A stretch of DNA of 64,000 nt from Alphaproteobacteria bacterium (lineage in GTDB: Bacteria; Pseudomonadota; Alphaproteobacteria; RF32; CAG-239). Below, one piece after another: positions 1-64,000 of this stretch; within the stretch, counting starts at the first letter, position 1, and each line of letters begins with the position of its first letter. The notes beneath the pieces are model-generated. The model saw only the letters and a program-made list of their open reading frames with translations. It ran no database searches and was not told where the DNA came from. The DNA lies in the NCBI GenBank assembly GCA_044432975.1, contig JAWXUC010000004.1, positions 30,291-94,290 on the forward strand, written 5' to 3'. The position numbers and the translations under genes were made by a program.

Positions 1-315
1 CCAGAAACTAAGTTTATGATTAGTTTGATTGATAAATATAAGCCTGTTAAAATATTATCTATACATGCTGATTTGCATTTGGTTGATTATGATGGTCCTG
101 CAAAAGAGATTGCCGCTAAATATGCTATCTTGTGTGGATATAGATTGGTTGATGAGATTGGTTATGCTACATTAGGTTCTTTTGGTACTTGGGCTGGTCG
201 AGAAAGAGGTATTCCTGTTATTACTTTAGAGACATGGGGAGCAAAATCAGAAGAAGATTTTGAACAGATATGGCAGGAAAACAGAATCGCTCTTTATAAT
301 TTTATTAATGAATAA
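1..315 (+). CDS. M14-family murein peptide amidase (MpaA-like), C-terminal part; 5' end outside window
   Basis: Reading frame is open from base 1. SIHADL..IGYATLGSFGTWAG..IPVITLE resembles the MpaA C-terminal pattern. Confidence 0.5.
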   Translation, partial: PETKFMISLIDKYKPVKILSIHADLHLVDYDGPAKEIAAKYAILCGYRLVDEIGYATLGSFGTWAGRERGIPVITLETWGAKSEEDFEQIWQENRIALYNFINE

Positions 316-379
316 CGCGAGGTTCGTGTTTGTACTGATTGTTTTTAATAGATAATTAGTGTAAGTGTGAACCTCGTGT
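316..379. repeat. 64-bp inverted-repeat element, short relative of the element at 56482-56661
   Basis: Arms CGCGAGGTTCGTGT (316-329) and GTGTGAACCTCGTGT (365-379) are complementary. The left arm plus the following TTGTACTGATTGTTTTTAA resembles 56482-56520. Confidence 0.5.
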
Positions 380-399
380 TAATCTTAAAAGACTTTGAT

Positions 400-446
400 A
401 AAAACGCCGAGAACTTTATGGGTTCTACGGCGTTTTTGCTTTTTTA
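400..446. terminator. Bidirectional intrinsic terminator between convergent genes
   Basis: AAAAACGCCGAGAAC / GTTCTACGGCGTTTTT stem with flanking A and T runs. Confidence 0.6.
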
Positions 447-462
447 TTTTGCTAATTAATGA

Positions 463-1185
463 TTATTTAGCTTCATCAATAGCTTTTTGAATTGTTTCAG
501 CATCTATACCTTGGATCATTTTTCCATTAAGGATAAGAGTTGGAACACCTCTGATTTGAATTTTACCAGCAGTTTCATTAGTTTTTGCTAATTGAGCTGC
601 GATTGTTTCAGAGTTCATATCTGCTTTTAATTTTTCTAAATCAACACCGTTAAGAACTGCTAATTCGTCAATTTTAGCTTCTGTTAATTTACCTTCGTTA
701 GTTAATAAAGCTTTATAAATTTCAGCATATTTTCCTTGTTCTTTAGCTGCTAAAGCAACTTTTGCAGCATATTGAGAAATAGGGCCTAAGAAAGTTAATT
801 CACGACCAATAATTTTTACGTTTGGATTTTTTGCTGCAATGTCAAGTAAAGTTGAAGAAACTTTGTGGCAATATCCACAAGAGAAATCAAAGAATTCAAC
901 TAAAACAATTTCACCGTCTGGGTTGGCAATAACACCAGCATCATCAGATACAACTTCTTTTAAGTTGTCTTCAATTGCTTTCATAGCTTCTTTTTGTTTT
1001 TCTTCCATCATTTGTTTTTCATAGTTTTGCATTGCATTGATAATCATTTTTGGATTGTTCATTAAAGCTTCTTCAATATAAGCGTCTTTTTTTGAACAGT
1101 TTGCACACAATACACATACAACTATAGCTGCAATAGATAATACTAATGCTATAAGAGATGTATAAGTAGAATTAATTTTATTCAT
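463..1185 (-). CDS. DsbA-family thiol:disulfide oxidoreductase with N-terminal membrane anchor/signal
   Basis: Hydrophobic N-terminus; thioredoxin-fold CxxC site FDFSCGYCHK. Confidence 0.85.
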   Translation of the reverse strand: MNKINSTYTSLIALVLSIAAIVVCVLCANCSKKDAYIEEALMNNPKMIINAMQNYEKQMMEEKQKEAMKAIEDNLKEVVSDDAGVIANPDGEIVLVEFFDFSCGYCHKVSSTLLDIAAKNPNVKIIGRELTFLGPISQYAAKVALAAKEQGKYAEIYKALLTNEGKLTEAKIDELAVLNGVDLEKLKADMNSETIAAQLAKTNETAGKIQIRGVPTLILNGKMIQGIDAETIQKAIDEAK

Positions 1186-1280
1186 ATTTAAATATCCTTT
1201 TTATTTTTTTGTTATAACAAATATAATTTAGCGAAAAATTAAATTTTTGCAAGTACAATCTTTTTAATGAGGAGAAAAAA

Positions 1281-1940
1281 ATGTTTAAAATTAATTTTAG
1301 TGCTTTTTCAAAAACGAAAGATTTAGAAAATAAAATAGATTTGTTTCATGATAAGCTTTTGGATGTTTCTATGACATTTAAAAAAGCGGTTAAAGAGTAT
1401 TTGGCAGAAAAAAGAAGCCCTAATTATAAAAAAAATAATAAGCAAATAAAAACTGTTGAGCATGATGCCGATACTTTAAGGAGGGGGATTGAAGAAAGTT
1501 TATATTCTCAAAATTTGATTCCAGATGTTAGGGCTGATGTTTTGGAGTTGATAGAACAGCTTGACAAGGTTATAAATAAGTATGATGAGGTTTCTTATCG
1601 TTTTTATGTTGAGCAACCAGATATTCCTGAAATTTATCATAAGAAAATTTTAGAGCTTGTTGATTGGGTTGTTGATTGTACAGAAAATTTAAAAATTGCA
1701 TCTCGTTCGTTTTTTAAGAATTTATCTGCGGTGCGTGATTATTCTCAAAAAGTTTATTTTATTGAACATGAAACAGATTTGGTTTCTGGAGAATTAAAAA
1801 GAGAAATTTTTAATTCAGATATTGAGTTGGCTCATAAAATGCAATTACGTGATTTTATAAATGATATTGCAGATATTGCCGATATTGCAGAAGATTGTGT
1901 TGATGCTTTGGCGATATTTTCTATAAAAAGAGATTTGTAA
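1281..1940 (+). CDS. DUF47/PhoU-like phosphate-transport regulator
   Basis: Helical DUF47-like protein immediately upstream of, and nearly abutting, a PiT transporter gene, which is the usual pairing. Confidence 0.8.
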   Translation: MFKINFSAFSKTKDLENKIDLFHDKLLDVSMTFKKAVKEYLAEKRSPNYKKNNKQIKTVEHDADTLRRGIEESLYSQNLIPDVRADVLELIEQLDKVINKYDEVSYRFYVEQPDIPEIYHKKILELVDWVVDCTENLKIASRSFFKNLSAVRDYSQKVYFIEHETDLVSGELKREIFNSDIELAHKMQLRDFINDIADIADIAEDCVDALAIFSIKRDL

Positions 1941-1941
1941 T

Positions 1942-2976
1942 ATGGTTGAGTTTTTATTCTTTTTGAGTTCTGGTTTATTTTTAGGTTGGTCATTAGGTGG
2001 AAATGATGCCGCTAATATTTTTGGAACAGCCGTTGGCTCTAAAATGATAAGGTTTAAGAGTGCTGCAATTATAGGTTCTGTTTTTGTTATTATAGGAGCA
2101 GTTGTTAGTGGCGCTGGTGCTAGTGGAACTCTTGGAGAATTGGGAGCTATAAATGCTTTGGGTGGAGCGTTTATGGTCGCTTTGTCTGCGGCTATATGTG
2201 TTTTTTTTATGTCAAAGTCAGGGATTCCTGTTTCTACATCTCAGGCTATTGTTGGCGGTGTTATTGGTTGGAACTTTTATGCTCATAAACCAACAGATAT
2301 TATGCTATTGTCTAAGATTGCCACAACTTGGATTGTTTGTCCTATTATTGCAGGTGTTGTTGCTTTGCTTTTATTTTTAATAATCAAGCAATGGCTAAAG
2401 ACATCTAAGATGCATTTGTTGCGTCAAGATTTTTATACTAGAATCGGTTTAGTAGTTGTTGGTGCTTTTGGGGCTTATGCTTTAGGAGCTAATAATATTG
2501 CAAATGTTATGGGAGTTTTTGTTAATTCTTCACCAATTAAAGGTGTTTTGGGTTTTTCTTCAACACAAGTTTTGTTTTTAATTGGTGCTATTGCTATTGC
2601 GGTTGGAATTATAACATATTCTAAAAAAGTTATTGAGACGGTTGGAAACTCTTTAATGGAAATGTCTCCGATTGTGGCTTTGATTGTGGTTTTTTCTCAA
2701 GCTTTTGTGCTTTTTATCTTTTCTTCAACAGACTTACAAGATTTGTTTATTAGTTTAAATATTCCGCCACTTCCACTTGTTCCTGTGTCTTCTTCTCAGG
2801 CTGTGGTTGGGGCTATAATAGGTATTGGAATCGCAAAAAAAAGTAATTCTATAAAATGGAGCGTTTTAGGAAGAATCGCAATAGGATGGGTGTTAACACC
2901 AATTATATCTGCTTTAATTTCTTTTGTTGGTTTATTTATGTTGGCAAATATTTTTCAAATTATTGTTGCTTATTAA
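1942..2976 (+). CDS. pit: Inorganic phosphate transporter, PiT family
   Basis: Polytopic membrane protein with duplicated GGNDAANIFGTAVGS / GANNIANVMG signatures. Confidence 0.9.
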   Translation: MVEFLFFLSSGLFLGWSLGGNDAANIFGTAVGSKMIRFKSAAIIGSVFVIIGAVVSGAGASGTLGELGAINALGGAFMVALSAAICVFFMSKSGIPVSTSQAIVGGVIGWNFYAHKPTDIMLLSKIATTWIVCPIIAGVVALLLFLIIKQWLKTSKMHLLRQDFYTRIGLVVVGAFGAYALGANNIANVMGVFVNSSPIKGVLGFSSTQVLFLIGAIAIAVGIITYSKKVIETVGNSLMEMSPIVALIVVFSQAFVLFIFSSTDLQDLFISLNIPPLPLVPVSSSQAVVGAIIGIGIAKKSNSIKWSVLGRIAIGWVLTPIISALISFVGLFMLANIFQIIVAY

Positions 2977-3307
2977 GTTCTTTTACAAGGATATCAAATT
3001 TTTTAGCATTTTCTTCTGACCAGCCCATCAAATAATTGTTACCCATGCAAAATAATGGAGTGCCAATTCTGTTGCCTAAATTGTGTTTTTTTGCGCATAA
3101 TAACATTTCTTTATAAGCTTTTTTATTAGCAATATCCATCATCTCTATTTCTAATTTTGGGTGAGATTTTTGAATGTCTTCCATTGCGGTGTGGCAATGG
3201 CCGCATCTTTGAGAATAAAATAAATATATTTTATTGTTGTCAATTTCTGCCTTTGCAGTTGAAATTAAACTAAATAAACAAACGAAGATAGCTAGTTTTA
3301 TTTTCAT
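2960..3307 (-). CDS. Secreted thioredoxin/glutaredoxin-fold CxxC protein
   Basis: Signal peptide (..LISTAKA) followed by the YSQRCGHCH active-site motif. Confidence 0.6.
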   Translation of the reverse strand: MKIKLAIFVCLFSLISTAKAEIDNNKIYLFYSQRCGHCHTAMEDIQKSHPKLEIEMMDIANKKAYKEMLLCAKKHNLGNRIGTPLFCMGNNYLMGWSEENAKKFDILVKELNKQQ

Positions 3308-3319
3308 GATTAAAATCCT

Positions 3320-3898
3320 TTATTCTATACAACAGTCAACAGCTTTTTTAACAAAGCTTTTCATTTTTGACCACTTACCATTAGTTTCTTCTTTGATTTG
3401 AGGAGAGTTTTCAGCAACTTTTGCAGATATTTTTTTAACATCTTCAAGTTTGTCTTCAACCCACTTTACATCGTCAATATTTAACATGTTCATATTTAAT
3501 CCCCAAAATAGGCAATATAAATCATATGCTTTGTTAAATAAGTCATAGGCTTCTTTTTTGTTGTTTAATGATTGTTGTTTTGTGCCAACTTCCATTAAGC
3601 GCATTGATGATGCAAGCAAGTGTTTTGAAATGCACCAAACCTCGCCTTCATATTGAGGGATAACTTTGAGCATGAGGCCTTTTCTCATTTCTCTAACTTC
3701 TTCAATAAGGTCATAAAATGAGTTTTTGCCTGTTTTGGCGCCAGAAAAAATAAGGTGTTCTTCAATTGAAATTAAATTCATGATTGCAATAGTTAAATCT
3801 TGATCAGAAGATAAGTCTTTTGGGTTTACTTTTTTTGATTGGTCTATTCTTTCTACAAATTCTTTTACGTTTTTTGCTTTTTTCATAACATCCTCCAT
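3320..3898 (-). CDS. Hypothetical protein (192 aa), no recognisable domain
   Basis: Long ORF with plausible spacing to its neighbours; function unknown. Confidence 0.45.
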   Translation of the reverse strand: MEDVMKKAKNVKEFVERIDQSKKVNPKDLSSDQDLTIAIMNLISIEEHLIFSGAKTGKNSFYDLIEEVREMRKGLMLKVIPQYEGEVWCISKHLLASSMRLMEVGTKQQSLNNKKEAYDLFNKAYDLYCLFWGLNMNMLNIDDVKWVEDKLEDVKKISAKVAENSPQIKEETNGKWSKMKSFVKKAVDCCIE

Positions 3899-3991
3899 TT
3901 ATTATTGATTATTATCTAAAATTTAAAAAAGTCAAATCAATGTTTGCAAAAAAATAAAAAAATGTATATATGTATATGAGAGGATGAAAAT

Positions 3992-4228
3992 ATGTATAGA
4001 TTTAATTTATTATCAGGTTTTTTTAGTTTGTTTTTTATGGCAGTAATTGTTTTTTTATTTTTTTATGCTGCAATTTTAGTTTTCCCTTTTGTCTTGGCGT
4101 TTTTTGCGATTGTTTATTTGGTAAGTTTGTTTAATAGAAAAGATGAAAAAATTGTAAAAGTCGTTAGCAAAGTTAAGGACGATGATGTTATTGATGCTGA
4201 GTTTGAAGTGATTGAAAATAGGGATTAG
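3992..4228 (+). CDS. Small membrane protein (78 aa), hypothetical
   Basis: GAGAGGA RBS upstream; two hydrophobic helices. Confidence 0.4.
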   Translation: MYRFNLLSGFFSLFFMAVIVFLFFYAAILVFPFVLAFFAIVYLVSLFNRKDEKIVKVVSKVKDDDVIDAEFEVIENRD

Positions 4229-4278
4229 TAAAAAATTAACTTTTTAGGTGTATTTTCACAAAAAAAAGGAGGCTAATT

Positions 4279-5667
4279 ATGGCTAAGTATTGTTTTTGTG
4301 GTATTTCTGGCTCTGGAATGAGCGCTTTAGCACAAATTTTAAAGTTTAGGGGTAATGAGGTTTATGGTTCTGATGCTGCTTTTGATAATGGCAGAGATGA
4401 GGCCAGGAAAAAACATTTTGAATCTTTGGGGATTAAAATTTTTCCACAAGATGGATCTCAGATTGATGATGATGTAGAGTGTTTGTTTTTGTCTGCGGCA
4501 ATTAAGGGGCAAAATCCTGATGTTGATGCTGCAAATGCAAAAAATATTCCGATAAAATATCGTTCAGATTTATTGGCTAATTTGTTTCATCAATATAAAC
4601 ACTCAATTGCAATTTCAGGAACATCTGGCAAGACAACAACAACTGCAATGGTGGGTTATATCTTAAATAAATTGGCGCAAAAACCAACAGTTATTGGTGG
4701 CGGAATTTTTAAGAACTATGAAGCCGAAAATGATATCGCTAATTATATTTATAATGATGGCGATATTTGTGTGATTGAAGCAGATGAGTCTGATGGTTCT
4801 TTAGTGAAATATCATCCTTATATTGGGGTTATTAATAATATCTCTAACGATCATCAACCAATTGAGGTTTTAGAAGAATTTTTTGCTGAATTTGCAACTA
4901 GATGTGATTTTGGTTTGATTGTTAATGATGACTGCGAATATTTATCAGAAATTAATCATCATAAAAATACAGTTAGATATGCTCTTGATCATAGACCTGT
5001 TAGATTTTCTTTGAAGAATCCTGATGCAGATTTGTTTGCAACTAATATTAAGCCAATTAAAGGTGGTATTAGTTATGACTTAGGAAATCAAAATTTTAAG
5101 CTTAATTTGTTGGGTAATTTTAATGTTTCTAACGCATTGGCTGCAATTGCAGTTTGTGAGTTGTTAGGGATTGATAAATATGATGCAGCAACAGCTTTAG
5201 AAAGCTTTTTGGGTACAAAAAGACGTTTAGAGTTAATTGGTGTTAAAAATAACATTACAGTTATTGATGACTTTGCGCATAATCCTGACAAGATTTATAA
5301 CTCTACAAAAGCATTAAAAGATTATGATGGCAGAATTATTGTAATGTTTCAACCTCATGGTGTGCCAAATATGAAGATTATGGGTATGGAAATCATGGAA
5401 AGCTATGCAAAGGTTTTGGGCAAAGATGATATTTTGGTTATGCCAGAAATCTTTTTAGCAGCACCAGAAGATTTAACAGAAATGTCTTCGCAAAAATTGA
5501 TAGATTATGCAAAAAGCATGGGTGTTAATGCTCACTTTTTGGGTACAAAAGAAAATTGTAAAAACTTTATGGCAGAAAATGCTAAAAGTGGCGATAGAAT
5601 TTTGATTCAAGGCGCAAGAGATAATTCTCTTCCAGCTTTTTGTGTTGAAGTATTAGAAGCTTTGTAA
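4279..5667 (+). CDS. Mur ligase family protein (MurC/Mpl-like UDP-N-acetylmuramate ligase)
   Basis: GISGSGMSALA N-terminal nucleotide-binding fold, GTSGKTTTT P-loop, DDFAHNP and FQPH motifs. The gene is not in a dcw cluster, so MurC versus Mpl cannot be decided. Confidence 0.8.
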   Translation: MAKYCFCGISGSGMSALAQILKFRGNEVYGSDAAFDNGRDEARKKHFESLGIKIFPQDGSQIDDDVECLFLSAAIKGQNPDVDAANAKNIPIKYRSDLLANLFHQYKHSIAISGTSGKTTTTAMVGYILNKLAQKPTVIGGGIFKNYEAENDIANYIYNDGDICVIEADESDGSLVKYHPYIGVINNISNDHQPIEVLEEFFAEFATRCDFGLIVNDDCEYLSEINHHKNTVRYALDHRPVRFSLKNPDADLFATNIKPIKGGISYDLGNQNFKLNLLGNFNVSNALAAIAVCELLGIDKYDAATALESFLGTKRRLELIGVKNNITVIDDFAHNPDKIYNSTKALKDYDGRIIVMFQPHGVPNMKIMGMEIMESYAKVLGKDDILVMPEIFLAAPEDLTEMSSQKLIDYAKSMGVNAHFLGTKENCKNFMAENAKSGDRILIQGARDNSLPAFCVEVLEAL

Positions 5668-5693
5668 TTTAAATTATTGTTGTGTAATTTGAT

Positions 5694-5723
5694 AGGGCGC
5701 ATTTTATTATGCGTCCCTTTTTT
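5694..5723 (+). terminator. Intrinsic terminator after the Mur ligase gene
   Basis: AGGGCGCAT / ATGCGTCCCT stem followed by a T-run. Confidence 0.6.
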
Positions 5724-5824
5724 ATAATTTAGAGCAATTTGTAGAGAAGCCTTTTATTATAAAAAACTCACTTTTTGAACATACGCCAAACCCCCAGCCT
5801 GTAAGGGCTAGGGGTTGTTTTTGC

Positions 5825-5860
5825 AGTGTCTATTTTAAACGACCGTCTAGAATAGACACT
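5825..5860. repeat. Palindromic repeat, family AGTGTCTATT..AATAGACACT (degenerate copy)
   Basis: 10-bp arms; shares AGTGTCTATTTTAAACG with 5932-5969. Confidence 0.6.
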
Positions 5861-5931
5861 ATCATAAAGTTAGAAAAAAATCAAGAAATAAGTAAAATCA
5901 ATAACATAATTTCATAAAACTGTAACACTAA

Positions 5932-5969
5932 AAGTGTCTATTTTAAACGGTGGTTTAAAATAGACACTT
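5932..5969. repeat. Palindromic repeat, same family, perfect 17-bp stem
   Basis: AAGTGTCTATTTTAAAC-GGTG-GTTTAAAATAGACACTT. Confidence 0.7.
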
Positions 5970-6275
5970 GGATTTTGTGATTGGTGTCAAAATACCAGAA
6001 TATATGGGCTTATGGGCAGTCAATAATCCTCCCAAAGTATTTATTTTCTGCCCATATTCACCAAAAAACGCAATTTTTGCACTTTTTTGCAAAAATGCTC
6101 ATTAAAAATTCCCCTTCACAAGTGAAGGGGTGGCGCCAAAGGCGACGGGGTAGTTATGGAGTGGATTTCACATCCGCCTATATGTAGGGGACGTATTATG
6201 CATCCCACAAAAAGGATTAATTGCCATCGTCATGCTGAATTTATTTCAGCATCTAAAAGGGGATCCTGAAACAAG

Positions 6276-6335
6276 TTCAGGATGATGATTTGGGGTTTAG
6301 GATGACGGCTTGGGGTTTAGGATGACGTTTGGGGG
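6276..6335. repeat. Tandem repeat, 3 x 20 bp (TTTAGGATGACGGCTTGGGG-like)
   Basis: Units at 6276-6295, 6296-6315 and 6316-6335 read directly from the sequence. Confidence 0.8.
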
Positions 6336-6347
6336 TGTCATAACTCT

Positions 6348-6371
6348 GTAGGGTACGGTCTTGACCGTACC
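6348..6371 (+). repeat. REP element (GTAGGG head + hairpin)
   Basis: GTAGGGTACGGTC-TT-GACCGTACC. Confidence 0.75.
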
Positions 6372-6392
6372 TGAAAAAGAATTGTTTTTTTC

Positions 6393-6424
6393 GATTGGAT
6401 TGCCGCGCTACGCTCGCAATGACA
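6393..6424 (+). repeat. Second hairpin-repeat family (GATTGGATTGC..GCAATGACA), solo copy
   Basis: Same conserved flanks as the inverted repeats around the GIY-YIG gene (44162-44191 / 44534-44563) and as 57996-58026. Confidence 0.7.
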
Positions 6425-6438
6425 GTTGAGATTAAATC

Positions 6439-6463
6439 GTAGGGAACGGCGTCTCGACGTTCC
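6439..6463 (+). repeat. REP element (GTAGGG head + hairpin)
   Basis: GTAGGGAACG-GCGTCTCGA-CGTTCC. Confidence 0.7.
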
Positions 6464-6479
6464 ACAACTGAAATTGTGG

Positions 6480-6501
6480 GGGACGATGTCCACATCGTCC
6501 C
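6480..6501 (+). repeat. REP-like hairpin with variant head (TGTGG)
   Basis: GGGACGATG-TCCA-CATCGTCCC, a 9-bp stem. Confidence 0.55.
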
Positions 6502-6533
6502 GCCACTAAAAACTAAAAAAGGAGGAAATAAAA

Positions 6534-7268
6534 ATGAATAAAAGAATAATAACAGGAGGCACAATAGGTTTAACTTTACTCCTAAATGTAAATATAAGCT
6601 TCGCAGCAGAATCATGCGCTGTTGCAACAAGTTGTGATGAATTGGGTTATACAATGAATGTTGATGATTGTGTGAAAGGAGAGCCTTATCTTGTCTGTCC
6701 TTTTGATGTTAATAAAGCAAATTGTAGGCATAAATATTGTTATGGGGTCTATAGTTGGGAAGTTAATGATACAAGTAAAGAAATAACAGGAGTGAGAATT
6801 CCAAATGTTAATCTTTGTTTAAGTTTAATAGAGGGAAGCAGTGAAAATCCTGTAGTAGAATGGAAAGATGGTGAGGTAAGGGGTTCTTCTGGTGATAATT
6901 ATTATTCTTGGGGATACATAATGGGTTTTGAAAAAACTTGTTCTGGTGAGCTGTGTGGTTCTGTTGATTCTCCTTTAGGTTATTGTAAGACTGTGTTTGG
7001 CGGACATGGTTGGCGTATGCCTACGAGATCTGAATTGTCGCAAGTTGCAGCTAATTATGTTACATTAAATTCTGCATTAGATAATGATAAAATTACAAGA
7101 AAAGATGAATTGGAAATATGGCTCTGGGCATCTGATGAATATGAGACAATTAGAGCTTATGCTGTTAGTATTAAGGATGGTTTTTTTAATTATAATCATT
7201 ATAAAGATGGCTCTAATACAGATGATCTTGGAAACCCTACAGCAACGCGTTGTGTACGTTCTTATTAA
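6534..7268 (+). CDS. Secreted Cys-rich protein with C-terminal DUF1566 (Lcl C-terminal) domain
   Basis: AGGAGG RBS, signal peptide (..NISFAAE), and the hallmark WRMPTRSEL ... TRCVRSY. Confidence 0.65.
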   Translation: MNKRIITGGTIGLTLLLNVNISFAAESCAVATSCDELGYTMNVDDCVKGEPYLVCPFDVNKANCRHKYCYGVYSWEVNDTSKEITGVRIPNVNLCLSLIEGSSENPVVEWKDGEVRGSSGDNYYSWGYIMGFEKTCSGELCGSVDSPLGYCKTVFGGHGWRMPTRSELSQVAANYVTLNSALDNDKITRKDELEIWLWASDEYETIRAYAVSIKDGFFNYNHYKDGSNTDDLGNPTATRCVRSY

Positions 7269-7287
7269 AGATCTTGTGTTTGATAAG

Positions 7288-7317
7288 AAAAAGCGGGAAT
7301 GTTTTCCCGCTTTTTTT
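7288..7317. terminator. Bidirectional intrinsic terminator
   Basis: AAAAAGCGGGAA / TTCCCGCTTTTT. Confidence 0.7.
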
Positions 7318-7318
7318 G

Positions 7319-7894
7319 TTATTTCTCTACATATTGGCTTAGGTATTTGTCTATGTTTAGATTCATTTGAGTGTTGAAGGCGTCAAATAATTTTTCTACC
7401 ATAGAGTTCCAATATTTTTCTTTTTGAGCGATTGGAGTGTCCGCTGGGATAGTTAGCTCTCTCCATGCTTGGATTTCTGTTTGAGCTGTTGAGAGGTTGT
7501 CTGTGTTTTTAACTGCAACTTCAATGTATAATTTTGCTTTATATTTTAATGAATCTTTTTTTAATAATGTGTCTGATTTTATTAATTCTTCTGTAACGCT
7601 AGCGTCTTTTATTGTAACAATAGCCTCATTTGATGATAATAAATCAACAGCTTTTAATCTATCTGACACCCAAATTTTTGTAACTTTTTCTAAAGAGTTT
7701 GGAAATAAGTGTTCTACATTTGGACGGCGAAAAGATGGAGTGAATTCTGAAACGGTTGAAATGCTATTTACATTAAGTTTGATTGCAGGTTCATCTAAAA
7801 ATCTTGGTGCTTCATAAGTTTCTGTAGAATTAGATGTTGTGTTGCAAGCACTAATAAATAACATACATAAAATTGAGGTAATCGTTTTTTTCAT
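7319..7894 (-). CDS. Lipoprotein, hypothetical
   Basis: Lipobox LFISAC after a signal sequence. Confidence 0.55.
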   Translation of the reverse strand: MKKTITSILCMLFISACNTTSNSTETYEAPRFLDEPAIKLNVNSISTVSEFTPSFRRPNVEHLFPNSLEKVTKIWVSDRLKAVDLLSSNEAIVTIKDASVTEELIKSDTLLKKDSLKYKAKLYIEVAVKNTDNLSTAQTEIQAWRELTIPADTPIAQKEKYWNSMVEKLFDAFNTQMNLNIDKYLSQYVEK

Positions 7895-7903
7895 AATTTT
7901 TCC

Positions 7904-8779
7904 TTATTGGGTTATAAGTTCGCCTTTTTCGAATATATATTCTGAAGAACAAAATTCACACTTTGTTTGTATTTTATTATTTTCTGCAATAGAGTCAATA
8001 TCTTCTTTTGAAAAACCGCTTAAAGTTGTTTGTAATTTTTCTCTTGAGCAACGACATTTGAATTGATAAGTCTTTTCGTCGGTTACTTTTAAATCACTAT
8101 TATGAAATAATCTGTGTAAAACTTCTTGATTTGGTAAGTTTTGTGCAAATAATTCATCAACATTTAAGCTATCTGCTAAAATTTTTGCCTCATTAAAGTT
8201 TTCTGGATTGCTTTCTGTTGTTTCTGGCATTTTTTGAATCATTAAACAAGCTGTTTTCCATTCATCTTCATAAGATGTAAATAGTTTTATATAAGTTTCT
8301 ATTTGTTCTGAGTTTGTGAAATATTTTAAAACTAAATCAGCAAATGTTTTGCCTTTTAATTCAACAATGCCTTGATATAATTCTGTATCTTTGCCTTGAT
8401 CTACGGTGAAAGCTAAGTGTCCGCCGCCCATTAGGTATGGGGCTGGTTCAACTTCTCCGCTGGTTTTTCTTAAAGCTTGGGCTTTGTTTAATCTTTCTTC
8501 ATCAAAACTTGTGCAGGCTCTGATGTTGCCTTCAGAAGTTACGTCTACAACAACCTGAGATACAGGACCATCACTTTTGGTTTGTAATGTAAATAAACCA
8601 TCATATTTTAATGAACTTGCTAAAATGGCCGCAAGAGTTGTTGCTTCTGCTGTTAAGTGAGCTATTGGCAATGGATATTGATGGCGAGAATTTATTTCTT
8701 TTATAACGCTGTCTAATCTCATTAATCTGCCACGATAATTGTTGTTATATAACATAAATGATGTACAAATGTCTTTCAT
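7904..8779 (-). CDS. hslO: Redox-regulated chaperone Hsp33
   Basis: Hsp33 length and layout; C-terminal zinc centre CRCSREK...CEFCSSEY. Confidence 0.9.
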   Translation of the reverse strand: MKDICTSFMLYNNNYRGRLMRLDSVIKEINSRHQYPLPIAHLTAEATTLAAILASSLKYDGLFTLQTKSDGPVSQVVVDVTSEGNIRACTSFDEERLNKAQALRKTSGEVEPAPYLMGGGHLAFTVDQGKDTELYQGIVELKGKTFADLVLKYFTNSEQIETYIKLFTSYEDEWKTACLMIQKMPETTESNPENFNEAKILADSLNVDELFAQNLPNQEVLHRLFHNSDLKVTDEKTYQFKCRCSREKLQTTLSGFSKEDIDSIAENNKIQTKCEFCSSEYIFEKGELITQ

Positions 8780-8943
8780 TTAAAACTCCTAAAAATATTT
8801 TTTATTTCTACATAAAGGGTTTTTTATAAAATTTCAAGTTTTTACTTGCAAAATTAAAAAAAATGATATAGTTAAGCTGTTAACAAAGACACCCTTGGAG
8901 GTTTTTGTTGAACAAATTTAATTATATTTTTAAGGAAAATAAA

Positions 8944-9234
8944 ATGAGTGATTTAACTTTTAATGCACAAAATCGTGATAAAGCAGGTAAGGGGGCAGCT
9001 AGAGAGTGCAGACGTCAAGGACGTATTCCTGCTGTTGTTTATGGCGGAAAACAAGAACCTATGATGATCAGCCTTCATCCTGTTGAATTAGAAAAAGCTT
9101 TGGATATGGTTGGCTTTTATGATATGACAATTGAAATTAATATTGATGGCAAAAAACAAACTGTTAATTGTCAAGATGTTCAATTCCACCCTGTTTCTGA
9201 TGCTCCATTACACGTGGACTTTGTTAGAGTATAA
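8944..9234 (+). CDS. rplY: 50S ribosomal protein L25 (short form)
   Basis: RDKAGKGAARECRRQGRIPAVVYGG motif. ATG at 8944 is preferred over the TTG-extended ORF start at 8905. Followed by pth. Confidence 0.85.
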   Translation: MSDLTFNAQNRDKAGKGAARECRRQGRIPAVVYGGKQEPMMISLHPVELEKALDMVGFYDMTIEINIDGKKQTVNCQDVQFHPVSDAPLHVDFVRV

Positions 9235-9237
9235 CAG

Positions 9238-9792
9238 ATGAAGTTGATTGTTGGACTAGGTAACCCTGGAACACAGTACTTAAATACTCGCCACAATGTT
9301 GGCTTTATGGCACTTGATGAAATATGCAAGTGCCATAGTTTTTGCGATTATAAAAAAAAGTTTAATGGACTTGTTGCTGAAGGTAATATTGACGGGGTTA
9401 AGACTTTGTTGTTAAAGCCTCAGACTTTTATGAATTTGTCAGGCAACTCTGTTTTGGCTGCGGCAAGTTTTTATAAAATTAAGCCAGAAGATATTGTTGT
9501 TATTCATGATGATTTGGATATTGTATTAGGGAAAGTTAAAGCAAAAATTGGTGGCGGAAGTGCTGGGCATAATGGGCTAAAAAGTATTGATAGTAATTTG
9601 GGTAATCAATATTATAGAATTCGCATTGGAATCGGAAATGATAAAGCGCAGGTGATTAATCATGTGCTTGGTAATTTTAACAAAACTGAAAATGAAACTT
9701 TAAGTGTTATCTTTGATAGAATCGCAAATAATATTAATCTTTTGTTAAATGCTGATTTAAATAAGTTTGCATCTATTATTGGTGAAAAATGA
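9238..9792 (+). CDS. pth: Peptidyl-tRNA hydrolase
   Basis: MKLIVGLGNPG...TRHNVGF signature. Confidence 0.95.
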   Translation: MKLIVGLGNPGTQYLNTRHNVGFMALDEICKCHSFCDYKKKFNGLVAEGNIDGVKTLLLKPQTFMNLSGNSVLAAASFYKIKPEDIVVIHDDLDIVLGKVKAKIGGGSAGHNGLKSIDSNLGNQYYRIRIGIGNDKAQVINHVLGNFNKTENETLSVIFDRIANNINLLLNADLNKFASIIGEK

Positions 9793-10274
9793 AAAGAGAA
9801 ACTTCTACATTTGACCTTAGTCATTTTTCAAAAATCTTAAAACCTGTTACAAAAAAAGTATTAGGAAAACATGGTACAGCTAATATTGATTTGATATCAA
9901 ATTGGAAAAGCATTGTGGGGGAAGATATTGGGGCTTATTCTTTGCCTCAGTCTTTGAAGTATAAAACAAAAGAAAAAAACAATGCAACATTGATTGTGGC
10001 TGTTAAAAGCTCAGCTTTTGGTTTGGAGATTAATGCTCGGAAATATTTTATAATTCAAAAGGTCAATGTATTCTTTGGATATCCTTTAGTTGCGGACTTA
10101 TCAACGGTGGTTGCTGATATTATGTCCCCAGAAATTTGTGAAGAAGAAAAAATACTTGTAAGCAAAGATGATGTTGATTATATTAAAGAACAAACATCAG
10201 ATGTTAAGTCAGATGAGCTGAAAAATGCTCTGGAAAATTTAGGAGCATCTATTTTAAGGAGAAATCAAAAGTGA
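9789..10274 (+). CDS. DUF721 (DciA-like) protein
   Basis: WKSIVGEDIGAYS..LIVAVKSSAFGLEI pattern typical of DUF721. Confidence 0.5.
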   Translation: MKRETSTFDLSHFSKILKPVTKKVLGKHGTANIDLISNWKSIVGEDIGAYSLPQSLKYKTKEKNNATLIVAVKSSAFGLEINARKYFIIQKVNVFFGYPLVADLSTVVADIMSPEICEEEKILVSKDDVDYIKEQTSDVKSDELKNALENLGASILRRNQK

Positions 10275-10978
10275 AATTAGATAAAATTGTTGGGCAGTTT
10301 AGTGCTTTGATTGCAGGTGTTGTAACATTTGTTTTTGTTTTTGGAATGTATTTATCTATGAAAGGTTTTGAGTTTTTACCTGATGGTAGATTGGTTTTAG
10401 TAAAAGAAGCTAACGCTAGTGAAAATAAACCTAAAGCAATAGATGCTAATCTTGTTTTGCCTACAGGTTTTGTTATGGGTGATAAGAATGCAAAGGCAAG
10501 TATTTATGAATTTTCTTCTTTTAATTGTTTTCATTGTGCAAAATTTCATTTGAATATATTGCCAGAAATTAAAAAGGAATTTATTGACACAGGAAAGGCT
10601 AATCTTGTTTTTGTGAGTTTTCCTTTAGATGCAAAGTCTATGCAAGGAGCTTTAGTTGCTAGTTGTTTGCCAGAAAATAAACGTTTTGCTTTTATTAATA
10701 AGGTTTTTGAAAATCAAAGAAAATGGGGGATATCTAGTAAAACTGGTGAATATTTTCAAAAATATGCGCTTGAATATGGTATGAGCGAAAAAGATTTTAA
10801 CCAATGTTTGAAAGATGAAAAAAAAGCTAGTGATATTTTAGCTAATCGTCAAGATGCGATGAAAAACTTTAATATTGAGGGAACGCCTTCTTTTTTAATT
10901 GTTAAAGGAAAAGAAAGGTTTATGTTTGAAGGAATACCTTCTTTGAAAAACTTATCAGAGATATTAAATAAAAATTAG
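10271..10978 (+). CDS. DsbA-family/thioredoxin-domain protein, membrane-anchored
   Basis: TM helix followed by the FSSFNCFHCAKFH CxxC motif. Confidence 0.8.
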   Translation: MKLDKIVGQFSALIAGVVTFVFVFGMYLSMKGFEFLPDGRLVLVKEANASENKPKAIDANLVLPTGFVMGDKNAKASIYEFSSFNCFHCAKFHLNILPEIKKEFIDTGKANLVFVSFPLDAKSMQGALVASCLPENKRFAFINKVFENQRKWGISSKTGEYFQKYALEYGMSEKDFNQCLKDEKKASDILANRQDAMKNFNIEGTPSFLIVKGKERFMFEGIPSLKNLSEILNKN

Positions 10979-10981
10979 TAA

Positions 10982-11278
10982 ATGTGTTTTATACTCTCAG
11001 CAATGAAAGATGATATTAAAAAAGTTCAGGAAAGAATAGATGCTTTAAAAACTCCAGAAATTAAAGAAAATTCAACGGGTTTTAGGCGTACTGATTTGGG
11101 TTTTAGAATCGTTGTGGAATTAATTTCTGGAGTGGTTGTTGGAGCTGGAATCGGCTATTTTTTAGATGACTGTTTTAATGTTAAGCCTCTGCTTTTAATC
11201 ATATTTTTGATTTTTGGCGCAATGGCTGGAATCTTAAATGTTTATAGAATCGCAAAAAGAGAGGTGAATCGTGGCTAA
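10982..11278 (+). CDS. atpI: ATP synthase protein I-like (AtpI/AtpZ family)
   Basis: Small two-helix membrane protein directly preceding atpB. The start may instead be the internal ATG at 11003. Confidence 0.6.
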   Translation: MCFILSAMKDDIKKVQERIDALKTPEIKENSTGFRRTDLGFRIVVELISGVVVGAGIGYFLDDCFNVKPLLLIIFLIFGAMAGILNVYRIAKREVNRG

Positions 11279-11993
11279 CCCTATGGAGCAGTTTAATATT
11301 AAACCAATTGTACCGATTGAACTTGGTGGGTTTAATATATCTTTTACAAATTCAGCTTTACTTATGGTATTATCTGTTGTTTGTGTTGCTTTTTTGATTT
11401 TGTTTGGTTTGAGAAAAAAAACTATTGTTCCTTCAATGTCTCAGAGTGTGGTTGAGGGGGTTTATGGGTTTGTTTCTTCTTTGATTACGGAAAACGTTGG
11501 AAAAGAAGGGTTGAAGTATTTTTCTTTTGTGTTTTCTGTGTTTACGTTTATTGCATTTGGTAATTTATTAGGCCTGTTCCCTTATAGCTTTACTTTTACA
11601 TCTCATTTGGCTGCGGTTGGTGGTTTGTCTGTTATTGCGTTATTGTTTAACGTGGTAATTGGAATTAAAAAAAGAAAATTTGGTTATTTGAGAACTTTTT
11701 TACCTAAAGGTATTCCTGTTGCAATTGCGCCACTTATTATACCTATTGAAATTATATCATTTTTATCAAAACCATTTAGCTTGACTGTAAGGTTGGTTGC
11801 TAACATGACTGTTGGTCATATTATGCTTAAAATTATTGCGGGATTTGTTTTTGCGCTAGGAATTGCTGGTGTTGTGCCTTTGGCTTTTAATTGTGCAATT
11901 GTGGTTTTTGAAATTTTTATTGCGTTGCTACAAGCCTTTATTTATACAGCACTAACTTGTATTTATTTGGGTGATGCAATGCATGAACACTAG
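11271..11993 (+). CDS. atpB: F0F1 ATP synthase subunit a
   Basis: Conserved LSLTVRLVANMTVGH and operon context. Confidence 0.95.
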   Translation: MANPMEQFNIKPIVPIELGGFNISFTNSALLMVLSVVCVAFLILFGLRKKTIVPSMSQSVVEGVYGFVSSLITENVGKEGLKYFSFVFSVFTFIAFGNLLGLFPYSFTFTSHLAAVGGLSVIALLFNVVIGIKKRKFGYLRTFLPKGIPVAIAPLIIPIEIISFLSKPFSLTVRLVANMTVGHIMLKIIAGFVFALGIAGVVPLAFNCAIVVFEIFIALLQAFIYTALTCIYLGDAMHEH

Positions 11994-12048
11994 AGTTTTG
12001 GCTCTGTAATTATTATGTTAATATAAACTTTAAAGAAAGGAATTTAAA

Positions 12049-12270
12049 ATGGAACCTATGGCTTATATTGGTGCTGGTATGTGTGCTTTGTCTATGATGG
12101 CTGCTGCTTGGGGTGTGTCTCAAGTTTGGACAACATTGATTGCAACAGTTGGTAGAAACCCTCAAGTTAAAAAAGATGTTGATCTTTATGGTTGGGTTGG
12201 TTTTGCTGCCGTTGAAGCGATTGCATTATATGCACTTGTAATTGCACTTATTATGTTAACAGGGCAATAA
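12049..12270 (+). CDS. atpE: F0F1 ATP synthase subunit c
   Basis: 73-aa hairpin proteolipid (GRNP loop, FAAVEAIALY). Confidence 0.95.
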   Translation: MEPMAYIGAGMCALSMMAAAWGVSQVWTTLIATVGRNPQVKKDVDLYGWVGFAAVEAIALYALVIALIMLTGQ

Positions 12271-12273
12271 TAA

Positions 12274-12705
12274 ATGCCTCAGTTAGACCCAACTTGGTTT
12301 GTATCGCAATTTTTTTGGTTGTGCATTTGTTTTGGAATGCTTTATTTTGTGGTGTCAAAGTTTTTGGCACCGCAAATGACCAAAATTTTAGAAACTCGTC
12401 AACACAAAATTGATGCATACATTAATAAGGCTCAAAGCTTTAAGGATGAAGCTGAAAAGTCTTTGAAAGAATATGAATCTGCTCTTAAAAAAGCAAAAGA
12501 TAAAGTCGATAATCAAATTGCAACTCAGCAAAAAGATTTGGAAAAGTTGATTGATGATAAAAATCAGGAAGTAACAGATAAGATAAATCAAGAAGTTAAG
12601 AAAACTCAAGATTTTGTTCTTAAAGCTAAAAAATCTGCGTTGGATAAAATTGATGAGATTGCTTCTGATTTAAGTAAAGAAATAATTAAAAAATTGGATG
12701 TTTAA
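12274..12705 (+). CDS. atpF2: F0F1 ATP synthase subunit b'
   Basis: N-terminal TM plus a long charged coiled coil; first of two b-type genes, as in alphaproteobacteria. Confidence 0.8.
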   Translation: MPQLDPTWFVSQFFWLCICFGMLYFVVSKFLAPQMTKILETRQHKIDAYINKAQSFKDEAEKSLKEYESALKKAKDKVDNQIATQQKDLEKLIDDKNQEVTDKINQEVKKTQDFVLKAKKSALDKIDEIASDLSKEIIKKLDV

Positions 12706-13246
12706 TATGAATAAAAGCATTTTTACTGTGTTTATGTTGTTGTCAACTCCTGCCTTTGCATCTCATGGGCCTGGGCCTTTTTATCAAGATTCTCATTTTT
12801 GGGTGGCGATTTCTTTTGTGTTGGTGATTTGTTTAATTGCAAAGCCTGTTGGAAAAGCGGTTGTGGGAATGTTAAAAGGCAAAATTAATAGTGTTGTAAC
12901 AGCTATTGAAAATGCTAGCAATTTGCGTAATGATGCACAAAAACTTTTGTTGGAATATGAAAAAAAACAAAAGAATGTTAAGCAAGAAGTTGATGCTATT
13001 TTAAAAGATGCTAAAGAGCAAACAAGTTTGTTAAAAAAAGAGGCTTTGGCAAAAATTGATGCTGAGTTAAAGCAAAAAGAAAATGAATTGGCATCTAAAA
13101 TTAGTGTTATGGAAAATAATGCTAAAGAAGAAATTACAAATATTATTGCGGATAAAGTAATGGCTAATGTTAAAGATTATGTTGCTAAGAAAAATGATGC
13201 AAAAACCCAAGAGAAATTTGTAAATAAAGTTATTGAAAATTTATAA
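12698..13246 (+). CDS. atpF: F0F1 ATP synthase subunit b
   Basis: TM plus coiled coil; second b-type gene of the F0 operon. Confidence 0.8.
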   Translation: MFNMNKSIFTVFMLLSTPAFASHGPGPFYQDSHFWVAISFVLVICLIAKPVGKAVVGMLKGKINSVVTAIENASNLRNDAQKLLLEYEKKQKNVKQEVDAILKDAKEQTSLLKKEALAKIDAELKQKENELASKISVMENNAKEEITNIIADKVMANVKDYVAKKNDAKTQEKFVNKVIENL

Positions 13247-13260
13247 AAAGATAAAATCAA

Positions 13261-14493
13261 ATGAATAAAAAAAATATTCCTTTCACCAAAGAGCAGGTGG
13301 CATCTTTGGCGACTACTCCGTTTTATGTATATGATAAAAAAGCAATGCTTGATAATGCAAGCAAATTTATTAATGCTTTTTCTTGGGCAAAAGGTTTTAA
13401 GAATTTTTTTGCGGTAAAAGCTTTGCCCAATCCTAGTATTATAAAAGCTTTAAATGGAATCGGTATGGGATGTGATTGTTCTTCTTTAACAGAGTTGATG
13501 ATGGCAGAAAAATTGGGTTTGAGTGGCAATAATATCATGTTTACTTCAAATAATACTCCAGTTGAAGAATTTGTTAAAGCAAAAGAATTAAGCGCTATTA
13601 TCAACTTTGATGACATTACTCATATTAAATTTTATGAAGAAAATATAGGTGAGTTGCCAGAGACTGTTTGTTTTAGATACAACCCAGGGGCATTAAAAGA
13701 AGGTAATGATATTATTGGAAACCCTCGTGAGGCAAAATATGGTTTGACTTTAGAACAAATGTTTGAGGCTTATGAATATGTAAAAAGCAAAGGCGTTAAA
13801 CGTTTGGGGTTGCACACAATGGTGGCTTCTAACGAGACTAATGCAGATTATTTTGTAGAAACTGCAAAAATTATTTTTGAACTTGCTTTGCGTTTGAAAA
13901 AAGAAAAAAATATTCAAATAGATTTTATTAATCTTGGTGGTGGTTTGGGTATTCCGTATTTTCCTTATGAAAAGCCTTTAGATATTCAAGAGATTTCAGA
14001 TAAAATTAAAGCTGAATATAATGCTTTATTAAAAGAAAATGGTTTAGAGCCAGAGCTTTATTTTGAATGCGGAAGATATGTTACAGGTCCTTATGGATAT
14101 TTGGTTACAAAAGCAATTCACAAAAAAGAAACTTATAAAAATTATATTGGTGTAGATGCTTGTATGGTTAATTTGATGCGTCCTGCTTTGTATGGGGCTT
14201 ATCATCATATTTCTGTTATGGGTAAAGAAAATGAAGAGCATAATTATACTTATGATGTGGTTGGTGCATTGTGCGAGAATAATGATAAATTTGCCATAGA
14301 TAGAGCTTTGCCTAAAATTGAAAATGGTGATTTTTTGGTAATTTCAGATGCTGGAGCTCATGGTTCTGCAATGGGTTTTAATTATAACGGCAAACTTAAA
14401 TGCGCAGAATATTTCTTAAACCAAGATGGAAGCTTTGAAATGATTAGAAGAGCAGAAACTCCAGACGATTATTTTGCAACGTTGAATTTTTAG
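13261..14493 (+). CDS. lysA: Diaminopimelate decarboxylase-family PLP enzyme (Orn/DAP/Arg decarboxylase fold)
   Basis: TPFYVYD...FFAVKALPN (PLP lysine)...GCDCSSLTE...GGGLGIPY motifs. Confidence 0.75.
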   Translation: MNKKNIPFTKEQVASLATTPFYVYDKKAMLDNASKFINAFSWAKGFKNFFAVKALPNPSIIKALNGIGMGCDCSSLTELMMAEKLGLSGNNIMFTSNNTPVEEFVKAKELSAIINFDDITHIKFYEENIGELPETVCFRYNPGALKEGNDIIGNPREAKYGLTLEQMFEAYEYVKSKGVKRLGLHTMVASNETNADYFVETAKIIFELALRLKKEKNIQIDFINLGGGLGIPYFPYEKPLDIQEISDKIKAEYNALLKENGLEPELYFECGRYVTGPYGYLVTKAIHKKETYKNYIGVDACMVNLMRPALYGAYHHISVMGKENEEHNYTYDVVGALCENNDKFAIDRALPKIENGDFLVISDAGAHGSAMGFNYNGKLKCAEYFLNQDGSFEMIRRAETPDDYFATLNF

Positions 14494-14529
14494 AAATATA
14501 ATAATTGATTGTATTAGCTATACTGGTTT

Positions 14530-14551
14530 GTAGGGGCGATTATTAATCGCC
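14530..14551 (+). repeat. REP element (GTAGGG head)
   Basis: GTAGGGGCGAT-TATTA-ATCGCC. Confidence 0.7.
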
Positions 14552-14592
14552 ATCATTGCCGTAAGGCAATGAAAATAAGGATGTTTGTTGTC

Positions 14593-14615
14593 GGGAGACC
14601 ATTGGTCTCCCCTAC
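14593..14615 (-). repeat. REP element in inverted orientation
   Basis: GGGAGACC-ATTG-GTCTCCCCTAC (reverse complement begins GTAGGGGAGACC). Confidence 0.7.
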
Positions 14616-14651
14616 TTTTTTCAGTGCAAAAAACAATCAATTAATGCTATA

Positions 14652-14811
14652 TAGACCATTTTACGAAAAGATAGAATCCCTTTGCTCGTCTTTTGCTTTT
14701 TGTTCTTTATTTTTATTTATAAACTGTAGTCCACTACACTTCATAAATAAAAATAAATTCAAAAAACAAAATCCTTCACAGGCATATTCTATCTTTTCGT
14801 AAAATGGTCTA
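14652..14811. mobile_element. 160-bp palindromic MITE (copy A)
   Basis: Perfect 26-bp terminal inverted repeats TAGACCATTTTACGAAAAGATAGAAT (14652-14677 / 14786-14811). The internal core TTTGCTCGTCTTTT...AAAATCCTTCACA is shared with 33261-33424 and 58124-58287. Confidence 0.8.
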
Positions 14812-14831
14812 GCTGAATGATTATATTTTTA

Positions 14832-14859
14832 TTGCAATTTGTTTTAATTGATTTATATT
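14832..14859 (+). promoter_or_regulatory. Sigma-70-type promoter of structured RNA copy 1
   Basis: TTGCAA (14832-14837), 16-nt spacer, TATATT (14854-14859). Equivalent boxes lie at the same distance in the other two copies. Confidence 0.55.
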
Positions 14860-14866
14860 TGTTTTT

Positions 14867-15038
14867 AGTCGGGATGGCTCGGCGGAAATTATTGTGTATG
14901 GTGTCTGAAAAACACTTACATGGAACTTCACTGTTAAAGGTGGAGTGTTCGGATAGGGCTATATGCTTAAGAAGAACGGCTGCCATGTACAGTTTTTCAG
15001 CTCCACCACTGATTTTTATAATTCAGTGGTTTTGTTTT
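14867..15038 (+). ncRNA. Unclassified structured RNA / leader, copy 1 of 3
   Basis: Paralogue of 28792-28957(-) and 56151-56322(-). Helices P0, P1, P1b, P2 and P3 are kept by compensatory changes. Carries the invariant CAGTTTTTCAGCTCCACCACT and ends in CCACTGA..TCAGTGG + TTTTGTTTT. Confidence 0.75.
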
Positions 15039-15063
15039 AACTATAACAAAATGGAGTGAAAAA

Positions 15064-15282
15064 ATGAATTTTAATAAAACTATGAAAGAGCTTGGAAAGC
15101 AGGTTTTTGACTTAAGACAAGAGCAGGGGTTAAGCTTGCAAAAGTTATCAGGAATTTCTGGAATAAAGAAGAAAAAGTTAGAAAAACTAGAGTTGGGTTT
15201 GACTGAAATAGATATAGGTACAATTAAAAAAATAGCAAAATTTTATGGTGAAGATGCTAAAATAATTTTAGATAATCAATAG
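15064..15282 (+). CDS. Small Xre/Cro-type helix-turn-helix protein (72 aa)
   Basis: GGAG RBS; LSLQKLSGISGIKKKKLEKLELG HTH pattern; paralogue at 28545-28772. Confidence 0.75.
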   Translation: MNFNKTMKELGKQVFDLRQEQGLSLQKLSGISGIKKKKLEKLELGLTEIDIGTIKKIAKFYGEDAKIILDNQ

Positions 15283-15298
15283 GTTGTGTTTGTTTTTA

Positions 15299-15336
15299 AT
15301 ATTCTAGATTTCTAGAATTCTAGAAATCTAGAATAT
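15299..15336. repeat. Perfect 38-bp palindrome rich in CTAG
   Basis: ATATTCTAGATTTCTAGAA|TTCTAGAAATCTAGAATAT; a further half-site GAAATCTAGAATATA lies at 15341-15355. Confidence 0.9.
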
Positions 15337-15460
15337 GTGTGAAATCTAGAATATAAGTTGATTGAGTGTTTTTTTACCCCCTTTTGTTACTGGCGTGACA
15401 TTTTCCCCGCAAGGGGCAAATGATATAGCAAACGCAAAATTATTTGATTGCATATCTCTT

Positions 15461-15532
15461 GTAGGGAACAGTCTTGACTGTTCCTTGTATAATATGGCTA
15501 ATTTCAAAGGAATGGTCAAGACCATTCCCTAC
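15461..15532. repeat. REPIN (two inverted GTAGGG-head REPs)
   Basis: GTAGGGAACAGTCTTGACTGTTCC (15461-15484) and GGAATGGTCAAGACCATTCCCTAC (15509-15532). Confidence 0.8.
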
Positions 15533-15664
15533 AAATTATTATAAAACACAATCATTTATTTTTGCCTTAGCTATAGTAGAAATACTTTTTTATTTTTAAT
15601 AAAATTTTTTGTTGCCTAATCTGATTTTTGTTGTATTTTAGTACTAATTTATAAGGAGCTTTTT

Positions 15665-15922
15665 ATGAATATAGAGCAAGAGATTGAAAAAATTAAACAA
15701 AGAAATACAAAAGTTGAGGCAGATAAAGCTTGGGAAGTTAGTAGAATTAGAAAACTTATTGTTGCTTTTTTAACATATTTTGTTATGATTTGTGTTATGT
15801 TTTCTTTAGGTTTGGATAGTCCTTTTATTGGAGCAATAATTCCAACATTAGGTTTTCTTCTCTCAACAGTTGGTGCTGATTTAATTAAAAAAATATGGGT
15901 GAATAAAGTTTATAAAAAATAA
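15665..15922 (+). CDS. Small membrane protein (85 aa), hypothetical
   Basis: AGGAG RBS; two predicted TM helices. Confidence 0.45.
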   Translation: MNIEQEIEKIKQRNTKVEADKAWEVSRIRKLIVAFLTYFVMICVMFSLGLDSPFIGAIIPTLGFLLSTVGADLIKKIWVNKVYKK

Positions 15923-15924
15923 GA

Positions 15925-16464
15925 GTGGTATTTATGGTAGAATATTTTGATGTGCTTGATGATAGTGGAAATTTAACAGGAGAAGCAAAGCCTAGAGATG
16001 AGGTTCATGCTAATGGCTTGTGGCATAAGGCTGTTCATGTTTGGATTGTTAATGATAAAGATGAAATTCTGCTTCAAAAACGTGCTTCTTGCAAAGAAAG
16101 CTTTCCTGATATGTGGGATATTTCTGCGGCAGGGCATTTAAGTGCGGGAGACGATACAATTACAGGTGCTATTAGAGAGATTGAAGAAGAGTTAGGGTTT
16201 TTAATTACAGCAGAAGAGCTTCAATATATTGGTTCTCAAAAAGTAACGCAATTTGTTAAAGAGGGTTTTATTAATAATGAATTTAATGATATTTTTGTCC
16301 TGAGACGCTCTTTAGATTTAAGTAAATTAGTTTTGCAAGAAGAAGAGGTGAATGAAGTGAAATATATTCCGCTTTCAACATTAAAAGAAATGGTTGCAAA
16401 CAGAGATGAAACATTATTAATGCACGATGAAGGTTATAAAATCTTATTTAAGGCATTAGGTTAG
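15925..16464 (+). CDS. NUDIX hydrolase
   Basis: Nudix box GHLSAGDDTITGAIREIEEELGF. Confidence 0.85.
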   Translation: MVFMVEYFDVLDDSGNLTGEAKPRDEVHANGLWHKAVHVWIVNDKDEILLQKRASCKESFPDMWDISAAGHLSAGDDTITGAIREIEEELGFLITAEELQYIGSQKVTQFVKEGFINNEFNDIFVLRRSLDLSKLVLQEEEVNEVKYIPLSTLKEMVANRDETLLMHDEGYKILFKALG

Positions 16465-16475
16465 AAAAATATAAA

Positions 16476-18884
16476 ATGGAGAATAAAATGGTAGAGATTG
16501 ATGATAGATATAATCATAAGGCGATAGAGCAAAAGTGGCAAAAATATTTTGAAGATAACAAAACTTTTAAGGTGGAGTTAGATACATCTAAACCTAAATA
16601 TTATTGTTTGGTGGAGTTTCCGTTCCCATCTGGGGCTGGGTTGCACGTGGGGCATCCTCGTTCTTATACTGCACTTGATGTTATTGCTCGTAAAAAACGT
16701 ATGCAAGGTTTTAATGTGCTTTACCCAATGGGTTTTGATAGTTTTGGTTTGCCTGCAGAAAATTATGCAATTAAGACTGGTACTCACCCTGCAATTTCTA
16801 CAAAAGCAAATATTGAGAACTATAAACGTCAATTAAAAATGCTTGGTTTTTCTTTTGACTGGGACAGATGTGTTTCTACTTGTGACCCTGAATATTATGT
16901 GTGGACACAAAAAATGTTCTTGAAATTTTTAGAAAAAGGTTTGGCATATAAAAAGAAACAATCTATTAACTGGTGTACTTCTTGCAAAACTGGTTTGGCA
17001 AATGAAGAAATTGTTGGCGGAAAATGTGAACGTTGTGGCGGCGATGTTGTGCAAAAAGAAAAAACACAATGGATGTTGGCTATCACAAAATATGCAGACA
17101 GACTTATTGACGATTTAGAAACAGTAAACTTTTTAGACAGAGTAAAATCTGGTCAAACAAACTGGATTGGCAGATCTGAAGGTGCTGAATTAGATTTCAA
17201 ATTTGGCGATAATAAATTGACTGTGTTTACAACTCGTCCTGATACTGCGTTTGGTGTTACATATATGGTTCTTGCTCCAGAGCATCCTTTTGTTAAAGAA
17301 ATGAATTTTGAGAATCGCGGGGAAATTGATGCTTATGTTGAAGCTACAAGACACAAAACAGATTTAGAGCGTTCTATGGACACTAGCAAGACTGGTGTTG
17401 AATTAAAAGGTATTAAGGCAATAAATCCTTTTAATGGTGCAGAGATTCCAGTATTTATTTCTGATTATGTATTAATGGGTTATGGTACTGGTGCAATTAT
17501 GGCTGTACCTGCTCATGATCAACGCGACTGGGATTTTGCTAAAGCATTTAATTTGCCAATTATTCCTGTTTTGGCTGGTGGCGATATTGAAGAAAAAGCT
17601 CATGAAGAAGAGGGCGAACATATCAACTCTGATTTCTTAAATGGAATGATGAAAGAGGAAGCTATGACTAAGGCAACTGAGTTTGCAAAGGCTAACGGAT
17701 TTGGTCATACAAAAATAAATTACAAATTACGTGATTGGGTATTTTCTCGTCAACGTTATTGGGGAGAGCCTATTCCTGTGGTTCATTGTGATGATTGCGG
17801 AATCGTGCCATTACCAGAAGGTCAATTACCATTAAATCTTCCTGAAGTTACAGATTATTTGCCAAATGATGAAGGTGAATCTCCACTTTCTAAAGCAACA
17901 GACTGGGTAAATACTGTTTGTCCTAAATGTGGAAAACCAGCAAAACGCGAAACAGACACAATGCCAGGTTGGGCAGGGTCTTCTTGGTATTTCTTGCGTT
18001 ATATTGATCCACACAACAAAGATACATTTGCTTCTAAAGAAGCTCAAGATTATTGGATGAATGTTGACTTGTATAATGGCGGAATGGAACACGTTACACT
18101 TCACTTGTTGTACTCTCGTTTTTGGCATAAATTCTTGTATGATTGCGGAATGGTTACAACATCAGAGCCATATCAACGCCGTGTTGCTCATGGAATGATT
18201 TTGGGTGAAGATGGCGAAAAAATGTCTAAATCTCGTGGTAATGTTATTAACCCAGATGAAATTGTTGATACTTATGGTGCAGACGCATTCCGTTTGTATG
18301 AAATGTTTATTGGTCCGTTTGATCAAGTTGCTCCATGGTCTGATGAAAGTTTAAACGGTGTGTTCCGCTTTATTGCTAAAATTTGGGCAATGCACAGCAA
18401 GGTTGCAGATATTGAGCCAAGCAAAGATGATTTACACCAAATGCACAAAACAATTTTAGATGTTGTTGATAGAATAGATTTAATGAAATTTAACACAGCC
18501 GTTTCTAGCTTGATGACATTTGTTAATTATTTGGGTGGATTAAAAGAAGTTCCAAAAGTTTGTTTTGAAACTTTGGTTAAAATGCTTTCTCCATTTGCTC
18601 CACACGTAAGTGAAGAATTATGGCAAAAATTGGGACACACAGGTCTTGTTTGTCAAGCAGAGTTCCCTGTTGGAGATAAATCTTTAGCAACATCTGATAG
18701 CGTTACAATCGCTGTTCAAATCTGTGGCAAAATGCGTGGCACTGTTGAAGCTCCTGTTGATGCAGATGAAGAAACTGTTAAAGCATTAGCATTTGCATTA
18801 GATAACGTTAAAGCACAGACGGAAGGCAAAGAGATTAGGCGAATTATTTATGTTAAGAATAAAATTCTTAATGTGATAGTTTAA
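16476..18884 (+). CDS. leuS: Leucyl-tRNA synthetase
   Basis: HVGHPRSYT (HIGH) and KMSKSRGN (KMSKS) motifs and the CP1 editing region. Confidence 0.97.
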   Translation: MENKMVEIDDRYNHKAIEQKWQKYFEDNKTFKVELDTSKPKYYCLVEFPFPSGAGLHVGHPRSYTALDVIARKKRMQGFNVLYPMGFDSFGLPAENYAIKTGTHPAISTKANIENYKRQLKMLGFSFDWDRCVSTCDPEYYVWTQKMFLKFLEKGLAYKKKQSINWCTSCKTGLANEEIVGGKCERCGGDVVQKEKTQWMLAITKYADRLIDDLETVNFLDRVKSGQTNWIGRSEGAELDFKFGDNKLTVFTTRPDTAFGVTYMVLAPEHPFVKEMNFENRGEIDAYVEATRHKTDLERSMDTSKTGVELKGIKAINPFNGAEIPVFISDYVLMGYGTGAIMAVPAHDQRDWDFAKAFNLPIIPVLAGGDIEEKAHEEEGEHINSDFLNGMMKEEAMTKATEFAKANGFGHTKINYKLRDWVFSRQRYWGEPIPVVHCDDCGIVPLPEGQLPLNLPEVTDYLPNDEGESPLSKATDWVNTVCPKCGKPAKRETDTMPGWAGSSWYFLRYIDPHNKDTFASKEAQDYWMNVDLYNGGMEHVTLHLLYSRFWHKFLYDCGMVTTSEPYQRRVAHGMILGEDGEKMSKSRGNVINPDEIVDTYGADAFRLYEMFIGPFDQVAPWSDESLNGVFRFIAKIWAMHSKVADIEPSKDDLHQMHKTILDVVDRIDLMKFNTAVSSLMTFVNYLGGLKEVPKVCFETLVKMLSPFAPHVSEELWQKLGHTGLVCQAEFPVGDKSLATSDSVTIAVQICGKMRGTVEAPVDADEETVKALAFALDNVKAQTEGKEIRRIIYVKNKILNVIV

Positions 18885-19378
18885 TGGAAAGAAAATTAAA
18901 TAGGTTACAAAATTTTGACTATGCAACAAGCGTGGGGTATTTTATTACGATTTGTACGCAAGATAAAAAATGTTTGTTGAGTCAAATTGTAGGGACAGGG
19001 CTCTGCTCTGTCCAACATTTGCCAATAGGTAAATGTTTAGAAACTGAAATGCAAAATTTAGAAAATAAATATAATTTGAAGTTTGAAAAATATGTTATAA
19101 TGCCAAATCATATTCATATGATTGTAAGGCTTTGTAAAAGCCTTAGGACAGAGCAGAGCCCTGTCCCTACAATTTCTGATATAATTTGTGAGCTAAAATC
19201 TAAAGTAACAAAGCTTGCAAATAAAGAAGAGGGCATTGTTGGTAGAAAAATTTTTCAACGTTCTTTTTATGATAGAATAATACGTGATGATGAGTATCAG
19301 CCAATTGCTCAATATATCTTAGAAAATCCATATAATTGGCAAAAAGATGAATATTATAAAGGAGAAAAAAATGCTTGA
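18884..19378 (+). CDS. REP-associated tyrosine transposase (RAYT, IS200-like Y1 HUH family)
   Basis: FITICT.., HUH motif PNHIHMIV, C-terminal FQRSFYDRIIR..ENP. The start overlaps the leuS stop (TAATG). Confidence 0.85.
   Translation: MERKLNRLQNFDYATSVGYFITICTQDKKCLLSQIVGTGLCSVQHLPIGKCLETEMQNLENKYNLKFEKYVIMPNHIHMIVRLCKSLRTEQSPVPTISDIICELKSKVTKLANKEEGIVGRKIFQRSFYDRIIRDDEYQPIAQYILENPYNWQKDEYYKGEKNA
18986..19013 (+). repeat. REP arm embedded in the RAYT coding sequence
   Basis: ATTGTAGGGACAGGGCTCTGCTCTGTCC; its perfect reverse complement lies at 19146-19173. Confidence 0.9.
19146..19173 (-). repeat. Inverted REP arm embedded in the RAYT coding sequence
   Basis: GGACAGAGCAGAGCCCTGTCCCTACAAT, a 28/28 complement of 18986-19013. 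Confidence 0.9.
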
Positions 19379-19952
19379 TTTAGGAATTGTTGAATTTAAG
19401 AAATTTCATCTTTCTGAAAAAATAGTTGGAGATAAAATAACATTATTAAGAAGACGTTCTGAACACAATGAAGAGCTTTTTAATTTAATTAACAATTCAA
19501 GAGATACTTTAGGGCGTTTTTTGTTTTGGGTTGAAGATACAAAAAATGTTGAAGATGTTGCGCAGGTTACAGAAATTTTTAGTAAAAACTGGGATGAACA
19601 AAACTCTTTTGAATATGTTTTTATTGAAAATGAAACAAATAAAATAGTTGGTGCTGGCGGTATTCATACGGTTTCATATATGAATAGATGGGCTGAATAT
19701 GGTTATTATTTTGATGATAGCGCAACAGGAAAAGGTTATGCTACTCAAGCAGTTGCTTTACTTGAAGAAGAACTTTTTTCAAAAGGAATTCATCGTTTGG
19801 TAATAGAGTGTGATGTTGAGAATATTGCATCTGCAAAAGTTGCTGAAAAAAATGGGTTTGAGTTAGAAGCTATTTTAAAAGATGCTAAGTTTGCTTTTGG
19901 AAAATATCATTCACAAAAATATTATGTTAAATTTAATTCTAAAGAAAATTAA
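19371..19952 (+). CDS. GNAT-family N-acetyltransferase (RimJ/RimL-like)
   Basis: Acetyl-CoA motif region ..TGKGYATQAV..; ATG at 19371 follows an AGGAGA RBS. Confidence 0.8.
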   Translation: MLDLGIVEFKKFHLSEKIVGDKITLLRRRSEHNEELFNLINNSRDTLGRFLFWVEDTKNVEDVAQVTEIFSKNWDEQNSFEYVFIENETNKIVGAGGIHTVSYMNRWAEYGYYFDDSATGKGYATQAVALLEEELFSKGIHRLVIECDVENIASAKVAEKNGFELEAILKDAKFAFGKYHSQKYYVKFNSKEN

Positions 19953-19966
19953 ATTAAGGAGGAAGT

Positions 19967-20587
19967 GTGAAAACGGCAATTATAATGGCGGCTCCTCAAG
20001 AGTTTGGAATTAAAGATAAGCAAGTTAAGCAAACTGAAGTTAATGGTTTGCCAATTTTCTTTTCTAGCGTGGGTAAGGCTAATGCTTCTTTTTGTTTAGG
20101 AAAACTTATTGCGCAAGGTTATGATAATATCATAAATATTGGTACAGTGGCGGGCTTTGGTTTAAATCAAGGTGATGTGGTTGTTCCTAAAACATTTATT
20201 GAATGGGATTTTGATTTATCTGCAATGGGAATACCTAAAGGGCAAGTTTGGAATGCTAAAAGCAAATATATTGAATCTAAATCTATGTTTAACTTTAATG
20301 CTTTTAAGACTGCAGATTGCAAGCATTTGGCAACAGCAGATTGTTTTGTTGATGATTGGCAAAAAGTTTTTGAGGTTGATAAAGACGTAAATTTAATAGA
20401 TATGGAATCTGCACCAATGGCTAGAATTTGCTTGGAAAATAACGTGAATTTTGCAGCAATTAAAGTGGTTTCAGATAATGCAAATGGAGACAGTAAACTT
20501 GCTTGGTATGAATTTGTTGATGGGCAGGGTAAAGATATTATTAAGACAATTGTTAATAAGTTAGCGATAGATTTTGCAGGAGCGTAA
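19967..20587 (+). CDS. Nucleoside phosphorylase-fold protein, MTA/SAH nucleosidase-like
   Basis: GTG start after AGGAGG. SSVGKANAS.., INIGTVAG and DMESAPMA..VVSDNA align with MtnN motifs. Confidence 0.7.
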   Translation: MKTAIIMAAPQEFGIKDKQVKQTEVNGLPIFFSSVGKANASFCLGKLIAQGYDNIINIGTVAGFGLNQGDVVVPKTFIEWDFDLSAMGIPKGQVWNAKSKYIESKSMFNFNAFKTADCKHLATADCFVDDWQKVFEVDKDVNLIDMESAPMARICLENNVNFAAIKVVSDNANGDSKLAWYEFVDGQGKDIIKTIVNKLAIDFAGA

Positions 20588-20845
20588 GTTAAATAGGTTG
20601 CAAAATTTGGGTGATTTATGCCTAACGGCGGGACGCCGAGGGCGACGTCTCCTACAATTAGTGATTTAATTGGAACGTTAAAAAGATTTACAAATAAAAA
20701 AGTAGGGTTTAATATTTTCCAACGTTCTTTTTATTATAGAATAATATGTGATGATGAGTGTTTGCCAATTGCTCAATATATTTTAGAAAACCCATATCAT
20801 TGGCATAAAGATGAATATTACAAAGGAGATAAAAATGAGTTATAA
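20588..20845 (+). pseudogene. Internally deleted RAYT remnant
   Basis: Retains the N-terminal LNRLQN codons (GTTAAATAGGTTGCAAAATTT), then jumps to the C-terminal third (SPTISD..FQRSFYYRII..ENPYHWHKDEYYKG). The HUH motif is absent. Confidence 0.8.
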
Positions 20846-21338
20846 AGATAAAATTGAGACTATTGAAAACTTTCCTATTGAGGGGATTAGTTTTAAGGAT
20901 TTAACACCTATTTTTAATGATTATGATGCTTTTAATGCAATGATTGATGATATGGCAGAGCATTATAAAAGCCAAAAGATTGATTATGTGTTTGGAATTG
21001 AGGCTCGTGGTTTTATTTTGGGTGCGGCATTGGCTCTTAAGCTTGGTTGTGGTTTTGTGCCTGTTAGAAAAAAAGGAAAGCTTCCAGGTAAAGTGGTTTC
21101 TGCAACTTATCAAAAAGAATACGGAACAGACACACTTGAGATTCAAGATAAAGAATATAAAGGTAATTCTATTATTATTGATGATGTGTTGGCAACTGGT
21201 GGAACAGCGGTTGCAACTTATAATTTGGTTAAAGAAAAAACAAACGTTGTTGAAATGATGTTTGCTTCAGAAATTAAATTTTTAGAAGGAGCAAAAGTTT
21301 TAGGTGAGATTCCATTTTATAGCTTGATTGAATTATAA
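20835..21338 (+). CDS. apt: Adenine phosphoribosyltransferase
   Basis: FPIEGISFKD.., PRPP motif IIIDDVLATGGT; ATG at 20835 follows AGGAGA. Confidence 0.95.
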   Translation: MSYKDKIETIENFPIEGISFKDLTPIFNDYDAFNAMIDDMAEHYKSQKIDYVFGIEARGFILGAALALKLGCGFVPVRKKGKLPGKVVSATYQKEYGTDTLEIQDKEYKGNSIIIDDVLATGGTAVATYNLVKEKTNVVEMMFASEIKFLEGAKVLGEIPFYSLIEL

Positions 21339-21358
21339 AATTATTTTATGATGCTTTT

Positions 21359-22867
21359 ATGATAGAAAAAATGTTAAAATATAATAAAAGTTATTCTTTT
21401 GTTTTGGGAGCTTTAAGTGTATTGGCTTTTAGTCCATATTATCTGATTCCTTTTGCTTTTGTTGCTTTTGGACTATGGTTTTGTTTGCTTAATAAAGCCT
21501 TTAGTAAAAAGCAAGCCTTTTTGACAGGATATTGGTTTGGTTTTGGGCATTTTGCATTTGGGTTTTCTTGGATTGGAAATGCTTTGTTAATTGATCCTAT
21601 GCAGACAGGGTGGTTATATCCTATTTGCTTTTTGGCTTCTGGCGCTTTTTTTGGTTTGTTTTTTGGTTTTCCGTCTTTAATTGCTTTTTGTTATAAAAAT
21701 GTTTATAGTAGATTTTTTATATTTATAACATCTATAGTATTTTTTGAGTGGGTGCGCTCTTGGATATTTACAGGGTTTCCGTGGAATCCGATTGGCTCTG
21801 TTTTTGGCTCTTATACTGTGCTTATGCAATTATCATCAATTGGTGGAATTTTCTTCTTAACTATGATTGCGCTTTATATATTAACTTTGCCAACCTTATA
21901 TTTAATAACTAAAAATAATAAAATTATTTATGCTTTGTTTTTATTAATAGCTTTAGTTTTAAGTTTTGGTTTTTATAAAGTCTCTCAATATCAATACAAT
22001 TTATCAGATGTGAAAGTTAGGCTTGTGCAGCCAGCAATTCCACAAATAATGAAGTGGAATAAAGAAATTTTAGAGAATAACTTTAATAAATATATTGATA
22101 TGAGTGCTAAAGATAATGATGGGGTTAATTTAACCATTTGGGGAGAGACCGCAACTCCGTTTGCTCTTGAATTTGAGCCTTTTTATAGAAAACAAATAAC
22201 CAAAGCTGTGCCTAAAGATGGGTATTTAATTACAGGTTTGCTTAGATATGAATTTGAAAAAGATGGATCTTATCAGCCTCTTAATTCTATGGCTGTGATT
22301 AATGAAGTTGGTGGTTTTGTTAATCATTATGACAAGTCTCATTTGGTGCCGTTTGGTGAATATATTCCTTTGAGAAAACATTTGCCAGAGTTTATAAAGC
22401 CTGTAACCAATATTATTGGTGAATTAAAAAAAGGAGAAGGTGCTAAAACTATAAAGTTGAATAATATTCCTTCTTTTGCAGCCTCTATTTGTTATGAGAT
22501 ATTGTTCCCAGCGTCTAATGTAAATAGACAAATAAAACCAGATTTTTTAATTAATTTAACTAATGATGGTTGGTATGGAAAATCTTCTGGACCTTATCAG
22601 CATCTTTTGGTATCTCAATTTAGGGCTGTTGAAGAGGGTTTGACCGTAATAAGGGTTGCAAATACTGGAATTTCTGCTATAATATCTCCTATAGGGGAGA
22701 TTATATCTCAGATAAATTTAGATGAAGAAGGTGTTTTGGATGTTTATTTGCCAAAGCAAATAAGAATTAAAACAATTTATTCTTTTGTACAAAATTATTT
22801 TGTTTTGATATTAATGTTATTAATATTTATACTTGTAACTATAAAGGAAAAAAGAAATGGAAAATGA
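21359..22867 (+). CDS. lnt: Apolipoprotein N-acyltransferase
   Basis: Multi-TM N-terminus plus a CN-hydrolase domain (WGETA.., ICYE, NDGWY). Confidence 0.9.
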   Translation: MIEKMLKYNKSYSFVLGALSVLAFSPYYLIPFAFVAFGLWFCLLNKAFSKKQAFLTGYWFGFGHFAFGFSWIGNALLIDPMQTGWLYPICFLASGAFFGLFFGFPSLIAFCYKNVYSRFFIFITSIVFFEWVRSWIFTGFPWNPIGSVFGSYTVLMQLSSIGGIFFLTMIALYILTLPTLYLITKNNKIIYALFLLIALVLSFGFYKVSQYQYNLSDVKVRLVQPAIPQIMKWNKEILENNFNKYIDMSAKDNDGVNLTIWGETATPFALEFEPFYRKQITKAVPKDGYLITGLLRYEFEKDGSYQPLNSMAVINEVGGFVNHYDKSHLVPFGEYIPLRKHLPEFIKPVTNIIGELKKGEGAKTIKLNNIPSFAASICYEILFPASNVNRQIKPDFLINLTNDGWYGKSSGPYQHLLVSQFRAVEEGLTVIRVANTGISAIISPIGEIISQINLDEEGVLDVYLPKQIRIKTIYSFVQNYFVLILMLLIFILVTIKEKRNGK

Positions 22868-23288
22868 TATGACTAATCTTGCAAAACTAGATGCCGAAGA
22901 AAGACTTGCTTTTATTAGAGTTTTAGCAGGTATTGCGAATGCCGATAATCATTTAGATGATGAAGAAAAAGAATTTATTCAAAACATTGCAATTGTTTAT
23001 GGTCTTAGTGAGAATACAATTTTACAGTCTTTGTTTAATACATCTGAGGAAGAAATTTTAGAAGCTGCAAAACAAATAACATTAAGATCAACAAAGTTAG
23101 AGCTTGTTAAAGAAATGTGTATGGTTGCTCATGCAAATAAAGTTTTAGAAGAAGCTGAAATGATTTTGCTTGGTAAAGTTGCAGAAGCAATGGGTGTTGA
23201 ATTAGAAAAAGTTGAACAAATTAGCCAATGGGTTGTTGATAGAATTATTTGGCTTGAAGAAGGAAAGCTTATTTTTGAGGAGGTTTAA
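22857..23288 (+). CDS. TerB-like (tellurite-resistance TerB family) domain protein
   Basis: LAGIANADNHLDDEEKEFI pattern. Confidence 0.45.
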   Translation: MENDMTNLAKLDAEERLAFIRVLAGIANADNHLDDEEKEFIQNIAIVYGLSENTILQSLFNTSEEEILEAAKQITLRSTKLELVKEMCMVAHANKVLEEAEMILLGKVAEAMGVELEKVEQISQWVVDRIIWLEEGKLIFEEV

Positions 23289-23290
23289 TT

Positions 23291-24181
23291 ATGAATCAAA
23301 ATGATTTAGCGCATAAAATTAGAGAATTACAAGGGGTTTCTCTTAAAGTTAAAGATTTAACTGGAATGGCAAAGGGATCTCAGACCTCTAGAGAAGCTAT
23401 TATTAAATATGCTTTAGAGCAGAATTCAAATTATAAAGGTCATGATTTGGATGATTTAGCGAAAGCTTTAATGCATAGAAATGATTTTTTAGTTCAGATT
23501 GGGGATAAAAAAGTTACGGCTAAAGAGATTAGAGAAGATGTTGTTGAGCGTATTCAAAATCCAATTAACATTGAGGCTAATGGTAAGTGGTTTGATCAAG
23601 GCAAAGAAATTATAATGAACATGAATGATGGAGATATTACTGCTGATGATATTGCAAAAAGAGGTGCTTTTCTTGAAGATATTGGAAGTCGACAAACAGA
23701 ACTTTATGCTTTGTTGAGTTTATATCAAACTAGTACGCTTCCTGCGGCAAAAGCCGCTGTTGCTAAAATTCAAGCTCGTTTGGCAAAACTTGAAAAGGTA
23801 GAAAAAGTTGTTTTGAAGGCAACAAGAAGGCCTGAGCAAGCATTGAACAATCAAAATGTTGAAGAAGATGAAGAAGCAAAAGCTAGAATATATTGTGGCG
23901 TGTTAGATTATATGAGAGATGGTAAGAGTGTTCCTGATAACATGAAAGTTAAGTTAGAACTTAATGATGGTGTTGATTTTGCTTATTCTTTGGCAGAACA
24001 AATTAGAATGAGAGGCCCTGTTGGGGATAAAAAACAAGTTTTAGATAGGATAAATCAACTTAGGGGTAGACAACAAGTTAAAGTTGTGGCAAAAATGGAT
24101 AAGAAAGATTTTCATTTTGATAAGGATGCTTATCGTAAGATGATGATGCAAAAAGCCGTATTAGAAAAACAAAGAATGTAA
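23291..24181 (+). CDS. Hypothetical protein (296 aa)
   Basis: Long ORF tightly packed after the TerB-like gene; no recognisable domain. Confidence 0.5.
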   Translation: MNQNDLAHKIRELQGVSLKVKDLTGMAKGSQTSREAIIKYALEQNSNYKGHDLDDLAKALMHRNDFLVQIGDKKVTAKEIREDVVERIQNPINIEANGKWFDQGKEIIMNMNDGDITADDIAKRGAFLEDIGSRQTELYALLSLYQTSTLPAAKAAVAKIQARLAKLEKVEKVVLKATRRPEQALNNQNVEEDEEAKARIYCGVLDYMRDGKSVPDNMKVKLELNDGVDFAYSLAEQIRMRGPVGDKKQVLDRINQLRGRQQVKVVAKMDKKDFHFDKDAYRKMMMQKAVLEKQRM

Positions 24182-24194
24182 GGAGATTAAAATT

Positions 24195-24494
24195 ATGGGT
24201 GCTGTTTTAGAACCATTTGTATATATTATTGGGTTGTTGGTTAGTATTTATTTTAAAGTTGTTGTTGTTGAAGTTGTGTTACATTGGTTGATTCACTTCA
24301 AAATATTAGAAGCTAATAATAAATACTCTCAAAAGGTTATGGAGATTTTAAGTAAAATTACGAATCCTGTTTATGAAAAAATTAGGGCAAAAGTTCCTGC
24401 TTATGCTGGGTTTGATTTTTCTCCATTTATTTTGTTATTAGTTCTTATTTTTGTATCTCGTTTGTTGATGAGAATCAGTGAACTTTTGGTATAA
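24195..24494 (+). CDS. yggT: YggT-family membrane protein
   Basis: Size, two TM helices, ITNPVYEKIR..P..GFDFSP pattern. Confidence 0.75.
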   Translation: MGAVLEPFVYIIGLLVSIYFKVVVVEVVLHWLIHFKILEANNKYSQKVMEILSKITNPVYEKIRAKVPAYAGFDFSPFILLLVLIFVSRLLMRISELLV

Positions 24495-24762
24495 AAATAA
24501 AAACGGTAATGTTGTTTTAAGAGTTAGGATTGCTCCTAACTCTTCTTGTTTGCGTATAATAGAAATTAATGATGATTATATTAAAATAGGGGTTTGTTCT
24601 GTTCCTGAAAAAGGAAAAGCTAATGGTGAACTTATTAAGTTTTTATCAAAAAAATTAAAGTTGCCAAAGAAAAATTTTTCTATTATAAAAGGGCTATTAG
24701 ATAAAAATAAACAAATAGAAATTTTGGATTTAGAGAATATGGAGGCCTTGTATGATTATTGA
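24478..24762 (+). CDS. DUF167 (YggU-like) protein
   Basis: VPEKGKANGELIKFLSKKLKLPK motif; conserved yggT-yggU adjacency. Confidence 0.75.
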   Translation: MNFWYKNKNGNVVLRVRIAPNSSCLRIIEINDDYIKIGVCSVPEKGKANGELIKFLSKKLKLPKKNFSIIKGLLDKNKQIEILDLENMEALYDY

Positions 24763-25540
24763 TGGTAAACAAATTGCAAAAGATGTGGAATTAAACATTA
24801 AAGAAGTCATTGAAACTAATGATATTTGTTTGGGGTTGGCCATAATATTAATTGGCGATGATGAAGCTAGTCATATTTATGTTAATAATAAACTTAAGAT
24901 GGCACAAAGAATAGGAATTAATTGTGAAGTTATAAAGTTTGAGGAAGATGTTTCTGACTTTGAACTTATATCTCAGATAGAAGCCTTAAATGAAGATAAC
25001 GCAATTAATGGTGTTATTGTTCAGCTTCCTATTCCTAAACATTTGGATGAGAATAAAATTTTATCGTTAATATCTCCTCAAAAAGATGTTGATGGTTTTA
25101 ATCCTCTTTCAAAATTTATGCCTGCAACTGCGATTGGGGTTGTTAAAATTTTAGAAACAGTTATAGATGATTTTGCGGGGCTTAATGCGGTGGTTATTGG
25201 GCGCTCTAAAATTGTTGGAAAGCCGGTTGCAGAACTGTTATTAAGCAAAAACTGCACGGTTACTCAATGCCATAGACATACAAAGGATTTGTCTTTGTAT
25301 ACAAAGAACGCAGATATTGTTGTTGTGGCAACAGGAGTGCCTAATTTGTTGACTAAAGATATGGTTAAGCAAGATTGTATTATTGTTGATGTTGGTATAA
25401 ATAGAGTTGATGGAAAGTTGTGTGGAGATAGTGATTTTGTAAATTTAAAAGATTATGTAAAAGCTATTACTCCTGTTCCTGGTGGCGTTGGACCAATGAC
25501 GGTTGCGTGTTTAATGGATAATGTTTTAAATGGGGTTTAA
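24752..25540 (+). CDS. folD: Bifunctional methylenetetrahydrofolate dehydrogenase/cyclohydrolase
   Basis: GVIVQLPIP, VIGRSKIVGKP, PVPGGVGPMT motifs. Confidence 0.95.
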   Translation: MIIDGKQIAKDVELNIKEVIETNDICLGLAIILIGDDEASHIYVNNKLKMAQRIGINCEVIKFEEDVSDFELISQIEALNEDNAINGVIVQLPIPKHLDENKILSLISPQKDVDGFNPLSKFMPATAIGVVKILETVIDDFAGLNAVVIGRSKIVGKPVAELLLSKNCTVTQCHRHTKDLSLYTKNADIVVVATGVPNLLTKDMVKQDCIIVDVGINRVDGKLCGDSDFVNLKDYVKAITPVPGGVGPMTVACLMDNVLNGV

Positions 25541-26119
25541 ATGATTAAAAAAATATATGACTATACATTAGATTTGTCTTCTAAAGAAAAAGCTATGTGG
25601 TTTTTGTTTGCGATTTCTTTTGTTGAAAGTTCTTTTTTTCCGATTCCACCTGATATTATGATTATTCCTATGGTTTTGGCAACTCCTCAAAAAGCATACA
25701 GAATTGCTTTAGTTGCAACTATTGCGAGTGTATTAGGCGGCTTTTTAGGTTATGGAATAGGGGCATTATTGTATGAAACAGTGGCAAAACCAATTTTAGA
25801 TTTTTATGGATATTTAGAAAAGTTTGATGGCTTTAAGGAAATGTATCATCAATATGGTGCTTGGATTGTTTTTGGAGCAGGAGTTACACCTTTTCCATAT
25901 AAGGTCATTACGATTGCAAGTGGTGTTGTTGGATTAAATTTAGTTGTGTTTGGCTTAGCTTCTGTTGTTGCTAGAGGTTTGCGTTTTTATTTGGTAGCAT
26001 GGCTGTTGAAAAAATATGGAGCGCCAATGAAAATATTTATTGAGAAAAATTTAAATATATTAGCAACTTTGTTTTTTATATTACTTGTAGGTGGTTTTTA
26101 TCTTATTAAGTTTATATAA
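25541..26119 (+). CDS. YqaA/DedA-like membrane protein
   Basis: FVESSFFPIPPD motif; multi-TM. Confidence 0.8.
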   Translation: MIKKIYDYTLDLSSKEKAMWFLFAISFVESSFFPIPPDIMIIPMVLATPQKAYRIALVATIASVLGGFLGYGIGALLYETVAKPILDFYGYLEKFDGFKEMYHQYGAWIVFGAGVTPFPYKVITIASGVVGLNLVVFGLASVVARGLRFYLVAWLLKKYGAPMKIFIEKNLNILATLFFILLVGGFYLIKFI

Positions 26120-26158
26120 TCGTTAAAGTTTTTGGATTATTTAAAAGGTATGAAAAAT

Positions 26159-26176
26159 AGGGGCTAAAAAGCCCCT
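26159..26176. terminator. GC hairpin between convergent genes (probable bidirectional terminator)
   Basis: AGGGGC-TAAAAA-GCCCCT; overlaps the adk stop codon. Confidence 0.45.
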
Positions 26177-26790
26177 TTGATGATTTTTTCAATTGTTGTT
26201 TCGATGTTTTGTTGTGTTTTTTTTAAGTCGCCATTAAAGTTATAAAAGTTTTCTGGGTAGAGCTCTTTTAGCTTTATAATTACAGGAAGAGTGTGTTTTT
26301 TATATATATTCAAACGATATAATATTTTTTGGTCATCATCTCTTGTCTTTATAGCGTTTCCACAAATAGGGCATTTTTTGCTAGGATCTTCTAAATGAAT
26401 AAAGTTGCATTTGGTGCAAATTCTTCTAAGATTGGCTCTTCTTAAAATCTCTGTTTCTTCAACATTTATATACAAGATATGAATGTTTTTAATGTTGTTA
26501 AAGCATTTTAATTGTTCTAAATCTCTTGGAAAACCATCAATAAGATTAATTCCTTGTTTGCTTTGAATTGTATCTATAACTTTTTGTATAATATTAATAG
26601 GTACAATATTGCCATTTTTTAAGCATTGAGCAATTTCTTTTCCTTTGGGGTTATTATTTTGAGAAAGCTCTTTAAGTATTGAACTTATCGAAAAATAATT
26701 TATTTCTGGAAATTTTTTTAGAATGAATTGAGATACATAACTTTTTCCTGAGCATGGAGGCCCTACGAGTAAAATTGAAATGTTTTTCAT
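26164..26790 (-). CDS. adk: Adenylate kinase-like protein with zinc-lid, divergent P-loop
   Basis: LVGPPCSGKS P-loop, LID CTKC...CPICG, RDDD motif. Confidence 0.75.
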   Translation of the reverse strand: MKNISILLVGPPCSGKSYVSQFILKKFPEINYFSISSILKELSQNNNPKGKEIAQCLKNGNIVPINIIQKVIDTIQSKQGINLIDGFPRDLEQLKCFNNIKNIHILYINVEETEILRRANLRRICTKCNFIHLEDPSKKCPICGNAIKTRDDDQKILYRLNIYKKHTLPVIIKLKELYPENFYNFNGDLKKTQQNIETTIEKIIKGAF

Positions 26791-26867
26791 AATTTTGTTT
26801 TATTTAGTTTATATTTAATTTTTATTTGAAGGGTAAACTAAATGATTTTTGCTTTATTGTCAATGAA

Positions 26868-27884
26868 TTATCTTTTGTAGCCGCTTGAAATTTGCATTAG
26901 CAAATATGATACAATTTCTTCTTTTGGCATGTTGTTTGTTCTTAAATCTTTTTGGGCGTCATATAATAAATTATTTATCATTAACAATTTGCTTTTGTTC
27001 CAGCTTTTTGCTTGAGATTTAAATGAGTCTTTTCTTAAAAAAATTAATCTTGGTACAACTTTGTTTATGGCTTCTTCTGTTGTGAACCCATCTTCAATAA
27101 ATGAGGCTACTTGTAATAGTTTGAAAAAATGATATGAAAGCATTGTAACAATTGTTGATGGATCTTCTCCTTCTTTTATTAATGTTTCATAGTGTTTTTG
27201 AGCTTTTTCAAGGTTTCCTGTGCAGGCGGCGTAAATGATATCATCAAAAGAAGAGCCAGAAACATCTGAGACACAAATTAAAATATTTTCTGTTGAGATG
27301 TTTTTCTTATTGCCCATATACATCATTAATTTATCGATTTCTGACATTGAAGATAATCTGTCTGCGCTTAGTCTTGATATTAGTAAAGTTAGGGCATCAT
27401 AATCTATGGTAAATCCGTTTGAAACTAGTTTATCTTTAACTGCTTTTGATATATCTTCTGCTCTGTCATCATAACAAGCAAATGTTGATAGGGAATCTTC
27501 TTTTTCAAAGAATTTTACTAAGCTTGAACCTTTATTGAAAGAAGTGCTTGATAATATTAAAAGGGTGTTTGAATTGCTTGCAAATAATGCTTCTATATTT
27601 TTAGTGAGTTCATCGCTGACGTCTTTTACAACAACAACTCTTCTGTCCCCCATCATTGAAACAGCATTGTATTCTGATGATAATAGTCCAAAGTCTTTTT
27701 TTATGTTTTCAAAATCAATTTGAGCAACATTAAAAGGATCTTGTTCATCCTCACTGATTGTTTTTATTAGTTTTTTTATAGTGGATTCAATTAAGCCAAC
27801 GTTTTCACCATATAATAGAAACCCTTTTATATTTGAAAGAGGTTTTTTTATATATTGATCTATTTGAGGTTGTTTATATATCAT
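26868..27884 (-). CDS. holA: DNA polymerase III subunit delta
   Basis: HolA-like length; FLLYGEN.. start region; follows lptE as in many proteobacteria. The longer ORF start at 27917 would overlap lptE by 44 nt, so 27884 is preferred. Confidence 0.7.
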   Translation of the reverse strand: MIYKQPQIDQYIKKPLSNIKGFLLYGENVGLIESTIKKLIKTISEDEQDPFNVAQIDFENIKKDFGLLSSEYNAVSMMGDRRVVVVKDVSDELTKNIEALFASNSNTLLILSSTSFNKGSSLVKFFEKEDSLSTFACYDDRAEDISKAVKDKLVSNGFTIDYDALTLLISRLSADRLSSMSEIDKLMMYMGNKKNISTENILICVSDVSGSSFDDIIYAACTGNLEKAQKHYETLIKEGEDPSTIVTMLSYHFFKLLQVASFIEDGFTTEEAINKVVPRLIFLRKDSFKSQAKSWNKSKLLMINNLLYDAQKDLRTNNMPKEEIVSYLLMQISSGYKR

Positions 27885-28422
27885 CTTTTTCTTTAATGCT
27901 ATGGAAGTATGAGCCAAGTCTTAAGGTGATGTCATTGGCAATTATTTTCATTGCTTCTTCGTTGGTTTTTTTTCTTGAAATTGTTGAAGAATATGGGCTT
28001 GATAAAACATCAAAGCTGGCATAGGCAACTGCGTCATTGTCTAATATTATTTTATTTTCTTTATCAATAAGCTTATATTTTGCGGTATATTTAACTTTGA
28101 TTCTGGTCGCTGTAATATCTGAACGGAGAGCTTGTTCTGTTTCTTGTAAGCTAATTTCTGCAACAGATAATCTATAATTTGGTGATTGAGGTTGTCCTAG
28201 AGGGTTTAGAGAATCTAATAATTGGTTTCTTAATATTTGACCAACTCTGTCTGGTATTGGTTCTACTTTAATAGTTGCCATGAAATCTGTTACTGAGGTG
28301 TCAAAATCGCCACTAAAATAAAAGTATGAGTTTGTTTCTGGTTTTTTTTGAGCGTATAGAGGCTCAAATCCGCAAGCAGAAAGCAAAAGTAATATTGCAA
28401 CAGAAAAAATATTTTTAATCAT
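27874..28422 (-). CDS. lptE: LPS-assembly lipoprotein LptE
   Basis: Lipobox LLLSAC; position upstream of holA. ATG at 28422 is preferred over 28455. Confidence 0.7.
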   Translation of the reverse strand: MIKNIFSVAILLLLSACGFEPLYAQKKPETNSYFYFSGDFDTSVTDFMATIKVEPIPDRVGQILRNQLLDSLNPLGQPQSPNYRLSVAEISLQETEQALRSDITATRIKVKYTAKYKLIDKENKIILDNDAVAYASFDVLSSPYSSTISRKKTNEEAMKIIANDITLRLGSYFHSIKEKDDI

Positions 28423-28498
28423 TAGAAATCCTTTTTTTACATAATACAACAGCATTTATAAATTTCAAGTAAATATATTTTGAATGAAAAACTATTGT

Positions 28499-28538
28499 AA
28501 TTACGCATTACGTAGAACGTTCTACGTAATGCGTAATT
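28499..28538. repeat. Perfect 40-bp palindrome
   Basis: AATTACGCATTACGTAGAAC|GTTCTACGTAATGCGTAATT, 6 nt downstream of the Xre ORF stop. Confidence 0.9.
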
Positions 28539-28544
28539 TTTTAA

Positions 28545-28772
28545 TTAAATCTCTTTAGATTTAAGGATAATAGATATATCTTGATTATAATACTTTGCTA
28601 AGATTTTAATCATTCTAATATCTAAAACACCTTTGCCAAGTTCTGTTTTTTCTAATAAATCTTTATTGATTTTTACTTCTTTTGCAACAGTTGCTAATCT
28701 TTTAGATTTTTCTTGCCTGAGTTTGAAAATTTGCAAGCCAAATTCTTTTTTTATGTTTTTTATTTTCGTCAT
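28545..28772 (-). CDS. Small Xre/Cro-type helix-turn-helix protein (75 aa)
   Basis: Paralogue of 15064-15282 (KEFGLQIFKLRQE..LEKTELG..ILAKYY); the same GGAGTGAAAAAATG start context. Confidence 0.75.
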   Translation of the reverse strand: MTKIKNIKKEFGLQIFKLRQEKSKRLATVAKEVKINKDLLEKTELGKGVLDIRMIKILAKYYNQDISIILKSKEI

Positions 28773-28791
28773 TTTTTCACTCCAATTTGTT

Positions 28792-28957
28792 AAAACAAAA
28801 CCACCTGATTTATATCAAGTGGTGGAGCTGAAAAACTGCCAAGACAGCTATCCTTATTTGGCATAGCCTTATTCGGACGCTCCACCTAGTGGTGAGCGTT
28901 TCTTGGTAGTGTTTTTCAAGCACCATACATAATAATATCAGCCAAGCAATCTTGACT
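28792..28957 (-). ncRNA. Unclassified structured RNA / leader, copy 2 of 3
   Basis: Same block order and helices as copy 1. Terminator CCACTTGAT..ATCAGGTGG + TTTTGTTTT on the minus strand. Confidence 0.75.
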
Positions 28958-28964
28958 GATATTT

Positions 28965-28993
28965 AATATATAAGAATCTTTTTTATTTGTAAA
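28965..28993 (-). promoter_or_regulatory. Sigma-70-type promoter of structured RNA copy 2
   Basis: Minus strand TTTACA (28993-28988), 17-nt spacer, TATATT (28970-28965). Starts 5 nt after the rph stop. Confidence 0.55.
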
Positions 28994-28998
28994 TGTTT

Positions 28999-29715
28999 TT
29001 ATAAATTTAATGCTTCTTTTTGTTTTTCAATTAATTGCATTATGCCGTTTTTAGCTAGTTCGTATAAAATATCGTATTCTTTTTTGCTAAAGGTTTTGCC
29101 TTCGGCGGTGCCTTGGACTTCTACTAAGCCTTCTGATTGCGTCATTACAAAGTTTATGTCTACATCTGCATGACAATCTTCGGCATAATCAACATCAACC
29201 ACACAAGCTTGGTTTGAAATTGCGCAAGAAATTGCTGCTACAAATTCTTTTATTGGGTTTTCTTTTAATTGACCTTCTGCGATTAATTTTTGCACTGCCA
29301 AATAAAGAGCAACAAAACCACCTGTTATAGATGCGGTGCGTGTTCCGCCATCGGCTTGGATTACGTCGCAGTCTATTGTGGCGCTAAAGCCATTGAATTT
29401 TTCTAAATCAACAACGGCACGCAAAGAGCGTCCGATTAATCTTTGAATTTCTTGAGAGCGACCAGAAATACCCTTAACATCTCTTTTAACTCTAGTAGTG
29501 CAAGAGCGAGGGAGCATTGAATATTCTGCAGTTACCCAACCTTTGTTTTGACCTTTTAGCCAAGATGGAACTTTATCTTCAATGCTTGCGGTACATATAA
29601 CGTGAGTGTTGCCAAACTTGATTAAGCAAGAACCTTCCGCATATGCATTAAAGTTAGGGATAATGGATATATCCCTAACTTCATTGTTTTGTCTTTTTGA
29701 CGGACGGTTGGTCAT
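28999..29715 (-). CDS. rph: Ribonuclease PH
   Basis: RPSKRQNNEVR..., GGTRTASITG motif. Confidence 0.95.
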   Translation of the reverse strand: MTNRPSKRQNNEVRDISIIPNFNAYAEGSCLIKFGNTHVICTASIEDKVPSWLKGQNKGWVTAEYSMLPRSCTTRVKRDVKGISGRSQEIQRLIGRSLRAVVDLEKFNGFSATIDCDVIQADGGTRTASITGGFVALYLAVQKLIAEGQLKENPIKEFVAAISCAISNQACVVDVDYAEDCHADVDINFVMTQSEGLVEVQGTAEGKTFSKKEYDILYELAKNGIMQLIEKQKEALNL

Positions 29716-29716
29716 C

Positions 29717-31006
<1,290 letters not shown>

Positions 31007-31091
31007 CTATATAATTATTTAATGCTTACGATAAATTAACTCTTTTATATTATATGTCAATAATAATATTGTTTTTGTAAAGGTTTTGATT

Positions 31092-31700
31092 ATGAAGAAT
31101 TTTGCGTTGAAATATGGTGGTAGAATTATTTTGATTTTGTTGGTAATTAGGGCTGCTGTTTTGTTTTATGATGAAGAAAAAAAATCTTCTGAAGTTGACA
31201 ATAAAAGGCAAACAATTTCTCAAAAAGAAGCAAAAAAAGAATTAGAATATAAAATTGCAATGGGTGAGATGAAAGCTGTGCAAGAAACATTGAAAAAAAA
31301 GGATGGCTGGGTTAGGGAATATGGACGTTTTTCTGGCGAGCTTACTGTTGAAACATTCTATAAAGATGGAATTGTAAGAATTCATAAAGATTATAGTTTT
31401 AATAAAAAAATGAGAGAACTTTATTGGGATGATGAACATACAGAAAATTATAGAGAAGTTTTGTTTTATTTAAATTCAGGAAAATTGATGAGCGATATAA
31501 CCTATAAAAATAAGGATATTGTTAAGGGAAAATGTTTTGACCTGTATGGTAAAGAGTATGATTTGGATAAAAAAAGATTAGGGAATGGAGCTTTTGGCCC
31601 CGTATCTATTCCTAGTTTTGATGAAGTTACAAAAAAAGAGTTAAATACGACAACATATAATGATACGGATAGTGGAACCATTTACACTTTGTGCCAATAA
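31092..31700 (+). CDS. Membrane-anchored hypothetical protein (possible MORN/YwqK-like repeats)
   Basis: N-terminal TM; weak repeats of the YKDG..type. ATG at 31092 lies within the TTG-started ORF. Confidence 0.45.
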   Translation: MKNFALKYGGRIILILLVIRAAVLFYDEEKKSSEVDNKRQTISQKEAKKELEYKIAMGEMKAVQETLKKKDGWVREYGRFSGELTVETFYKDGIVRIHKDYSFNKKMRELYWDDEHTENYREVLFYLNSGKLMSDITYKNKDIVKGKCFDLYGKEYDLDKKRLGNGAFGPVSIPSFDEVTKKELNTTTYNDTDSGTIYTLCQ

Positions 31701-31752
31701 TTATTTTTTACTTGACTTTTGTTTTTTTTGTTATTAAAAGCTTTTTGTTGAT

Positions 31753-31829
31753 GGCGATCGTAGCTCAGTTGGTAGAGCCCCGGTTTGTGGTACCGGTTGT
31801 CGCGAGTTCGAGCCTCGTCGTTCGCCCCA
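31753..31829 (+). tRNA. tRNA-His (GTG) with encoded G-1 and CCA
   Basis: The cloverleaf folds by hand: G-1, acceptor GCGATCG/CGTTCGC (one T-T mismatch), D arm GCTC..GAGC, anticodon stem CCGGT/ACCGG with loop TTGTGGT, T arm GCGAG-TTCGAGC-CTCGT, discriminator C, CCA. Confidence 0.92.
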
Positions 31830-31836
31830 TGTTCTT

Positions 31837-31866
31837 AAGCCCCTGATTATTCAGTGGGCTTTTTTT
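31837..31866 (+). terminator. Intrinsic terminator after tRNA-His
   Basis: AAGCCCCTGA / TCAGTGGGCTT followed by TTTTTT. Confidence 0.7.
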
Positions 31867-31967
31867 GTTACTAAAGTTAATGACAGAACATTAATAGAAC
31901 GTTTTGCTTGACAATCAGTTTTTTAGAATATAATCTTTAAGTATAAAGTAGATTTTAGAGGAATGTT

Positions 31968-32957
31968 ATGAGTGAAATAATTATTTATCAAACAGATGAT
32001 GGTAAAAGCAAAATTGACGTTAAGTTAGAAAACGAAACTATGTGGCTAACTCAAGCTCAAATGGTTGATCTTTTTCAAACCACCAAACAAAATATAAGTC
32101 TCCATATTAAAAACATTTTTGACGAAGGGGAATTGTTTGTAGATGCAACTGTCAAGGATTACTTGACAGTTCAAAAAGAAGGGCAACGAGAGGTCAATAG
32201 AAATATAGCATACTATAACCTAGATATGGTGATTGCGGTTGGTTATCGGGTAAAATCTAATATTGGCACACAATTTAGAATTTGGGCGACAAATATCTTA
32301 AAAGAATATATGATAAAAGGCTTTGCAATGGATGATGACCGCTTAAAACAAGCTGGTGGTGGTTCATATTGGAAAGAGCTTTTAGAAAGAATCAGAGATA
32401 TCCGCTCTTCGGAAAAAGTTTTATACCGTCAAGTCTTAGATTTATATTCCTTAAGTGTTGATTATGACCCCAAATCATCTGAATCTTTAAAGTTTTTTAA
32501 GATTGTGCAAAATAAATTGCACTATGCAACACACGGGCAGACCGCTTCAGAGCTTATTTATAAACGTGCAGATGCACAAAAGCCTTTTATGGGTTTGACC
32601 ACGTTTGAGGGAACTTTGCCAACAAAAAAAGAGGCTCAAATTGCAAAAAATTATCTTGATGAGAATGAACTTAAGACTTTGAACAATCTCGTTTCTGGTT
32701 ATTTTGATCTTGCAGAAGTTTATGCAAAGAAAAAACAGCACTTGTATATGAAAGATTATGCCCAACATTTGGATAACATCTTAAATGCCAATGGTGATGG
32801 GGTTCTCAAAGGGGCTGGAACAGTTAGCCATAAACAAGCAATGAGCAAAGTTGATATTGAATATGACAAATATCAAGAAATGACCCTAACTCCAGTAGAA
32901 ACCGCATATCTAGAAACAATTAAAGATTTAGAGCACAAAATTACAAAAAACTCTTAA
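31968..32957 (+). CDS. rhuM: RhuM-family virulence-associated protein
   Basis: N-terminal IIIYQTDDGKSKIDVKLENETMWLTQAQM..FQTTKQNISLHIKNIF and YYNLDMVIAVGYRVKS..QFRIWAT are characteristic of RhuM. Confidence 0.85.
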   Translation: MSEIIIYQTDDGKSKIDVKLENETMWLTQAQMVDLFQTTKQNISLHIKNIFDEGELFVDATVKDYLTVQKEGQREVNRNIAYYNLDMVIAVGYRVKSNIGTQFRIWATNILKEYMIKGFAMDDDRLKQAGGGSYWKELLERIRDIRSSEKVLYRQVLDLYSLSVDYDPKSSESLKFFKIVQNKLHYATHGQTASELIYKRADAQKPFMGLTTFEGTLPTKKEAQIAKNYLDENELKTLNNLVSGYFDLAEVYAKKKQHLYMKDYAQHLDNILNANGDGVLKGAGTVSHKQAMSKVDIEYDKYQEMTLTPVETAYLETIKDLEHKITKNS

Positions 32958-33058
32958 GTCTATCAGGCAAATGCTCTTTTAAGAGCAACACGTGTTGATA
33001 TTGGCTCATAATTTCATCATAGTGTGCGGATAAAAGTTGCGAATATATCGTTTCAAAA

Positions 33059-33090
33059 GAGCCTCGTCGTTCGCTCCATATTCCAAGCCC
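33059..33090 (+). repeat. Direct repeat of the tRNA-His 3' end (att-like islet boundary)
   Basis: GAGCCTCGTCGTTCGCTCCATATTCCAAGCCC versus tRNA 31810-31842 GAGCCTCGTCGTTCGCCCCATGTTCTTAAGCCC; followed by its own hairpin + T-run. Confidence 0.75.
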
Positions 33091-33260
33091 TGCAGTTTTG
33101 CGGGGCTTTTTGTTTGATAAAACTCTTGACGTTGGTGGTTTTTTGTTTTATTGTTTATTTGTTCTTGTCGTCTGAAGGGCTTATAGGCGAAGAATTTGTT
33201 AAACCGAGCCAGTTTAAATGAAGTTTAGATTTTTATTACTTTATTTTCTATGGCTCCAAT

Positions 33261-33424
33261 TAAGAGCATTTAACAATTAAATAGACTAATTTTTTGCTTG
33301 TCTTTTTATTTTTGTTTTTTGACTTTTTTCCTTATGGAGAGCCTACTCCACTGCGTCAAAAAATCAAATCCAAAAATAAAAATCCCTCACAAAAATAATT
33401 CTATTTAATTGTTAAATGCTCTAG
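33261..33424. mobile_element. Palindromic MITE (copy B1)
   Basis: Perfect 22-bp TIR AGAGCATTTAACAATTAAATAG (33263-33284 / 33401-33422). The core is nearly identical to 58124-58287. Confidence 0.8.
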
Positions 33425-33435
33425 GGAGTTTTTTT

Positions 33436-33975
33436 ATGTCTTATAAATATAAACATGGTTTGAGTATTATGAGGGCTCAACCTTTTCATATTGGTCATCA
33501 AAAGATTATTGATTTAATGTTAACTCAATGTGAGCAAGTTACGCTTATTTTGGGCTCTATTCAAGAGCACGGAACAGAGAGAAATCCTCTTAGTTATACA
33601 ATTAGAAAAAAATGTTTGCAAAACGTCTATCGCAATAATCCTAATTATAGCAGGTTAAAAATTGTTGGTTTGTTTGACATTAATAATCCTGCAGAATGGG
33701 CAGAGTATGTTTTAGATTTTATGCTTGAGCATTTTCCTGATTTGGCAAGGCCTGATGTTTATTATGCGGGTAGTAATTATGATGCGCATTGGTTTAAGAA
33801 TGCTTTTGAAAAAATAGAAATCGTTGATAGGGTTGATGAAAATTTCCCATTTGTTTCTGCCTCAATGATTAGGGATATGTTAAAGTTCGGTGATAAAAGA
33901 TGGAAGAATTTTATTCATCCTGAAAATCACACTTTAATTGAAGAAAACTTTTATAAGAAAAAACATGTTTTATGA
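33436..33975 (+). CDS. Nicotinamide-nucleotide adenylyltransferase (NadM/cytidylyltransferase-like)
   Basis: AQPFHIGHQ (HxGH) motif; adjacent to nadE. ATG at 33436 follows AGGGAG; the longer ORF start lies inside the MITE. Confidence 0.8.
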   Translation: MSYKYKHGLSIMRAQPFHIGHQKIIDLMLTQCEQVTLILGSIQEHGTERNPLSYTIRKKCLQNVYRNNPNYSRLKIVGLFDINNPAEWAEYVLDFMLEHFPDLARPDVYYAGSNYDAHWFKNAFEKIEIVDRVDENFPFVSASMIRDMLKFGDKRWKNFIHPENHTLIEENFYKKKHVL

Positions 33976-33986
33976 GGAGGCGTATA

Positions 33987-34760
33987 ATGGAAAATACATG
34001 GAATAATTTAGTTGATGGATTAAGAGGTTATTGCAAAGATAATGGATTTAAGAAAGTTGTTTTAGGGCTTTCTGGTGGATTAGATTCTGCGGTGGTTAGT
34101 GTTTTGGCAACGCAAGCTTTGGGAAAGGAAAATGTCGTTGCGATTATGATGAAGACACAATTTACATCTGATTTGAGTATTAATATAGCTCGTAATGTTG
34201 CAAAGCTTAATGGCTTTGAATATCAGGAGGTTGATATTCAGCCATTGATTGATGTTCAAAGAAAATATTTTGCAGAAATGTTTGATGATGAACCAGATGA
34301 TTTAGTGATGCAAAATTTGCAAGCAAGGCAAAGAGGGATGATTTTAATGTCATATTCAAATCAATTTGGAAATTTGGTTTTGGCTTGTGGCAATAAATCT
34401 GAAATTGCTATGGGCTATTGCACTCTTTATGGAGACACTTGTGGTGGGCTTGCGCCAATTGGTAATATTTATAAGTCTGATTTATTTGAGATTGCAAAGT
34501 GGCAAAATTCAATAAAAGAACAGTTTCCGATTGAGGCTATAAATAGGGCTCCGAGTGCTGAGCTTAAAGAAGGGCAAAAAGATGAAGATTCTATTCCATC
34601 TTATGCTTTATTAGATAAGATATTAAAACTTTATCTAGATGAAGGTTGTGATAGGGAGTTTATTTTACAACAAGGATTTGATGCCAAAACAGTTGATTTT
34701 GTTATTATGCAATATAATAAAATGTTGTTTAAACAAAAGCAACTGCCTTTGGCTTTGTGA
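33987..34760 (+). CDS. nadE: NH3-dependent NAD+ synthetase
   Basis: GLSGGLDSAV PP-loop; ATG at 33987 follows GAGGAGG. Confidence 0.9.
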   Translation: MENTWNNLVDGLRGYCKDNGFKKVVLGLSGGLDSAVVSVLATQALGKENVVAIMMKTQFTSDLSINIARNVAKLNGFEYQEVDIQPLIDVQRKYFAEMFDDEPDDLVMQNLQARQRGMILMSYSNQFGNLVLACGNKSEIAMGYCTLYGDTCGGLAPIGNIYKSDLFEIAKWQNSIKEQFPIEAINRAPSAELKEGQKDEDSIPSYALLDKILKLYLDEGCDREFILQQGFDAKTVDFVIMQYNKMLFKQKQLPLAL

Positions 34761-34777
34761 TTAATTATAATAGGAAG

Positions 34778-34819
34778 AAAACTGTATTAATAAAAACAAA
34801 TATAAAATACAGTTTTTTT
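34778..34819 (+). terminator. Possible terminator after nadE (AT-rich, large loop)
   Basis: AAAACTGTAT / ATACAGTTTT followed by TTT. Confidence 0.35.
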
Positions 34820-34849
34820 ATCTTTACTTTTTAATATTTTACCCTTAAA

Positions 34850-35049
34850 CTTGTTGTTGGATAGGTTGATTACCTATCTGAGGTGTCGAAACCTCTTTAA
34901 GCACGTCTTGAAAGACGTTAAATTTTACATACTTTCTAGTCTATGACTGGAAGGTGGTAAAATAAAGCCCTTGCGGTTGAATATACCGCACTATTTTGCT
35001 TAAATAGTTTCGAACTTCCAGTCGCCCCTCATCATGGCGATATTTTTTT
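34850..35049 (+). ncRNA. Candidate structured RNA or 5' leader upstream of the OMP gene
   Basis: Hairpins at 34860-34878, 34880-34895 and 34903-34918. A 9-bp long-range stem GACTGGAAG/CTTCCAGTC (34945-34953 / 35015-35023) encloses two hairpins. GC hairpin TCGCC..GGCGA + T-run ends at 35049, 25 nt before the ATG. Confidence 0.4.
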
Positions 35050-35073
35050 AATTAAAAAAAGGAAACTTAAACT

Positions 35074-35619
35074 ATGAAAAAAACTTTATTACTTGCAGGC
35101 GTTGCTTGCGTTTTATCTTTTAACTCTAATGCTTCTGAAATCAAACCTTATGTTGGTTTAGATGTCGGAGTGGTTAGTGCAGATTTAGCTAATGGCTATG
35201 ATTTAATTGCAGAAGATAGTTTATATACATATTCAGTTAATGCAGGTGCAAAAATTAATGATAATTTTGGTTTAGAGGCTTTTTATCAAACTTCTTCTGA
35301 AGAAGATAAAACAATTGGCGCACTGACAACAACCACAAGTTTTGATGCTTATGGCCTAGACGTTATTGGATATTTACCAATAACAGAAAAAACAAATTTA
35401 TTAGGTTCTGTTGGTTTAGCTCAATATGACTTTGAGTTAAAAGCAACAGGGCTTGCAACAGAAAGCGAAGATGGCTTAGGTTGTCGTTTTGCTGTTGGTG
35501 CTGATTATAACTTAACAGATAATGTTTCTTTTAGAGCAATGGCTCGTTATGTTACTTTAGATACTGATAATGTTGATAGTCTAACAGAATTTTCTGTTGG
35601 TGCTAGATATTCTTTCTAG
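35074..35619 (+). CDS. Small outer-membrane beta-barrel protein (OmpA-like barrel/porin family)
   Basis: Signal peptide, alternating beta-strand pattern, C-terminal ...GARYSF. Confidence 0.8.
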   Translation: MKKTLLLAGVACVLSFNSNASEIKPYVGLDVGVVSADLANGYDLIAEDSLYTYSVNAGAKINDNFGLEAFYQTSSEEDKTIGALTTTTSFDAYGLDVIGYLPITEKTNLLGSVGLAQYDFELKATGLATESEDGLGCRFAVGADYNLTDNVSFRAMARYVTLDTDNVDSLTEFSVGARYSF

Positions 35620-35682
35620 GCAGTTTATTAGAAATAGAGTGTTTGTTGGGGAGAATGTAGTTTTCCCCAATAATTTTTTAAG

Positions 35683-36735
35683 TTATCTGATTTTGCTGGA
35701 GTTTGGGATTTCGTTTTTTATGCCTTTTTTAACTAAATTGCTTTTTACAAATCCCATTTGTCCGTCATCTATCATTATTCTTACCCAAATTTCATCTGGA
35801 GTTAAGCCCGTTATTCTGATTGTTTGACCAGATTTGCCTTCTATTAAGGTGTCAAATTCTTGTGCAGGGCCATATTTAATGGCAATATTTTTAGTTAAAT
35901 GATAAAGCATACTATCATCTTCAAGGTTTATTGGGTAATTTATTACTTTACTTAAGTCCATGTCATCAACTGTTTGGCGACCGCTTGAAAATTCTACTTT
36001 TTGAAAATAACTTATTTCTTTTTTCTTTTCAAAATGTTTCCAAAGTTCTTTTGTATCTACATAGTTTGTACTTGTTGAAAATAATAGAACAAGTAAAATA
36101 ATGCCTAATGGTATAAACTTATAAATAGAAAGGCTTTTATAATCCCAATCTTTTACTTGTTGAGTTGATATATTTAATGAATTTAGCCATTTTAGAATTG
36201 TTTGTTTTTCTTCTGTATTTGCAAAAAACAATGCTTGAGAAGCATATAGGCTTGTCATGTCGTTGTTGTTTTCTAATTTGTAAGCAAGAGCGTTGTGTAA
36301 TAATAATTGCAAATTATCTTCTTTGTTGATTAATTGGTGGGTATAATATTTAATATTTAATAAAGATTTTATAACCTCTGATTTTGCTTCTGATTGAGAA
36401 CAAATAACTTTAGTTAATTTGTCTTTTTTATAAATGCTTAAAGTTCTTAAAAACTTGTTGTTTTTTTTATTTTTATATGCTTGTAAGAGATTCATATCTG
36501 GAGTAGGTTCAGTTTTGTATGCTATAGAAAAAACATCATAAGAAAGTTTTGTTTGAGGGTTGGATAAAACATCGTAAGCGATTGAGATGTGCTGAAACAT
36601 TTCTATTGCGTTTGCTTCTTGACTATGATCAGGGTGCCATTTTTTTGCTAAAGATCTGTAGTTTTGTTTTATCTCTTCTTCTGTTGAAGATGGAGTTGTT
36701 TCTAAAACTTGATAATATTTTAAAATGTCTGTCAT
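35683..36735 (-). CDS. J-domain (DnaJ-like) membrane protein with C-terminal SH3-like region
   Basis: YYQVLE...KKWHPDH (HPD motif), one TM helix, C-terminal GQTIRITG..WVRI..GFV. Confidence 0.7.
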   Translation of the reverse strand: MTDILKYYQVLETTPSSTEEEIKQNYRSLAKKWHPDHSQEANAIEMFQHISIAYDVLSNPQTKLSYDVFSIAYKTEPTPDMNLLQAYKNKKNNKFLRTLSIYKKDKLTKVICSQSEAKSEVIKSLLNIKYYTHQLINKEDNLQLLLHNALAYKLENNNDMTSLYASQALFFANTEEKQTILKWLNSLNISTQQVKDWDYKSLSIYKFIPLGIILLVLLFSTSTNYVDTKELWKHFEKKKEISYFQKVEFSSGRQTVDDMDLSKVINYPINLEDDSMLYHLTKNIAIKYGPAQEFDTLIEGKSGQTIRITGLTPDEIWVRIMIDDGQMGFVKSNLVKKGIKNEIPNSSKIR

Positions 36736-36747
36736 ATTAGTCCCTTT

Positions 36748-37461
36748 TTATTGTGAAATTATTTTTTTTGCAATGTTAAATATGTCTAAACTTGCGTCTG
36801 AATTTGGATATCTGTTTATTATTGAAGATTTGTTTCTTAAGGCATCTTTTATTCTGGAATCTTTTCTGATTGTTCCTAAATAATTGACTTTTAGCTTTAA
36901 GTATTCTTGGCAGGCTTTGTTAATGTTTTCAAAAACTCTTTTGCCTTCAAGATGAGAAGGGGCAAAGTTGATAACGATGTCTATTTTTTTATCGGTATTG
37001 TTTTTTATAATCTCAAAACATTTGCTAACAGAGCTAGGTTCATCATTACACAAAATTATTAAACGAGAGTAGTCGTAGTTTATTAAATGAGGAGAGGGCA
37101 TATCTATAATAAGGTTATCATAATTTTGAGAGATAATTTTTAAATCATCTAATAAAATGTTTGTTATGCCAACGGGAATGTCAATTAATTTAAAAATTCC
37201 ACCATAAGATGATATGATGTCAAAAGATGGCTTTGAATTTTTGATAATGATTTGGTTTAGAGTTTTTTTATTGGCAAGGACAAGAGGTAGTTCTTCTGAT
37301 AAATTTAAGTTTAGTTGTTCATTAATATTATCGGCTCCTAAAGAAGCGTCAAAAAAAAGCACTTTGTTTTTGATGTATGCTAAAGCAAATGCCAGAGATG
37401 TTGCAATGAAAGTTTTTCCTAGTCCTGATTTTGCAGATGTTATAGCGATTGAATGTGTCAT
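36748..37461 (-). CDS. ParA/MinD-like P-loop ATPase with deviant Walker A
   Basis: ITSAKSGLGKTFIATSLA N-terminus and the overall MinD/ParA layout. Confidence 0.6.
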   Translation of the reverse strand: MTHSIAITSAKSGLGKTFIATSLAFALAYIKNKVLFFDASLGADNINEQLNLNLSEELPLVLANKKTLNQIIIKNSKPSFDIISSYGGIFKLIDIPVGITNILLDDLKIISQNYDNLIIDMPSPHLINYDYSRLIILCNDEPSSVSKCFEIIKNNTDKKIDIVINFAPSHLEGKRVFENINKACQEYLKLKVNYLGTIRKDSRIKDALRNKSSIINRYPNSDASLDIFNIAKKIISQ

Positions 37462-37556
37462 GAAATTATAATATTATATTTTGAAAAATTTGCAATAATT
37501 AACTCTTGCTTAAATAAAATAAAATATTATGCTTGTTAAATAAAAGGAGAAAATTT

Positions 37557-38009
37557 ATGTTAAGAGAAACTTTAACTGCACAATTAAAACAATCTATGCT
37601 TGCTAAAGATGCAACAAGAACTGCGGCAATTAGGTTAATTGTTGCAGGGATGAAAGAAAAAGATGTTGTGGCTCGTGGTAATGGTCAAAAAGAAGCAACA
37701 GAACAAGATTTGATGAGCATGATGCAAACTATGATTAAACAAAGAAAAGATAGTATTAAAATGTATATGGATGGGAATCGTCCTGAATTGGCTCAAAAAG
37801 AACAATCTGAAATTGATGTTATTGAAACTTTTTTACCTAAACAAATGAATGAGGCAGAAATGGAATCGGCTATTAAAGAAATTATGTTAGAAACAGGGGC
37901 TTCTAGTATTAAAGATATGGGTAAAGTTATGGCAGGATTAAAAACAAAATACAGCGGACAAATGGATTTTGGTGTTGCTTCTGGCAAAATAAAAAGCTTG
38001 TTGCAATAG
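37557..38009 (+). CDS. yqeY: GatB/YqeY domain protein
   Basis: LKQSMLAKD..R...IRL..A..KE pattern; ATG at 37557 follows AGGAGA. Confidence 0.8.
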   Translation: MLRETLTAQLKQSMLAKDATRTAAIRLIVAGMKEKDVVARGNGQKEATEQDLMSMMQTMIKQRKDSIKMYMDGNRPELAQKEQSEIDVIETFLPKQMNEAEMESAIKEIMLETGASSIKDMGKVMAGLKTKYSGQMDFGVASGKIKSLLQ

Positions 38010-38134
38010 AATCGCAGAGAATCGGATTAAAGTTTTTGAAAAACAATGTGTTAGTGCGAATTTTCTTGCATTTTTAAAATTGTTTGTGTTATAAATGTTT
38101 TGTAGTTAATTTAATAAAAAAAGGATAAATAAAA

Positions 38135-38578
38135 ATGGCTCGTGTAACTGTTGAAGATTGCGTAGATAAAATACCTAATCGTTATGAATTATTAATGGTA
38201 GCTTCTCAAAGAGCAAAAGATATTGCTTCTGGCGCTCCATTAACTGTATCTCGTGATAATGACAAAAATTCTGTTGTGGCTTTGCGTGAAATTGCAGAAG
38301 AAACTATTTGTGTAGAAGACTTGCAACACTCTCTTGTTCTTGGTTTGCAAAAATTTGTTGAAGTTGAAGAAGTTCAAGAAGAAGAATTAGAAATTTTGGC
38401 TGTTCAAAAAGAATTAGAATCTCTTGATGGAGAGTTTTCTGAAATTGTTATTGAAACAGAAATGGAAGATAATATGCAAATTGAGTCTGAAGATATGGAC
38501 TTGGATGTTGTGTTGGATGATGACGCTGCTTTAGATGATGACGCAGGGTTTGATGATGATGGGTTTGATGACGAATAA
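38135..38578 (+). CDS. rpoZ: DNA-directed RNA polymerase subunit omega with long acidic tail
   Basis: [15 protein letters not shown]...ASQRA signature; precedes spoT. Confidence 0.9.
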
Positions 38579-38596
38579 TAATAAAAAGGTGTGAAA

Positions 38597-40756
38597 ATGC
38601 TTAGACAATATGAGCTTATAGATTTAGTTAAATCTTATGATGAAGATGCAGATGAAGATGCTCTTAACAAAGCTTATGTCTTTGCTATGCAAAAACACGG
38701 CTCTCAGTTGCGTGCATCTGGGGATCCATATTATTCTCACCCAATTGAAGTTGCAGGTATCTTAACTAAGTTTAAGCTTGATACGGCCTCTATTGTGGCA
38801 GGTCTTTTGCATGATACGGTTGAGGATACAGACACTTCTATTGATGATATTAGAAACTTGTTTGGTGATCAGGTTGCTTTGATTGTTGATGGGCTTACAA
38901 AATTGGCCTTGATTGAACAAAAATCTCAAAACAATAAACAAGCAGAAAATTTTAGAAAACTTTTACTTGCAATGTCTGAAGATATTAGGGTTCTTCTTAT
39001 TAAGTTGGCTGATAGGCTGCATAATATGAGAACCTTAAAATATATTTCAAAGCCAGAAAAAAGAGCTAGAATTGCTAAAGAAACTTTGGATATTTATGCG
39101 CCGTTAGCAGAACGCATTGGTATGCAAGAAATAAAACAAGAACTAGAAGAATATGCTTTTGCAGAGCTTTATAAAGAAGCTCATGATTCTATTGTCTCTC
39201 GTTTAAACTTTTTGCGTGAGCAAGGTGAAAATATTGTACCAGATATAATTAAAGAACTTGAAAAAGATATGAAAGAAAATGGTGTTAGATGCACTATTTC
39301 TGGTAGAGAAAAATCTCCATATTCAATTTGGCGTAAAATGCAGCAAAAAAATGCTTCTTTTGAGCAGTTGGCAGATATTATGGCTTTTAGGGTTTATGTT
39401 GATGATATTGGTACTTGTTATCAAGCATTGGGTGTGGTTCATTCAAAATATCACATGGTTCCTCGTAGGTTTAAGGATTATATTTCAACACCAAAACCTA
39501 ATGGTTATCGCTCTTTGCACACAGGTGTTATTGGGCCATTAAATACAAGAATTGAAGTGCAAATTAGAACAAACGAAATGCACGAAATTGCTGAAAAAGG
39601 TATTGCAGCTCACTGGGCTTATAAACAAGGTCAACAAGCGGTGGGTAAAAACTTTAGATGGGTTAGAGAGTTGCTTGAAATTTTGGAACAAGCTTCTAAT
39701 CCTGAAGAATTTTTGCAAAATACAAAGCTTGAAATGTATAATGATCAGGTTTTTTGTTTTACACCAAAAGGGGATTTGATTGGTCTTCCTCTTAACTCAA
39801 CTCCTGTTGATTTTGCTTATGCTGTTCACTCTTATGTTGGAGACACTTGCGTTGGTGCAAAAATTAATGGTGAAATTAGGCCTTTAAGAACCATTTTGCA
39901 AAATGGTGATCAGGTTGATATTTTAACTTCTAAAGCTCAGCACCCTTCAACAGAATGGGATAGATTTGTTGTTACAGGTAAGGCAAAAGCAGCTATTAGA
40001 CGTTATGTTAGAGCGCATAAAAGAGACCAGTTTATGGCGCTTGGTCAGCAATTGTTAGAAAAACACTTTAAAGGGGAAAATTTAGAGTTTTCTGAAAAAG
40101 CTTTAATTAATCATTTAGAGACTTTTGAAGCTGAAAGTGTTGATGATATTTATGCAAAAGTTGGTGAAGGGTTGGTTAGTGCTTGGGATGTTTTAAAAGC
40201 TGTTTATCCTGCTTATAAACAATCTAAATTGGATAAAGTTGTTAAGTCTATTAAAATCCCATCTTTTAAGAAGAGCCGAAAATCAAAAGCAAAAGATACT
40301 GCTGATAAACTTAAGATTAAAGGTTTGATTCCTGGAATGGCGGTGCATTTTGCTGGTTGTTGTCATCCTATTCCTGGAGATAGAATTGTTGGTATTGTTA
40401 CCACAGGTAAAGGGGTTGCTGTTCATACTATTGATTGTAAGGCTTTAGAAAGATTTGCCTCAGAGCCAGAGCGTTGGCTGGATATTTCTTGGGGAGAAGA
40501 TGCAAATGGTGATGCTCCTCATGTGGCGCGACTTAAAATTATGCTTGCAAATGAACCTGGTGCTTTGGGTGATTTATCTAATATTATTGCAAAAGCAAAT
40601 GGAAATATTTCTAACTTGAATATTGTTTATAAGACTATTAGTTATTTTGAGTTGTTAATAGATATTGATGTAAAAGACTTGAAACATTTAAGTGATATTA
40701 TTGCAATTTTAAAATCTTCTAAGGTTATTAGTTATGTACAGAGGACAAGTCAATAG
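38597..40756 (+). CDS. spoT: Bifunctional (p)ppGpp synthetase/hydrolase (RelA/SpoT homologue)
   Basis: HD domain (HPIEVA..LHDTVEDT), synthetase domain (YRSLHT), TGS and ACT regions. Confidence 0.93.
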   Translation: MLRQYELIDLVKSYDEDADEDALNKAYVFAMQKHGSQLRASGDPYYSHPIEVAGILTKFKLDTASIVAGLLHDTVEDTDTSIDDIRNLFGDQVALIVDGLTKLALIEQKSQNNKQAENFRKLLLAMSEDIRVLLIKLADRLHNMRTLKYISKPEKRARIAKETLDIYAPLAERIGMQEIKQELEEYAFAELYKEAHDSIVSRLNFLREQGENIVPDIIKELEKDMKENGVRCTISGREKSPYSIWRKMQQKNASFEQLADIMAFRVYVDDIGTCYQALGVVHSKYHMVPRRFKDYISTPKPNGYRSLHTGVIGPLNTRIEVQIRTNEMHEIAEKGIAAHWAYKQGQQAVGKNFRWVRELLEILEQASNPEEFLQNTKLEMYNDQVFCFTPKGDLIGLPLNSTPVDFAYAVHSYVGDTCVGAKINGEIRPLRTILQNGDQVDILTSKAQHPSTEWDRFVVTGKAKAAIRRYVRAHKRDQFMALGQQLLEKHFKGENLEFSEKALINHLETFEAESVDDIYAKVGEGLVSAWDVLKAVYPAYKQSKLDKVVKSIKIPSFKKSRKSKAKDTADKLKIKGLIPGMAVHFAGCCHPIPGDRIVGIVTTGKGVAVHTIDCKALERFASEPERWLDISWGEDANGDAPHVARLKIMLANEPGALGDLSNIIAKANGNISNLNIVYKTISYFELLIDIDVKDLKHLSDIIAILKSSKVISYVQRTSQ

Positions 40757-41353
40757 ATGTTTATGAGAAGAATCCCCAAACCATTTAAAGATAAGTTGGT
40801 AGGTTTTTTTTGGCCTCAAAGAGGTTGGGGGAGATATGGCAAATATATAATGCTTAGGCTGTCTAGGCTAAAAGGAACTTCTCATGAGGTTGCTATAGGG
40901 TTTGCTTGTGGTGTGGCAATTTCTTTCACTCCTTTTGTTGGTTTGCATTTGGTGCTTGGAGCTGTTTTTGCTTTTTTATTTGGAGCAAATATTCTGGCTA
41001 GTGCAATTGGAACTTTAGTGGGAAATCCATGGACTTTCCCATTTATTTGGGTGTCTATATTAAAAACAGGACAATGGTTTTTGGGCATAAGCTCTAATGA
41101 AGAATATAAAGGATTTGTTTCTTTATTTGCAAATGCGATGAAAGCTCTTATGGCTTTTGATTTTAAAACTTTTGCTTCTGACGTTTGGCCTATTTTTTAT
41201 CCAATGATGGTAGGCAGTTTGCCTTATTGTGTGGTTTCTTTTGCGGTTAGTTATTGGTTTATTAGAAATCTTTTGGATAAACTTTCTAAAGCAAAAGAAA
41301 AAAGAAGATTGAAAAGACTTAAAAAGTTAGAGAAAAAAATGGAAAAAAAATGA
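40757..41353 (+). CDS. DUF2062 membrane protein
   Basis: WPQRGWGRY..RLSRLKGTSHEVAIGFACG pattern. Confidence 0.8.
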   Translation: MFMRRIPKPFKDKLVGFFWPQRGWGRYGKYIMLRLSRLKGTSHEVAIGFACGVAISFTPFVGLHLVLGAVFAFLFGANILASAIGTLVGNPWTFPFIWVSILKTGQWFLGISSNEEYKGFVSLFANAMKALMAFDFKTFASDVWPIFYPMMVGSLPYCVVSFAVSYWFIRNLLDKLSKAKEKRRLKRLKKLEKKMEKK

Positions 41354-41733
41354 TTCTAGGTGTTGGTACAGATATTTGTAATGAGAATAGAATAAAAAAA
41401 TCTTTAGATAAATTTGGAGATAAATTTATAGAAAAAATTTGCACTAAAACAGAACAAGAAGTTTTGTTTAAAAAGGCTAATATTTCATCTTCTTTAGCAA
41501 AAATTTTTGCAGCAAAAGAAGCTTGTGTAAAAGCTATAGGAACAGGGATTAGTGCTGAGGTTACTTGGCAAGATATTGAAATATATCACAACACAAAAGG
41601 AAAACCTTTTGTTAAATTAAGTCAAAGAGCAAAGCAAAGTTTAGTTAATGAAAATATTAATATTGAAATATCAATATCTGATGATGAACCTTATGCTGTT
41701 GCTTTTGTTATTATTGAAGGACTAGAAAAATGA
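41350..41733 (+). CDS. acpS: Holo-[acyl-carrier-protein] synthase
   Basis: MILGVGTDI.., FAAKEA..KA motif. Confidence 0.9.
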   Translation: MILGVGTDICNENRIKKSLDKFGDKFIEKICTKTEQEVLFKKANISSSLAKIFAAKEACVKAIGTGISAEVTWQDIEIYHNTKGKPFVKLSQRAKQSLVNENINIEISISDDEPYAVAFVIIEGLEK

Positions 41734-42458
41734 ATAAAGAAGAAACTTTATTAGACACAGTTAAAACAATATTTTATGCAATTTTAATTGCTGTTTTTAT
41801 TCGCTCTTTCTTTTTTGAGCCGTTTAGAATTCCGTCTGGATCTATGTATCCGACTTTGTATGTTGGGGATTATTTGTTTGTATCTAAATATACTTATGGA
41901 TATTCTAGGCACTCTTTGCCATTGTCTTTGCCACTTATTTCTGGTAGGGTATGGGTTGATGAACCAGAGCGTGGTGATGTTGTGGTGTTTAAGTATCCTC
42001 AAGATAACAGAACTGATTTTATTAAAAGAATTATCGGGATGCCAGGAGATAAAATACAAATGAAAAAAGGACATTTGTATATTAATGGTAAAGCTGTTGA
42101 AAAAGAAAAAGAAGAAGATTTTGTTATTAGAGATGCTAGAGGAAATGCAGAGCGATATAATCAATATCTTGAAACATTACCTAATGGGGTGAAATATAAT
42201 GTTTTAGAAATTTCAGATAATGAGCCTGTTGATAATACTGTTGAGATTGAAGTTCCTGAAAATCATTATTTTTTAATGGGGGATAACAGAGATAGGTCTG
42301 ATGATAGTCGTTTGAATGTTGGATTTGTGCCTCTTGATAACTTTGTTGGAAAAGCTAGATTTTTGTTTTATTCTCATAATGATGAGGGAGCTTGGTATAT
42401 GCCATGGACTTGGCCTAAAAAAATTAGATGGGAAAGGCTTTTTGATAAGATAAAATAA
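41730..42458 (+). CDS. lepB: Signal peptidase I
   Basis: IPSGSMYPTL, KRIIGMPGD, GDNRDRSDDSR boxes. Confidence 0.93.
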   Translation: MNKEETLLDTVKTIFYAILIAVFIRSFFFEPFRIPSGSMYPTLYVGDYLFVSKYTYGYSRHSLPLSLPLISGRVWVDEPERGDVVVFKYPQDNRTDFIKRIIGMPGDKIQMKKGHLYINGKAVEKEKEEDFVIRDARGNAERYNQYLETLPNGVKYNVLEISDNEPVDNTVEIEVPENHYFLMGDNRDRSDDSRLNVGFVPLDNFVGKARFLFYSHNDEGAWYMPWTWPKKIRWERLFDKIK

Positions 42459-43093
42459 TGAAAAAATATGTTTTTGAAAATAAAAATCTTTATAATCAAG
42501 CTTTGATTCATTCTAGTATTACTGGTGATGCTTGCAAAAATTATGAACGTTTAGAATTTTTGGGAGATAGGGTTTTAGGTCTTTGTGTTGCGACAATGTT
42601 ATATGAAAACTTTGGTGTTGAGCCAGAGGGCTCTTTGTCGCAAAGATTGATGGGTTTGGTTTGTAAAGAGACTGTGGCAAAAGTTGCATTGAAACTTGGG
42701 CTTGATAAAGAAATGAAAACCACAAATAAAGAGCTTTTAACTAGTGAAAATGTGCTTTGTGATGTTTTAGAAGCGGTTATTGGGGCGCTTTATTTAGATG
42801 GTGGATTTGATAATGCTTTTGATTTTGTTAAAGAAAATTTTTATGATTTGATTTTTGAAAATATAGCGCCTCCAAAAGATTTGAAAAGCACACTTCAAGA
42901 GTTGTCTGTAGCTAAAGGTTTGGGAATGCCTGTTTATGAAATTATTGGAAAGTCAGGTTCAGAGCATGAGCCTATTTATGAAATTGAGGTTAAAGTTTTG
43001 GGTTTGCCAAATTGTGTTGGTAAAGGTAAAAATAAAAAAGCAGCTCAATTTGAAGCGGCAAAAAAAATGCTAGAGGCATTAAATGGTGCTTGA
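42458..43093 (+). CDS. rnc: Ribonuclease III
   Basis: NYERLEFLGDRVL signature plus a dsRBD. Confidence 0.93.
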   Translation: MKKYVFENKNLYNQALIHSSITGDACKNYERLEFLGDRVLGLCVATMLYENFGVEPEGSLSQRLMGLVCKETVAKVALKLGLDKEMKTTNKELLTSENVLCDVLEAVIGALYLDGGFDNAFDFVKENFYDLIFENIAPPKDLKSTLQELSVAKGLGMPVYEIIGKSGSEHEPIYEIEVKVLGLPNCVGKGKNKKAAQFEAAKKMLEALNGA

Positions 43094-44147
43094 TTATTTG
43101 CAATTAATATCTTCAGATGGCGTTGGGCCGATTACTTTTTATAAATTGGTAGAACAATTTGGTAGCGTTAAAAATGCTTTGGAAAATTTGCCTGCTAAAT
43201 ATAAAAAGTTTGATAGGAAATTAGCAGAAAATCAAATTAAGCAAGCAAAAAAATTGGGTGTTAAAATTATTGCGTTTGATGATGAATTATATCCTAAAAA
43301 TTTAAAACACATTGCAGATGCTCCACCAATTTTGTTTGTTAAAGGTGATGAAAAATTATTAAATGCAAAGAACAATATTGCGGTTGTTGGTGGTAGAAAT
43401 GCATCTATAAATTCTAGAAAATTTGCCTCTAGAATTTCTTATGAGTTGTCAAATTGTGGAGTGGTGATTACATCTGGCATGGCAAGGGGAATTGATACTT
43501 CGGCGCATCGAGGGGCAATGCACGCAATGGAGACAAAAGCGCCAACTATTGCGGTGTTAGGCACAGGAGTTGATGTTGTTTATCCAAAAGAAAATGTTGA
43601 ATTATACAATAAGATTATAGAGCAAGGTTGTGTTGTTTCTGAATTTTTGTTGGGCGAGGGACCTAATCAATCAAACTTTCCTAGAAGAAATAGAATCGTT
43701 GCGGGGCTTGCAACAGGAACATTAGTAGTTGAGGCAACTCTTAATTCTGGCTCTTTGATAACAGCAAGGCTTGCTAATGAATTTGGTCGTGATGTTTTCG
43801 CAGTCCCAGGGTCTCCTAGTGATGCTAGGTCTTTAGGCACAAATAAATTGATTAAGGATGGGGCGATTTTAGTTGATGAGGCAGAAGATGTTTTATCTCA
43901 CCTGCAACTTGAAATGCCAGAAAAAAAACAAGTAGTAGTTGACAACAATAAAAAAATTGTCAATATTACAACCAATAATAATATCTTAGATTTTATTGAT
44001 GCTAGTGGTGTTTATGTTGATGAACTTATTCGTGTAACTGGGCTTGATGTTGAAACTGTTGAATTGGAGTTGATGGAGCTAGAGTTGTCAGGGGTTGTTG
44101 AACGCCAAAGTGGTAATAAAGTCGTATTGATTGGAAGAAGAAAATGA
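43083..44147 (+). CDS. dprA: DNA-processing protein DprA
   Basis: GGRNAS.., SGMARGIDT, FPRRNRI motifs. Confidence 0.9.
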   Translation: MVLDYLQLISSDGVGPITFYKLVEQFGSVKNALENLPAKYKKFDRKLAENQIKQAKKLGVKIIAFDDELYPKNLKHIADAPPILFVKGDEKLLNAKNNIAVVGGRNASINSRKFASRISYELSNCGVVITSGMARGIDTSAHRGAMHAMETKAPTIAVLGTGVDVVYPKENVELYNKIIEQGCVVSEFLLGEGPNQSNFPRRNRIVAGLATGTLVVEATLNSGSLITARLANEFGRDVFAVPGSPSDARSLGTNKLIKDGAILVDEAEDVLSHLQLEMPEKKQVVVDNNKKIVNITTNNNILDFIDASGVYVDELIRVTGLDVETVELELMELELSGVVERQSGNKVVLIGRRK

Positions 44148-44161
44148 TGTTAAGGAAAACT

Positions 44162-44191
44162 TGTCATTGCGAGGAACGAAGCAATCTAATC
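44162..44191 (-). repeat. Left inverted repeat flanking the GIY-YIG gene
   Basis: TGTCATTGCGAGGAACGAAGCAATCTAATC; 29/30 complement of 44534-44563. Confidence 0.9.
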
Positions 44192-44218
44192 AAAAAAGTA
44201 TCAAATTAGGACTTGATA

Positions 44219-44505
44219 TGAAACAATATTACTTGTACATTATAACAAATAAAGAAAACGGTACAATTTATACTGGCGTTACAAATGATTTGGTAAGACG
44301 AATTGGTGAGCATAAGAAGAAACAAGTGTTGGGTTTTACAAACCGTCATGGATTAGATAAGCTTGTTTATTTTGAAGTTTATCAAGATGTTAAAGAAGCG
44401 ATTAAAAGGGAAAAACAATTAAAGGGTGGTTCTAGGTTAAATAAATTAAATTTGATAAATGCTTTTAATAAAAATTGGGATGATTTATATGAACAAATTT
44501 GTTAA
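44219..44505 (+). CDS. GIY-YIG nuclease-family protein (UPF0213/COG2827 type, 95 aa)
   Basis: YYLYIITNKENGTIYTGVTNDLVRRIGEHK and KREKQLKG motifs. The upstream ORF extension (from 44131) is translated repeat sequence. Confidence 0.85.
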
Positions 44506-44533
44506 GCTGAATATTAATATGGAATGTTTTTTT

Positions 44534-44563
44534 GATTGGATTGCTTCGTTCCTCGCAATGACA
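44534..44563 (+). repeat. Right inverted repeat flanking the GIY-YIG gene
   Basis: GATTGGATTGCTTCGTTCCTCGCAATGACA. Confidence 0.9.
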
Positions 44564-44614
44564 GGAGTGGGGTGTTATGAGGTTGTGTTTTGTGAAAGAG
44601 AAAGGTATTAGAAA

Positions 44615-47062
44615 ATGAAATTAGTTATTGTGGAATCACCTGCTAAGTGTAAGACTATTGAAAAATATTTGGGGTCTGAATATAAGGTTATGGCATCTTT
44701 TGGGCATGTTAGAGATTTGCCTACAAAAGATGGTTCTGTTAAGCCTGATGAAGATTTTGCAATGACTTGGGAGGTTTCTACTCGAGGCAAAAAGCAACTT
44801 AATGAAATGATGACACAATTAAAATCTGCTGATACGTTAGTCCTCGCAACCGACCCTGATAGAGAAGGAGAGGCTATTTCTTGGCACATTTTAGATGCGC
44901 TTACATCAAAGGGAAAACTTAAAGATAAAAAAGTTGAACGTGTGGTTTTTCATGAAATTACAAAATCTGCCGTAACAGATGCGATTAAAAATCCAAAAAC
45001 TATTGATGATAATATGGTTAGTGCTTATTTGGCTCGTCGTGCGTTGGATTATTTGGTGGGATTTTCTTTATCGCCTGTTTTGTGGAGAAAGCTTCCTGGT
45101 TCAAAATCTGCAGGTCGTGTGCAATCTGTTGCGCTTCGTTTGATTTGCGAACGTGAAACAGAAATTGAAAAATTTAAATCTGAAGAATATTGGACTATTG
45201 ATGCAGAACTTTTAACTGCTAAAAAAGCTTTAATAAAATCTAGACTTATTGAGTTAGACGGCAAAAAGCTTGAAAAATTTGATTTGAATTCTGAAGAAAA
45301 AGCTTTGGAAGCAAAAGCAAAAATAGAGGCGCAAGAATATGTTGTTGAATCTGTTGAACGTAAAAAAGCAAATCGTTATCCTTCAGCTCCGTTTTCTACT
45401 TCTACCTTGCAACAAGATGCTTCTCGTAAGCTTCGTTTCCCTGCAAAGAAAACAATGCAAGTTGCACAAAAGCTTTATGAAGAAGGTTTGATTACATATA
45501 TGAGAACCGATGCACTCAACTTGTCTAAAGAAGCGATTGAGGCTTGTCGTGATGCTATTGTGAAATATTTTGGTGACGAGTATTTGCCAAAACAACCTAA
45601 AGAATATAAAACAAAATCTAAAAATGCACAAGAAGCGCACGAAGCTATTAGGCCTACAGACTTCTTAAATACTCCCAAAAAAATGGAGGGCAAATTAGAT
45701 GCTGATGGGCACAAGCTTTATGAGCTTATTTGGAAGAGAACTGTTGCTTGTCAGATGATGCCTGCAATTTTGGATAAGGTTATTGTTGAATCTCGTTCAA
45801 CTGATAAACAAATTATGTTGCGTGCAAATGGTCAGATGATTGAGTTTGACGGTTTCTTGAAACTTTATCAAGAAAGTAAAGATGAAAAAGATGAAGATGA
45901 TGAAAATAAACTATTACCTAATGTAGATAAAGGTGATGCCCTTGATAAGGGTGAAGTTACTCCAGAGCAACACTTTACATCTCCACCACCAAGATTTACG
46001 GAAGCAAGTTTGGTTAAGCGTTTGGAAGAATTGGGTATTGGTCGTCCTTCTACATATGCAAACATTATTGCGGTGTTGCAAGAACGTAGTTATGTGAAGA
46101 TTGAAAAGATGAAATTTATTCCTGAAGATAGAGGGCGTATTGTTACTATCTTTTTAGAAAATTATTTTAAGAAATATGTGGAATATGATTTTACTGCGCA
46201 ATTAGAAGAATTTTTAGATGATATTGCAAATGGCGAAATGGAATGGAAAAAACTTTTGACTGGTTTTTGGACTAAGTTCTCTAAAAATATTGAAGAAGTA
46301 AGTCCTTTGAAAATTTCTGAAGTTATTGATACTATTGATGAAGTTTTATCTCATCACTTGTTCCCTGTGATTGAAGAAGGGGTTAATCCTCGTTTGTGTC
46401 CTGAATGTAAAAAAGGTGAATTGAGTATTAAATTGGGTAAGTTTGGAGCGTTTTTGGGTTGTTCTAATCACCCTGAATGTAAATTTACAAAAGCCTTAAC
46501 AGGCGTTGAAGGTGATGATAGCGAAGGTGCTTCAGCTCCTAAGCCTGAAGATAAAGTTCTTGGTACTTATCAAGAAATGAATGTTTATCTTAAAAAAGGT
46601 CCTTATGGTTTTTATGTTCAGTTAGGTGAAGACCCAACTGCAAGAACTGAAAAACCAAAACGTGTGGCATTGCCTAAAAATATTAGTCCTGAAGAAATTA
46701 CTTTTGAGCAGGCGGAGCGTTTGGTTTCTTTACCTTTAGATTTGGGTGAAGGTATTGAGTTAAACGCTGGTAAATTTGGTCCTTATATTAAGCAAGGTGG
46801 AAAATCTGCATCTTTAAAAGGTGAAGATACAATTTTTTCTATTACTTTAGAACGTGCAAAACAACTTTTGGTTGGTGTGGCTGAAAAGCCTCAAGGTCAA
46901 ACTTTGGGCAAGACTAAAAATGGTAAAGAAGACATTATTTATGCGGTTGGTCGTTATGGTCCATATTTGAAAGTTGGTAAAAAGAATATTGCACTTCCTA
47001 AAGAGTTTAAAAGTGGAGAGGTTGTTCCTACTCTTGAGCAAGCGTTAGAGTTGATTAAGTAA
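44615..47062 (+). CDS. topA: DNA topoisomerase I
   Basis: MKLVIVESPAK.. TOPRIM, active-site region YMRTD, C-terminal zinc ribbon CPEC..C..HPEC. Confidence 0.97.
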   Translation: MKLVIVESPAKCKTIEKYLGSEYKVMASFGHVRDLPTKDGSVKPDEDFAMTWEVSTRGKKQLNEMMTQLKSADTLVLATDPDREGEAISWHILDALTSKGKLKDKKVERVVFHEITKSAVTDAIKNPKTIDDNMVSAYLARRALDYLVGFSLSPVLWRKLPGSKSAGRVQSVALRLICERETEIEKFKSEEYWTIDAELLTAKKALIKSRLIELDGKKLEKFDLNSEEKALEAKAKIEAQEYVVESVERKKANRYPSAPFSTSTLQQDASRKLRFPAKKTMQVAQKLYEEGLITYMRTDALNLSKEAIEACRDAIVKYFGDEYLPKQPKEYKTKSKNAQEAHEAIRPTDFLNTPKKMEGKLDADGHKLYELIWKRTVACQMMPAILDKVIVESRSTDKQIMLRANGQMIEFDGFLKLYQESKDEKDEDDENKLLPNVDKGDALDKGEVTPEQHFTSPPPRFTEASLVKRLEELGIGRPSTYANIIAVLQERSYVKIEKMKFIPEDRGRIVTIFLENYFKKYVEYDFTAQLEEFLDDIANGEMEWKKLLTGFWTKFSKNIEEVSPLKISEVIDTIDEVLSHHLFPVIEEGVNPRLCPECKKGELSIKLGKFGAFLGCSNHPECKFTKALTGVEGDDSEGASAPKPEDKVLGTYQEMNVYLKKGPYGFYVQLGEDPTARTEKPKRVALPKNISPEEITFEQAERLVSLPLDLGEGIELNAGKFGPYIKQGGKSASLKGEDTIFSITLERAKQLLVGVAEKPQGQTLGKTKNGKEDIIYAVGRYGPYLKVGKKNIALPKEFKSGEVVPTLEQALELIK

Positions 47063-47096
47063 AAAAAAGAGGGCTTTTAAAAAGTCCTCTTTTTTA
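47062..47096. terminator. Bidirectional intrinsic terminator
   Basis: AAAAAGAGGGC / GTCCTCTTTTTT. Confidence 0.7.
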
Positions 47097-47900
47097 TTTG
47101 CCTGAATTTAATAAACTTTGAGAATTTGTTTTTGATATTGTTTCTAGTTTTGTTAATATAGAAACGCTTGCGGCTTTAAATAGTTTTGTCATTAGCTCTT
47201 TAGCTTTTTCTTGCTCATCATCTGTTGCCTCTAATAATATGAATTTATTTTGATGCTCTGTTGTTAAGACTTCTTCTTTATTGTTTTGAACTTCTAATGA
47301 GATAATCATGTGAAATCTTTTTGTTGATGAGTTTATGTTATCTATTTTAGCTTTTAGTACTTTGGGATAGATAATATAATCTGAGGAAGATAAATCATCT
47401 GTTATTAATAAATCATCTTCATGTTTGAAATTTTCTTCAATTATTTTAGAAACACTTTTTGATTGAGTGTTATTGAAATAGTATGTTGGAGCAATATAGA
47501 TAACCATATCTTTTGAATTAATGTCTACAGGAATAATGCTTTCTGGAATTTGTGTTTCAGGTAAATTTAAAGTATCTGTGTTTAAGTAGCCACTTACTTC
47601 TACACATACTTTTGCTTTTTCAGATTTTTTTGTTTTTATTATTAGGTCTGATATGTTGTTGTCAACAGCATCATAAATTAAGGCATTAAACTCATAATCT
47701 GGCACACTGTTTTTTATTTCCATAAATTCGTTTACATGAGAAACAGCTTCAAAACTAGCTTTGTCAGCAGCTCTTGATATTGCACTAGAGCGTTTTTCAC
47801 CTTCTTTAATTGTTTCACAAGATGTTCCAAATAAGGCGATTTCAGATGCTTGAATAGATGTCGTAAATAGTAATAAGAATAAAAAAGCTGTTTTAAACAT
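47094..47900 (-). CDS. Secreted hypothetical protein
   Basis: Signal peptide MFKTAFLFLLLFTTSIQA. ATG at 47900 is preferred to the TTG at 47912. Confidence 0.5.
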   Translation of the reverse strand: MFKTAFLFLLLFTTSIQASEIALFGTSCETIKEGEKRSSAISRAADKASFEAVSHVNEFMEIKNSVPDYEFNALIYDAVDNNISDLIIKTKKSEKAKVCVEVSGYLNTDTLNLPETQIPESIIPVDINSKDMVIYIAPTYYFNNTQSKSVSKIIEENFKHEDDLLITDDLSSSDYIIYPKVLKAKIDNINSSTKRFHMIISLEVQNNKEEVLTTEHQNKFILLEATDDEQEKAKELMTKLFKAASVSILTKLETISKTNSQSLLNSGK

Positions 47901-47905
47901 TGTTA

Positions 47906-48400
47906 TCACCAATAAGTCTTATCATCATTTTGAAGTCGAGATAAAGTTTCTGTATATTCTTTTATAATATTACCTTCGTTATCTAATAAGTTCATTTTAT
48001 ATACAATAGTATTGTCATTTGCAGAAACAATAGATTCAAGATGATAGTTTGTTTCTGCTTGATTGTTTGTAACAATAAATGTATTTGAATTTGTTAAAAT
48101 ATCATTTATGTTTTTGTTTGCAGAATAAAATCCCTCAGGAATATTATCTGAGATTTTTTCAATACTTCTTATATATATTTTAGATTGTGGAATGCTTTCA
48201 TAAATATCTTTGGTGTCATCTAACATTTTATTAGTAACTCTGCTTGCTAGAATTCCATAATCTTGTGGACTAGCTGGGAGTTCTTTTGCTTCTTGTAAAA
48301 GAACATCTTCTTTTTGTGTTGACATTGTGCCGTCATTTTCAACATATATCACACAGCTAGTTAAAGAAAGTCCAAGCAAAGTTACTAATGTTTTATTCAT
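47906..48400 (-). CDS. Lipoprotein, hypothetical (possibly LpoB/YcfM-like)
   Basis: Lipobox LSLTSC; the functional guess is weak. Confidence 0.5.
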   Translation of the reverse strand: MNKTLVTLLGLSLTSCVIYVENDGTMSTQKEDVLLQEAKELPASPQDYGILASRVTNKMLDDTKDIYESIPQSKIYIRSIEKISDNIPEGFYSANKNINDILTNSNTFIVTNNQAETNYHLESIVSANDNTIVYKMNLLDNEGNIIKEYTETLSRLQNDDKTYW

Positions 48401-48409
48401 GATGTTCTC

Positions 48410-50824
<2,415 letters not shown>

Positions 50825-50985
50825 CTATTATTTCCTTATATAAAATTATTTTGTTTCATTATATATGTTTTGTTTGTTTAGGGTGGATTTTTATTAAGTT
50901 ATCAACAGAAAATTTAGTTAATTTGCTTCTGTTTTGTTTTTCTTTGTTGACTTTTGTTTTGAATTATTTTAACGTTTCTGTATGG

Positions 50986-50999
50986 GTGTAGCGCTACAC
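50986..50999. promoter_or_regulatory. 14-bp perfect palindrome GTGTAGCGCTACAC upstream of higA-like gene (candidate operator)
   Basis: Lies 74 nt upstream of ATG 51073. The extended 24-mer GGTGTAGCGCTACACGAGTATTTT recurs at 56450-56472 (minus strand). Confidence 0.4.
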
Positions 51000-51072
51000 G
51001 AGTATTTTTTAACTTATCTCTTTGAAAGATAATAATATTGTTGGTTGTATGTAGAGGCAAATGGAGGTAGAA

Positions 51073-51402
51073 ATGAAGCTTGATAAGATTAAGACGGATT
51101 ATTGTACTCGAGCTAACGTTGAAATGGCTAAGATTTTGATAAAATTGCTTAATGAGCGAGATGTTTCTCAAAGATATTTGGCTAAAGCTATAAAAGTTTC
51201 AACTAATAGAATTAATCAAATTTTGCAAGGAAAATGGAGTGTTACTATTGATACAGATTTGAGGTTGTGTAAGTTTTTTAATAAAGAAGATGGCTTTTTT
51301 ATTAAGCAACTTGTTGAACTTCAGCTAAAACACGCAAAAGAAAATCTTAATACTCAGTTGGAAAAAATTATTCCTGAAAAAGCTCCCAGTAGGGAGCTTT
51401 AA
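51073..51402 (+). CDS. higA: HigA-family Xre-type antitoxin-like HTH protein (no adjacent toxin)
   Basis: LNERDVSQRYLAKAIKVSTNRINQILQGKWSVTIDTDLRLCKFF matches the HigA HTH pattern; GGAGG RBS before 51073. Confidence 0.7.
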   Translation: MKLDKIKTDYCTRANVEMAKILIKLLNERDVSQRYLAKAIKVSTNRINQILQGKWSVTIDTDLRLCKFFNKEDGFFIKQLVELQLKHAKENLNTQLEKIIPEKAPSREL

Positions 51403-51409
51403 TAAAAGG

Positions 51410-52195
51410 TTAAACAGCAATCGGAGCTTTTATTGTTGGGTGAGATTGATATCCAACAAGCTCAAAGTCTTCAAATTTAAAGTCATTGATGTTTTTAACA
51501 TCTGGATTGATTTTCATTTGAGGTAGCGGATAAGGCTCGCGTGATAGTTGCTCACGCACTTGGTCAAAGTGGTTAGAGTAAATATGAGTGTCTGCTAGTG
51601 TATGAACAAACTCACCATAACCCAAATTACAAACCTGAGCAATCATCATTGTTAATAAAGCATAAGATGCAATGTTAAAAGGTACGCCTAAAAATGTATC
51701 GCAACTACGTTGATAGAGCATGCAGTTTAATTTGCCGTTTGCAACATAGAACTGAAACAAAGAGTGGCAAGGTGGTAGTGCCATTTTATCAACTTGTAAA
51801 GGATTCCATGCACAAACGATTAAGCGTCTATCGTTTGGTTTTTCTTTAATGCGGGCAATTACTTCTGCAAGTTGATCTTTACCTTCGTTGTTAAAGTTGC
51901 GCCATTGAGCTCCGTAAACAGGTCCTAAGTCGCCATTTTCATCTGCCCATTCATTCCAAATACTAACGCCGTTGTCTTGAAGATATTTCACGTTTGTATC
52001 TCCTTTTATGAACCACAAAAGTTCATAAATGATGCTTTTTAGGTGGCATTTTTTTGTGGTTACAAGCGGAAAACCTTCTTCTAAGTTGTATCTAACTTGA
52101 CGACCAAAAACAGAGCGTGTTCCTGTGCCAGTTCTATCCATTTTATCAACACCGTTGTCTAAAATGTCTTGTAACAAATTTAAATACTGTTTCAT
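51410..52195 (-). CDS. thyA: Thymidylate synthase (ThyA)
   Basis: MKQYL.L...L..G...DRTGTGT.S.FG, PPCH active site. Confidence 0.97.
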
Positions 52196-52208
52196 AATTT
52201 TTCCTTTT

Positions 52209-52766
52209 TTAAGAGTTTATAATTTTATTAATAATGTTTCTGATTTTTTCATAAGGGACAAAGTCGCCTTTTTTTACATATACACTGGTTAATATGTTAT
52301 CTTCTTCATAATCGTTTAAAACTTTTGTGTATTTTGTTTGCAATTCTTCAACGCAATATGTGATGTCGACAGGTTGTCCTTCTAGTTTTTTGAGGTCTCC
52401 TTGATATACGCAATCGACAACGATTTCTGGAGGTAGTTTTTCAAAAAAAAGTTTGTAAATACTAGCGCCGCCAGAGATGTAAATATCTTCTTCTGTTTTT
52501 TTTAACTCTCTATAATCATTACATACAAAATGATGGTCTTTGTCTGAAACTTCATAATTTTCATCGAAAGTTAAAACAAAAATGTTTCTGTTTGGTAAAG
52601 TTTTGTTTGGAAAGCTTTCGTAAGTGGTTTGTCCGCAAACAACGTTTTCTTCTTCTGTAATACGGCGGAATCTTTTGAAATCTGATGGCACATGCCAAGG
52701 GATTTGTGGGCCAATGCCTATAATATTGTCATCTTTATGACGACACCAAATTGCGACTCTAGTCAT
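52209..52766 (-). CDS. folA: Dihydrofolate reductase
   Basis: [22 protein letters not shown] motif, downstream of thyA. ATG at 52766 follows AGGAGA. Confidence 0.85.
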
Positions 52767-52836
52767 ATATTTTCTCCTGTAATTATTATATCTGTTGATT
52801 TTAAAAAGAGGAGTCATATTTTTTTGGGTTGTTTAT

Positions 52837-52872
52837 AAAAAAACTGCTGATAATAAATATCAGCAGTTTTTT
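52837..52872. terminator. Bidirectional intrinsic terminator
   Basis: AAAAAACTGCTGATA / TATCAGCAGTTTTTT. Confidence 0.75.
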
Positions 52873-52874
52873 AA

Positions 52875-54047
52875 TTAAAGGAAAAGACTTAGGTAGCTAA
52901 TTAGCCAAATTATTAAAATGGGGCTAAAATACTTTAAGTATTCTTTGGTGTCGCAGAAGCAGGTAGAGATTAACAAAATTAAAAGTAAGGCTATGCCGTT
53001 TCCTGCGTTTAGCCCTCTTAATATCTCATCGTGGTTTTGCGAACTTCCTATACTAAGCATTGCTCTAAAGAAGCAATTGAAAAATATCGCTAGAAAAGTT
53101 AGAAATGTTGAGAAATGGCTTTCGCCTAGGTAGCTGTTAAGTCTGCGCCAATAAAAAAGCAGTCTGTTTTTTTTGTGGCTTTTGAAAAATTCTTTGTTGT
53201 GCTCTTTAGCGTATTTAAGAATGTTTTCTTTAGTGTACTTAAGGGTGCTTTTATCTTCATCTTTGTCTGCGTTTTCATACCATTTATCCCAATTGATAAA
53301 CTGATATTGTTTTTCTTTAAATAAGGATCTCCACTTTTCTTCATCAACAAGGATTTGTTGGTATCCCAGTTTAACTAGGTAAGCCGCATTAATTTTTTTA
53401 GTGATTTGGGCTTTGCCAGTTGCTTGAAGCTTAAATTCTTCTATCATTATTTTGCATTGTTCGTCAGACAAAAGGAAAGTGTAGTCTAATAAAATATCTA
53501 ACTTTTTTAGTTCAAAAAGTCTATTAGCTCCGCCTTTGCATTCTATTATTCTTTCGTAAGCTTCTCGTTTTTCTAACTCATCAATTCGATTGTATTTTGC
53601 TAAGGCGTTAACACTAGCTTTTTCATCAAACATCTTCCATAGTTTGGGGTTCTTTTCGGCTTCTTGAGCATATTGGTGATACTCTTTGTTGTCTAAAAGA
53701 ACTTCCCATTTCTCATGGGCGATGAGTCCTTTAGGAGAAGATAGATGAGATGAGTTGTTTTGGATTAGCATTTCATCAAGCTCTTCTTGAGTGTAAATTT
53801 TTTCTTCAAGAATTTTTTTGAGAATTTCATCAGCATCACAATATTCACATGCGCTGAATATTTGTGGTAAAAGTACTAAGTGTCCAGTTCTGTGAAGGGC
53901 GCAAAATGTTGCTAGAGTAAAAGGGGCTCCGTTTTCAAATAATTTAAGCAATCTACCAAGGCTGAATCTGTCTCCTTGAGCGATTAAGTTGATGGCAAGG
54001 AGTTCTGTTGCTCTGATGTCTTCGTTTGAAAAATTTTTCTTTTCCAT
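52875..54047 (-). CDS. Hypothetical protein (390 aa) with C-terminal TM helices
   Basis: Long ORF bounded by a terminator and a divergent promoter region; no recognisable domain. Confidence 0.55.
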   Translation of the reverse strand: MEKKNFSNEDIRATELLAINLIAQGDRFSLGRLLKLFENGAPFTLATFCALHRTGHLVLLPQIFSACEYCDADEILKKILEEKIYTQEELDEMLIQNNSSHLSSPKGLIAHEKWEVLLDNKEYHQYAQEAEKNPKLWKMFDEKASVNALAKYNRIDELEKREAYERIIECKGGANRLFELKKLDILLDYTFLLSDEQCKIMIEEFKLQATGKAQITKKINAAYLVKLGYQQILVDEEKWRSLFKEKQYQFINWDKWYENADKDEDKSTLKYTKENILKYAKEHNKEFFKSHKKNRLLFYWRRLNSYLGESHFSTFLTFLAIFFNCFFRAMLSIGSSQNHDEILRGLNAGNGIALLLILLISTCFCDTKEYLKYFSPILIIWLISYLSLFL

Positions 54048-54174
54048 GATTAATAGTTTTTGATTAATAATTTATGTTTAACCTTACATTATATTAGATA
54101 TTGTTTTTGTCAAATTATTTTTTGTTTGACTTTTGTTCTTTTTTGTTTATGCTCAAATTAATGGAGATTTTATT

Positions 54175-54783
54175 ATGATTGCAAAGTTAAAAGGACTTGT
54201 TGATAGCGTTTTTGATGATAATGCTATAATAGATGTTAATGGTGTTGGGTATTTGGTTTGGTGTTCTTCTAAAACACTAACAAAATTAGAAGTAGGCACT
54301 GCTACAACCGTTTTTGTAGAAACTGTAGTTAAAGAAGATAGTTTTACTTTATATGGTTTTATTGATGGGCAAGAAAAAAATGCTTTTAATATTATTACAA
54401 AGGTTCAAGGTGTTGGACCAAAAGTTGGTTTGGCAATTTTATCTGTTTTAAGCCCTTCTGATATTGCAAACGCTATAATGGCGCAAGATAAAGCGATGAT
54501 AGGGCAGGCTAGTGGTGTTGGTCCTAAATTGGCGGTTAGGATTTTAACTGAGCTTAAAGATAAGGCACAAATGTTTGGTTTTGGCGGGGTTGAGGTTTCT
54601 ACTTTTATTGAGGTTTCAAAAGTTTCTGATCCTACTGCTATGGAAGACGCTGTTTCTGCTTTGGTTAATCTTGGTTATGCCAAAATTGAGGCTTATAGAG
54701 CAGTTAATGTTGCACTAAAAGTTAATGAAAACGCAAATGTTTCTACTTTAATAAAATTAGCTCTTAAAGAATTGGCAGGTTAA
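54175..54783 (+). CDS. ruvA: Holliday junction helicase subunit RuvA
   Basis: MIAKLKG.. start, HhH GVGPK x2; ATG at 54175 follows GGAG. Confidence 0.93.
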
Positions 54784-54785
54784 AA

Positions 54786-55817
54786 ATGGAAGATAGATTA
54801 ATAAGTGCAAATCAAATGCCAGAAGATATTAATGCTCCAATAAATTTGCGTCCGCAAACTTTGGCAGATTTTGTTGGTCAAAGAGAGCTTTGTGATAACT
54901 TAAAGGTTTTTATAGATGCGGCAAAATCAAGGCGAGAGGCGCTTGATCATGTGTTGTTGTTTGGACCTCCTGGTTTGGGAAAAACTACTTTAGCTTCAAT
55001 TGTTGCAAAAGAATTAGGGGTTAATTTTAAGCCAACTTCAGCACCGATGATTTCTAAATCTGGTGATTTGGCCGCGATACTTACAAACCTAGAAGCAAAT
55101 GATGTTTTGTTTATTGATGAAATTCATCGTCTTAATCCTGCAATTGAAGAAGTTTTATATTCTGCAATGGAAGATTTTCAGTTAGATATTATAATAGGTG
55201 AAGGTCCATCTGCTCGATCTGTGAAAATTGAACTTCAACCTTTTACTTTAGTTGGGGCCACTACTCGTTCTGGTTTGTTGTCTAATCCTTTGCGGGATAG
55301 GTTTGGCATTCCGTTGCGTTTAGATTTTTATGATGCAAAAGATTTGCAAACAATTGTTATGCGTGGGGCTAGATTGTTAAATCTTCCTTTGAGTGAAGAT
55401 GGGGCTTTTGAAATTGCAAAGCGCTCTCGTGGAACGCCTCGTGTGGCTGGTCGTTTGTTGCGTAGGGTTAGAGATTTTGGCGCAAACTTAAATATTGTTG
55501 GAAAAGATGTGGCGGATACTTCTTTGAAAAGACTTGATGTTGATGATTATGGTTTAGATGCTTTTGATAGACGATATTTGGAATGTATTGTTAAAAATTA
55601 TGGCGGAGGCCCTGTCGGTGCAGACACTCTTGCTGCTGCATTGTCAGAAGAACGTGATAGCATTGAAGAAGTTATTGAACCATATTTGTTGAAGCTTGGT
55701 TTCTTGCAACGCACTCCAAGAGGGCGTGTGATTTCTGATTTGGGTTGTGAATATTTGGGCGTGGCAAGGTTGAAGAAGTCAGCGGGGAATGATCCTCAGT
55801 TGGATTTACTGGATTAA
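54786..55817 (+). CDS. ruvB: Holliday junction helicase subunit RuvB
   Basis: GPPGLGKTT Walker A, DEIHR, RGTPR. Confidence 0.97.
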
Positions 55818-55835
55818 AAATAAAGAATGTTTTTA

Positions 55836-55857
55836 GGGGCGGCAGCCTCGTCCCTAC
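55836..55857 (-). repeat. REP element (inverted orientation) just after ruvB
   Basis: GGGGCGG-CAGCC-TCGTCCCTAC. Confidence 0.6.
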
Positions 55858-55866
55858 AATTATTTG

Positions 55867-56127
55867 TTATTTTTTGTTAATGATGTTATAAAATTTGTTT
55901 AAGCAATTATAAATATCTTTTGCGGTTAAATATATGGTGTATCCTATTATGTTTAGAGATAATTTGTCGTCTTTTGTTTCTGTTAAAGGTTCTTTAAAAA
56001 ATTCTTCAAGCTCTATTATTGCCTTTTGCTTTCTTTGGGATGTTGTTAATAGTTCTTTTTTTTCATCATTATAAGAGTGATATAGATAAATTAAGTTTTC
56101 CATTAATCTTTTTTCTTCTTTGCTCAT
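55867..56127 (-). CDS. Small hypothetical protein (86 aa) downstream of RNA copy 3
   Basis: ORF starts 24 nt after the RNA terminator T-run. Not similar to the Xre proteins of copies 1 and 2. Confidence 0.5.
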   Translation of the reverse strand: MSKEEKRLMENLIYLYHSYNDEKKELLTTSQRKQKAIIELEEFFKEPLTETKDDKLSLNIIGYTIYLTAKDIYNCLNKFYNIINKK

Positions 56128-56150
56128 TTTTCAATTCCTTTTTTTATAGT

Positions 56151-56322
56151 AAAAAAAATCACCACCACTAAAAAAGTGGTGGAGCTGAAAAACTGCCGCA
56201 TGTCAGCCACTCTAATTCGAGCATAGCCTTATATCGAGCACTCCACCGAAGTGGGTGACTCATACGGATAAAACGTTTTTCAGGCGTTATACATAATAAT
56301 ATTAGCCAAGCCTATCTTGACT
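56151..56322 (-). ncRNA. Unclassified structured RNA / leader, copy 3 of 3
   Basis: Same blocks and helices as copies 1 and 2. P2 is capped by a TTCG loop. Terminator CCACCACT-TTTTT-AGTGGTGG then TGATTTTTTTT on the minus strand. Confidence 0.75.
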
Positions 56323-56330
56323 ATGCTTTT

Positions 56331-56358
56331 ACTATATAGCTCATTTCTGTTTTGTAAA
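56331..56358 (-). promoter_or_regulatory. Sigma-70-type promoter of structured RNA copy 3
   Basis: Minus strand TTTACA (56358-56353), 16-nt spacer, TATAGT (56336-56331). Confidence 0.5.
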
Positions 56359-56456
56359 GAGATATTTATAAGTTTAATTTTGTTAATATTTGAAAATGTT
56401 TGTTTTTTGTGTCAATATAATTCTTATTTATCAATTATTTATTGCTAAAAATACTC

Positions 56457-56470
56457 GTGTAGCGCTACAC
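56457..56470. promoter_or_regulatory. Second copy of palindrome GTGTAGCGCTACAC
   Basis: Identical 14-mer and flanks as 50986-50999, about 135 nt upstream of the copy-3 RNA start. Confidence 0.35.
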
Positions 56471-56481
56471 CTGTATTTTAT

Positions 56482-56661
56482 TGTGAGGTTCGTATTTTTA
56501 CGGACTGTTTGTTAAAAACAATGAATTGCAATTAAAATTTTGTTTTTGTAGAGCGGGGGCTTGCTCCCGCCGTTGCGCAGTGCCTCACGGCGGGAGCAAG
56601 CCCCCGCCCTACAGTAAATAGCCCAAAAAAGCACTTATTTTTTTCTTATACGAATCTCGCG
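56482..56661. mobile_element. Inverted-repeat element (TGTGAGGTTCGTAT ... ATACGAATCTCGCG) carrying a nested REPIN
   Basis: The ends are complementary and related to the 316-379 element. The interior contains REPIN 56548-56612. Confidence 0.55.
56548..56612. repeat. REPIN (two inverted GTAG-head REPs, 25-nt arms)
   Basis: GTAGAGCGGGGGCTTGCTCCCGCCG - 15 nt - CGGCGGGAGCAAGCCCCCGCCCTAC. Confidence 0.85.
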
Positions 56662-56799
56662 TTATATTTTATTGTGAAAAGAGTGTTTATTGATGTTGTT
56701 TGTTTGGTGATAGAGGATTTTTAGGGGATATGTTGTTTTTTTGTTGAATTGTTTAATTGTTTATATATTCTATAATCAAACTTTATAAGGATTTTAATT

Positions 56800-57444
56800 A
56801 TGACTATTACTGCTATACTTGTTATTTGTGCTTTGGTTGGATATTTGATTGGATCTATCCCTTTTGGTTTGGTTTTGACTAAAATGGTTGGAATAAATTT
56901 AAGAGAAGTTGGGCCAGGGACTATTGGAGCAACAAATGTTTTGCGTACTGGTAGAAAAGATTTAGCTTTGGCGACTGTTGTTTTAGATGCATTTAAGGCA
57001 GGTATTGTTGCAATTTTAGCATTGCATTTACTTGCAAACACAGATGTTGTTGTATTTGGGACGGTAGCTCCATTTAATCAAGTTGCTTCTTTGTTGGCTG
57101 GTTTTATGGCTATTGTTGGGCATAATTTTCCAGTTTGGTTGAAGTTTAAGGGTGGAAAAGGGGTTGCATCTTCTCTAGGTTTTATATTATGCACATCTCC
57201 TGTTGTAGCGCTTTTGGGCTTTGGGGTTTGGTTAATTATGGCGTTTAGGTTTAAGTATTCTTCATTGGCGGCTATTGTTGCTTGTGTGTTTGTACCTGTA
57301 TTTGCTTTTTATTTTGCAACCCCAGTTTATATAATGTGTTATTCTTTGGTGGCATTGTTAGTAATTGTTCGTCATCATTCAAATATTTCTCGTTTAATTA
57401 AAGGCGAGGAAACAAAAATTAGTTTTAAGAAAAAGGATAAATAA
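56800..57444 (+). CDS. plsY: Glycerol-3-phosphate acyltransferase PlsY
   Basis: [10 protein letters not shown].., [28 protein letters not shown] motifs. Confidence 0.9.
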
Positions 57445-57446
57445 AA

Positions 57447-57977
57447 ATGAAATTTCACCCATGGCATAGTGTTAGTTTTGGAGAAAATGCTCCAGATGAA
57501 ATTACGGCGATTATTGAAGTGCCAAAAGGTTCTCAAATAAAATATGAACTTGATAAACCAAGCGGAATGCTTAAAGTTGATAGAATTTTATATTCTGCGG
57601 TGCATTATCCTGCAAACTATGGTTTTATTCCTCAAACTTATTGTGATGATAATGATCCATTGGATGTGTTGGTATTGTGTCAGGTAAAAGTTGACCCATT
57701 GTCTTTAATGAGGGTTCGTCCTATTGGGGTTATGAAAATGATAGATCAAGGTGAGGCGGATGATAAAATTATTGCAGTTCATGTTGATGATCCAGAATAT
57801 TGTCATTATACATCAATAAGCCAACTTTCTCCACATATTTTAAAGACACTTCGCAGATTTTTTGAGGATTATAAAATCTTAGAAAATAAAGAAGTAAAAA
57901 TTGAAAGCTTTTTGGATGCTCAAGATGCAAAGAGAATCATAAATGAGGCTATAGTACTTTATAGAGAAAAGTTTTAA
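57447..57977 (+). CDS. ppa: Inorganic pyrophosphatase
   Basis: [14 protein letters not shown].., [18 protein letters not shown] motifs. Confidence 0.95.
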
Positions 57978-57995
57978 GGTTATAGTAATATTTTT

Positions 57996-58026
57996 GATTG
58001 GATTTCGGATCAAGTCCGCAATGACG
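57996..58026 (+). repeat. GATTGG...AATGAC hairpin repeat, solo copy
   Basis: GATTGGATTTCGGATCAAGTCCGCAATGACG; same flanks as 6393-6424 and 44534-44563, with a different stem (CGGAT/GTCCG). Confidence 0.65.
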
Positions 58027-58050
58027 TAAAACCCTCTATATTGTAGGTGT

Positions 58051-58091
58051 AATAAAAATCCCGCCGATGTTGTGATAACATGGGCGGGATT
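58051..58091 (-). terminator. Probable terminator for the minus-strand membrane-protein gene
   Basis: AATCCCGCC / GGCGGGATT stem; on the minus strand it runs into TTTTT. Confidence 0.45.
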
Positions 58092-58123
58092 AAATTTAGT
58101 CTTCTAAGAATGTTTCAGAAACT

Positions 58124-58287
58124 CTAGAGCTTTTAATGGTTAAATAGACTAATTTTTTGCTCGTCTTTTTATTTTTGTTTTTTGACTTTTCTCCTTATGG
58201 AGAGCCTACTCCACTGCGTCAAAAAGCCAAATCCAAAAATAAAAATCCTTCACAAAAATGATTCTATTTAATTGTTAAAAACTCTAG
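58124..58287. mobile_element. Palindromic MITE (copy B2)
   Basis: Near-identical core to 33261-33424. Imperfect TIRs CTAGAGCTTTTAATGGTTAAATAG / CTATTTAATTGTTAAAAACTCTAG. Overlaps the 3' end of ORF 58268-58669. Confidence 0.8.
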
Positions 58288-58669
58288 TGGTGATTGAAAC
58301 AATTATAGATGTGCAAGCAGTAATTGCTGACCACACGGGTAGGTTGTAATAGATTAGTATTCCTGATGCAAGCATTGTGGTGCTTGCTATAAGTGCTTTT
58401 TTGTTTATGTAACTAAAATTACTTATTGTTATATAATCTATTATAGTGCTTCCTCCTATCCTTGTTTCGCTGATTTCTTCACGTTTTTTTCTTCTTTTAC
58501 TTATTAGTGATATTGAAGATATGGCGCTAACAATGATGTATCCTAAGAGTCCAAGCGGGGTGTAGTTGTCTCTTGCTAGATAAAAAATTGTTAATGCTGT
58601 GATGATGCTTAACCAGAGTAGTGTTAGTACTAAATTGCGGGATAAAAACTTTTTGATTGGCTTTTTCAT
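58268..58669 (-). CDS. Hypothetical membrane protein (133 aa); last codons supplied by the MITE
   Basis: 3-4 TM helices. The C-terminal TRVFNN and the stop are encoded by MITE TIR sequence. Confidence 0.5.
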   Translation of the reverse strand: MKKPIKKFLSRNLVLTLLWLSIITALTIFYLARDNYTPLGLLGYIIVSAISSISLISKRRKKREEISETRIGGSTIIDYITISNFSYINKKALIASTTMLASGILIYYNLPVWSAITACTSIIVSITTRVFNN

Positions 58670-58958
58670 AGCTTTTTATGTTTTAATTGTTTGTATTTAA
58701 TTTATGTTCGAATCACTTTTATTATAATACTGTTGTTTTGTCAAATATTTTTTCTAAAACTGACTCAACCTGAATCGGGGCTTGAAAAATAAAATAAAAA
58801 ATATGCAATAAAGTGCTTGCATATTATAATCAGATATGTTACAAACCCAGCAATAGTTAAGAATCGGTAAACAGAATCGATGATTGATTATGATATAAAA
58901 TATTGATGTAAGCACCTGTTGGTTTAGGCTGGCAAAGGGTTTGCGCTCAGAAAATTTT

Positions 58959-59000
58959 ATAATCGCCGATAAAGACGTTGTGTTTTTCTTTGGCGATTAT
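58959..59000 (+). promoter_or_regulatory. Leader hairpin upstream of rpsJ
   Basis: ATAATCGCC (58959-58967) pairs with GGCGATTAT (58992-59000). The loop contains a T-rich tract, and the hairpin ends 28 nt before the ATG. Confidence 0.35.
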
Positions 59001-59027
59001 GTTATAACAAAGGAAAAGAATTTTATT

Positions 59028-59336
59028 ATGGATACACAAAATATAAGAATTCGCCTTAAGGCTTTTGACCATAGATTGTTAGATTTATCTACAAAAGAAA
59101 TCGTTGGTACAGCAAAAAGAACTGGGGCAGATGTTAGAGGACCAATTCCTCTTCCTACAAAAATCGCAAAGTGGACAGTTAACAAATCTCCACACGTTGA
59201 TAAAAAGTCTAGAGAACAATTTGAGATTAGAACTCACAAAAGACTTCTAGACATAATGAACCCAACTCCTCAAACTGTTGATGCCCTTATGAAATTAGAC
59301 TTGGCAGCTGGAGTTAATGTTGAGATTAAACTTTAA
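59028..59336 (+). CDS. rpsJ: 30S ribosomal protein S10
   Basis: [14 protein letters not shown].. signature. The internal ATG at 59028 is preferred to the extended ORF start. Confidence 0.95.
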
Positions 59337-59420
59337 GTCTCTTAAAATAAATTAAAGTATGTAACAATGTTGATATTTTGAAAAACAAATAATCAACCTA
59401 TTGAAAAGGAAAATATAAAA

Positions 59421-60158
59421 ATGCGTACAGGTTTAATTGCAAAAAAGCTTGGTATGTCTCGTATTTTTAAGGCGGACGGAACTCATGTTCCAGTAACTGT
59501 TTTGGCTGTTGAAGGCTTAAAAGTAGTTGCTACTAAAACATTAGAAAAAGATGGTTATAGCGCAGTACAATTGGGTGCAGGCGTTGCAAAATCTAAAAAT
59601 GTTACAAAACCGCTTAAAGGACATTATGCAAAAGCAGGCGTTGAGCCAGCTAAAAAACTTGCAGAATTCAGAGTTTCTGAAGATTGCATGTTGAATGTTG
59701 GTGACGAATTGAGTGCAGAGCACTTTATCGTTGGTCAATATGTTGACGTAACAGGTACATCTATCGGTAAAGGTTTTGCTGGTGCGATGAAGCGTCATAA
59801 CTTTGCTGGTTTAGAAGCTACACACGGTGTGTCTATTTCTCACCGTTCTCATGGTTCTACTGGTCAATGTCAAGAGCCTGGTAGAGTGTTTAAAGGTAAA
59901 AAAATGGCTGGTCAAATGGGTAACAAACGTGTAAACGTTCAAAACCTTTTAATTGAAGCTACAGATGCAGAAAGAAACTTATTGTTTATTAAAGGTGCCG
60001 TTCCTGGTTCTGAAAACTCTTGGGTTTATGTTGCAGATGCAGTTAAAAGACCATCTAAAGAACAATTACCTACACCTGCTGGTTTAGTTAAAAAAGCAAA
60101 TCCTGCAAAAGTTGAAGTAGCAGAAGTTTCTGCTGAAACAACAGAGGTAAAGGAATAA
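59421..60158 (+). CDS. rplC: 50S ribosomal protein L3
   Basis: [16 protein letters not shown].. and operon order. Confidence 0.97.
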
Positions 60159-60162
60159 TAAA

Positions 60163-60783
60163 ATGAAATTAGATGTTATTAATTTTGAAAATAAAAGCGT
60201 GGGTTCTGTTGAACTTAATGAAGCTATTTTCGGTTTAGACGTTAGAGCTGACATTTTACACCGTGTTGTAAATTGGCAGTTGGCTAAAGCTCAAGCTGGT
60301 ACTCATGCTACAAAAGGACGTTCTGACATTTCTTTAACACCAAAAAAACCTTTTAAACAAAAAGGTGGTGGTAGAGCTCGTCAAGGTTCTATGAAAGGTC
60401 CTCAATTTAGAGGTGGTGGTGTGGCTTTTGGTCCTGTTGTTAGAGATCATTCACACGAATTAACTAAAAAGTTTAGAAAGCTTGGATTGAAGACTGCTTT
60501 GTCTGCAAAAGCTAAAGATGGTAAACTTGTTATCGTTGAAGATGCAAAATTATCAGCTCCAAAAACTAAAGACTTGTTAAACATTGTTAAAGTTTGTGGT
60601 TTTGATAATTCTTTGTTCGTTGCTGGTAACGAAGTTGATGCAAACTTTGCTCTTGCTTCTCGTGCTATTGTTGGTGTAGATGTTTTGCCAACTATTGGTG
60701 CTAACGTTTATGATATTTTACGTCGTGACAAATTGGTGTTGACTAAAGATGCTGTTGTTGCATTAGAGGAGAGATTGAAATGA
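60163..60783 (+). CDS. rplD: 50S ribosomal protein L4
   Basis: KPFKQKGGGRARQGS motif and operon order. Confidence 0.97.
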   Translation: MKLDVINFENKSVGSVELNEAIFGLDVRADILHRVVNWQLAKAQAGTHATKGRSDISLTPKKPFKQKGGGRARQGSMKGPQFRGGGVAFGPVVRDHSHELTKKFRKLGLKTALSAKAKDGKLVIVEDAKLSAPKTKDLLNIVKVCGFDNSLFVAGNEVDANFALASRAIVGVDVLPTIGANVYDILRRDKLVLTKDAVVALEERLK

Positions 60784-61094
60784 GTAAAACAAAATCTAAT
60801 GAAATGACTGTTAAAATTTATGATACTTTAACTCGTCCAGTTATTACTGAAAAAGCTATGATTGCTTCAGAAGCTGGTAAATATATCTTCAAAGTTGCTT
60901 CTTGGGCTACTAAAAAAGATATTAAAGCCGCTGTTGAGTCTATCTTTAATGTTAAAGTAACTAAAGTTAACACAATTAACCAATTTGGTAAAGAAAAACG
61001 CTTTAGAGGCCATTTAGGTCAACGTTCTGATTACAGAAAAGCTGTTATTTCTTTAGCTGATGGTCAAGCAATTGACGTTACTACAGGAGTATAA
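60780..61094 (+). CDS. rplW: 50S ribosomal protein L23
   Basis: RPVITEKA.. motif and operon order. Confidence 0.95.
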
Positions 61095-61098
61095 GATT

Positions 61099-61935
61099 AT
61101 GGCGTTAAAAACTTTTAAACCTACTACTCCTTCTATGCGTCAACTTGTTATTGTTGACAGAAGTGAGTTGCACAAAGGAAAACCTGAAAAAACTTTAACT
61201 GTTGGTTTAACAAAAACTGGTGGTAGAGATAATTTTGGGCATGTTACATCAAGAAGAAAAGGTGGCGGTCATAAACAAAAATATCGTATTATTGACTTTA
61301 AGCGTAATAAATTTGATGTAGAGGCTACTGTTGAAAGAATTGAATATGATCCTAACAGATCTTCTTTCATTGCATTAGTTAATTATACAGATGGAGAAAA
61401 AGCTTATATTTTGGCTCCTCAAAGATTAAAAGCTGGTGATAAAGTGATTGCTGCTCAAAAAGCAGACATCAAACCAGGTAATGCTATGCCTTTGAAAAAT
61501 ATGCCTGTTGGTACAATCATCCACAATATTGAGATGAAAGTTGGTAAAGGCGGACAAATGGTTCGTTCTGCTGGTTGTTATGCTCAATTAGTTGGTAAAG
61601 ATGCTGGTTATGCTCAACTTAAACTTTCTTCTGGAGAGTTGAGAGTTGTTAGAGAAGAATGTTTGGCTACTGTTGGTGCAGTATCAAACCCTGATAACCA
61701 AAACAAAAATCTTGGTAAAGCTGGTAGAAATAGATGGTTAGGTAATCGTCCTGTTTCTCGTGGTGTTGCTATGAACCCAGTTGATCACCCAATGGGTGGT
61801 GGTGAAGGTCGTACATCTGGTGGCCGTCATCCAGTTACTCCATGGGGTAAACCAACTAAGGGTAAGAAAACTCGTTCTAACAAGAAGACAGATCAATTTG
61901 TAATTAGATCTCGTCATGCAAACAAAAAGAAATAG
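61099..61935 (+). CDS. rplB: 50S ribosomal protein L2
   Basis: [15 protein letters not shown].., GGGEGR motif. Confidence 0.97.
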
Positions 61936-61947
61936 GGAGATAAAAAT

Positions 61948-62226
61948 ATGACACGTTCCGTATGGAAAGGCCCATTTGTAGATGGTTATCTTCTAAAAAA
62001 AGCAGATAAAGCTAGATCAGCTGGTAGAAATGAAGTGATTAAAATTTGGTCTCGTCGTTCTACAATGTTACCACAATTTGTTGGTTTAACATTTGGCGTT
62101 CACAATGGTCAAAAGTTTATCCCTGTTTTGGTTACAGAAGATATGATTGGACATAAATTTGGCGAATTCGCACCGACCCGTACTTATTGGGGTCATGCGG
62201 CTGACAAGAAAGCTAAGAGGAAATAA
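61948..62226 (+). CDS. rpsS: 30S ribosomal protein S19
   Basis: [12 protein letters not shown].. signature. Confidence 0.97.
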
Positions 62227-62228
62227 AC

Positions 62229-62582
62229 ATGGTAGAAGAAAATAAAAAACAAGCAAAGGCAATTTGCAAATCTGTAAGAACTTCTCCATATAAACTAAAC
62301 TTAGTGGCAGAATCAATCAGAGGCTTAAAAGCAGAAAAAGCTGTTGCAGAACTTACATTCTCTAAAAAGAGAGTAGCTGGTAACGTTTTAGCAACATTAA
62401 AATCTGCTATTGCAAACGCTGAAAATAATCATTCATTAAACATTGACAAGCTAGTTGTTAGCGAAGCTTTTGTTGGTAAAGGTTTGGTTATGAAAAGAAT
62501 GCACGCTAGAGGTAGAGGTAGAGGTGCTCGCATCTTGAAACCTTTCGCTAGTATAACAATCGTATTGAGTGAGAAGGAGTAA
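62229..62582 (+). CDS. rplV: 50S ribosomal protein L22
   Basis: Operon position; [16 protein letters not shown]. Confidence 0.95.
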
Positions 62583-62586
62583 GAAG

Positions 62587-63258
62587 ATGGGACAAAAAGT
62601 TAATCCAACCAGTCTTCGTTTGGGTATTAATCGTACTTGGGATTCTAGATGGTATGCTGAGGCAGATTATTCAAAATTCCTTCATGAAGACGTAAAAATT
62701 AGAGAATTTTTGCAATCTAAATTAGCGCAAGCTGGTGTTGCAAGAATTGTTATTGAACGTCCAACTAAAAAAGCGAAAGTTACAATTCATACTGCTCGTC
62801 CAGGTATTGTAATTGGTAGAAAAGGACAAGATATTGAAACTTTAAGAAAAGATATTCAAAAATTGACTTCTTCAGAAGTTCAATTGAACATCTTAGAAGT
62901 TAGAAAACCTGAATTAGATGCTCAATTAGTAGCAGATGGTGTTGCTCAACAATTAGAAAAACGTGTTGCTTTTAGACGCGCTATGAAAAGAGTTATGCAA
63001 AATGCTATGCGTTTGGGTGCTGAAGGTATTAAAGTTGCTGTTTCTGGTCGTTTGAACGGTGCAGAAATTGCTAGAACTGAAGGTTATAGAGAAGGTCGTG
63101 TGCCTTTGCATACTCTTCGTGCTGATATTGATTATGCAACTTCAACTGCTCGCACTACTTATGGTGCCTTGGGTATTAAAGTTTGGATCTACAAAGGTGA
63201 TATTTTATCACATGATCCAATGGCTCAAGATAAAAAGTTGACAGATAATAAAGGATAG
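62587..63258 (+). CDS. rpsC: 30S ribosomal protein S3
   Basis: [13 protein letters not shown].. signature; KH domain. Confidence 0.97.
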
Positions 63259-63263
63259 TATAT

Positions 63264-63695
63264 ATGTTAAGTCCAAAAAGATTAAAATTCCGCAAAATGC
63301 ACAAAGGTCGTATTCACGGCAATGCAAAAGGTGGTTATGAGTTGAACTTTGGTTCATTTGGCTTAAAGGCTTTATCTCCAGAGCGTATTACTGCTCGTCA
63401 GATTGAAGCTGCTCGTCGTGCGATTACTCGTGAGATGAAACGTGCTGGTAAAGTATGGATTAGAATATTCCCTGATTTGCCAGTTACTGATAAGCCTGCT
63501 GAAGTTCGTATGGGTAAAGGTAAAGGTTCTGTTGAATATTGGGCAGCTAGAGTTTACCCTGGTAGAATTATGTTTGAGATTGACGGCGTTTCTGATGAAA
63601 TCGCAAGATCTGCTTTGACACTTGGAGCTGCTAAGCTTCCTGTTCAAACTAAGATTGTTAAACGTCTTGCTTCAGATATGAAAGAAGGAGCATAA
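63264..63695 (+). CDS. rplP: 50S ribosomal protein L16
   Basis: [16 protein letters not shown].. signature. Confidence 0.97.
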
Positions 63696-63697
63696 AA

Positions 63698-63904
63698 ATG
63701 GCTAAAAAAGAAGTAAAATTAAGCGCTTTGAATGCCAAAGAGTTGAATGAAAAATTAATTTCTCTTAAACAAGAAGAATTTAATTTAAGAATTCAACATT
63801 CAACAGGTAGTTTGACTAATACAGCTAGTATTAGAAAAAATCGCAAAGAAATTGCAAGAGTTAACACTGCGTTAGCTTCTGCTAATAAAGAGGAGAATAA
63901 ATAA
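63698..63904 (+). CDS. rpmC: 50S ribosomal protein L29
   Basis: Size and operon position. Confidence 0.93.
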
Positions 63905-64000
63905 TGCCTAAACGTATTTTACAAGGTGTTGTTGTAAGCGATAAACAAGAGAAAACTGTGGTTGTTAAAGTTGAACGCCAAGTTATGCATCCTGTTTATA
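63904..64000 (+). CDS. rpsQ: 30S ribosomal protein S17, N-terminal part (continues past window)
   Basis: [25 protein letters not shown]..; the start overlaps the rpmC stop (TAATG). Confidence 0.9.

Follow-up and report, generated by a model that had tools for sequence, protein, structure and literature searches.

In the add riboswitch the 3′ strand of helix P1 has an alternative partner in the ribosome-binding region, closed P1 corresponding to the translation-ON state. RNAs of the sRNA-Xcc1 type (RF02221) lie upstream of genes such as symE (10.1101/2025.06.18.660453) and ORF6N (10.1101/2020.03.17.996009), whilst Fremin and Bhatt (2021; PMC8040213), in their survey of human gut metagenomes, report HTH_XRE as the domain most often lying directly after candidate 5′-UTR structures, the largest XRE-associated entry, among the entries searched, coming from Veillonella. 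Here we describe a leader RNA found in several copies in 64,000 nt of alphaproteobacterial DNA (‘the window’; all positions are counted from its first letter), which on its sequence is best read as a new family and as a 5′-extended, very distant relative of sRNA-Xcc1.

The window contains three paralogous non-coding segments of ~170 nt (14867–15038 on the + strand, 28792–28962 and 56151–56324 on the − strand), alike in fold and sharing a 21-mer without mismatch. A preliminary description of this DNA had already placed the three segments on these strands, two of their ends now being refined to 28962 and 56324, and the 21-mer that it called perfectly conserved, CAGTTTTTCAGCTCCACCACT, is identical in 3/3 copies; of the 20-mer CAGTTTTTCAGCTCCACCAC there are exactly three occurrences, where shuffled sequence gives an expectation of 0.01. 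The further blocks listed there as shared are also present, save that copy 2 reads TTGAAAAAC, making the outermost P1 pair U.G in that copy.

Working through copy 1 from its 5′ side (all + strand), we see promoter-like boxes at 14832–14859 (TTGCAA, 16 nt, TATATT; 9/12 matches), the −10 box ending 7 nt before AGTC; MAG homologues have a TACAAT/TATAAT box in this same position, 7–8 nt before P0. The leader itself (14867–15038; 72.2 bits over 14864–15009 with our full-length covariance model, R1) runs from its predicted start through P0, a junction domain and an invariant 3′ strand to a putative terminator and U-tract. The P0 hairpin (14868–14883; GTCGGG ATGG CTCGGC) covaries in the family. It is followed by the 5′ strand GGTG-T-CTGAAAAAC (14900–14913), formed of an extension of P1 and P1 itself, with its partner at 14992–15007, and by segment ‘b’ (GGTGGAG, 14939–14945), which serves as the 3′ arm of P2 and has an alternative partner in segment ‘c’ (15001–15007), as in the fold of sRNA-Xcc1. 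Within the invariant 21-mer (14990–15010) lie the P1 3′ strand, segment c (CTCCACC) and the opening bases of the terminator hairpin (15006–15038; CCACTGA...TCAGTGG, then TTTTGTTTT). Below this, at 15045–15066, lie an A-tract complementary to the U-tract, a Shine–Dalgarno sequence (SD; GGAG) and the start codon, a stretch that resembles the 5′ strand and is able to form a duplex with 14990–15004 (−12.7 kcal/mol). The downstream ORF1 (15064–15282) encodes an XRE-type HTH protein of 72 aa (33.1 bits with HTH_3, whose cutoff is 23), which is not on record and for which a protein database search detected no homologue.

The two remaining copies, both on the − strand, share this layout. Copy 2 (28792–28962; R1 75.2 bits) has boxes at 28965–28993 (TTTACA, 17 nt, TATATT; 10/12 matches), the 21-mer at 28818–28838 and a terminator at 28800–28823 with U-tract, and is followed by ORF2 (28545–28772), a 75-aa divergent XRE-type HTH protein that scores below the cutoffs of all HTH families and nevertheless aligns with the family. 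Copy 3 (56151–56324; R1 66.4 bits), which is without the GGTG of the P1 extension, has boxes at 56331–56358 (TTTACA, 16 nt, TATAGT; 10/12 matches), the 21-mer at 56175–56195 and a terminator at 56162–56182 with T-run; its ORF3 (55867–56127), of 86 aa, has no recognisable domain and is unrelated to the HTH family. We considered ORF3 as a hidden HTH protein and rejected this, profile comparison giving a probability of 0.2% and neither Pfam nor PHROG a match. The preliminary description had each copy ‘always’ preceding a small ORF: in copies 1 and 2, as in most homologues, this is a tiny XRE HTH gene, and in copy 3 it is the unrelated 86-aa ORF. Its proposal that each copy has its own promoter and a terminator ahead of the ORF agrees with the boxes above (9–10/12 matches) and with a hairpin and T-run that end 19–25 nt before each start codon; on this reading of the sequence, expression of the ORF would probably proceed by read-through of the leader. 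The idea of an internal ORF promoter was set aside: a promoter-like match within the leader was seen in copy 1 only.

Beyond the window, the family comprises 64 copies from ~25 uncultured gut alphaproteobacterial MAG species, with 1–7 copies per genome, contigs of CALXPK01, CALXVY01 and CASFNB01 being among those that carry it; it was found only in uncultured gut alphaproteobacteria and, to judge by the sources searched, was previously undescribed. The Rfam covariance scan suggested in the preliminary description gave no significant family match: none of the 4227 families of Rfam 15 (among them riboswitches, T-box, thermometers, ribozymes, 6S, tmRNA, SRP and RNase P) was reached at its gathering threshold, the window giving a single tRNA and nothing else, and the window plus 13 loci only tRNAs and the true Xcc1 controls. 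Permissive scans gave chance-level matches only, sRNA-Xcc1 excepted; that the RNA could earlier be matched to no known riboswitch, tmRNA, SRP, 6S or RNase P RNA thus holds at gathering thresholds, with the qualification that its 3′ domain is probably distantly akin to sRNA-Xcc1. The motif is not described in the literature that we searched (XRE and riboswitch candidates, a 50-genome ncRNA survey, a human-microbiome catalogue), and 200 of the 408 supplementary files of PMC8040213 contain no entry matching the motif or taxon. A DNA search of plasmid and phage collections found no match; a lone viral pattern match, lying in unrelated sequence without the conserved GCTCC tail, was set aside as chance. 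Of two patterns aimed at close relatives of the window, one based on a 14-nt insert found a chance match only in genomes and none in metagenomes, and a broader one found no match in metagenomes. Synteny is not conserved, the sites of the module differing between the window and the MAGs.

Single-sequence folding recovers P0, P1, P1b, P2 and P3 in the window copies, with z-scores of −3.7, −6.8 and −3.6 and 0/200 shuffles as stable. When 50 copies are aligned with MAFFT, 95.3% of cells are paired, as against 38–48% with the partners slid, and 231 double-change cells are observed against 72 in shuffles; compensatory changes (RNAalifold) are seen at every pair of P1b, P3 and P3a and at 7/8 pairs of P0. 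P1 is invariant within the main family, so that a handful of divergent sequences, compared across subfamilies, provide its only support there: between subfamilies (the main type, a fourth element of the window described below and the L060:1254 type) P1, P1b, P2, b:c and H2 all show compensatory changes. The claim that the helices are kept by compensation, and the expectation that further homologues would show the same, are therefore upheld both by refolding of each copy and by covariation in 50–64 homologues, which together establish the family and its helices as a conserved, covarying domain in the 5′ UTR, as expected of riboswitches in general. The strand assignment, which had been argued from G-T pairs, is also borne out: G.U pairs are frequent on the claimed strand and would be A-C if read from the other, and the R1 scores of 66–75 bits for the window copies on the strand claimed compare with ≤15 bits on the opposite one. 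A protein-coding explanation was discarded, since the 80-aa ORF spans copy 1 only and is not conserved, and substitutions are compensatory rather than codon-like.

In addition to the three reported copies, the window holds a fourth, divergent relative of the same design (34858–35049, +), overlooked in the preliminary description. Its P0 is followed by GAGG+TCGAAAC, with the P1 5′ strand at 34886, segment a (TTTCTAGTC) at 34933, segment b (GACTGGAAG) at 34945, the P1 3′ strand GTTTCGA at 35007, segment c (CTTCCAGTC) at 35015 and a weak terminator with T-run at 35021–35049; the gene downstream (35074–35619, +) encodes an outer-membrane beta-barrel protein (PF13505, 78 bits). This element scores 13.8 bits with R1, 17 bits with a covariance model of the 3′ domain (R2) and 32.3 bits with the sRNA-Xcc1 model, and further intermediates toward sRNA-Xcc1 are present in MAGs, such as L077 (26.7 bits with the RF02221 model). 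Saying this, no copy of the leader family reaches the RF02221 gathering score of 53 bits, true members scoring 69–72; the model matches 1/12 MAG loci and none of the three reported copies (copy 1, E up to 10). In the reverse direction, R1 finds no true Xcc1 RNA, whereas R2 matches 3/3 in register at 13–14 bits (E 0.03–0.06; comparable scores arise about once per 128 kb of window), the next unrelated match being at 8 bits. The architecture agrees with that of sRNA-Xcc1, in that model alignments are in register, the fold forms when b:c is enforced and b:c covaries; we thus regard the 3′ two-thirds of the leader as a probable twilight-zone relative, judged by sequence.

Comparison across subfamilies reveals two mutually exclusive folds, each maintained by compensatory changes. 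In the junction fold, P1 (CUGAAAAAC:GUUUUUCAG), its extension (GGUG:CACC), P1b, P2 and P3 form; in the alternative, Xcc1-like fold the core is closed by GGUGGAG:CUCCACC. (CUGUUUUAC denotes a designed variant of the P1 5′ strand CUGAAAAAC, not a natural sequence.) A conserved loop, GAUAUAAG/CGAAUAAG, is common to both folds and to sRNA-Xcc1. Four partners, each excluding the others, are available to the invariant strand GUUUUUCAG-CUCCACC: the 5′ strand, with which it closes the junction fold; segment b (GGUGGAG), with which it forms the sRNA-Xcc1-like fold; the 3′ arm of the intrinsic terminator, whose bottom 2–5 pairs take up the ACC of CUCCACC (the 5′ arm beginning at the A of CUCC-ACC in 36/59 distinct tails); and the downstream ribosome-binding region, a mimic of the 5′ strand.

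The median energy of duplexes between the invariant strand and the translation-initiation regions is −14.0 kcal/mol, where the remaining genes with an SD at the same loci give −7.1, and all 13 of 13 distinct types of ribosome-binding site lie at or below −11, a value reached by 10–15% of the background. In the L060:1254 type the site, GGAUGUUAA, pairs with its own strand UUCUAACAUCC (−13.7) and not with that of the main family (−4.8); the strand:RBS helix thus itself covaries. When P1 is blocked the strand pairs downstream in 55/61 copies, and the median energy gap between the two states is just 2.9 kcal/mol. We prefer a cis leader to a free-standing or selfish RNA because of the complementarity between the invariant 3′ strand and the ribosome-binding site that follows it; of the earlier suggestion of a ‘regulatory or selfish’ module the first half is consequently retained, as a regulatory cis leader, and the second fits less well.

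Taken together, these features make up, in silico, an expression platform of mutually exclusive structures (terminator and/or SD sequestration), and the model that we advance, tentatively and with rather less than even confidence, is of a cis-acting, riboswitch-like conformational switch of a single-gene unit, distantly kin to sRNA-Xcc1, with the closed junction as its ON state. The analysis shows the family with its helices and second fold, the complementarities and the closeness of the states in energy; action in cis, this polarity and the existence of a trigger we infer, as follows. Each copy would act as a 5′ leader, its transcription starting at the P0 hairpin. Stabilisation of the closed junction (P1 and its extension) by a ligand or factor would lock away the 3′ strand, blocking the base of the terminator and leaving the ribosome-binding site free, such that the gene is ON; where the junction is not stabilised the terminator would complete, releasing a short ~170-nt RNA, and in any read-through transcripts the 3′ strand would pair with the ribosome-binding site, turning the gene OFF. 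Counting against this model, some copies have a poor U-tract, and minimum-energy folds of the closed state often also pair the SD.

The near-equality in energy of the two states, the A-U character of P1 (6/9 pairs) and the gut-associated hosts could also suggest an RNA thermometer or other physical sensor, P1 melting or forming with temperature or ions to expose or hide the ribosome-binding site. We consider this very unlikely: known thermometers are simple hairpins, and none of the Rfam thermometer families matches, whereas the leader is a multi-helix junction whose junction nucleotides are invariant and which has another conserved fold besides.

A more substantial challenge concerns polarity. 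As in a four-segment attenuator, the junction fold might be the default and OFF, with b:c as the antiterminator and ON; the junction (a:b, that is P2, locked by P1 and P1b) would free c for the 3′ arm of the terminator and so yield the short RNA, whilst the b:c fold would also occupy the anti-RBS CUCC, and the balance would shift towards the Xcc1-like core on loss of the 5′ domain or through a ligand or protein. In keeping with this, b:c overlaps the 5′ arm of the terminator by 3 nt in the main family, 5 nt in copy 3, 3 nt in the fourth element and 2 nt in L087:1325, an overlap that the GGUG extension does not show in every one of these variants. With GGUG absent from copy 3, and the extension of the fourth element pairing a part of c that its terminator does not use, b is the only competitor of the terminator common to every variant. 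Moreover, segment a mimics c in every 5′-extended variant (UCCAC vs CUCCAC; UUUCUAGUC vs CUUCCAGUC), b:c carries double compensatory changes (UGGGGAG:CUCCCCA, GGAGGAG:CUCCUCC, CGGAUGU:ACAUCCG), L012:1182-1256 and true sRNA-Xcc1 have the core but no 5′ domain, and the minimum-energy fold of leader plus terminator is junction plus terminator. The Xcc1-like fold is, however, less stable than the junction fold by 6–10 kcal/mol, and would be disfavoured during transcription because all of the junction helices can form earlier; in the L060:1254 type b:c barely reaches the terminator, and the 88-nt RNA of Xanthomonas itself seems to end, on its 3′ side, with the equivalent outer helix (PMC2996969). 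On balance we find this opposite polarity possible, if doubtful, and retain the closed junction as the putative ON state.

The surroundings of the copies bear on whether the RNA serves its neighbour at all. Leader and gene form a single-gene unit amid housekeeping genes (lysA/leuS, rph/lptE and ruvB/plsY in the window; LepA/TolB in MAGs). That sRNA-Xcc1 builds up as a separate 88-nt species whose ends have been mapped (PMC2996969) raises the alternative of a free-standing, trans-acting sRNA ending at its own terminator, the way sRNA-Xcc1 has been portrayed, the ORF being a mere neighbour or a trans target of the pooled short RNAs; the leader, too, has a putative promoter of its own and a terminator immediately after its structured part, and trans cross-talk is conceivable given that all copies have the anti-RBS strand in common and that it matches the ribosome-binding sites of all partner genes. 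Yet RNA and ORF keep a fixed orientation, 19–120 nt apart, and are duplicated and conserved together as one unit in 60+ cases; the gap from terminator to SD is just 19–30 nt in the window copies and many homologues, and before most ORFs there is too little room for a separate promoter. In the short RNA, furthermore, the anti-RBS strand would be buried in P1. A trans-acting role thus seems improbable beside the cis-acting one.

We find scarcely credible the reading that the copies derive from a mobile element (IS, MITE, integron cassette or prophage), as its ends or remnants, and owe their conservation to transposition rather than to a role as RNA. They are multi-copy, and relatives of sRNA-Xcc1 do reside in integron cassettes and prophages, but the copies here have housekeeping flanks with no transposase or integrase around them and neither terminal inverted repeats nor target duplications; being ends of a known IS or prophage is what the preliminary description had named as a refuting case. 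Similarity between paralogues extends as one unit from the −35 box to the stop codon of the ORF and ends there; substitutions are RNA-type and strand-specific (G.U), and viral, plasmid and phage collections gave no true matches. The only Y1 transposase gene (18884–19378) lies ~3.6 kb past the stop of ORF1 (15282), with intervening genes including leuS.

Directly downstream of most family copies lies a tiny XRE-type HTH gene, and most of the MAG partner proteins, like ORF1, also score above a Pfam HTH_3-type cutoff. This tight link with one family of tiny HTH proteins, the basic N-termini of many of them and the strong conservation of the GAUAUAAG/CGAAUAAG loop in both folds and in sRNA-Xcc1 would suit a protein-binding leader, on which the XRE protein (as feedback) or another RNA-binding protein acts at the P3 internal loop or at P0, with no small-molecule ligand. 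The same RNA, however, stands upstream of genes for outer-membrane beta-barrels and for a secreted protein rich in Cys, and of small, unrelated ORFs without a known role, a variety that fits a portable cis-regulator better than a partner specific to one protein. The HTH proteins are 18–42% identical to ORF1 despite an invariant RNA core, and XRE domains bind DNA, with C proteins, DdrO, HipB and SinR as the nearest relatives of known structure. We therefore judge a protein-binding leader distinctly unlikely. No metabolic theme emerges among the downstream genes, and with it no pointer to a ligand.

We offer, with more reserve, a broader reading, somewhat unlikely as it stands: that the shared core, made up of the outer helix, the hairpin with the AUAYAA/GAAUAA loop and a second hairpin, is the ligand-binding aptamer of a new riboswitch class, of which sRNA-Xcc1 would be the minimal form, and to which the gut version would add a 5′ anti-core domain and hence two conserved three-way-junction folds that exclude one another. 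If true, a whole family of XRE regulators that have no sensor of their own, and surface proteins as well, would gain the one they lack. More generally, an uncultured, human-associated lineage gains a well-supported structured RNA family, with an alignment deep enough to design experiments. Two exclusive folds that both have compensatory support are rare, and offer a natural model for RNA switching. The regulated genes encode mostly minimal XRE DNA-binding domains without a sensor, and the leader may be the point of signal entry. Through the link to sRNA-Xcc1, a widespread ‘orphan sRNA’ found in integrons and prophages can be seen afresh, in a way open to test: it may be a cis leader of the next gene.

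Set against known systems, the unnamed candidate RNAs upstream of HTH_XRE genes surveyed in PMC8040213 resemble the leader family in habitat and in the class of gene that follows. With four-segment attenuators (trp-type; ZTP and fluoride ON switches) it shares a chain of exclusive helices (a:b, b:c, c:terminator arm) and an overlap of a few nucleotides at the terminator base beside the U-tract; it differs in having no conserved leader peptide, in placing strand a inside a larger covarying junction and in a strand c that also targets the ribosome-binding site. As in the adenine add riboswitch (purine family, RF00167), P1 closes a three-way junction, its 3′ strand can pair with the RBS region, and the molecule is bistable and almost iso-energetic. 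The two have no similarity in sequence or by covariance model, and the leader is set apart by a P1 invariant in the main family, an added 5′ hairpin, an alternative fold that is itself conserved, and a terminator separating the aptamer from the RBS. Closest is sRNA-Xcc1, which has the same plan of 3′ domain (an outer helix with a GGAG end and a CUCC start, a hairpin 1 with internal loop AUAYAA / GAAUAA, a hairpin 2 and a joining strand, U-rich and of the form GUUUYNAR, that leads into the closing strand) and the same habit of lying, in multiple copies, just upstream of and co-oriented with genes for small DNA-binding proteins. The leader family departs from it in a separate terminator hairpin and in its location: neighbouring genes and searches of plasmid, phage and viral collections gave no sign of integron cassettes, prophages or genomic islands, the copies being chromosomal, with housekeeping neighbours, in gut Alphaproteobacteria, whereas Xcc1 is found in integrons and prophages. 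It departs most in an extra 5′ domain of ~80 nt (P0, the 5′ strands of P1 and P1b, and the 5′ arm of P2) able to refold the core that the two RNAs have in common.

The three segments picked out in the preliminary description are present at the positions it gave (copy 1, 14867–15038 on the plus strand; copy 2, 28792–28962, and copy 3, 56151–56324, both on the minus strand), as leaders to ORF1, ORF2 and ORF3, and the feature is real. A three-way alignment gives a mean column identity of 79% from promoter to start codon, with the 20-mer CAGTTTTTCAGCTCCACCAC occurring exactly three times against 0.01 expected. The common fold proposed for them also holds: each copy folds alone into the same plan, with z-scores of −3.6 to −6.8 and no shuffle as good. 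Reading from the 5′ end, we see a hairpin (P0) and a 14-nt single strand, AUAUUAUURUGUAU (14886–14899, 28925–28936 and 56289–56302), then P1, a long-range helix (CUGAAAAAC:GUUUUUCAG) that leads through P1b to a three-way junction shared with P2 and P3, and finally a hairpin followed by a U-run. Promoter-like boxes lie where they had been claimed in all three copies; of the claimed terminators, those of copies 2 and 3 are called by scan as terminator-like hairpins, that of copy 1 being visible by eye and in the fold. A separate promoter-like match (TTTTCA, 17 nt, TATAAT; 10/12) sits inside the copy 1 leader at 14994–15022 and is not kept in the other copies. The window is ordinary chromosome (G+C ~32%; genes including the atp genes, lysA, leuS, lptE, holA, rph, eno, gyrB, ruvB and plsY), its sole Rfam family at gathering threshold being a tRNA-His (GTG) at 31754–31829.

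We scanned GTDB, at one genome per species, first with the 20-mer and next with a gapped pattern; the strict pattern finds 60 loci, every one of them in uncultured Alphaproteobacteria from gut or rumen (among them ‘Proteobacteria bacterium CAG:495’, ‘uncultured Azospirillum sp.’, Azospirillaceae, and HGM, MGYG, Hadza, BRZ and water-deer MAGs): approximately 25 species with 1–7 copies each, whose proteins are 36–78% identical to those of the window. Pattern and DNA scans of JGI metagenome contigs, viral contigs, plasmids and phages gave no true matches. A covariance model of the full-length family (R1), built on 50 distinct copies, brings the total to 64, with exactly three strong matches in the window (66–75 bits; opposite strand ≤15 bits).

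Pairing was counted on a MAFFT alignment not fitted to structure: 95.3% of cells are paired, against 38–48% when the 3′ partners are slid, and 231 cells show double changes, against 72 ± 7 in shuffles. These counts and RNAalifold place compensatory changes in P0, P1b, P3 and P3a; within the main family, no variation is seen in P1, in the four pairs that extend it (GGUG:CACC) or in most of P2. Frequent G·U pairs fix the transcribed strand, as had been argued from the window alone. The MAG copies carry a GAGA tetraloop on P0 and lack the 14-nt insert, whereas the window copies combine the insert with non-GNRA P0 loops; pairing of the insert’s UUAUU with AAUAA of the P3 loop would make this a possible swap of tertiary contacts, seen in three sequences only.

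The next ORF encodes an XRE-type HTH protein of 72–93 aa in ~50/55 cases, starting 45–120 nt past the conserved strand; the closest solved relatives are generic (C proteins, DdrO, HipB, SinR). Exceptions are ORF3 of the window, which at 86 aa shows no relation to the HTH proteins, a Cys-rich secreted protein behind two loci (L059, L107) and a 58-aa ORF behind another (L010). Each module is a single-gene unit flanked by unrelated housekeeping genes. Paralogues resemble each other between the −35 box and the stop codon and no further, and neither terminal repeats nor mobility genes are seen; on these grounds we reject an IS or prophage, and a mobile-element remnant we consider less likely. Directly past the ORF1 stop codon (15303–15350), the core TCTAGA occurs five times: four are spaced exactly 8 nt apart (TCTAGAWT), and the fifth lies another 18 nt on. 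The HTH protein may use this array as its operator, or the region may be an unusual terminator. ORF2 is followed at 28499–28538 by AATTACGCATTACGTAGAACGTTCTACGTAATGCGTAATT, a perfect palindrome of 40 nt that is called by scan as a terminator-like hairpin, listed on the plus strand. Elsewhere in the window, an IS200-like Y1 transposase gene (PF01797; 18884–19378) lies immediately past leuS; 1.2 kb downstream of it, a 75-aa ORF (20618–20845) repeats the C-terminal 40 residues of the transposase, as a decayed second copy would.

The Shine-Dalgarno and spacer sequences of the partner genes (GGAGUUGAAAU, GGAGUUUGAAAA, GGAGCUAAAAAG and UGGAGUGAAAAAA, among others) resemble the P1 5′ strand, GGUGUCUGAAAAAC, and are thus complementary to the 3′ strand, GUUUUUCAGCUCC. 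Duplexes between this strand and the ribosome-binding site (RBS) have a median energy of −14.0 kcal/mol for partner genes, where other genes of the same loci that bear an SD give −7.1; all 13 distinct RBS types reach −11 kcal/mol or below, a value attained by 10–15% of the background. The helix also covaries: in the L060 type, the site GGAUGUUAA pairs with its own strand at −13.7 kcal/mol and with the main-family strand at only −4.8. Folding of whole leaders gives two nearly iso-energetic states (median difference 2.9 kcal/mol), one with P1 closed and one with P1 open and the 3′ strand on the RBS, the latter pairing being seen in 55/61 copies and its helix enclosing the terminator hairpin plus a conserved hairpin between U-tract and A-tract. 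A thermometer we consider a less likely account of the leader. The 5′ arm of the terminator usually begins at the A of CUCC-ACC, so that its bottom three pairs compete with the P1 extension. A subset of copies (L020:1466–1560 and many other MAG copies: L006, L054, L062, L086, L103, L115, L125) has a conserved ~75-nt insert with three small hairpins (caagctggtggcagcttg / caaacacggcgtgtttg / gacggcaaaagttgtc) between terminator and RBS, and four loci (L016, L036, L057, L077) hold a second copy of the P1 3′ strand, GUUUUUCAGCUC, within the terminator hairpin, a further potential partner for the P1 5′ strand or the RBS.

In a permissive Rfam scan, the 3′ domain of one MAG copy matches sRNA-Xcc1 (RF02221) full-length and in register, at a sub-threshold 26.7 bits (gathering score 53); the outer helix of that alignment pairs GGUGGAG (segment b, the P2 3′ arm) with CUCCACC (segment c). 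Because this match, given by only 1/12 loci, was weak alone, and R1 does not detect true sRNA-Xcc1, we built a second model (R2), restricted to the 3′ domain and folded as in Xcc1, which gives weak in-register matches to 3/3 true Xcc1 tested, at 13–14 bits (best unrelated match, 8 bits). Applied to the window, R2 adds a fourth site (34946–35022; 17 bits) that ranks just below the true copies under R1 (13.8 bits) and is the window’s best sRNA-Xcc1 look-alike under the Rfam model (32.3 bits; gathering score 53). The count of three thus stands for strong copies and omits this divergent element (34858–35049, plus strand), in which we read by eye the same design in different sequences: P0 at the front, GAGG+UCGAAAC paired with GUUUCGA+CUUC, P1b as UUUAAGC:GCUUAAA, segments a, b and c as UUUCUAGUC, GACUGGAAG and CUUCCAGUC, and a weak terminator overlapping the last three bases of c; behind it lies an outer-membrane beta-barrel gene (35074–35619, plus strand).

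Among the MAG loci, R2 finds further divergent relatives. L012:1182–1256 is core only, lacking the 5′ domain and P1 5′ strand: a plain upstream hairpin precedes b:c (UGGGGAG:CUCCCCA), which encloses P3 and ACUG/CAGU and is followed by a terminator. The locus has the look of a natural minimal form, intermediate between the gut alphaproteobacterial family and sRNA-Xcc1. In L087:1325–1399, b:c is GGAGGAG:CUCCUCC, and in L060:1254–1327 (identical to L068:6974–7047) it is CGGAUGU:ACAUCCG, with P1 as UUAGAAAACC:GGUUUUCUAA, P1b as ACGUACAG:CUGUACGU and again an outer-membrane beta-barrel gene behind. In a Neisseria gonorrhoeae record, a bona fide sRNA-Xcc1 is followed ~150 nt downstream by a second, degenerate Xcc1-like element (L129:1712–1770; R2, 20.8 bits).

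Across subfamilies, P1, P1b and a:b of the junction fold all change by compensation, as do b:c and H2 of the Xcc1-like fold; the two folds are mutually exclusive, and in the main family the Xcc1-like fold is 6–10 kcal/mol the less stable. Judged from sequence, both are evidently retained by selection, which would be the signature of a switch. On the helices, mutual exclusivity, complementarities and energetics established here, we tentatively favour a cis-acting leader that would control termination as well as the initiation of translation of the gene behind it: stabilisation of the closed junction (P1 plus extension) would sequester the 3′ strand, blocking the terminator base and freeing the RBS (gene ON); otherwise, transcription would terminate or the RBS be sequestered. 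The main rival, with opposite polarity, we judge rather unlikely: here junction fold plus terminator would be OFF and the b:c helix the antiterminator. In its favour, no partner of c other than b overlaps the terminator in all variants: copy 3 lacks GGUG, and the fourth element’s extension pairs with a part of c unused by the terminator. The genes regulated under the favoured cis switch would be tiny regulators, outer-membrane proteins and small ORFs, a set indicating no metabolite. A protein-binding leader is less likely.

sRNA-Xcc1 was discovered as an 88-nt RNA in Xanthomonas (PMC2996969). It is reported to precede symE in integron cassettes (10.1101/2025.06.18.660453) and an ORF6N gene in APSE phages (10.1101/2020.03.17.996009), and a Xylella island is reported to hold five copies in tandem (PMC12189769); we confirm an ORF6N gene behind an Aeromonas copy. 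Where the literature consulted comments on its role, it is treated as a trans-acting or virulence-associated sRNA of unexplained mechanism; for the leaders described here, a free-standing trans-acting sRNA is less likely than action in cis. A human-microbiome survey (PMC8040213) gives HTH_XRE as the commonest domain behind candidate 5′-UTR structures, no entry in the portion of its data searched matching our motif, and no description of the family was found elsewhere in the literature searched. The leader represents a new RNA family. Its general type, the cis-regulatory switch, with switching itself predicted, is a known one; unusual are its two covariation-supported folds and its link to an orphan sRNA family. 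The gut alphaproteobacterial family is not a member of sRNA-Xcc1, from which it differs in its sub-threshold score, its context and its extra domain; the two share a core architecture, and intermediates connect them.

Follow-up and report, generated by a model that had tools for sequence, protein, structure and literature searches.

sRNA-Xcc1 (Rfam RF02221) is described as a trans-acting sRNA. In Xanthomonas integrons it precedes symE (bioRxiv 10.1101/2025.06.18.660453), and a tandem array of five copies, ~385 nt apart, is present in Xylella (PMC12189769). The Brt RNAs are multicopy, very abundant RNAs of ~200 nt, encoded upstream of nearly silent and promoter-less XRE genes (Trp) (PMC5387305; PMC8070961). 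The Brt 3' stem-loop is a transcription attenuator, the deletion of which switches the gene on, and heme was suggested as the trigger (PMC5387305; PMC8070961). These publications (Tu et al., 2016, PMC5387305; review PMC8070961) describe Brt as confined to the genus Bartonella, and they give neither an alternative-pairing model nor a covariation analysis for it. Prior descriptions of such RNA-plus-regulator cassettes were made at the level of phenotype (Brt/Trp, adhesin expression, biofilm) or of a name (sRNA-Xcc1).

The same layout, i.e. a multicopy structured RNA with its own promoter followed by a promoter-less XRE helix-turn-helix (HTH) gene, was found in the window (the whole 64-kb stretch of DNA analysed here). 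There are exactly three occurrences of the sequence CTCCACCACT in the window: at 15001-15010 on the forward strand (copy 1), and at 28827-28818 (copy 2) and 56184-56175 (copy 3) on the reverse strand. Each occurrence is the 3' end of a conserved element of ~165 nt (alignment A1), and a covariance model based on fold A (model R1) matched these three copies only, with 76-80 bits. The order of the parts is identical in all three copies: a sigma-70-like promoter, P0, P1, P1b, P2, P3, CUCCACC (block b3), a terminator hairpin, a U-tract and a small Open Reading Frame (ORF) that begins ~25-30 nt beyond the U-tract. Each copy is a self-contained cassette, composed of a promoter, a ~165-nt leader, an intrinsic terminator and a promoter-less small XRE-type gene, and the leader probably decides whether the small downstream DNA-binding regulator is made. 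On balance we favour, with moderate confidence, a leader that acts in cis as a conditional terminator with two global folds: fold A would terminate and fold B would read through.

In copy 1 (forward strand), a promoter-like site (TTGCAA, 16-nt spacer, TATATT; 14832-14859) was found by promoter scan, and its position would place the transcription start at ~14866-14868. The RNA opens with the 5' hairpin P0 (GUCGGG-AUGG-CUCGGC, 14868-14883), in which 8/8 pairs show compensatory changes in the family. A GGUG block (14900-14903) can pair with CACU (14913-14916) as a small hairpin (H5), looping out the P1 5' strand CUGAAAAAC (14905-14913); the GGUG helix is 99% paired in the alignment. The P1b 5' strand UACAUGG (14917-14923) pairs with 14983-14989 (7/7 pairs compensatory). 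The P2 5' strand CUUCAC (14926-14931) is the first partner of block b2, GGUGGAG (14939-14945), which belongs to P2 and to the base of P3 in fold A and to a long-range helix in fold B. The P3 hairpin (14947-14982), present in both folds, carries a conserved internal loop (family consensus GAUAUAAG / CGAAUAAG) and a conserved GRCUG. The P1b 3' strand (14983-14989) is followed by CA, by the P1 3' strand GUUUUUCAG (14992-15000) and by b3 (15001-15007), the second partner of b2, whose last 2 nt open the terminator stem. The intrinsic terminator (CCACUGA...UCAGUGG, then UUUUGUUUU; 15006-15038), the pairs of which covary across the family, precedes a ribosome-binding site (UGGAG, 15052-15056) and a 72-aa XRE/Cro-type HTH ORF (15064-15282; Pfam HTH_3, E 5.6e-8). 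Copy 1 alone also has an internal promoter-like site (TTTTCA-17-TATAAT, 14994-15022), which we attribute to chance.

Copy 2 occupies 28792-28993 on the reverse strand (promoter 28993-28965, TTTACA-17-TATATT; RNA ~28958-28792), with b2 at 28886-28880, b3 at 28827-28821, the terminator at 28822-28801 and the U-tract at 28800-28792. It is followed on the same strand by a 75-aa HTH ORF (28545-28772; weak Pfam matches to HTH_31 and HTH_19), which is of the XRE/Cro type, as is the ORF of copy 1. Copy 3, also on the reverse strand, occupies 56151-56358 (promoter 56358-56331, TTTACA-16-TATAGT; RNA ~56322-56151), with b2 at 56247-56241, b3 at 56184-56178, the terminator at 56182-56162 and the U-tract at 56158-56151; its downstream ORF (86 aa, 55867-56127, reverse strand) matched no Pfam family. 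Promoter-like hexamers equivalent to those of copy 1 are present upstream of copies 2 and 3, and also upstream of the homologues in metagenome-assembled genomes (MAGs). The long-range helix P1 (CUGAAAAAC / GUUUUUCAG) is invariant in the window copies; P1b is variable in the window and hypervariable among paralogues. All copies have very stable predicted folds (z-scores -3.9 to -6.0).

The neighbouring genes in the window are ordinary chromosomal genes (LeuRS, GyrB, enolase, RNase PH, RuvAB, ThyA), the DNA has ~32% G+C, and among sequencing runs the sequence was found in fish-gut metagenome DNA runs only. The heptamer TCTAGAA was observed 15 times in the window (10.3 expected) and is not enriched; its local cluster alone stands out. 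PADLOC defence-system profiles gave generic HTH matches only, and an Rfam scan of the window copies, at gathering and E-value thresholds, returned no family.

Relatives were collected by two pattern scans. Species-representative genomes yielded ~55 true homologues, all in MAGs of uncultured gut Alphaproteobacteria and spread over many contigs per MAG (8 or more); because this search pattern contained both b2 and b3, these sequences were unusable for testing the two blocks. The second pattern, used on metagenomes, was anchored on the P3 loop, CUG and the P1 3' strand, with b2 and b3 excluded, and yielded ~50 further copies, mostly from human gut. The total outside the window is ~100 copies (gut Alphaproteobacteria MAGs and gut metagenomes), with several copies per genome, and the hosts sampled were humans, chickens, deer and fish. 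Viral contigs scanned for the motif gave nothing.

A ~70-90-aa HTH ORF was present downstream in 76 of the 95 distinct contexts, usually starting 40-80 nt past b3, which leaves no space for a promoter of its own. Paralogues within one MAG are alike only from about -40 to +500, so the duplicated unit consists of the promoter, the RNA and the ORF. In relative L097, three such cassettes are arranged in tandem at a spacing of ~515 nt, flanked by accC and a Sel1-repeat gene. For one homologue, chicken-gut metatranscriptome contigs span the leader to the ORF; these are unstranded assemblies with possible DNA content, and are weak evidence.

The relatives allowed the two blocks to be compared position by position. 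The earlier note had described CTCCACC and GGTGGAG as invariant and exactly complementary. GGTGGAG (14939-14945, 28886-28880 and 56247-56241) is indeed the exact reverse complement of CTCCACC and was located in the three copies as claimed, except that it starts at 14939 and not at 14940. The blocks are invariant inside the window (3/3 copies) but vary, and covary, in the relatives: all seven b2:b3 positions are paired in 75 of 79 distinct sequences, and the central pair is U-A in 52, A-U in 15, G-C in 8 and G.U in 4, with no mismatch. The combinations found in the set collected without conditioning on the blocks were GGUGGAG with CUCCACC, GGAGGAG with CUCCUCC and (U)GGGGAG with CUCCCC(G), plus the G.U versions GGGGGAG with CUCCUCC and GGUGGGG with CUCCACC. 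In the ungapped block alignment (A6), none of 500 shuffles matched the observed b2:b3 covariation score, in a control that takes the sequences as they are and ignores kinship, many of them being paralogues or orthologues. When the partner was slid by 1-3 columns in the same alignment, pairing fell from 99% to 39-71%.

The 5' strand of P2 varies in step with the blocks (UCCAC, UCCUC, UCCC or CUCC). In alignment A5, the P2 pair 93-119 is A-U in 52 sequences, U-A in 15, C-G in 9 and U.G in 2, with no mismatched or unpaired case. The middle base of b2 (GG[N]GGAG) thus shifts jointly with both of its partners in the 79 distinct relatives, giving three states: UCCAC / GGUGGAG / CUCCACC, UCCUC / GGAGGAG / CUCCUCC and UCCC / GGGGAG / CUCCCC. 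We estimate that the independent changes at this position were few, perhaps 3 or 4 events. Differing b2/b3 states occur in copies of a single contig (L097, in tandem, L084 and L110), and the b2:b3 pairing must then be intramolecular, with no trans target shared between copies. P2 and the b2:b3 helix, which are mutually exclusive, are thus both kept by selection; one strand with two exclusive, selected partners is the signature of a conformational switch.

Fold A consists of P0 and of a three-way junction, closed by P1 and P1b, with P2 and P3. A three-way-junction domain ahead of the switch had been proposed in the earlier note and is well supported by covariation, which is seen in all fold-A helices: 97.6% of the alignment cells are paired and 28/39 pairs have compensatory changes; fitting of the alignment to the model biases these figures towards the structure. 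P1 itself has a compensatory change (G-C to C-G; CUCAAAAAC/GUUUUUGAG) in relatives L097 and L108. The helix b2:b3 crosses P1: either a pseudoknot is formed over an intact P1, or P1, P1b and P2 must open. A switch by mutually exclusive helices had been suggested, and this applies to P2 against b2:b3, but the opening of P1 and P1b (or the pseudoknot) had not been considered.

When fold B was forced, the predicted structure had three features: a GGUG:CAYC hairpin looping out the P1 5' strand, the b2:b3 helix stacked on P3, and a second hairpin GRCUG:CAGUU. Compensatory changes in the GGUG:CAYC hairpin were seen in window copy 3 (three, AACG...CGUU) and in relative L112 (one), so that the support for this hairpin comes from two variant sequences; in structure predictions for the growing chain it is also present, up to the point where the P1 3' strand emerges. 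The second hairpin showed no covariation. An extension of P1 by GGUG:CUCC, proposed by RNAalifold, was rejected: its pairs do not covary, and both window copy 3 and L112 disrupt it. Fold B provides partners for several conserved bases that fold A leaves unpaired (GGUG, CAYC, CA and the G of GRCUG), which fits with bistability. By nearest-neighbour energies, which ignore pseudoknots and tertiary contacts, fold B is less stable than fold A by 4-10 kcal/mol as long as the 3' arm of the terminator is absent, and by 8-14 kcal/mol in the full-length RNA. The predicted default state is the fold A junction with the terminator, and because fold B is energetically above fold A, a stabilising factor or a kinetic route would be required to reach it.

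The terminator arms were found in all three copies as claimed, with a U-tract after each: CCACTGA/TCAGTGG in copy 1 (15006-15012 / 15023-15029), and CCACTTGAT/ATCAGGTGG and CCACCACT/AGTGGTGG in the other copies. The base of the stem covaries (CC[G/A/U]CC : GG[C/U/A]GG; G-C 43, A-U 11, U-A 2), which indicates that the terminator is real. Its 5' arm starts with the last CC of b3 in every b3 type. The block had been said to supply the 5' arm: it does share bases with the arm in all copies, but the overlap amounts to 5 nt in copy 3 and to just 2 nt in the other two window copies; in the family it is 2-5 nt, and 2 nt for the majority. Similarly, P2, the GGTGGAG:CTCCACC helix and the terminator had been called mutually exclusive, and this is correct for P2 and b2:b3; the terminator shares only its first bases with b3. 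When b3 is sequestered, the terminator hairpin is predicted to lose ~5 kcal/mol (median), and the stem ends 2-3 nt further from the U-tract, the shift being 2 nt in copy 1. Loss of stem-base pairs beside the U-tract should strongly weaken intrinsic termination. Sequestration of b3 would then be expected to weaken termination in these leaders. A shifted register (GGUG:CACC), which appeared in the growing-chain predictions and could compete with the terminator, was not retained: its pair 47-173 showed no covariation, and the terminator pair 173-203 covaries.

Taken together, the parts are those of a four-segment attenuator or of a riboswitch expression platform. In fold A, b3 would be left free, so that the full terminator hairpin can form beside the U-tract, the polymerase stops and a short RNA is released. 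In fold B, b2 would quit its P2 partner and pair with b3 in a closing helix stacked on P3, while the P1 5' strand is parked in the small GGUG:CAYC hairpin, a shape that is that of sRNA-Xcc1. Because b3 holds the first 2-5 bases of the 5' arm, this fold would strip the G-C pairs from the base of the terminator stem, and the polymerase would enter the regulator gene; read-through in fold B is thus what the model predicts. The change from A to B might be triggered by a protein, an ion or a small molecule, or by the kinetics of transcription. Among the unpaired elements that both folds share, the internal loop of P3 is the most conserved, and we take it as the candidate binding site. The downstream genes are regulators only and none is metabolic, and they give no clue to a ligand.

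Control could instead be exerted on translation, with CUCCNCC masking the Shine-Dalgarno sequence of the XRE gene in read-through transcripts. GGAG lies 6-10 nt ahead of the start codon in every copy, and the earlier note had found the block to be complementary to the whole TGGAGTG in copies 1 and 2; the complementarity holds for CUCCA:UGGAG only (5 nt), a 5-bp helix that is possible in both copies. As a third pairing of the block, it does not extend to the family: there it is a generic CUCC:GGAG match without covariation and not above chance, and the base 5' of GGAG does not track position 5' of b3. Most CUCCACC copies have AGGAG, a mismatch, the CUCCUCC copies have AGGAG or UGGAG, four base pairs with any Shine-Dalgarno sequence are generic, and window copy 3 has GGAAUUG in place of GGAG. 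We consider translational masking very improbable. A function in trans is easier to defend: the RNA would be mainly a stand-alone trans-acting sRNA with a constitutive terminator, in which target mRNAs pair with the C-rich b3 or with some other exposed region, the XRE gene owes its expression to leak-through alone, and b2:b3 serves self-masking or maturation. In favour of this reading are the RNA's own promoter, its strong terminator and highly stable fold, and the likeness of b3 to an anti-Shine-Dalgarno seed; in addition, sRNA-Xcc1 was seen as an 88-nt RNA (PMC2996969), and the Brt RNAs are among the most abundant transcripts, with a proposed role in trans (PMC5387305; PMC8070961). However, b3 covaries with b2 copy by copy within a genome (L097, L084, L110), which excludes shared targets, the ribosome-binding site does not covary, and the RNA and the ORF were duplicated together as a promoter-sharing unit. 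We regard a mainly trans-acting RNA as unlikely; a dual function, in cis and in trans, is possible.

The two exclusive helices could also be successive folding steps towards a single native fold, without any regulation: a b2:b3 pseudoknot over P1/P1b with a transient P2, or the reverse. The crossing of P1 by b2:b3 makes the pseudoknot formally possible, local hairpins that shield a strand until its distant partner appears are common, and the energies used here are blind to pseudoknots and tertiary contacts. The geometry argues against it: with P1 and P1b intact, a linker of only ~5-6 nt would have to run from the 3' end of P3 to the distal end of P1b, ~18 bp away, and this looks too short by geometric estimate. 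The 2-5-nt terminator overlap in all b3 types would be an odd coincidence, and the 3' stem-loop of the Bartonella analogue demonstrably gates the downstream gene (PMC8070961). A single unregulated fold is, in our assessment, distinctly unlikely, and the two-fold conditional terminator is the reading retained below.

It is rare for an RNA element to have covariation at a single nucleotide in support of two exclusive helices, and such elements are a good entry to new ligands or protein effectors. The conditional terminator would give a concrete structural mechanism for RNA-plus-regulator cassettes: one strand is shared by two folds, and the terminator borrows two of its bases. The natural variants of b2, b3 and P2 (U-A, A-U, G-C) are ready-made compensatory mutants. 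Cassettes of this kind are not specific to one genus and are abundant in uncultured gut Alphaproteobacteria. More tentatively, and with clear doubt, the leader family, Brt and sRNA-Xcc1 might form one widespread superfamily of orphan riboswitch-like leaders that gate XRE, SymE, BRO and ORF6N genes (regulators or toxins) and sense the same signal via the shared P3 internal loop, the 5'-extended members converting this signal to terminator control by two folds. Such a superfamily, if true, would be carried on chromosomes, integrons, plasmids and prophages.

The leader was compared with riboswitches and other attenuators as follows. Like metabolite riboswitches, it has a conserved, covarying, sensor-like domain and an expression platform with mutually exclusive structures; as in purine riboswitches and trp-type leaders, the structured sensor domain is closed by a weak, A-U-rich P1. 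As in four-segment attenuators, b2 has two exclusive partners and the terminator 5' arm overlaps the alternative helix, following a 1:2 / 2:3 / 3:4 logic. It differs from both in that the antiterminator overlaps the terminator by 2-5 nt only, and from riboswitches in that the downstream genes are all regulators, with no metabolic or transport link. A trp-type leader peptide was rejected from the alignments: the sole AUG is in the variable P2 loop of some copies, is absent in many and has no Shine-Dalgarno sequence. No Rfam 15 family of T-box, riboswitch or other cis-regulatory RNAs reached threshold.

With the curated structure of sRNA-Xcc1, the 3' two-thirds of the leader, in fold B, share the same plan: a G-rich/C-rich closing helix ending GGAG...CUCC, a first hairpin with an AUA(U/C)AA / GAAUAA internal loop, a second hairpin, UUUU(C/G)AG and the closing strand; the closing helix and P3 of the leader family covary in fold B. 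RF02221 scored 23.1-30.6 bits on five relatives, with its closing helix aligned to b2:b3 (gathering score 53). In relatives of all types the match spans b2 to b3, with the first hairpin (loop AUACAA/GAAUAA) on P3, and UUUUGAG was placed on UUUUCAG of the relatives. RF02221 had no match in the window at its gathering score and, for copy 1, none even at E<=10; four genuine sRNA-Xcc1 copies scored 69-73 bits. In the other direction, a fold-B-only model (R2), built from the leader family alone, matched all four genuine copies in register (25.1, 18.9, 18.1 and 17.1 bits; E 1.5e-4 to 0.02 in 80 kb), and the fold-A model R1 did not match the sRNA-Xcc1 loci. The sub-threshold matches are thus reciprocal and always in one register. 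The genuine copies, too, are followed at 15-40 nt, on the same strand, by genes for DNA-binding proteins (BRO-N, ORF6N-like). The leader family has ~60 extra 5' nucleotides with covarying pairings, and sRNA-Xcc1 is an RNA of ~88 nt; the four fetched copies have no 5' extension (P0 and the 5' strands of P1, P1b and P2), and so cannot form fold A, and they have no separate U-tract terminator hairpin.

The comparison with Brt was made with the Bartonella plasmid pBGR3, on which the fold-A model R1 had no match; the fold-B model R2 matched four Brt copies weakly (7.4-14.6 bits), all in the register CCGGGAG...CUCCCGG, and no Rfam family matched Brt. Five plasmid Brt copies have a P1-closed multi-stem junction, with a covarying P1, and a P2 hairpin CCCGGAAUUCCGGG, the 3' strand of which is complementary to the downstream CUCCCGGAAU. 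Brt differs from the leader by the lack of an obvious U-tract terminator and by a 10-18-nt gap to the gene. Both systems are found in Alphaproteobacteria and are multicopy (Brt 2-34 per genome; the leader 3 per 64 kb). In both, a structured RNA of ~170-200 nt with its own promoter is directly 5' of a small promoter-less XRE HTH gene; the terminator of the leader is predicted and covarying, and would correspond to the Brt 3' stem-loop that attenuates the downstream gene. The window element lies outside both families as each is defined, and we class it as a novel variant akin to sRNA-Xcc1 that is extended at the 5' end and has the Brt/Trp architecture. In gene layout and function, the closest described system is the Bartonella Brt/Trp tandem.

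In read-through RNA of the ~165-nt leader, the terminator can be followed by a second hairpin: the terminator U-tract (UUUUGUUUU) is followed, just 5' of the Shine-Dalgarno sequence, by a complementary AACAAAA. U-tract and AACAAAA lie together at window positions 15030-15051, 28800-28781 and 56158-56135, and likewise in homologues (e.g. L131:5400-5425); their complementarity is kept throughout the leader family.

Variant arrangements of the leader were found in related loci. One copy (L071:1126-1261) is truncated at its 5' end, without the P0 helix and without the 5' strands of helices P1, P1b and P2. The terminator and the complementary GGGGAG and CUCCCC blocks are retained, and this is a natural copy for which the fold resembling sRNA-Xcc1 (Rfam RF02221) is the only one available. 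A full leader copy lies ~600 nt downstream. At another locus (L097:9862-11311), three cassettes of leader RNA and XRE-type ORF are arranged in tandem immediately 3' of accC, with a spacing of ~515 nt, and carry two different types of the complementary b2 (GGNGGAG) and b3 (CUCCNCC) blocks.

Many homologues from gut Alphaproteobacteria MAGs have a separate repeated element of ~30-60 nt (AACAAGCTGGYGGCAGCTTGACCCC...) as an insertion that lies 3' of the terminator and 5' of the ORF (L013, L020, L049, L074, L077 and others). This element includes a hairpin and a TTGACC motif, and was found once 5' of a promoter (L013, from -143 to -115 with respect to the start of the RNA).

The DNA flanking the window copies holds further repeats. 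Just 5' of the copy-1 promoter is a long inverted repeat (window 14650-14812, arms gaccattttacgaaaagatagaat ... attctatcttttcgtaaaatggtc); an A+T-rich hairpin (14706-14757) lies between its arms. Directly past the stop codon that ends the XRE ORF of copy 1, palindromic repeats (TCTAGAA / TTCTAGAA) are clustered at window 15296-15355. When the TCTAGAA motif was counted over the whole window, 7 of its 15 matches were packed into 50 nt; over the window as a whole, the motif was not enriched. The cluster may be an operator array for an HTH protein. A perfect 38-nt palindrome (ATTACGCATTACGTAGAACGTTCTACGTAATGCGTAAT, window 28500-28537, minus strand) lies directly 3' of the copy-2 ORF and may serve as a terminator or as a binding site for a protein. 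The copy-3 ORF (window 55867-56127, minus strand, 86 aa) gave neither an HTH nor any other match in the Pfam search and differs in this from the ORF downstream of almost every other copy.

At the gathering threshold, the sole Rfam match in the window is an ordinary tRNA gene (31754-31826). Searching with the fold-B model, a covariance model built from the leader family alone, detected a second sRNA-Xcc1-like element in the Neisseria locus (L137:1412-1476, 20.9 bits), ~225 nt downstream of the genuine sRNA-Xcc1 copy.

Follow-up and report, generated by a model that had tools for sequence, protein, structure and literature searches.

The analysed window is a stretch of 64,000 nucleotides from an uncultured alphaproteobacterium of the fish gut. 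It carries a gene for a RAYT, that is, a TnpA_REP-type Y1 HUH transposase (Table 1). The ATG of this gene overlaps the leuS stop codon (TAATG), and at its 3' end it runs into the start of the GNAT gene that follows. In relatives with 67–71% identical LeuS, no RAYT was found downstream of leuS. The open reading frame matches PF01797 (Y1_Tnp) above the cut-off (E=1.4e-7) and the profile of PDB entry 4ER8 (TnpA_REP; E=1e-8). When its AF2 model (pLDDT 88) was searched with Foldseek, the best 30 PDB matches were all Y1 transposases, and 4ER8 aligned with a TM score of 0.60 and an rmsd of 3.0. Profile and structure thus both place the protein in the IS608 TnpA / TnpA_REP fold. REP_Tyr_transpos (NF047646) is the top-scoring NCBIfam family, with IS200 next at 21 bits; the score of 59.3 bits lies below the equivalog cut-off of 80, and this model likely represents other RAYT subclasses.

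The HuH motif NHIH (residues 75–78; nt 19106–19117) is located on strand E76–83 of the model. Its presumed catalytic partner Y144 sits in helix H138–154 and is invariant, together with N148, in a protein alignment of 37 sequences. The surrounding YILENP agrees with the Y---NP motif of Class 2 TnpA_Y1 proteins (RAYTs). Between the two motifs, FQRSFYDRIIR aligns with W94–R104 of E. coli TnpA_REP, which PMC6006769 describes as GTAG-guide-binding residues; F replaces W here.

RAYTs are associated with GTAG-footed REP hairpins, and in this case two such REPs lie within the gene itself. The initial annotation had described a 28-nt inverted pair in the coding sequence. Its positions proved exact, with the 28-mer ATTGTAGGGACAGGGCTCTGCTCTGTCC at 18986–19013 (+) and its reverse complement at 19146–19173, and the perfect complementarity extends to 30 nt around a spacer of 132 nt. 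Each arm consists of GTAG, a 9-bp GC-rich stem with one G-T wobble and a 3-nt loop, and the heads of both arms point outward, as in the extragenic REPINs of the window. This supports the earlier description of a REPIN-like pair of the gene's own REP type. As also annotated, the arms are both read in frame and flank the HuH segment. Arm 1 encodes IVGTGLCSV (I35–V43), which in the AlphaFold model forms a β-hairpin tip between β1 and helix A. Arm 2 encodes RTEQSPVPTI (R88–I97), the loop that follows the HuH strand, and the CCT ACA of this arm specifies the invariant P95–T96. Contigs from four independent fish-gut runs all carry this identical sequence, which excludes an assembly artefact.

Table 1. 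Coordinates of the RAYT gene, its intragenic REPs and related features in the window.
Feature	Position	Strand	Remarks
RAYT / TnpA_REP-type Y1 HUH transposase ORF	18884..19378	+	164 aa; Pfam, PDB-profile, NCBIfam and Foldseek matches
Arm 1 (site 1), REP	18984..19013	+	GTAG head 18989–18992; hairpin 18993–19013; loop TCT
Spacer between arms	19014..19145	+	132 nt; residues 44–87 (helix A, two strands, NHIH)
Arm 2 (site 2), same REP	19146..19175	-	head reads CTAC on + strand at 19167–19170; hairpin 19146–19166
FQRSFYDRIIR	19253..19285	+	aligns with W94–R104 of E. coli TnpA_REP
Y motif YILENP, presumed catalytic Y144	19313..19330	+	protein alignment; class 2 signature (PMC6006769 Table 1)
Truncated second RAYT copy, other paralogue type	20585..20845	+	~24 nt of 5' end, site-2 REP, C-terminal half
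REP of differing type (GTAGGAGACGTCGCCCTCGGCGTCCCG) at site 2 of truncated copy	20629..20655	-	multicopy in source genome
Extragenic REPIN, two different GTAGGG hairpins	14530..14615	.	heads outward; context
Extragenic REPIN	15461..15532	.	heads outward; context
Extragenic 'double-foot' REPIN	56548..56612	.	heads outward, 15-nt spacer; context

With their 30 perfect nucleotides, the arms are inverted REPs able to form one hairpin, as REPINs are. The long-range stem between them is the minimum-free-energy structure of the region as DNA (-54 kcal/mol, z = -12). The pair is otherwise a single intragenic copy, both in the 64 kb and by run depth, where REPINs are multicopy, extragenic and mobilised as a unit. 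No further match to ATTGTAGGGACAGGGCTCTGCTCTGTCC with up to three mismatches occurs in the 64-kb window (0 in 100 shuffles), nor does the window contain a second copy of the 132-nt spacer, as a REPIN with a RAYT-derived spacer would. The fish-gut runs give no extra read depth for the REP type of the arms. Since there is neither an extragenic copy in 64 kb nor extra depth, no REP family is visible for the enzyme of the window to serve. Contigs of the four fish-gut runs, which miss rare forms, contain no credible excised or inverted form of the arm pair. A single 188-nt 'skip' (18865 to 19054) in the run contigs rests on a 24-nt AT-rich side and lies off the arms.

The intergenic GTAGGG-plus-hairpin REPs of the window have stems that differ from that of the arms. 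TGTAGGG is found 10 times against 3.0 expected. A loose census of GTAG plus hairpin gave 18 occurrences versus 12.6 expected, which is not above shuffles, and only the GC-rich GTAGGG class stands out. A 25-mer of the REPIN at 56548–56612 recurs without change in the intragenic arms of eight homologous genes and is scattered as a repeat through MAGs of Oscillospiraceae and Gemmiger. None of 29 loci with dispersed copies in Oscillospiraceae MAGs has a RAYT beside it, and no donor was identified. Among the homologous genes, a matching REP outside the gene occurs within 6 kb at 20 of 69 loci, where it sometimes flanks the gene. Together with the scattered 25-mer and the like-oriented extragenic REPINs of the window, this identifies the arms as genuine REPs.

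The second RAYT copy nearby lacks site 1 and the HuH motif, and the SD and ATG of apt lie in its 3' tail. The CCTAC-ended REP that had been noted at its equivalent second site is indeed present. This GTAGGAGACGTCGCCCTCGGCGTCCCG-type REP shows ~4–5x extra depth (31-nt unitigs). The initial annotation had taken the copy for an internally deleted version of the intact gene, and this did not hold: it is a paralogue of another, LPNGGTPRVSSPT-like type, as in P0002 and the intact P0072, with a different REP, and no deleted duplicate of the intact gene. The related suggestion, that the hairpins served as a recombination substrate for the deletion, fits on one side only. The right breakpoint lies ~9 nt from the site-2 REP, but the left one follows RLQNF, near nt 18916 in the numbering of the intact gene. 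This is ~70 nt before site 1 and not at a hairpin.

The comparison with homologues, which had been named beforehand as the test of the inverted pair, came out in its favour: the pair is kept and its stems covary, while the peptide and even the reading frame vary. The set comprised 81 genes with 36–47% amino acid identity, mostly from Clostridia but spanning several phyla. Both arms bracket the HuH motif at the same two sites and in the same orientation in 72 of them, 104–203 nt apart. The inverted pair around HuH is a family trait. Cultured strains among its carriers include Paludicola sp. MB14-C6, Chakrabartyella piscis BP5G and Anaerosolibacter carboniphilus DSM 103526. Four genes have one intact arm, and five have none or only decayed remnants. 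The open reading frame and HuH are intact in all nine, which indicates that the arms are dispensable for the protein.

The constraint acts on the DNA, not on the peptide, as can be seen from covarying stems, from arms that are better conserved than neighbouring codons and from frames that differ among lineages. Among 102 unique arms, stem pairs 3–6 covary (e.g. CG 25, GC 18, AT 53, TA 5) and 96% of the stem pairs are canonical, compared with 71% in shuffles. Where the two arms of one gene differ in the stem, all 25 differences are double changes that compensate within the arm, and single stem changes do not occur. The remaining within-gene differences comprise 89 at unpaired positions (loops, bulges, or sites where the predicted structures of the two arms differ) and one head change. 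Pooled divergence is 0.19 for the arms versus 0.33 for the rest of the coding sequence and 0.49 for third positions, and many gene pairs show 0/48 arm differences despite 41–62% divergence at third positions. Arm identity is 0.91 within a gene versus 0.49 between genes, and evolution of the two arms is concerted, with clade-specific REP types. Site 1 encodes V-G in 72 genes and C-R-G in Paludicola (six proteins of the alignment), and site 2 encodes P-T, or P-L in 11 genes. On the GTAG strand, G(5')-T(3') wobbles occur 30 times and T-G wobbles never, at both sites. The hairpin is kept on the strand with GTAG at its 5' side, which is the sense strand at site 1 and the antisense strand at site 2. 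This points to a structure in single-stranded DNA and not in mRNA or peptide.

We consider it probable that the gene carries its own cognate REPIN and forms a self-contained REPtron; that the pair acts as a resident cognate REPIN is our best guess. The arms are REPs of the type that RAYTs recognise, a 5'-GTAG 'foot' followed by a GC-rich hairpin, and they occupy two surface loops without breaking the frame. The part of the gene that codes for the HuH core is at the same time the spacer of a REPIN whose heads point outward. Translation merely tolerates the arms, which fall at a β-hairpin tip and in the loop after the HuH strand. The encoded enzyme might bind, and possibly nick, the intragenic hairpins as it would extragenic REPs. 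Self-recognition or autoregulation, as proposed in the initial annotation, may be a function of the pair. Transposase and substrate would then be one inseparable unit that is inherited or transferred together, and the nesting could keep enzyme and REP type matched. Loss of the spacer from the intragenic pair could seed 'double-foot' REPINs. As side effects, the mRNA would contain a long-range stem of very high stability, and the gene would now and then suffer an internal deletion. Conservation and compensation of the arms could also reflect import by gene conversion from a pool of extragenic REPs that has been filtered by transposition, and not selection in place.

A stronger form of this proposal is possible but on balance doubtful. 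Here, the intragenic pair would be a selected cis-element and not a tolerated insertion, and the HuH core a functional REPIN that serves the gene's own enzyme as a target in single-stranded DNA. Domesticated transposase and non-autonomous element would then be physically nested. This could entail joint horizontal transfer, new 'double-foot' REPIN families, matched specificities and possibly self-limitation.

The REPs could instead be passive passengers. They would have landed in frame in two permissive loops and be merely tolerated, which is the reading of Quentin et al. On this view they would have no role for the gene, and their apparent conservation would stem from repeated gene-conversion overwriting, either from REPs elsewhere in the genome or between the inverted arms. 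We regard this as rather unlikely. Both peptides are loops off the conserved core (model; PMC6006769), REPs are inserted in frame in many unrelated genes (PMC3733652), some homologues without REPs keep the open reading frame, and in one relative, A. segnis, the REPs lie outside the gene. However, passengers would hardly be expected to keep constant sites and orientation in 72/81 genes across several phyla at 36–47% identity, to remain identical while third codon positions differ by 41–62%, or to show no uncompensated stem change in 25. The arms are also perfect although the source genome shows no extragenic pool of their REP type. The long-range complementarity suggests a different role, in which the arms pair in the transcript, a ~30-bp duplex encloses the HuH region, and transposase expression is lowered, either by RNase III cleavage or by a block to translation. 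The minimum-free-energy fold of the 212-nt region indeed has the long-range stem (RNA -92 kcal/mol, z = -12.5), the arms are at least 90% complementary in most homologues, and transposases are usually tightly repressed. Yet in all 25 cases the compensation lies within arms, which maintains the local hairpins at the expense of the long stem and weakens the case for arm-to-arm pairing as the selected feature. Wobbles on the GTAG strand at both sites become A-C mismatches in the site-2 mRNA, and long-range pairing leaves unexplained why the arms are palindromic and share their GTAG head with extragenic REPs. We therefore find an mRNA element improbable.

Still less probable is a DNA switch, in which the inverted repeat drives inversion or excision of the 132–188-nt HuH segment and turns the transposase off. 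The 30-nt repeat is perfect, the inverted spacer would reach a stop codon after ...LTII, and the reverse strand is open through arm 2 and stops soon after (ORF 19114–19236, -). A truncated paralogue without HuH also lies next door. Against this, neither inversion nor excision is seen in the contigs of the four runs, which would miss rare forms, the deletion of the truncated copy does not extend from arm to arm, and no recombinase is implied besides the RAYT. Lastly, the protein might need the loops VGxGLxxx and xxSPxPT, with the palindromy being incidental. V36–G37, P93, P95 and T96 are invariant or nearly so in the protein alignment, but other lineages read the same DNA in other frames (C-R-G-G-A at site 1, S-P-L at site 2), which rules out peptide conservation as the cause. 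Furthermore, the peptide pairs are exact reverse-complement translations of one another, and both are absent from the A. segnis relative. Of all readings, this is the least credible.

Among domesticated bacterial transposases that live with a population of non-autonomous elements of their own, RAYTs with their REPINs are the best studied. The intragenic pair bears on the lasting match of enzyme to REP type and on the origin of new REP families, and hairpins conserved far more strictly than the surrounding codons suggest that the link to the substrate is built into the gene. Two points are of use in annotation: the 'low-complexity' loops rich in Gly/Ala/Pro in these RAYTs are translated REPs, and a RAYT gene directly reveals the REP type of its genome.

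The general phenomenon was published in 2018, and the feature described here is a further example, not a discovery. In-frame REP insertion, one of the meanings proposed in the initial annotation, is supported and was already known for this RAYT subclass: Quentin, Siguier, Chandler & Fichant (BMC Genomics 19:475) report in-frame REPs inside tnpA_REP genes of TnpA_Y1 subclass 2.4, which is RAYT group 4 of Bertels et al. (PMC6006769). In the accessible text of that paper, these insertions vary in length and sequence, lie 'generally between HuH and Y' and are regarded as peripheral, probably neutral additions. That text describes no second fixed site upstream of HuH and no heads-outward inverted pairing, nor concerted evolution, hairpin covariation, hairpin selection or frame switching. 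REPs inside RAYT genes find no mention in Bertels 2017, Di Nocera 2013 or Corneloup 2021; only Quentin 2018 reports them.

The RAYT of the window resembles subclass 2.4 in its NH[IFV]H HuH motif and Y---NP tyrosine motif, in low copy number and patchy taxonomy and, less clearly, in GTAG-footed long REPs and 'double-foot' REPs (56548–56612 in the window). In both, the intragenic REPs preserve the frame, with one in the loop after the HuH strand (β3:αC) and hence between HuH and Y. In contrast, it has FQ and not WQ, YILENP and not YIxNNP, and 164 residues versus a median of 194. The homologues vary in these motifs (WQ or FQ; YIDTNP, YIYENP, YIENNP). The A. aphrophilus subclass 2.4 REP (GTAGGGACAGAC...GTCTGTCC; PMC6006769) has its foot and outer stem in common with the window arms. 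At the stem base, the arms have G-C, G-C and A-T, like this REP (Table S1), most homologues have GGG/CCC, and the subclass is defined by three G-C pairs. Homology to a listed member is provided by the A. segnis RAYT (L194), which is 35% identical to that of the window (E=9e-21, small database) and is flanked, heads outward, by a REP listed for subclass 2.4 in PMC6006769 Table S1. This REP has the same GTAGGGACAG...CTGTCC foot as the window arms but a different inner stem and loop, and at the two sites the loops of the A. segnis protein are 4 and 8 residues shorter.

Other systems share parts of this arrangement. IS200/IS605 elements (IS608, ISDra2) also use a Y1 HUH transposase that recognises imperfect hairpins in single-stranded DNA. 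In these elements, however, the hairpins share one strand and lie in subterminal positions to either side of tnpA, and the complete element is mobile. In the window, one hairpin lies on each strand, within the gene itself, and what they enclose therefore falls short of coding for a complete enzyme. GC-rich palindromes tolerated in frame as extra loop residues are also known as intragenic GTAG/CGTC REPs (Di Nocera et al. 2013, PMC3733652) and as Rickettsia palindromic elements, but these occur in unrelated host genes at non-conserved sites, while here the host gene is that of the cognate transposase and sites and orientation are conserved family-wide. As in REPINs (Bertels & Rainey 2011, PMC3116915), two inverted REPs can fold into one long hairpin. 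Ordinary REPINs are extragenic and multicopy, with spacers of ~15–41 nt in the window; the intragenic pair exists once, within coding sequence, and the active-site motif of the enzyme is encoded in its 132-nt spacer. Finally, the classical REPtron (E. coli TnpA_REP with flanking REP/BIMEs; 4ER8, subclass 2.2) likewise joins a Y1 HUH enzyme to inverted, heads-outward GTAG hairpins. In E. coli and A. segnis these REPs lie outside the open reading frame, whereas those of the window lie inside it and bracket only 132 nt with the HuH motif.

The initial annotation had claimed a 28-nt inverted pair inside the RAYT open reading frame (ORF), on either side of the HUH motif. This pair is present, in frame and at the exact coordinates (Table); it is a genuine and well-characterised feature. 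The 28-mer has no further match in the window at up to three mismatches, and none among 100 shuffles. The ORF matches Pfam Y1_Tnp (E=1.4e-7) as well as 4ER8, the solved structure of the REP-associated transposase from E. coli (profile E=1e-8; Foldseek TM 0.60, rmsd 3.0). Its HuH motif, NHIH (residues 75-78), lies between the translated arms. In the orientation that puts GTAG first, each arm consists of GTAG and a hairpin whose 9-bp stem includes one G-T wobble and whose loop is 3 nt long. The GTAG heads point outward as in the extragenic pairs of the window, but the spacer is longer. The RAYT sequence is identical across contigs from four independent metagenome runs; the runs containing the window sequence are from fish gut. 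Predicted folds also place two small hairpins just inside the arms, and the extragenic REPIN at 14530-14615 likewise has an inner hairpin (CATTGCC..GGCAATG); these may be due to chance.

Table. Coordinates of the intragenic pair and related features, with peptide pairs encoded at sites 1 and 2 in homologues
Feature	Position	Remark
Intact RAYT ORF	18884-19378 (+)	164 aa; holds both arms
28-mer, arm 1	18986-19013 (+)	translated as I35-V43
Exact reverse complement, arm 2	19146-19173	translated as R88-I97
Perfect arm complementarity	18984-19013 / 19146-19175	30 nt; 132 nt between
Predicted inner hairpins	19014-19037; 19127-19145	AACATTTGCC..GGTAAATGTT; AAGGCTTT..AAAGCCTT
Truncated RAYT copy	20585-20845	aligns to intact gene at 18893-18915, 19166-19186, 19247-19373 (90% identity)
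REP in truncated copy	20628-20657	GTAGGAGACGTCGCCCTCGGCGTCCCG type
Extragenic REP pair, GTAG heads outward	14530-14615	joins two different hairpin types
Extragenic REP pair, GTAG heads outward	15461-15532	
Extragenic REPIN, GTAG heads outward	56548-56612	its 25-mer equals the intragenic arms of eight homologues
Peptide pair VGQGLAPA/AGASPCPT		homologue alignment
Peptide pair VGEGSPLP/GRGDPSPT		homologue alignment
Peptide pair VGDDALGVP/GTPRVSSPT		homologue alignment

A protein search found 1663 RAYT relatives. When 37 of these (42-54% identity) were aligned, the two peptide sites varied as pairs, each being the reverse-complement translation of its partner. At the DNA level, 80 homologous loci were compared, mostly from Clostridia MAGs with two from Omnitrophota (36-47% identity), making 81 genes with that of the window. 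Both GTAGGG-plus-hairpin arms occur in 72 of the 81, on the + strand upstream of HuH and on the - strand downstream, at a spacing of 104-203 nt. Four genes combine one intact arm with a degenerate partner, and in five the arms are absent or reduced to decayed remnants (in L016, ATTGTAG is left and the stem is gone). The ORF and HuH motif are intact in all 81, arms or no arms. Two of the loci (L062 and L077) have DH[IV]H in place of NH[IV]H and still possess both arms. Site 1 is read as GTA GGG (V-G) in the fetched loci, and as TGT AGG GGC (C-R-G) in Paludicola sp. MB14-C6 and six proteins of the 37-sequence alignment; site 2 is read as ..CCT ACx (P-T) in most genes and as ..CTA Cxx (P-L) in eleven. 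The expectation that homologues would keep the pair with covarying stems while the peptide varies was borne out, with frames that differ between lineages. At the level of sequence, the arms are conserved as DNA and not as peptide. Selection on the peptides at the two sites is a less likely explanation.

Among 102 unique arms the stems covary strongly, with 96% canonical pairs versus 71% when partners are shuffled; stem pair 4 is CG in 25, GC in 18, AT in 53, TA in 5 and mismatched in one. The two arms are identical across head and hairpin in 19 of 68 genes. All 25 stem differences between the arms of one gene are double, with pairing kept in that arm's own hairpin, and no single stem change was seen in the 68 genes compared. 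A further 89 differences affect positions without a pairing partner (in loops or bulges, or at sites on which the predicted structures of the two arms disagree), and one lies within GTAG. This within-arm compensation indicates that preservation goes beyond arm-to-arm complementarity and applies to each arm's local hairpin. The REP types are discrete and clade-specific. What the gene contains is a cognate pair of REPs arranged like a REPIN; on the GTAG strands they are maintained as hairpins, at the level of DNA.

Several explanations of this arrangement have to be weighed. Folded as a single strand, the 212-nt region pairs arm to arm (DNA -54 kcal/mol, RNA -92 kcal/mol, z about -12), forming a long stem that may be relevant to the mRNA. 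Compensation inside each arm argues against this stem as the feature under selection, and a role as mRNA duplex is less likely. On the GTAG strand every wobble pair is G(5')-T(3') (30 versus 0). The opposite strand, and with it the site-2 mRNA, would carry A-C mismatches instead; a few REP types dominate this count, which makes it weaker evidence. A DNA switch operating through the inverted repeat is also less likely.

The main rival is that REPs are passively tolerated and homogenised by gene conversion. In the AlphaFold model (mean pLDDT 88), site 1 forms a beta-hairpin tip (E33-36/E42-45) between beta1 and helix A, and site 2 the loop 84-96 following the HuH strand; as modelled loops, both are consistent with tolerated extra residues. 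Arm identity is 91% within a gene versus 49% between genes. Pooled divergence between related genes is 0.19 for arms, 0.33 for the remaining coding sequence and 0.49 for third codon positions, and in many gene pairs the arms differ at 0/48 positions while third positions have diverged by 41-62%. The arms are very probably in-frame cognate REPs of a subclass-2.4-like RAYT. Rather more doubtful, but possible, is a functional role in which the enzyme would recognise the REP pair of its own gene, and the pair would serve as a resident REPIN linking enzyme to substrate.

The window has a G+C content of 33%, and GC-rich GTAGGG-plus-hairpin elements with differing stem sequences sit between its genes. 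About a dozen such hairpins of roughly eight stem types occur in the 64 kb (including 6184-6470, 14530-14615, 15461-15532, 55857 and 56548-56612), several matching, exactly or nearly, REP types inside Clostridia RAYT genes. In 20 of 69 loci the REP of the arm (at most 2 mismatches in 22 nt) is also found outside the gene within 6 kb, and in several of these loci it flanks the gene. In Oscillospiraceae and Gemmiger MAGs the window's own 25-mer is a dispersed repeat, seen in 29 stretches with as many as four copies per 8 kb; no RAYT lies beside the copies in these stretches. Judged by such matches, the arms are ordinary REPs.

In the truncated RAYT copy, a deletion has removed site 1 and HuH. 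Breakpoints at the hairpins had been suggested; the right end fits, lying about 9 nt away from the site-2 REP, whereas there is no REP at the left end. The copy's peptide MPNGGTPRATSPT matches the LPNGGTPRVSSPT loop of the homologous proteins P0002 and P0072; the copy is therefore what remains of another paralogue type, one with a REP type of its own. In each of the four fish-gut runs, 31-nt unitigs over-cover this REP about 4-5x, which makes it multicopy in the source genome, whereas the intact gene's arms have neither extra depth in these runs nor a further copy in the window. It is thus the dead paralogue type that the amplified REP family belongs to, and the intact gene is left without a visible family. 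Contigs of 9232 nt and 4791 nt (runs X1-X4, at main-contig depth) match short conserved RAYT stretches (18938-18973 and 19083-19128), so further paralogues probably exist elsewhere in the source genome, perhaps as partners of the window's other REP types. P0072, from an Alphaproteobacteria MAG, has additional VGDDA..RRRRTALGVPKK repeats at both its N and its C terminus; the annotated ORF appears to extend through REP arrays at the ends of the gene.

The RAYT is tightly spliced into a host operon with the order leuS-RAYT-GNAT-nucleosidase-[truncated RAYT]-apt-lnt. The RAYT ATG shares bases with the stop of leuS (TAATG, 18882-18886), and the RAYT 3' end (AAAGGAG-N7-ATG, 19358-19378) provides Shine-Dalgarno and start codon for the GNAT gene. 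The truncated copy retains this module ahead of apt (20822-20839), which may account for the 90% identity that its 127-nt tail still shares with the intact gene. For LeuS (16476-18884), identity to the LeuS of gut/rumen Alphaproteobacteria MAGs, some labelled 'uncultured Azospirillum', does not exceed 71%, and no RAYT lies downstream of leuS in those relatives. The best alphaproteobacterial matches reach 67-71%, and many Clostridia LeuS (L112-L191) 56-59%.

In-frame REPs in a RAYT gene are known already. In the accessible text of Quentin et al. (PMC6006769) they are read as a peripheral loop that hardly affects activity, and Di Nocera et al. 2013 (PMC3733652) described in-frame GTAG REPs within unrelated genes. 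REPs inside RAYT genes are unmentioned in Bertels 2017 and Corneloup 2021, and full-text literature searches gave no paper on them beyond Quentin et al. The accessible text of the latter, Figure S10 aside, mentions neither a fixed inverted pair bracketing HuH, family-wide conservation of the pair, hairpin covariation, concerted arm evolution nor frame switching; some regularities of the intragenic pair thus appear undescribed so far. A comparison is offered by the RAYT of Aggregatibacter segnis (35% identical), in which REPs flank the gene with heads outward and internal REPs are lacking. Its flanking REP is one listed for A. aphrophilus, subclass 2.4 (PMC6006769), and shares foot and outer stem with the window arms (GTAGGGACAG...CTGTCC). 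With loops 4 and 8 residues shorter at the two sites, the A. segnis protein serves as an 'empty-site' comparator.

Follow-up and report, generated by a model that had tools for sequence, protein, structure and literature searches.

A multicopy family of structured RNA leaders with mutually exclusive helices upstream of small Xre-type and surface protein genes in gut Alphaproteobacteria

The interval between rph and lptE in the window (the whole stretch of DNA analyzed here, 64,000 nt) carries one member of a multicopy RNA leader family that is restricted neither to Xre genes nor to the rph-lptE locus. Two of its helices, a:b and b:c, are mutually exclusive, the mark of a switch, and a position in the common segment b (GGUGGAG) covaries with both partners, a (UCCAC) and c (CUCCACC). 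We propose, with a probability of roughly 55%, that the leader acts in cis and is OFF by default, competing helices exerting control at two levels, termination and translation. With about 100 distinct members and strong covariation, the RNA constitutes a new structured family that goes undetected by Rfam 15, and its hosts belong to a lineage of gut Alphaproteobacteria that is uncultured and has received little study.

The module between rph and lptE (copy 2) lies on the minus strand. The sequence-only reading had placed there a promoter, a structured RNA, a terminator, a GGAG start context, and a 75-aa Xre ORF, and every one of these was found at the position claimed. The rph ORF ends at position 28999. 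A predicted sigma70-like promoter (28993 to 28965; −35 TTTACA, 17-nt spacer, −10 TATATT) begins 5 nt past the rph stop, as had been stated, and showed 10 of 12 consensus matches in a scan. In about 55 other copies, promoter boxes (−35 TTGCAT, −10 TACAAT) are found at the same distance as in copy 2. The RNA itself (28957 to 28792, minus strand), approximately 170 nt long, lies between promoter and Xre ORF and folds with a z of −7.8 relative to shuffled sequence. We infer its 5′ end, like termination and read-through, from the sequence. The predicted intrinsic terminator (28792 to 28823, minus strand) is a stem of 10 bp with UUUGUUUU behind it; family-wide, the stem pairs show covariation, and the final bases of segment c are shared with its 5′ arm. 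As expected of a Rho-independent terminator, the G+C-rich hairpin of 10 pairs, ACCACTTGAT/ATCAGGTGGT at 28823 to 28800, runs directly into a U-tract, TTTGTTTT. The ribosome binding site (RBS) with its spacer (GGAGUGAAAAA; 28773 to 28783, minus strand) follows, complementary to UUUUUCA-G-CUCC in the leader, and then the 75-aa Xre-fold ORF (28545 to 28772, minus strand), characterized by Pfam and an AlphaFold model. Only some 10 to 20 nt separate the U-tract from the Shine-Dalgarno sequence, and the scan detected no promoter between terminator and start codon, leaving no room for a separate Xre promoter. The window contains TTGGAGTGAAAAAATG exactly only at copy 2, and otherwise just at copy 1 with a single mismatch (0.32 expected by chance). 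A sequence scan also found a perfect 40-bp palindrome (28499 to 28538) in the gap between the Xre stop codon and lptE, possibly a bidirectional terminator or an element of the REP type; assemblies that encode an identical Rph protein break about 36 nt past the ORF.

The RNA of copy 2 opens with a hairpin, P0 (28934 to 28963, minus strand, as are all the elements that follow), in which 6 of 8 pairs are changed on both sides within the family, many pairs being G-U. The RNAalifold consensus then places segment e (GGUG) and the P1 5′ strand (UUGAAAAAC) at 28911 to 28924, bases that could alternatively form a small local hairpin, GGUG[..]CAC. The P2 5′ strand (CCAAGA; 28901 to 28906) has its partner at 28839 to 28844, with all P2 pairs (5/5) changed on both sides. 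Segment a (CGCUCACC; 28891 to 28899) forms with b the hairpin P3, supported by a:b covariation, while the Shine-Dalgarno-like segment b (GGUGGAGC; 28879 to 28886) can take either a or c as its partner. In the P4-P5 arm (28846 to 28881), both helices covary, and a GAAUAA / AAAUAA(G) internal loop is conserved beside a small hairpin, GGC-UAU-GCC. The P2 3′ strand, the P1 3′ strand (GUUUUUCAG), and segment c (CUCCACC) occupy 28821 to 28844, a stretch complementary to the RBS; we propose that the P1 3′ strand plus c constitute an anti-RBS segment.

Two further copies were found in the window in addition to the two modules paired in the earlier reading. Copy 1 (14854 to 15044, plus strand; covariance model score, 93.4 bits) precedes a 72-aa Xre ORF (15064 to 15282, plus strand). 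Copy 3 (56144 to 56325, minus strand; 91.6 bits) is followed by an 86-aa ORF (55867 to 56127, minus strand) with no match in Pfam; considered as a diverged Xre protein, this ORF was rejected, with an hhalign probability of 0.08 and no detectable relation to Xre. Copy 4 (34846 to 35055, plus strand; 29.9 bits, E = 6.6e-6; folding z = −7.0) is a diverged subtype with P1 GUCGAAAC/GUUUCGAAC, a CUUUCUAGUC, b GACUGGAAGG, and c CUUCCAGUC, located upstream of a 181-aa outer membrane beta-barrel gene (35074 to 35619, plus strand; Pfam OMP_b-brl, E = 1.3e-21). The RNAs of copies 1 and 2 are 76% identical over 165 aligned positions and their spacer plus RBS 95%, compared with 54.5% for the ORF DNA and 40% for the proteins; the by-eye estimate of about 40 to 45% for the two Xre proteins, with the RNA better conserved, was thus correct. 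A 21-nt block, CAGTTTTTCAGCTCCACCACT, is identical in three places in the window (0 expected by chance), and in copy 2 the region of the P2/P1 3′ strands and c includes a block of 22 nt that three window copies have in identical form. A 4-codon mini-ORF common to three window copies is absent in other lineages and was rejected as a family leader peptide.

Beyond the window, approximately 100 further copies were recovered from MAGs and metagenomes of gut Alphaproteobacteria, with at least 4 to 7 copies per genome and modules in tandem arrays at two loci (L107, L117). Two viral-contig matches were dropped as likely due to chance, lacking the upstream CUGAAAAAC that marks true copies. In alignments of 56 to 96 homologues, covariation supports eight helices: 96% of the cells in 47 consensus pairs are paired (38 to 47% in slid controls), and 277 cells carry double changes versus 81 ± 7 in shuffles. 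These counts bear out the suggestion that the RNA is at least as constrained as the protein. P1 is compensated both in L117 (CUCAAAAAC/GUUUUUGAG) and in the diverged subtypes. Searched against Rfam at gathering thresholds, the whole window yielded tRNA-His alone, and a search of the RNA at E values up to 10 returned nothing relevant. A conserved 15-mer was not found in the first 200 of 408 supplementary files of a catalogue of human-microbiome structured RNAs (PMC8040213), and a full-text literature search for Xre-associated RNA motifs gave nothing specific.

The sequences for the a/b/c covariation were collected with a metagenome pattern that left all three segments free. The a:b helix is 97.8% paired (columns 105/119: AU in 67 sequences, UA in 15, CG in 10) and the b:c helix 98.9% (columns 119/209: UA in 67, AU in 15, GU in 4, GC in 2), the changes in the main family falling mostly in one alignment column and the counts being non-independent, as the copies are paralogous. 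In three diverged subtypes (copy 4 of the window; L037/L030; L141), a, b, and c are wholly different yet still complementary.

Linkage between the RNA and its downstream gene is tight. A small Xre-like ORF follows 49 of about 57 RNA copies and is visible at several of the remainder; conversely, all loci picked by the protein alone (13/13) had the RNA directly upstream. A few copies, with the same leader architecture, precede genes for outer membrane proteins or type IVb pilins, so that the downstream genes overall comprise Xre regulators, outer membrane beta-barrels, a type IVb pilin, and uncharacterized secreted proteins. The occurrence of the leader before more than one type of gene fits a general cis-regulatory device.

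The copy 2 protein scores below the Pfam cutoffs (HTH_3, 15.2 bits against 23; HTH_31, 21.1 bits against 27), and its copy 1 paralogue is above the threshold for HTH_3 (PF01381; 33.1 bits, E = 5.6e-8). The AlphaFold2 model of the copy 2 protein (pLDDT 89.9) has four helices by secondary structure assignment, and its top PDB matches are all small Xre family proteins (TM 0.67 to 0.79). The Xre identity attributed to the 75-aa product is therefore supported at the family and fold levels. In fold and size it resembles the restriction-modification controllers C.BclI and C.AhdI, the HipB antitoxins, and the Cop protein of pSK41, but the identity to these is just 10 to 23%, and copy 2 comes without a partner toxin, restriction-modification system, or replicon. 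Cop of pSK41 acts together with a regulatory RNA.

The duplex between the anti-RBS segment and the leader's own RBS has a mean energy of −13.4 kcal/mol, compared with −5.3 ± 2.1 kcal/mol for shuffled RBS windows and −7.8 ± 2.9 kcal/mol for 383 other Shine-Dalgarno gene starts, a complementarity that owes part to paralogous inheritance and part to A-rich spacers. RBS and c change in concert between subtypes (GGAG/CUCC, GGAUGUUA/UAACAUCC, and GGAAG/CUUCC). In copy 2, the fold with the RBS sequestered (−62.5 kcal/mol) is close to the minimum-energy fold (−62.8 kcal/mol).

On the mechanism that we propose, the leader and the small Xre gene would be transcribed together from the leader's own promoter. 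By default (OFF), P0, the long-range helices P1 and P2, the a:b hairpin, and the P4-P5 arm would all be formed; c would remain free and the intrinsic terminator would be completed, so that most transcripts would end as the ~170-nt RNA. Where a transcript escapes termination, its translation would be blocked by pairing of the RBS with the combined P1 3′ strand and c (UUUUUCAGCUCC). In the ON state, b would exchange a for c, giving the fold that Rfam models as sRNA-Xcc1, and the b:c helix would weaken the base of the terminator and release the RBS. We infer both this direction of the switch and read-through as the source of the Xre mRNA. Forcing b:c costs about 9.4 kcal/mol over the minimum-energy fold in a nested-structure energy model, suggesting that the ON state needs a further stabilizer or pseudoknot geometry; b:c might be stabilized through binding of a small ligand or protein to the conserved GAAUAAG internal loop, or by a second RNA. 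In addition, terminator and c overlap by just 2 to 3 nt, so that b:c by itself may leave termination intact.

The exclusive helix chain a:b, b:c, c:d ending at an intrinsic terminator is reminiscent of the trp leader (1:2, 2:3, 3:4), and, as in attenuators and riboswitch expression platforms, control has another layer in the anti-Shine-Dalgarno element. Unlike in attenuators, there is no family-wide leader peptide, and the b:c antiterminator would be long range and pseudoknotted relative to P1 and P2.

The leader appears to be distantly related to sRNA-Xcc1 (Rfam RF02221). Neither copy 2 nor a main-type copy from L037 matched this model at E values up to 10, and the gathering score of 53 bits was not reached by copy 4 (32.3 bits) or by the outer membrane protein type of L037 (31.3 bits; E ~1e-3), compared with 69 to 72 bits for genuine sRNA-Xcc1 members. 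Still, the two diverged leaders, from different species, align to RF02221 in the same way. As one of its two alternative folds, the 3′ two-thirds of the leader can adopt the Xcc1 structure, with b:c as the closing helix and then a hairpin with the A/U-rich GAAUAAG loop, a motif also present in genuine members; the U-rich joining strand reads UUUCAG in the leader and UUUGAG in Xcc1. In both cases a small gene on the same strand follows directly, and both RNAs are multicopy, sometimes in tandem. One genuine member, from Aeromonas, forms part of a longer leader that a P1-type helix closes as here. The two differ in that about 100 main-type copies go unmatched by RF02221, in some 70 additional nucleotides at the 5′ end of the leader (P0, e, a, and the 5′ strands of P1 and P2), which compete with the Xcc1 fold, and in the separate intrinsic terminator of the leader. 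Homologues of sRNA-Xcc1 are found in integron cassettes, prophages, and genomic islands. No such mobile element context was found at the leader loci: the leader occurs in gut Alphaproteobacteria, in housekeeping surroundings and before Xre genes, whereas Xcc1 accompanies symE, ORF6N, or KilA-N genes. Nevertheless, the relationship would give sRNA-Xcc1, found in 2010 and whose function is still not known, a testable mechanism (a:b plus terminator versus b:c, with the anti-RBS), and would extend this logic to the Xcc1-type RNAs that precede symE, ORF6N, and KilA-N genes.

The phage P1/P7 c4 antisense RNA and Salmonella IsrK act in immunity and are encoded upstream of their target gene. In c4 there is also an upstream look-alike of the target; in the leader, e and the P1 5′ strand together have a sequence similar to the RBS. 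These parallels open the possibility, rather unlikely in our judgment, that the RNA is a stand-alone trans-acting sRNA comparable to c4, to IsrK, or to type I antitoxins. Either the 170-nt RNA left by termination or a core of about 90 nt processed from it, running from b to c, would then repress the Xre mRNAs of its own and paralogous modules at their common RBS. If so, cross-immunity or mutual exclusion among paralogues would be the consequence. The leader does have its own predicted promoter and a strong terminator, and, like c4 and IsrK, it is encoded upstream of a gene on the same strand and shows complementarity to that gene's RBS region, to the extent given above. The anti-RBS/RBS pair is common to the paralogues within a genome, where the outer membrane protein subtype uses an orthogonal pair, and the tandem modules recall the Xcc1 homologues of Xylella (PMC12189769). 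In Xanthomonas campestris, Northern blotting and RACE detected sRNA-Xcc1 as a discrete RNA species of 88 nt (PMC2996969), a finding explained as readily by a trans-acting product as by a leader, and its location upstream of symE, ORF6N, and KilA-N corresponds to the c4/IsrK position (10.1101/2025.06.18.660453). However, the anti-RBS segment lies inside helix P1 with no exposed loop, unlike in c4 and IsrK, where loops carry the complementarity; a matching RBS context occurs in no other gene of the 64-kb window; and an Xre gene without a promoter of its own still needs read-through, which makes a cis component unavoidable. Repression in trans is in any case compatible with a leader acting in cis and does not exclude it. 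The Rfam C4 and isrK models gave no match apart from a single subthreshold isrK score of 18.6 bits for one outer membrane protein-type copy, and no prophage immunity region or antirepressor gene was found near the leader.

A broader, doubtful extension of the cis-acting leader may be considered, in which this RNA and sRNA-Xcc1 would be one widespread class of four-partner riboregulators, where e, b, the RBS, and the terminator arm would take turns in pairing with a single anti-Shine-Dalgarno sequence, c. Gut Alphaproteobacteria might use this class to wire 5 to 10 paralogous Xre regulators and surface proteins (outer membrane proteins, pilins) into one RNA-defined regulon, answering a single signal or having its members repress one another in trans, which would leave only one paralogue expressed at any moment. 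Control of symE toxins and phage antirepressors by Xcc1-type RNAs would be explained likewise. Paralogous small transcription factors together with outer membrane and pilin genes under one RNA element are an unusual layout, and such a common element would define an RNA-based regulon or mutual-repression network in a human gut commensal.

It is quite improbable that the RNA is a metabolite- or ion-sensing riboswitch, in which the three-way junction with the GAUAUAAG / CGAAUAAG loop would be the aptamer and a ligand would decide between a:b plus terminator and b:c. In favor of a riboswitch, the core is highly conserved and covarying, the mutually exclusive helices are those of an expression platform, and several copies per genome precede different genes, as with c-di-GMP riboswitches; but the RNA matches no known riboswitch class, and the genes (Xre, outer membrane proteins, and pilins, with symE and antirepressor-like genes in relatives) share no metabolic theme.

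As to how the module came to lie between rph and lptE, the junction is derived, since relatives at 54% LptE identity (L141 to L144) keep leuS-lptE-holA contiguous. In a closer relative (L140), the order is rph, a different HTH gene without the RNA, another gene, and lptE-holA-adk, and in another genus (L050) the module lies upstream of rph. Gene order in these loci supports the insertion or rearrangement suggested by the sequence-only reading, which had also asked whether the interval might be a diverged leuS remnant. The comparison showed the module to be variable there, and a remnant was rejected on the grounds that an intact leuS lies at 16476 to 18884 of the window and that the interval is a defined multicopy element. 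An inversion between copies 1 and 2 as the cause of the separation of leuS from lptE was dropped on reasoning alone, as the resulting order would not restore leuS-lptE. The 570-nt leuS-lptE gap of L143 contains REP-like repeats and no match to the RNA.

This variable hot spot, the scattered multicopy distribution, and the different positions between genera might suggest an addiction (toxin-antitoxin-like) or selfish mobile module spreading through intergenic regions, its RNA and protein having no role beyond the maintenance of that module; among the structurally closest proteins are also HipB antitoxins and Cop, which controls plasmid copy number, and the related sRNA-Xcc1 is linked to the symE toxin. 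We regard this as very unlikely. The modules are not accompanied by a partner toxin gene, transposase, or integrase, no terminal repeats bound a mobile unit, and the protein has an ordinary Xre DNA-binding fold. The modules neighbor rph, lptE, lepA, accC, pgk, and similar genes, with no conserved mobile element neighbors among the compared loci, and orthologous positions are kept in related MAGs, such as that downstream of lepA in nine loci.

That the conservation should reside in the DNA, the palindromes being Xre operators and the remainder a repeated promoter region without RNA function, is scarcely credible even though P0 sits at the promoter as a possible operator and small Xre proteins usually autoregulate: P1 and P2 covary over about 100 nt, the covariance model scores far lower on the opposite strand, and the frequent G-U pairs in P0 (among 56 sequences, one pair U-G in 31/56 and another G-U in 41/56) argue for selection on RNA and not on a DNA palindrome. 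In practical terms, the repeat breaks metagenome assemblies, and contigs often end within it.

Copy 2 of the module lies on the minus strand between rph and lptE. A sigma70-like promoter (TTTACA-17-TATATT, positions 28993-28965), 5 nt past the end of rph at 28999, is followed by a 13-bp hairpin (P0, 28963-28934), a conserved stretch of about 110 nt, a 10-bp G+C-containing terminator hairpin with a TTTGTTTT tail (28823-28800), the stretch TTGGAGTGAAAAAATG, and a 75-codon ORF (28545-28772). All the parts described in the sequence-only reading, i.e., promoter, RNA, terminator, start context, and ORF, were thus located, and their layout matches that of copy 1 (14854-15282, plus strand). The claim that the noncoding part is better conserved than the protein was borne out by pairwise alignment of the two copies, with 76% identity in the RNA part and 95% in the spacer plus ribosome binding site (RBS), versus 54.5% in the ORF DNA and 40% in the proteins. 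The window holds three occurrences of a 21-nt block, CAGTTTTTCAGCTCCACCACT, compared to none expected, and these uncovered a third copy, a full RNA at 56144-56325 (minus strand, 91.6 bits) between plsY and ruvB. The 86-aa ORF that follows copy 3 (55867-56127, minus strand) matched nothing in Pfam and was not detectably related to Xre proteins; its exact protein sequence is recorded on nine contigs.

A scan of one genome per species with the pattern GGTGGAG-N30-60-TTTTCAGCTCCACC returned 79 loci, about 55 of them true copies, nearly all in metagenome-assembled genomes (MAGs) of uncultured gut Alphaproteobacteria (e.g., “Proteobacteria bacterium CAG:495,” MGYG-HGUT-04400, and many BRZ_ bins), with at least 4 to 7 copies in single MAGs. 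A second pattern, anchored on helix P1 and the AAUAAG loop and leaving segments a, b, and c (see below) unconstrained, identified 52 metagenome loci, about 50 true and mostly of human or animal gut origin. Some of these hold two or three RNA-Xre modules arrayed in tandem at a 514-nt spacing (locus L107, 10109-11321; L117, 2509-3208), and many contigs terminate within the repeat. No main-type copy, the type of copies 1 to 3, matched any Rfam 15 family.

The RNAalifold consensus of 56 distinct copies comprises P0, a 5′ hairpin usually with a GAGA loop; P1, in which GG.G.CUGAAAAAC pairs with GUUUUUCAG.C.CC; P2; P3, the a:b hairpin (CCAC with GUGG); P4 and P5 with the internal loop GAUAUAAG / CGAAUAAG; and an intrinsic terminator. 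Paired cells amounted to 96.2%, compared to 85.8% in shuffles and 38 to 47% with slid partners, and cells changed on both sides numbered 277, compared to 81 ± 7 in shuffles. Compensatory changes were present in P0, P2, P4, P5, and the terminator. P1 is near-invariant in the main family, with one compensated copy (CUCAAAAAC/GUUUUUGAG), and is compensated in diverged subtypes (GUCGAAAC/GUUUCGAAC, UUAGAAAACC/GGUUUUCUAA, and CUGAAAAC/GUUUUCAG). A −10 box (TACAAT) and a −35 box (TTGCAT) are conserved immediately 5′ of P0, where the RNA most likely begins.

Segment b (GGUGGAG) is complementary to a (UCCAC) and also to c (CUCCACC), and in the metagenome set the three vary in concert (UCCAC/GGUGGAG/CUCCACC, UCCUC/GGAGGAG/CUCCUCC, and UCCC/GGGGAG/CUCCCC). 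In a 96-sequence alignment, b:c was 98.9% paired (columns 119-209: UA 67, AU 15, GU 4, GC 2) and a:b 97.8% paired (columns 105-119: AU 67, UA 15, CG 10). One nucleotide of b hence covaries with two partners, the signature of helices, a:b and b:c, that exclude one another. Three diverged subtypes have entirely different a, b, and c sequences and keep the complementarity of both a:b and b:c: a fourth copy in the window (34846-35055, plus strand; a CUUUCUAGUC, b GACUGGAAGG, c CUUCCAGUC), wholly different from the main type in these segments and in P1, yet compensated; loci L037 and L030 (b CGGAUG, c CAUCCG, only these two being resolved); and L141 (a CUUCC, b GGUCGGAAGG, c CUUCCGACC). At its 3′ end, c overlaps the 5′ arm of the terminator.

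An anti-RBS segment made up of the P1 3′ strand and c (UUUUUCAGCUCC) shows complementarity to the RBS-spacer region ahead of the downstream ORF (GGAGUGAAAAA in the window, GGAGUUGAAA in most copies). The predicted duplexes average −13.4 kcal/mol, versus −5.3 ± 2.1 kcal/mol for shuffled RBS windows and −7.8 ± 2.9 kcal/mol for 383 other Shine-Dalgarno gene starts, only 5% of which reach the modules’ median. The pairing also shifts in concert across subtypes (GGAUGUUA with UAACAUCC in L037; GGAAG with CUUCC in L141). The copy-2 fold with a sequestered RBS (−62.5 kcal/mol) and the minimum-energy fold (−62.8 kcal/mol) are almost equally stable; forcing a nested b:c fold costs 9.4 kcal/mol. In these folding models the default state looks OFF, and the ON state would depend on a stabilizer. 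We consider the finding real and best explained by a cis-acting, default-OFF leader that would control both termination and translation. Its main rival, a trans-acting role of the terminated RNA, is compatible with the cis-leader reading.

All three main-type copies in the window also contain a 4-codon mini-ORF, (A/G)UG UAU NNN NNN UGA (28921-28932, 14893-14907, and about 56284-56298), whose UGA stop codon falls within the P1 5′ strand, so that a ribosome stationed there would block P1 formation. It sits in a 13-nt lineage-specific insertion; other genera are without it.

A small ORF follows 49 of about 57 copies in an automated search of the genome loci and the window, and several of the remaining copies have a similar ORF at a contig end or with another start context. 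Nearly all of the 49 align as one Xre-like family of 72 to 119 aa. A profile search over 5.8 billion proteins yielded no more than 70 relatives, each of about 80 aa, without a name, and encoded in gut Alphaproteobacteria-type MAGs; in the loci fetched from four of them, the RNA was immediately upstream in 13 of 13. The copy-2 protein scored below Pfam thresholds; its structural model, with a pLDDT of 89.9, superposes on pSK41 Cop, HipB, and restriction-modification controller proteins. The leader is not confined to Xre genes. Diverged, OMP-type copies precede outer-membrane beta-barrel genes in the window (35074-35619, plus strand, after copy 4), L030, and L037, in the latter two directly after an Xre-type module, and main-type copies are also found ahead of a type IVb pilin-like gene and genes for other secreted proteins. 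In long-spacer modules (about 110 nt; e.g., L009 1495-1568 and L013 2966-3040), two extra conserved hairpins, AAGCUGGUGGCAGCUU and AAACACGGCGUGUUU, lie between terminator and RBS; seen at many main-type loci, they might act as a second element of control or form an internal promoter region. A truncated relative in L070 (1115-1294, 70 bits) has neither the P1 5′ strand nor segment a, has a b:c pair GGGGAG/CUCCCC, and has no ORF directly after it; a complete module follows about 600 nt downstream, with GCATGACAG-type repeats between.

The OMP-type copies of two species, copy 4 among them, gave sub-threshold matches to Rfam sRNA-Xcc1 (32.3 bits, E = 5e-4; 31.3 bits, E = 2.5e-3), both with the identical alignment, in which b:c takes the place of the Xcc1 closing stem and P4-P5 that of its first hairpin. 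The literature describes sRNA-Xcc1 as an 88-nt sRNA with no assigned function (PMC2996969), located ahead of symE in integron cassettes of Xanthomonas (10.1101/2025.06.18.660453) and, in APSE phage, ahead of an ORF6N gene (10.1101/2020.03.17.996009); its homologues form tandem arrays of about 380 nt in a Xylella genomic island (PMC12189769), which the L107 and L117 arrays resemble. Genuine elements in Neisseria gonorrhoeae (L137 1485-1823, 69 bits) and Aeromonas caviae (L138 1378-1612, 72 bits) precede KilA-N and ORF6N (antirepressor-like) genes and share the GAAUAAG loop with the present RNA. The Aeromonas element is nested in a longer leader that likewise opens with a small hairpin, which offers the P1 5′ strand GUCGAAAC, with its partner GUUUCGAAC just before c; the resulting P1-type helix closes that leader. 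In Neisseria, a weak match to our covariance model (15.5 bits) between Xcc1 and the KilA-N gene marks a promoter-proximal leader with an 11-bp perfect anti-RBS pairing to an upstream segment. What Rfam models may thus be just the core of longer leaders. We conclude that the present family, which is outside sRNA-Xcc1 by Rfam’s criterion, is a distant, 5′-extended relative, and rate it as a variant belonging with the known sRNA-Xcc1 lineage and with attenuator logic in general.

The proposed insertion or rearrangement between rph and lptE agrees with the gene orders of relatives. All contigs with an identical Rph protein have the module; leuS-lptE-holA is contiguous in L141 to L144 (54% LptE identity); the closer L140 (61%) has rph, a HigA-like HTH gene without the RNA, an opposite-strand gene, and lptE-holA-adk; and in L050, from another genus, the module is upstream of rph. 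The junction is thus derived and variable. Module neighbors are diverse housekeeping genes, with no recurrent integrase or transposase among them.

A perfect 40-bp palindrome, AATTACGCATTACGTAGAAC / GTTCTACGTAATGCGTAATT (28499-28538), lies between the Xre stop codon and lptE; assemblies break just beyond the copy-2 ORF, and in L140 the unrelated HTH gene at the corresponding position has similar palindromes (TATACGCAAGACGTCTTGCGTATA) on its flanks. Directly upstream of the copy-1 promoter, two arms of about 26 bp (TAGACCATTTTACGAAAAGATAGAAT ... ATTCTATCTTTTCGTAAAATGGTCTA; 14640-14812) form an inverted repeat that looks like a MITE, and TCTAGAA-type palindromes follow the copy-1 ORF in series (15300-15350). 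REP-like hairpins (GTAGGG...CCCTAC), scattered in intergenic regions near modules, and an IS200-like Y1 transposase gene adjoining leuS (Pfam Y1_Tnp, E = 1.4e-7) were noted across 14530-14615, 15455-15535, 56575-56650, and 18884-19378; the gene possibly encodes a REP-associated tyrosine transposase.
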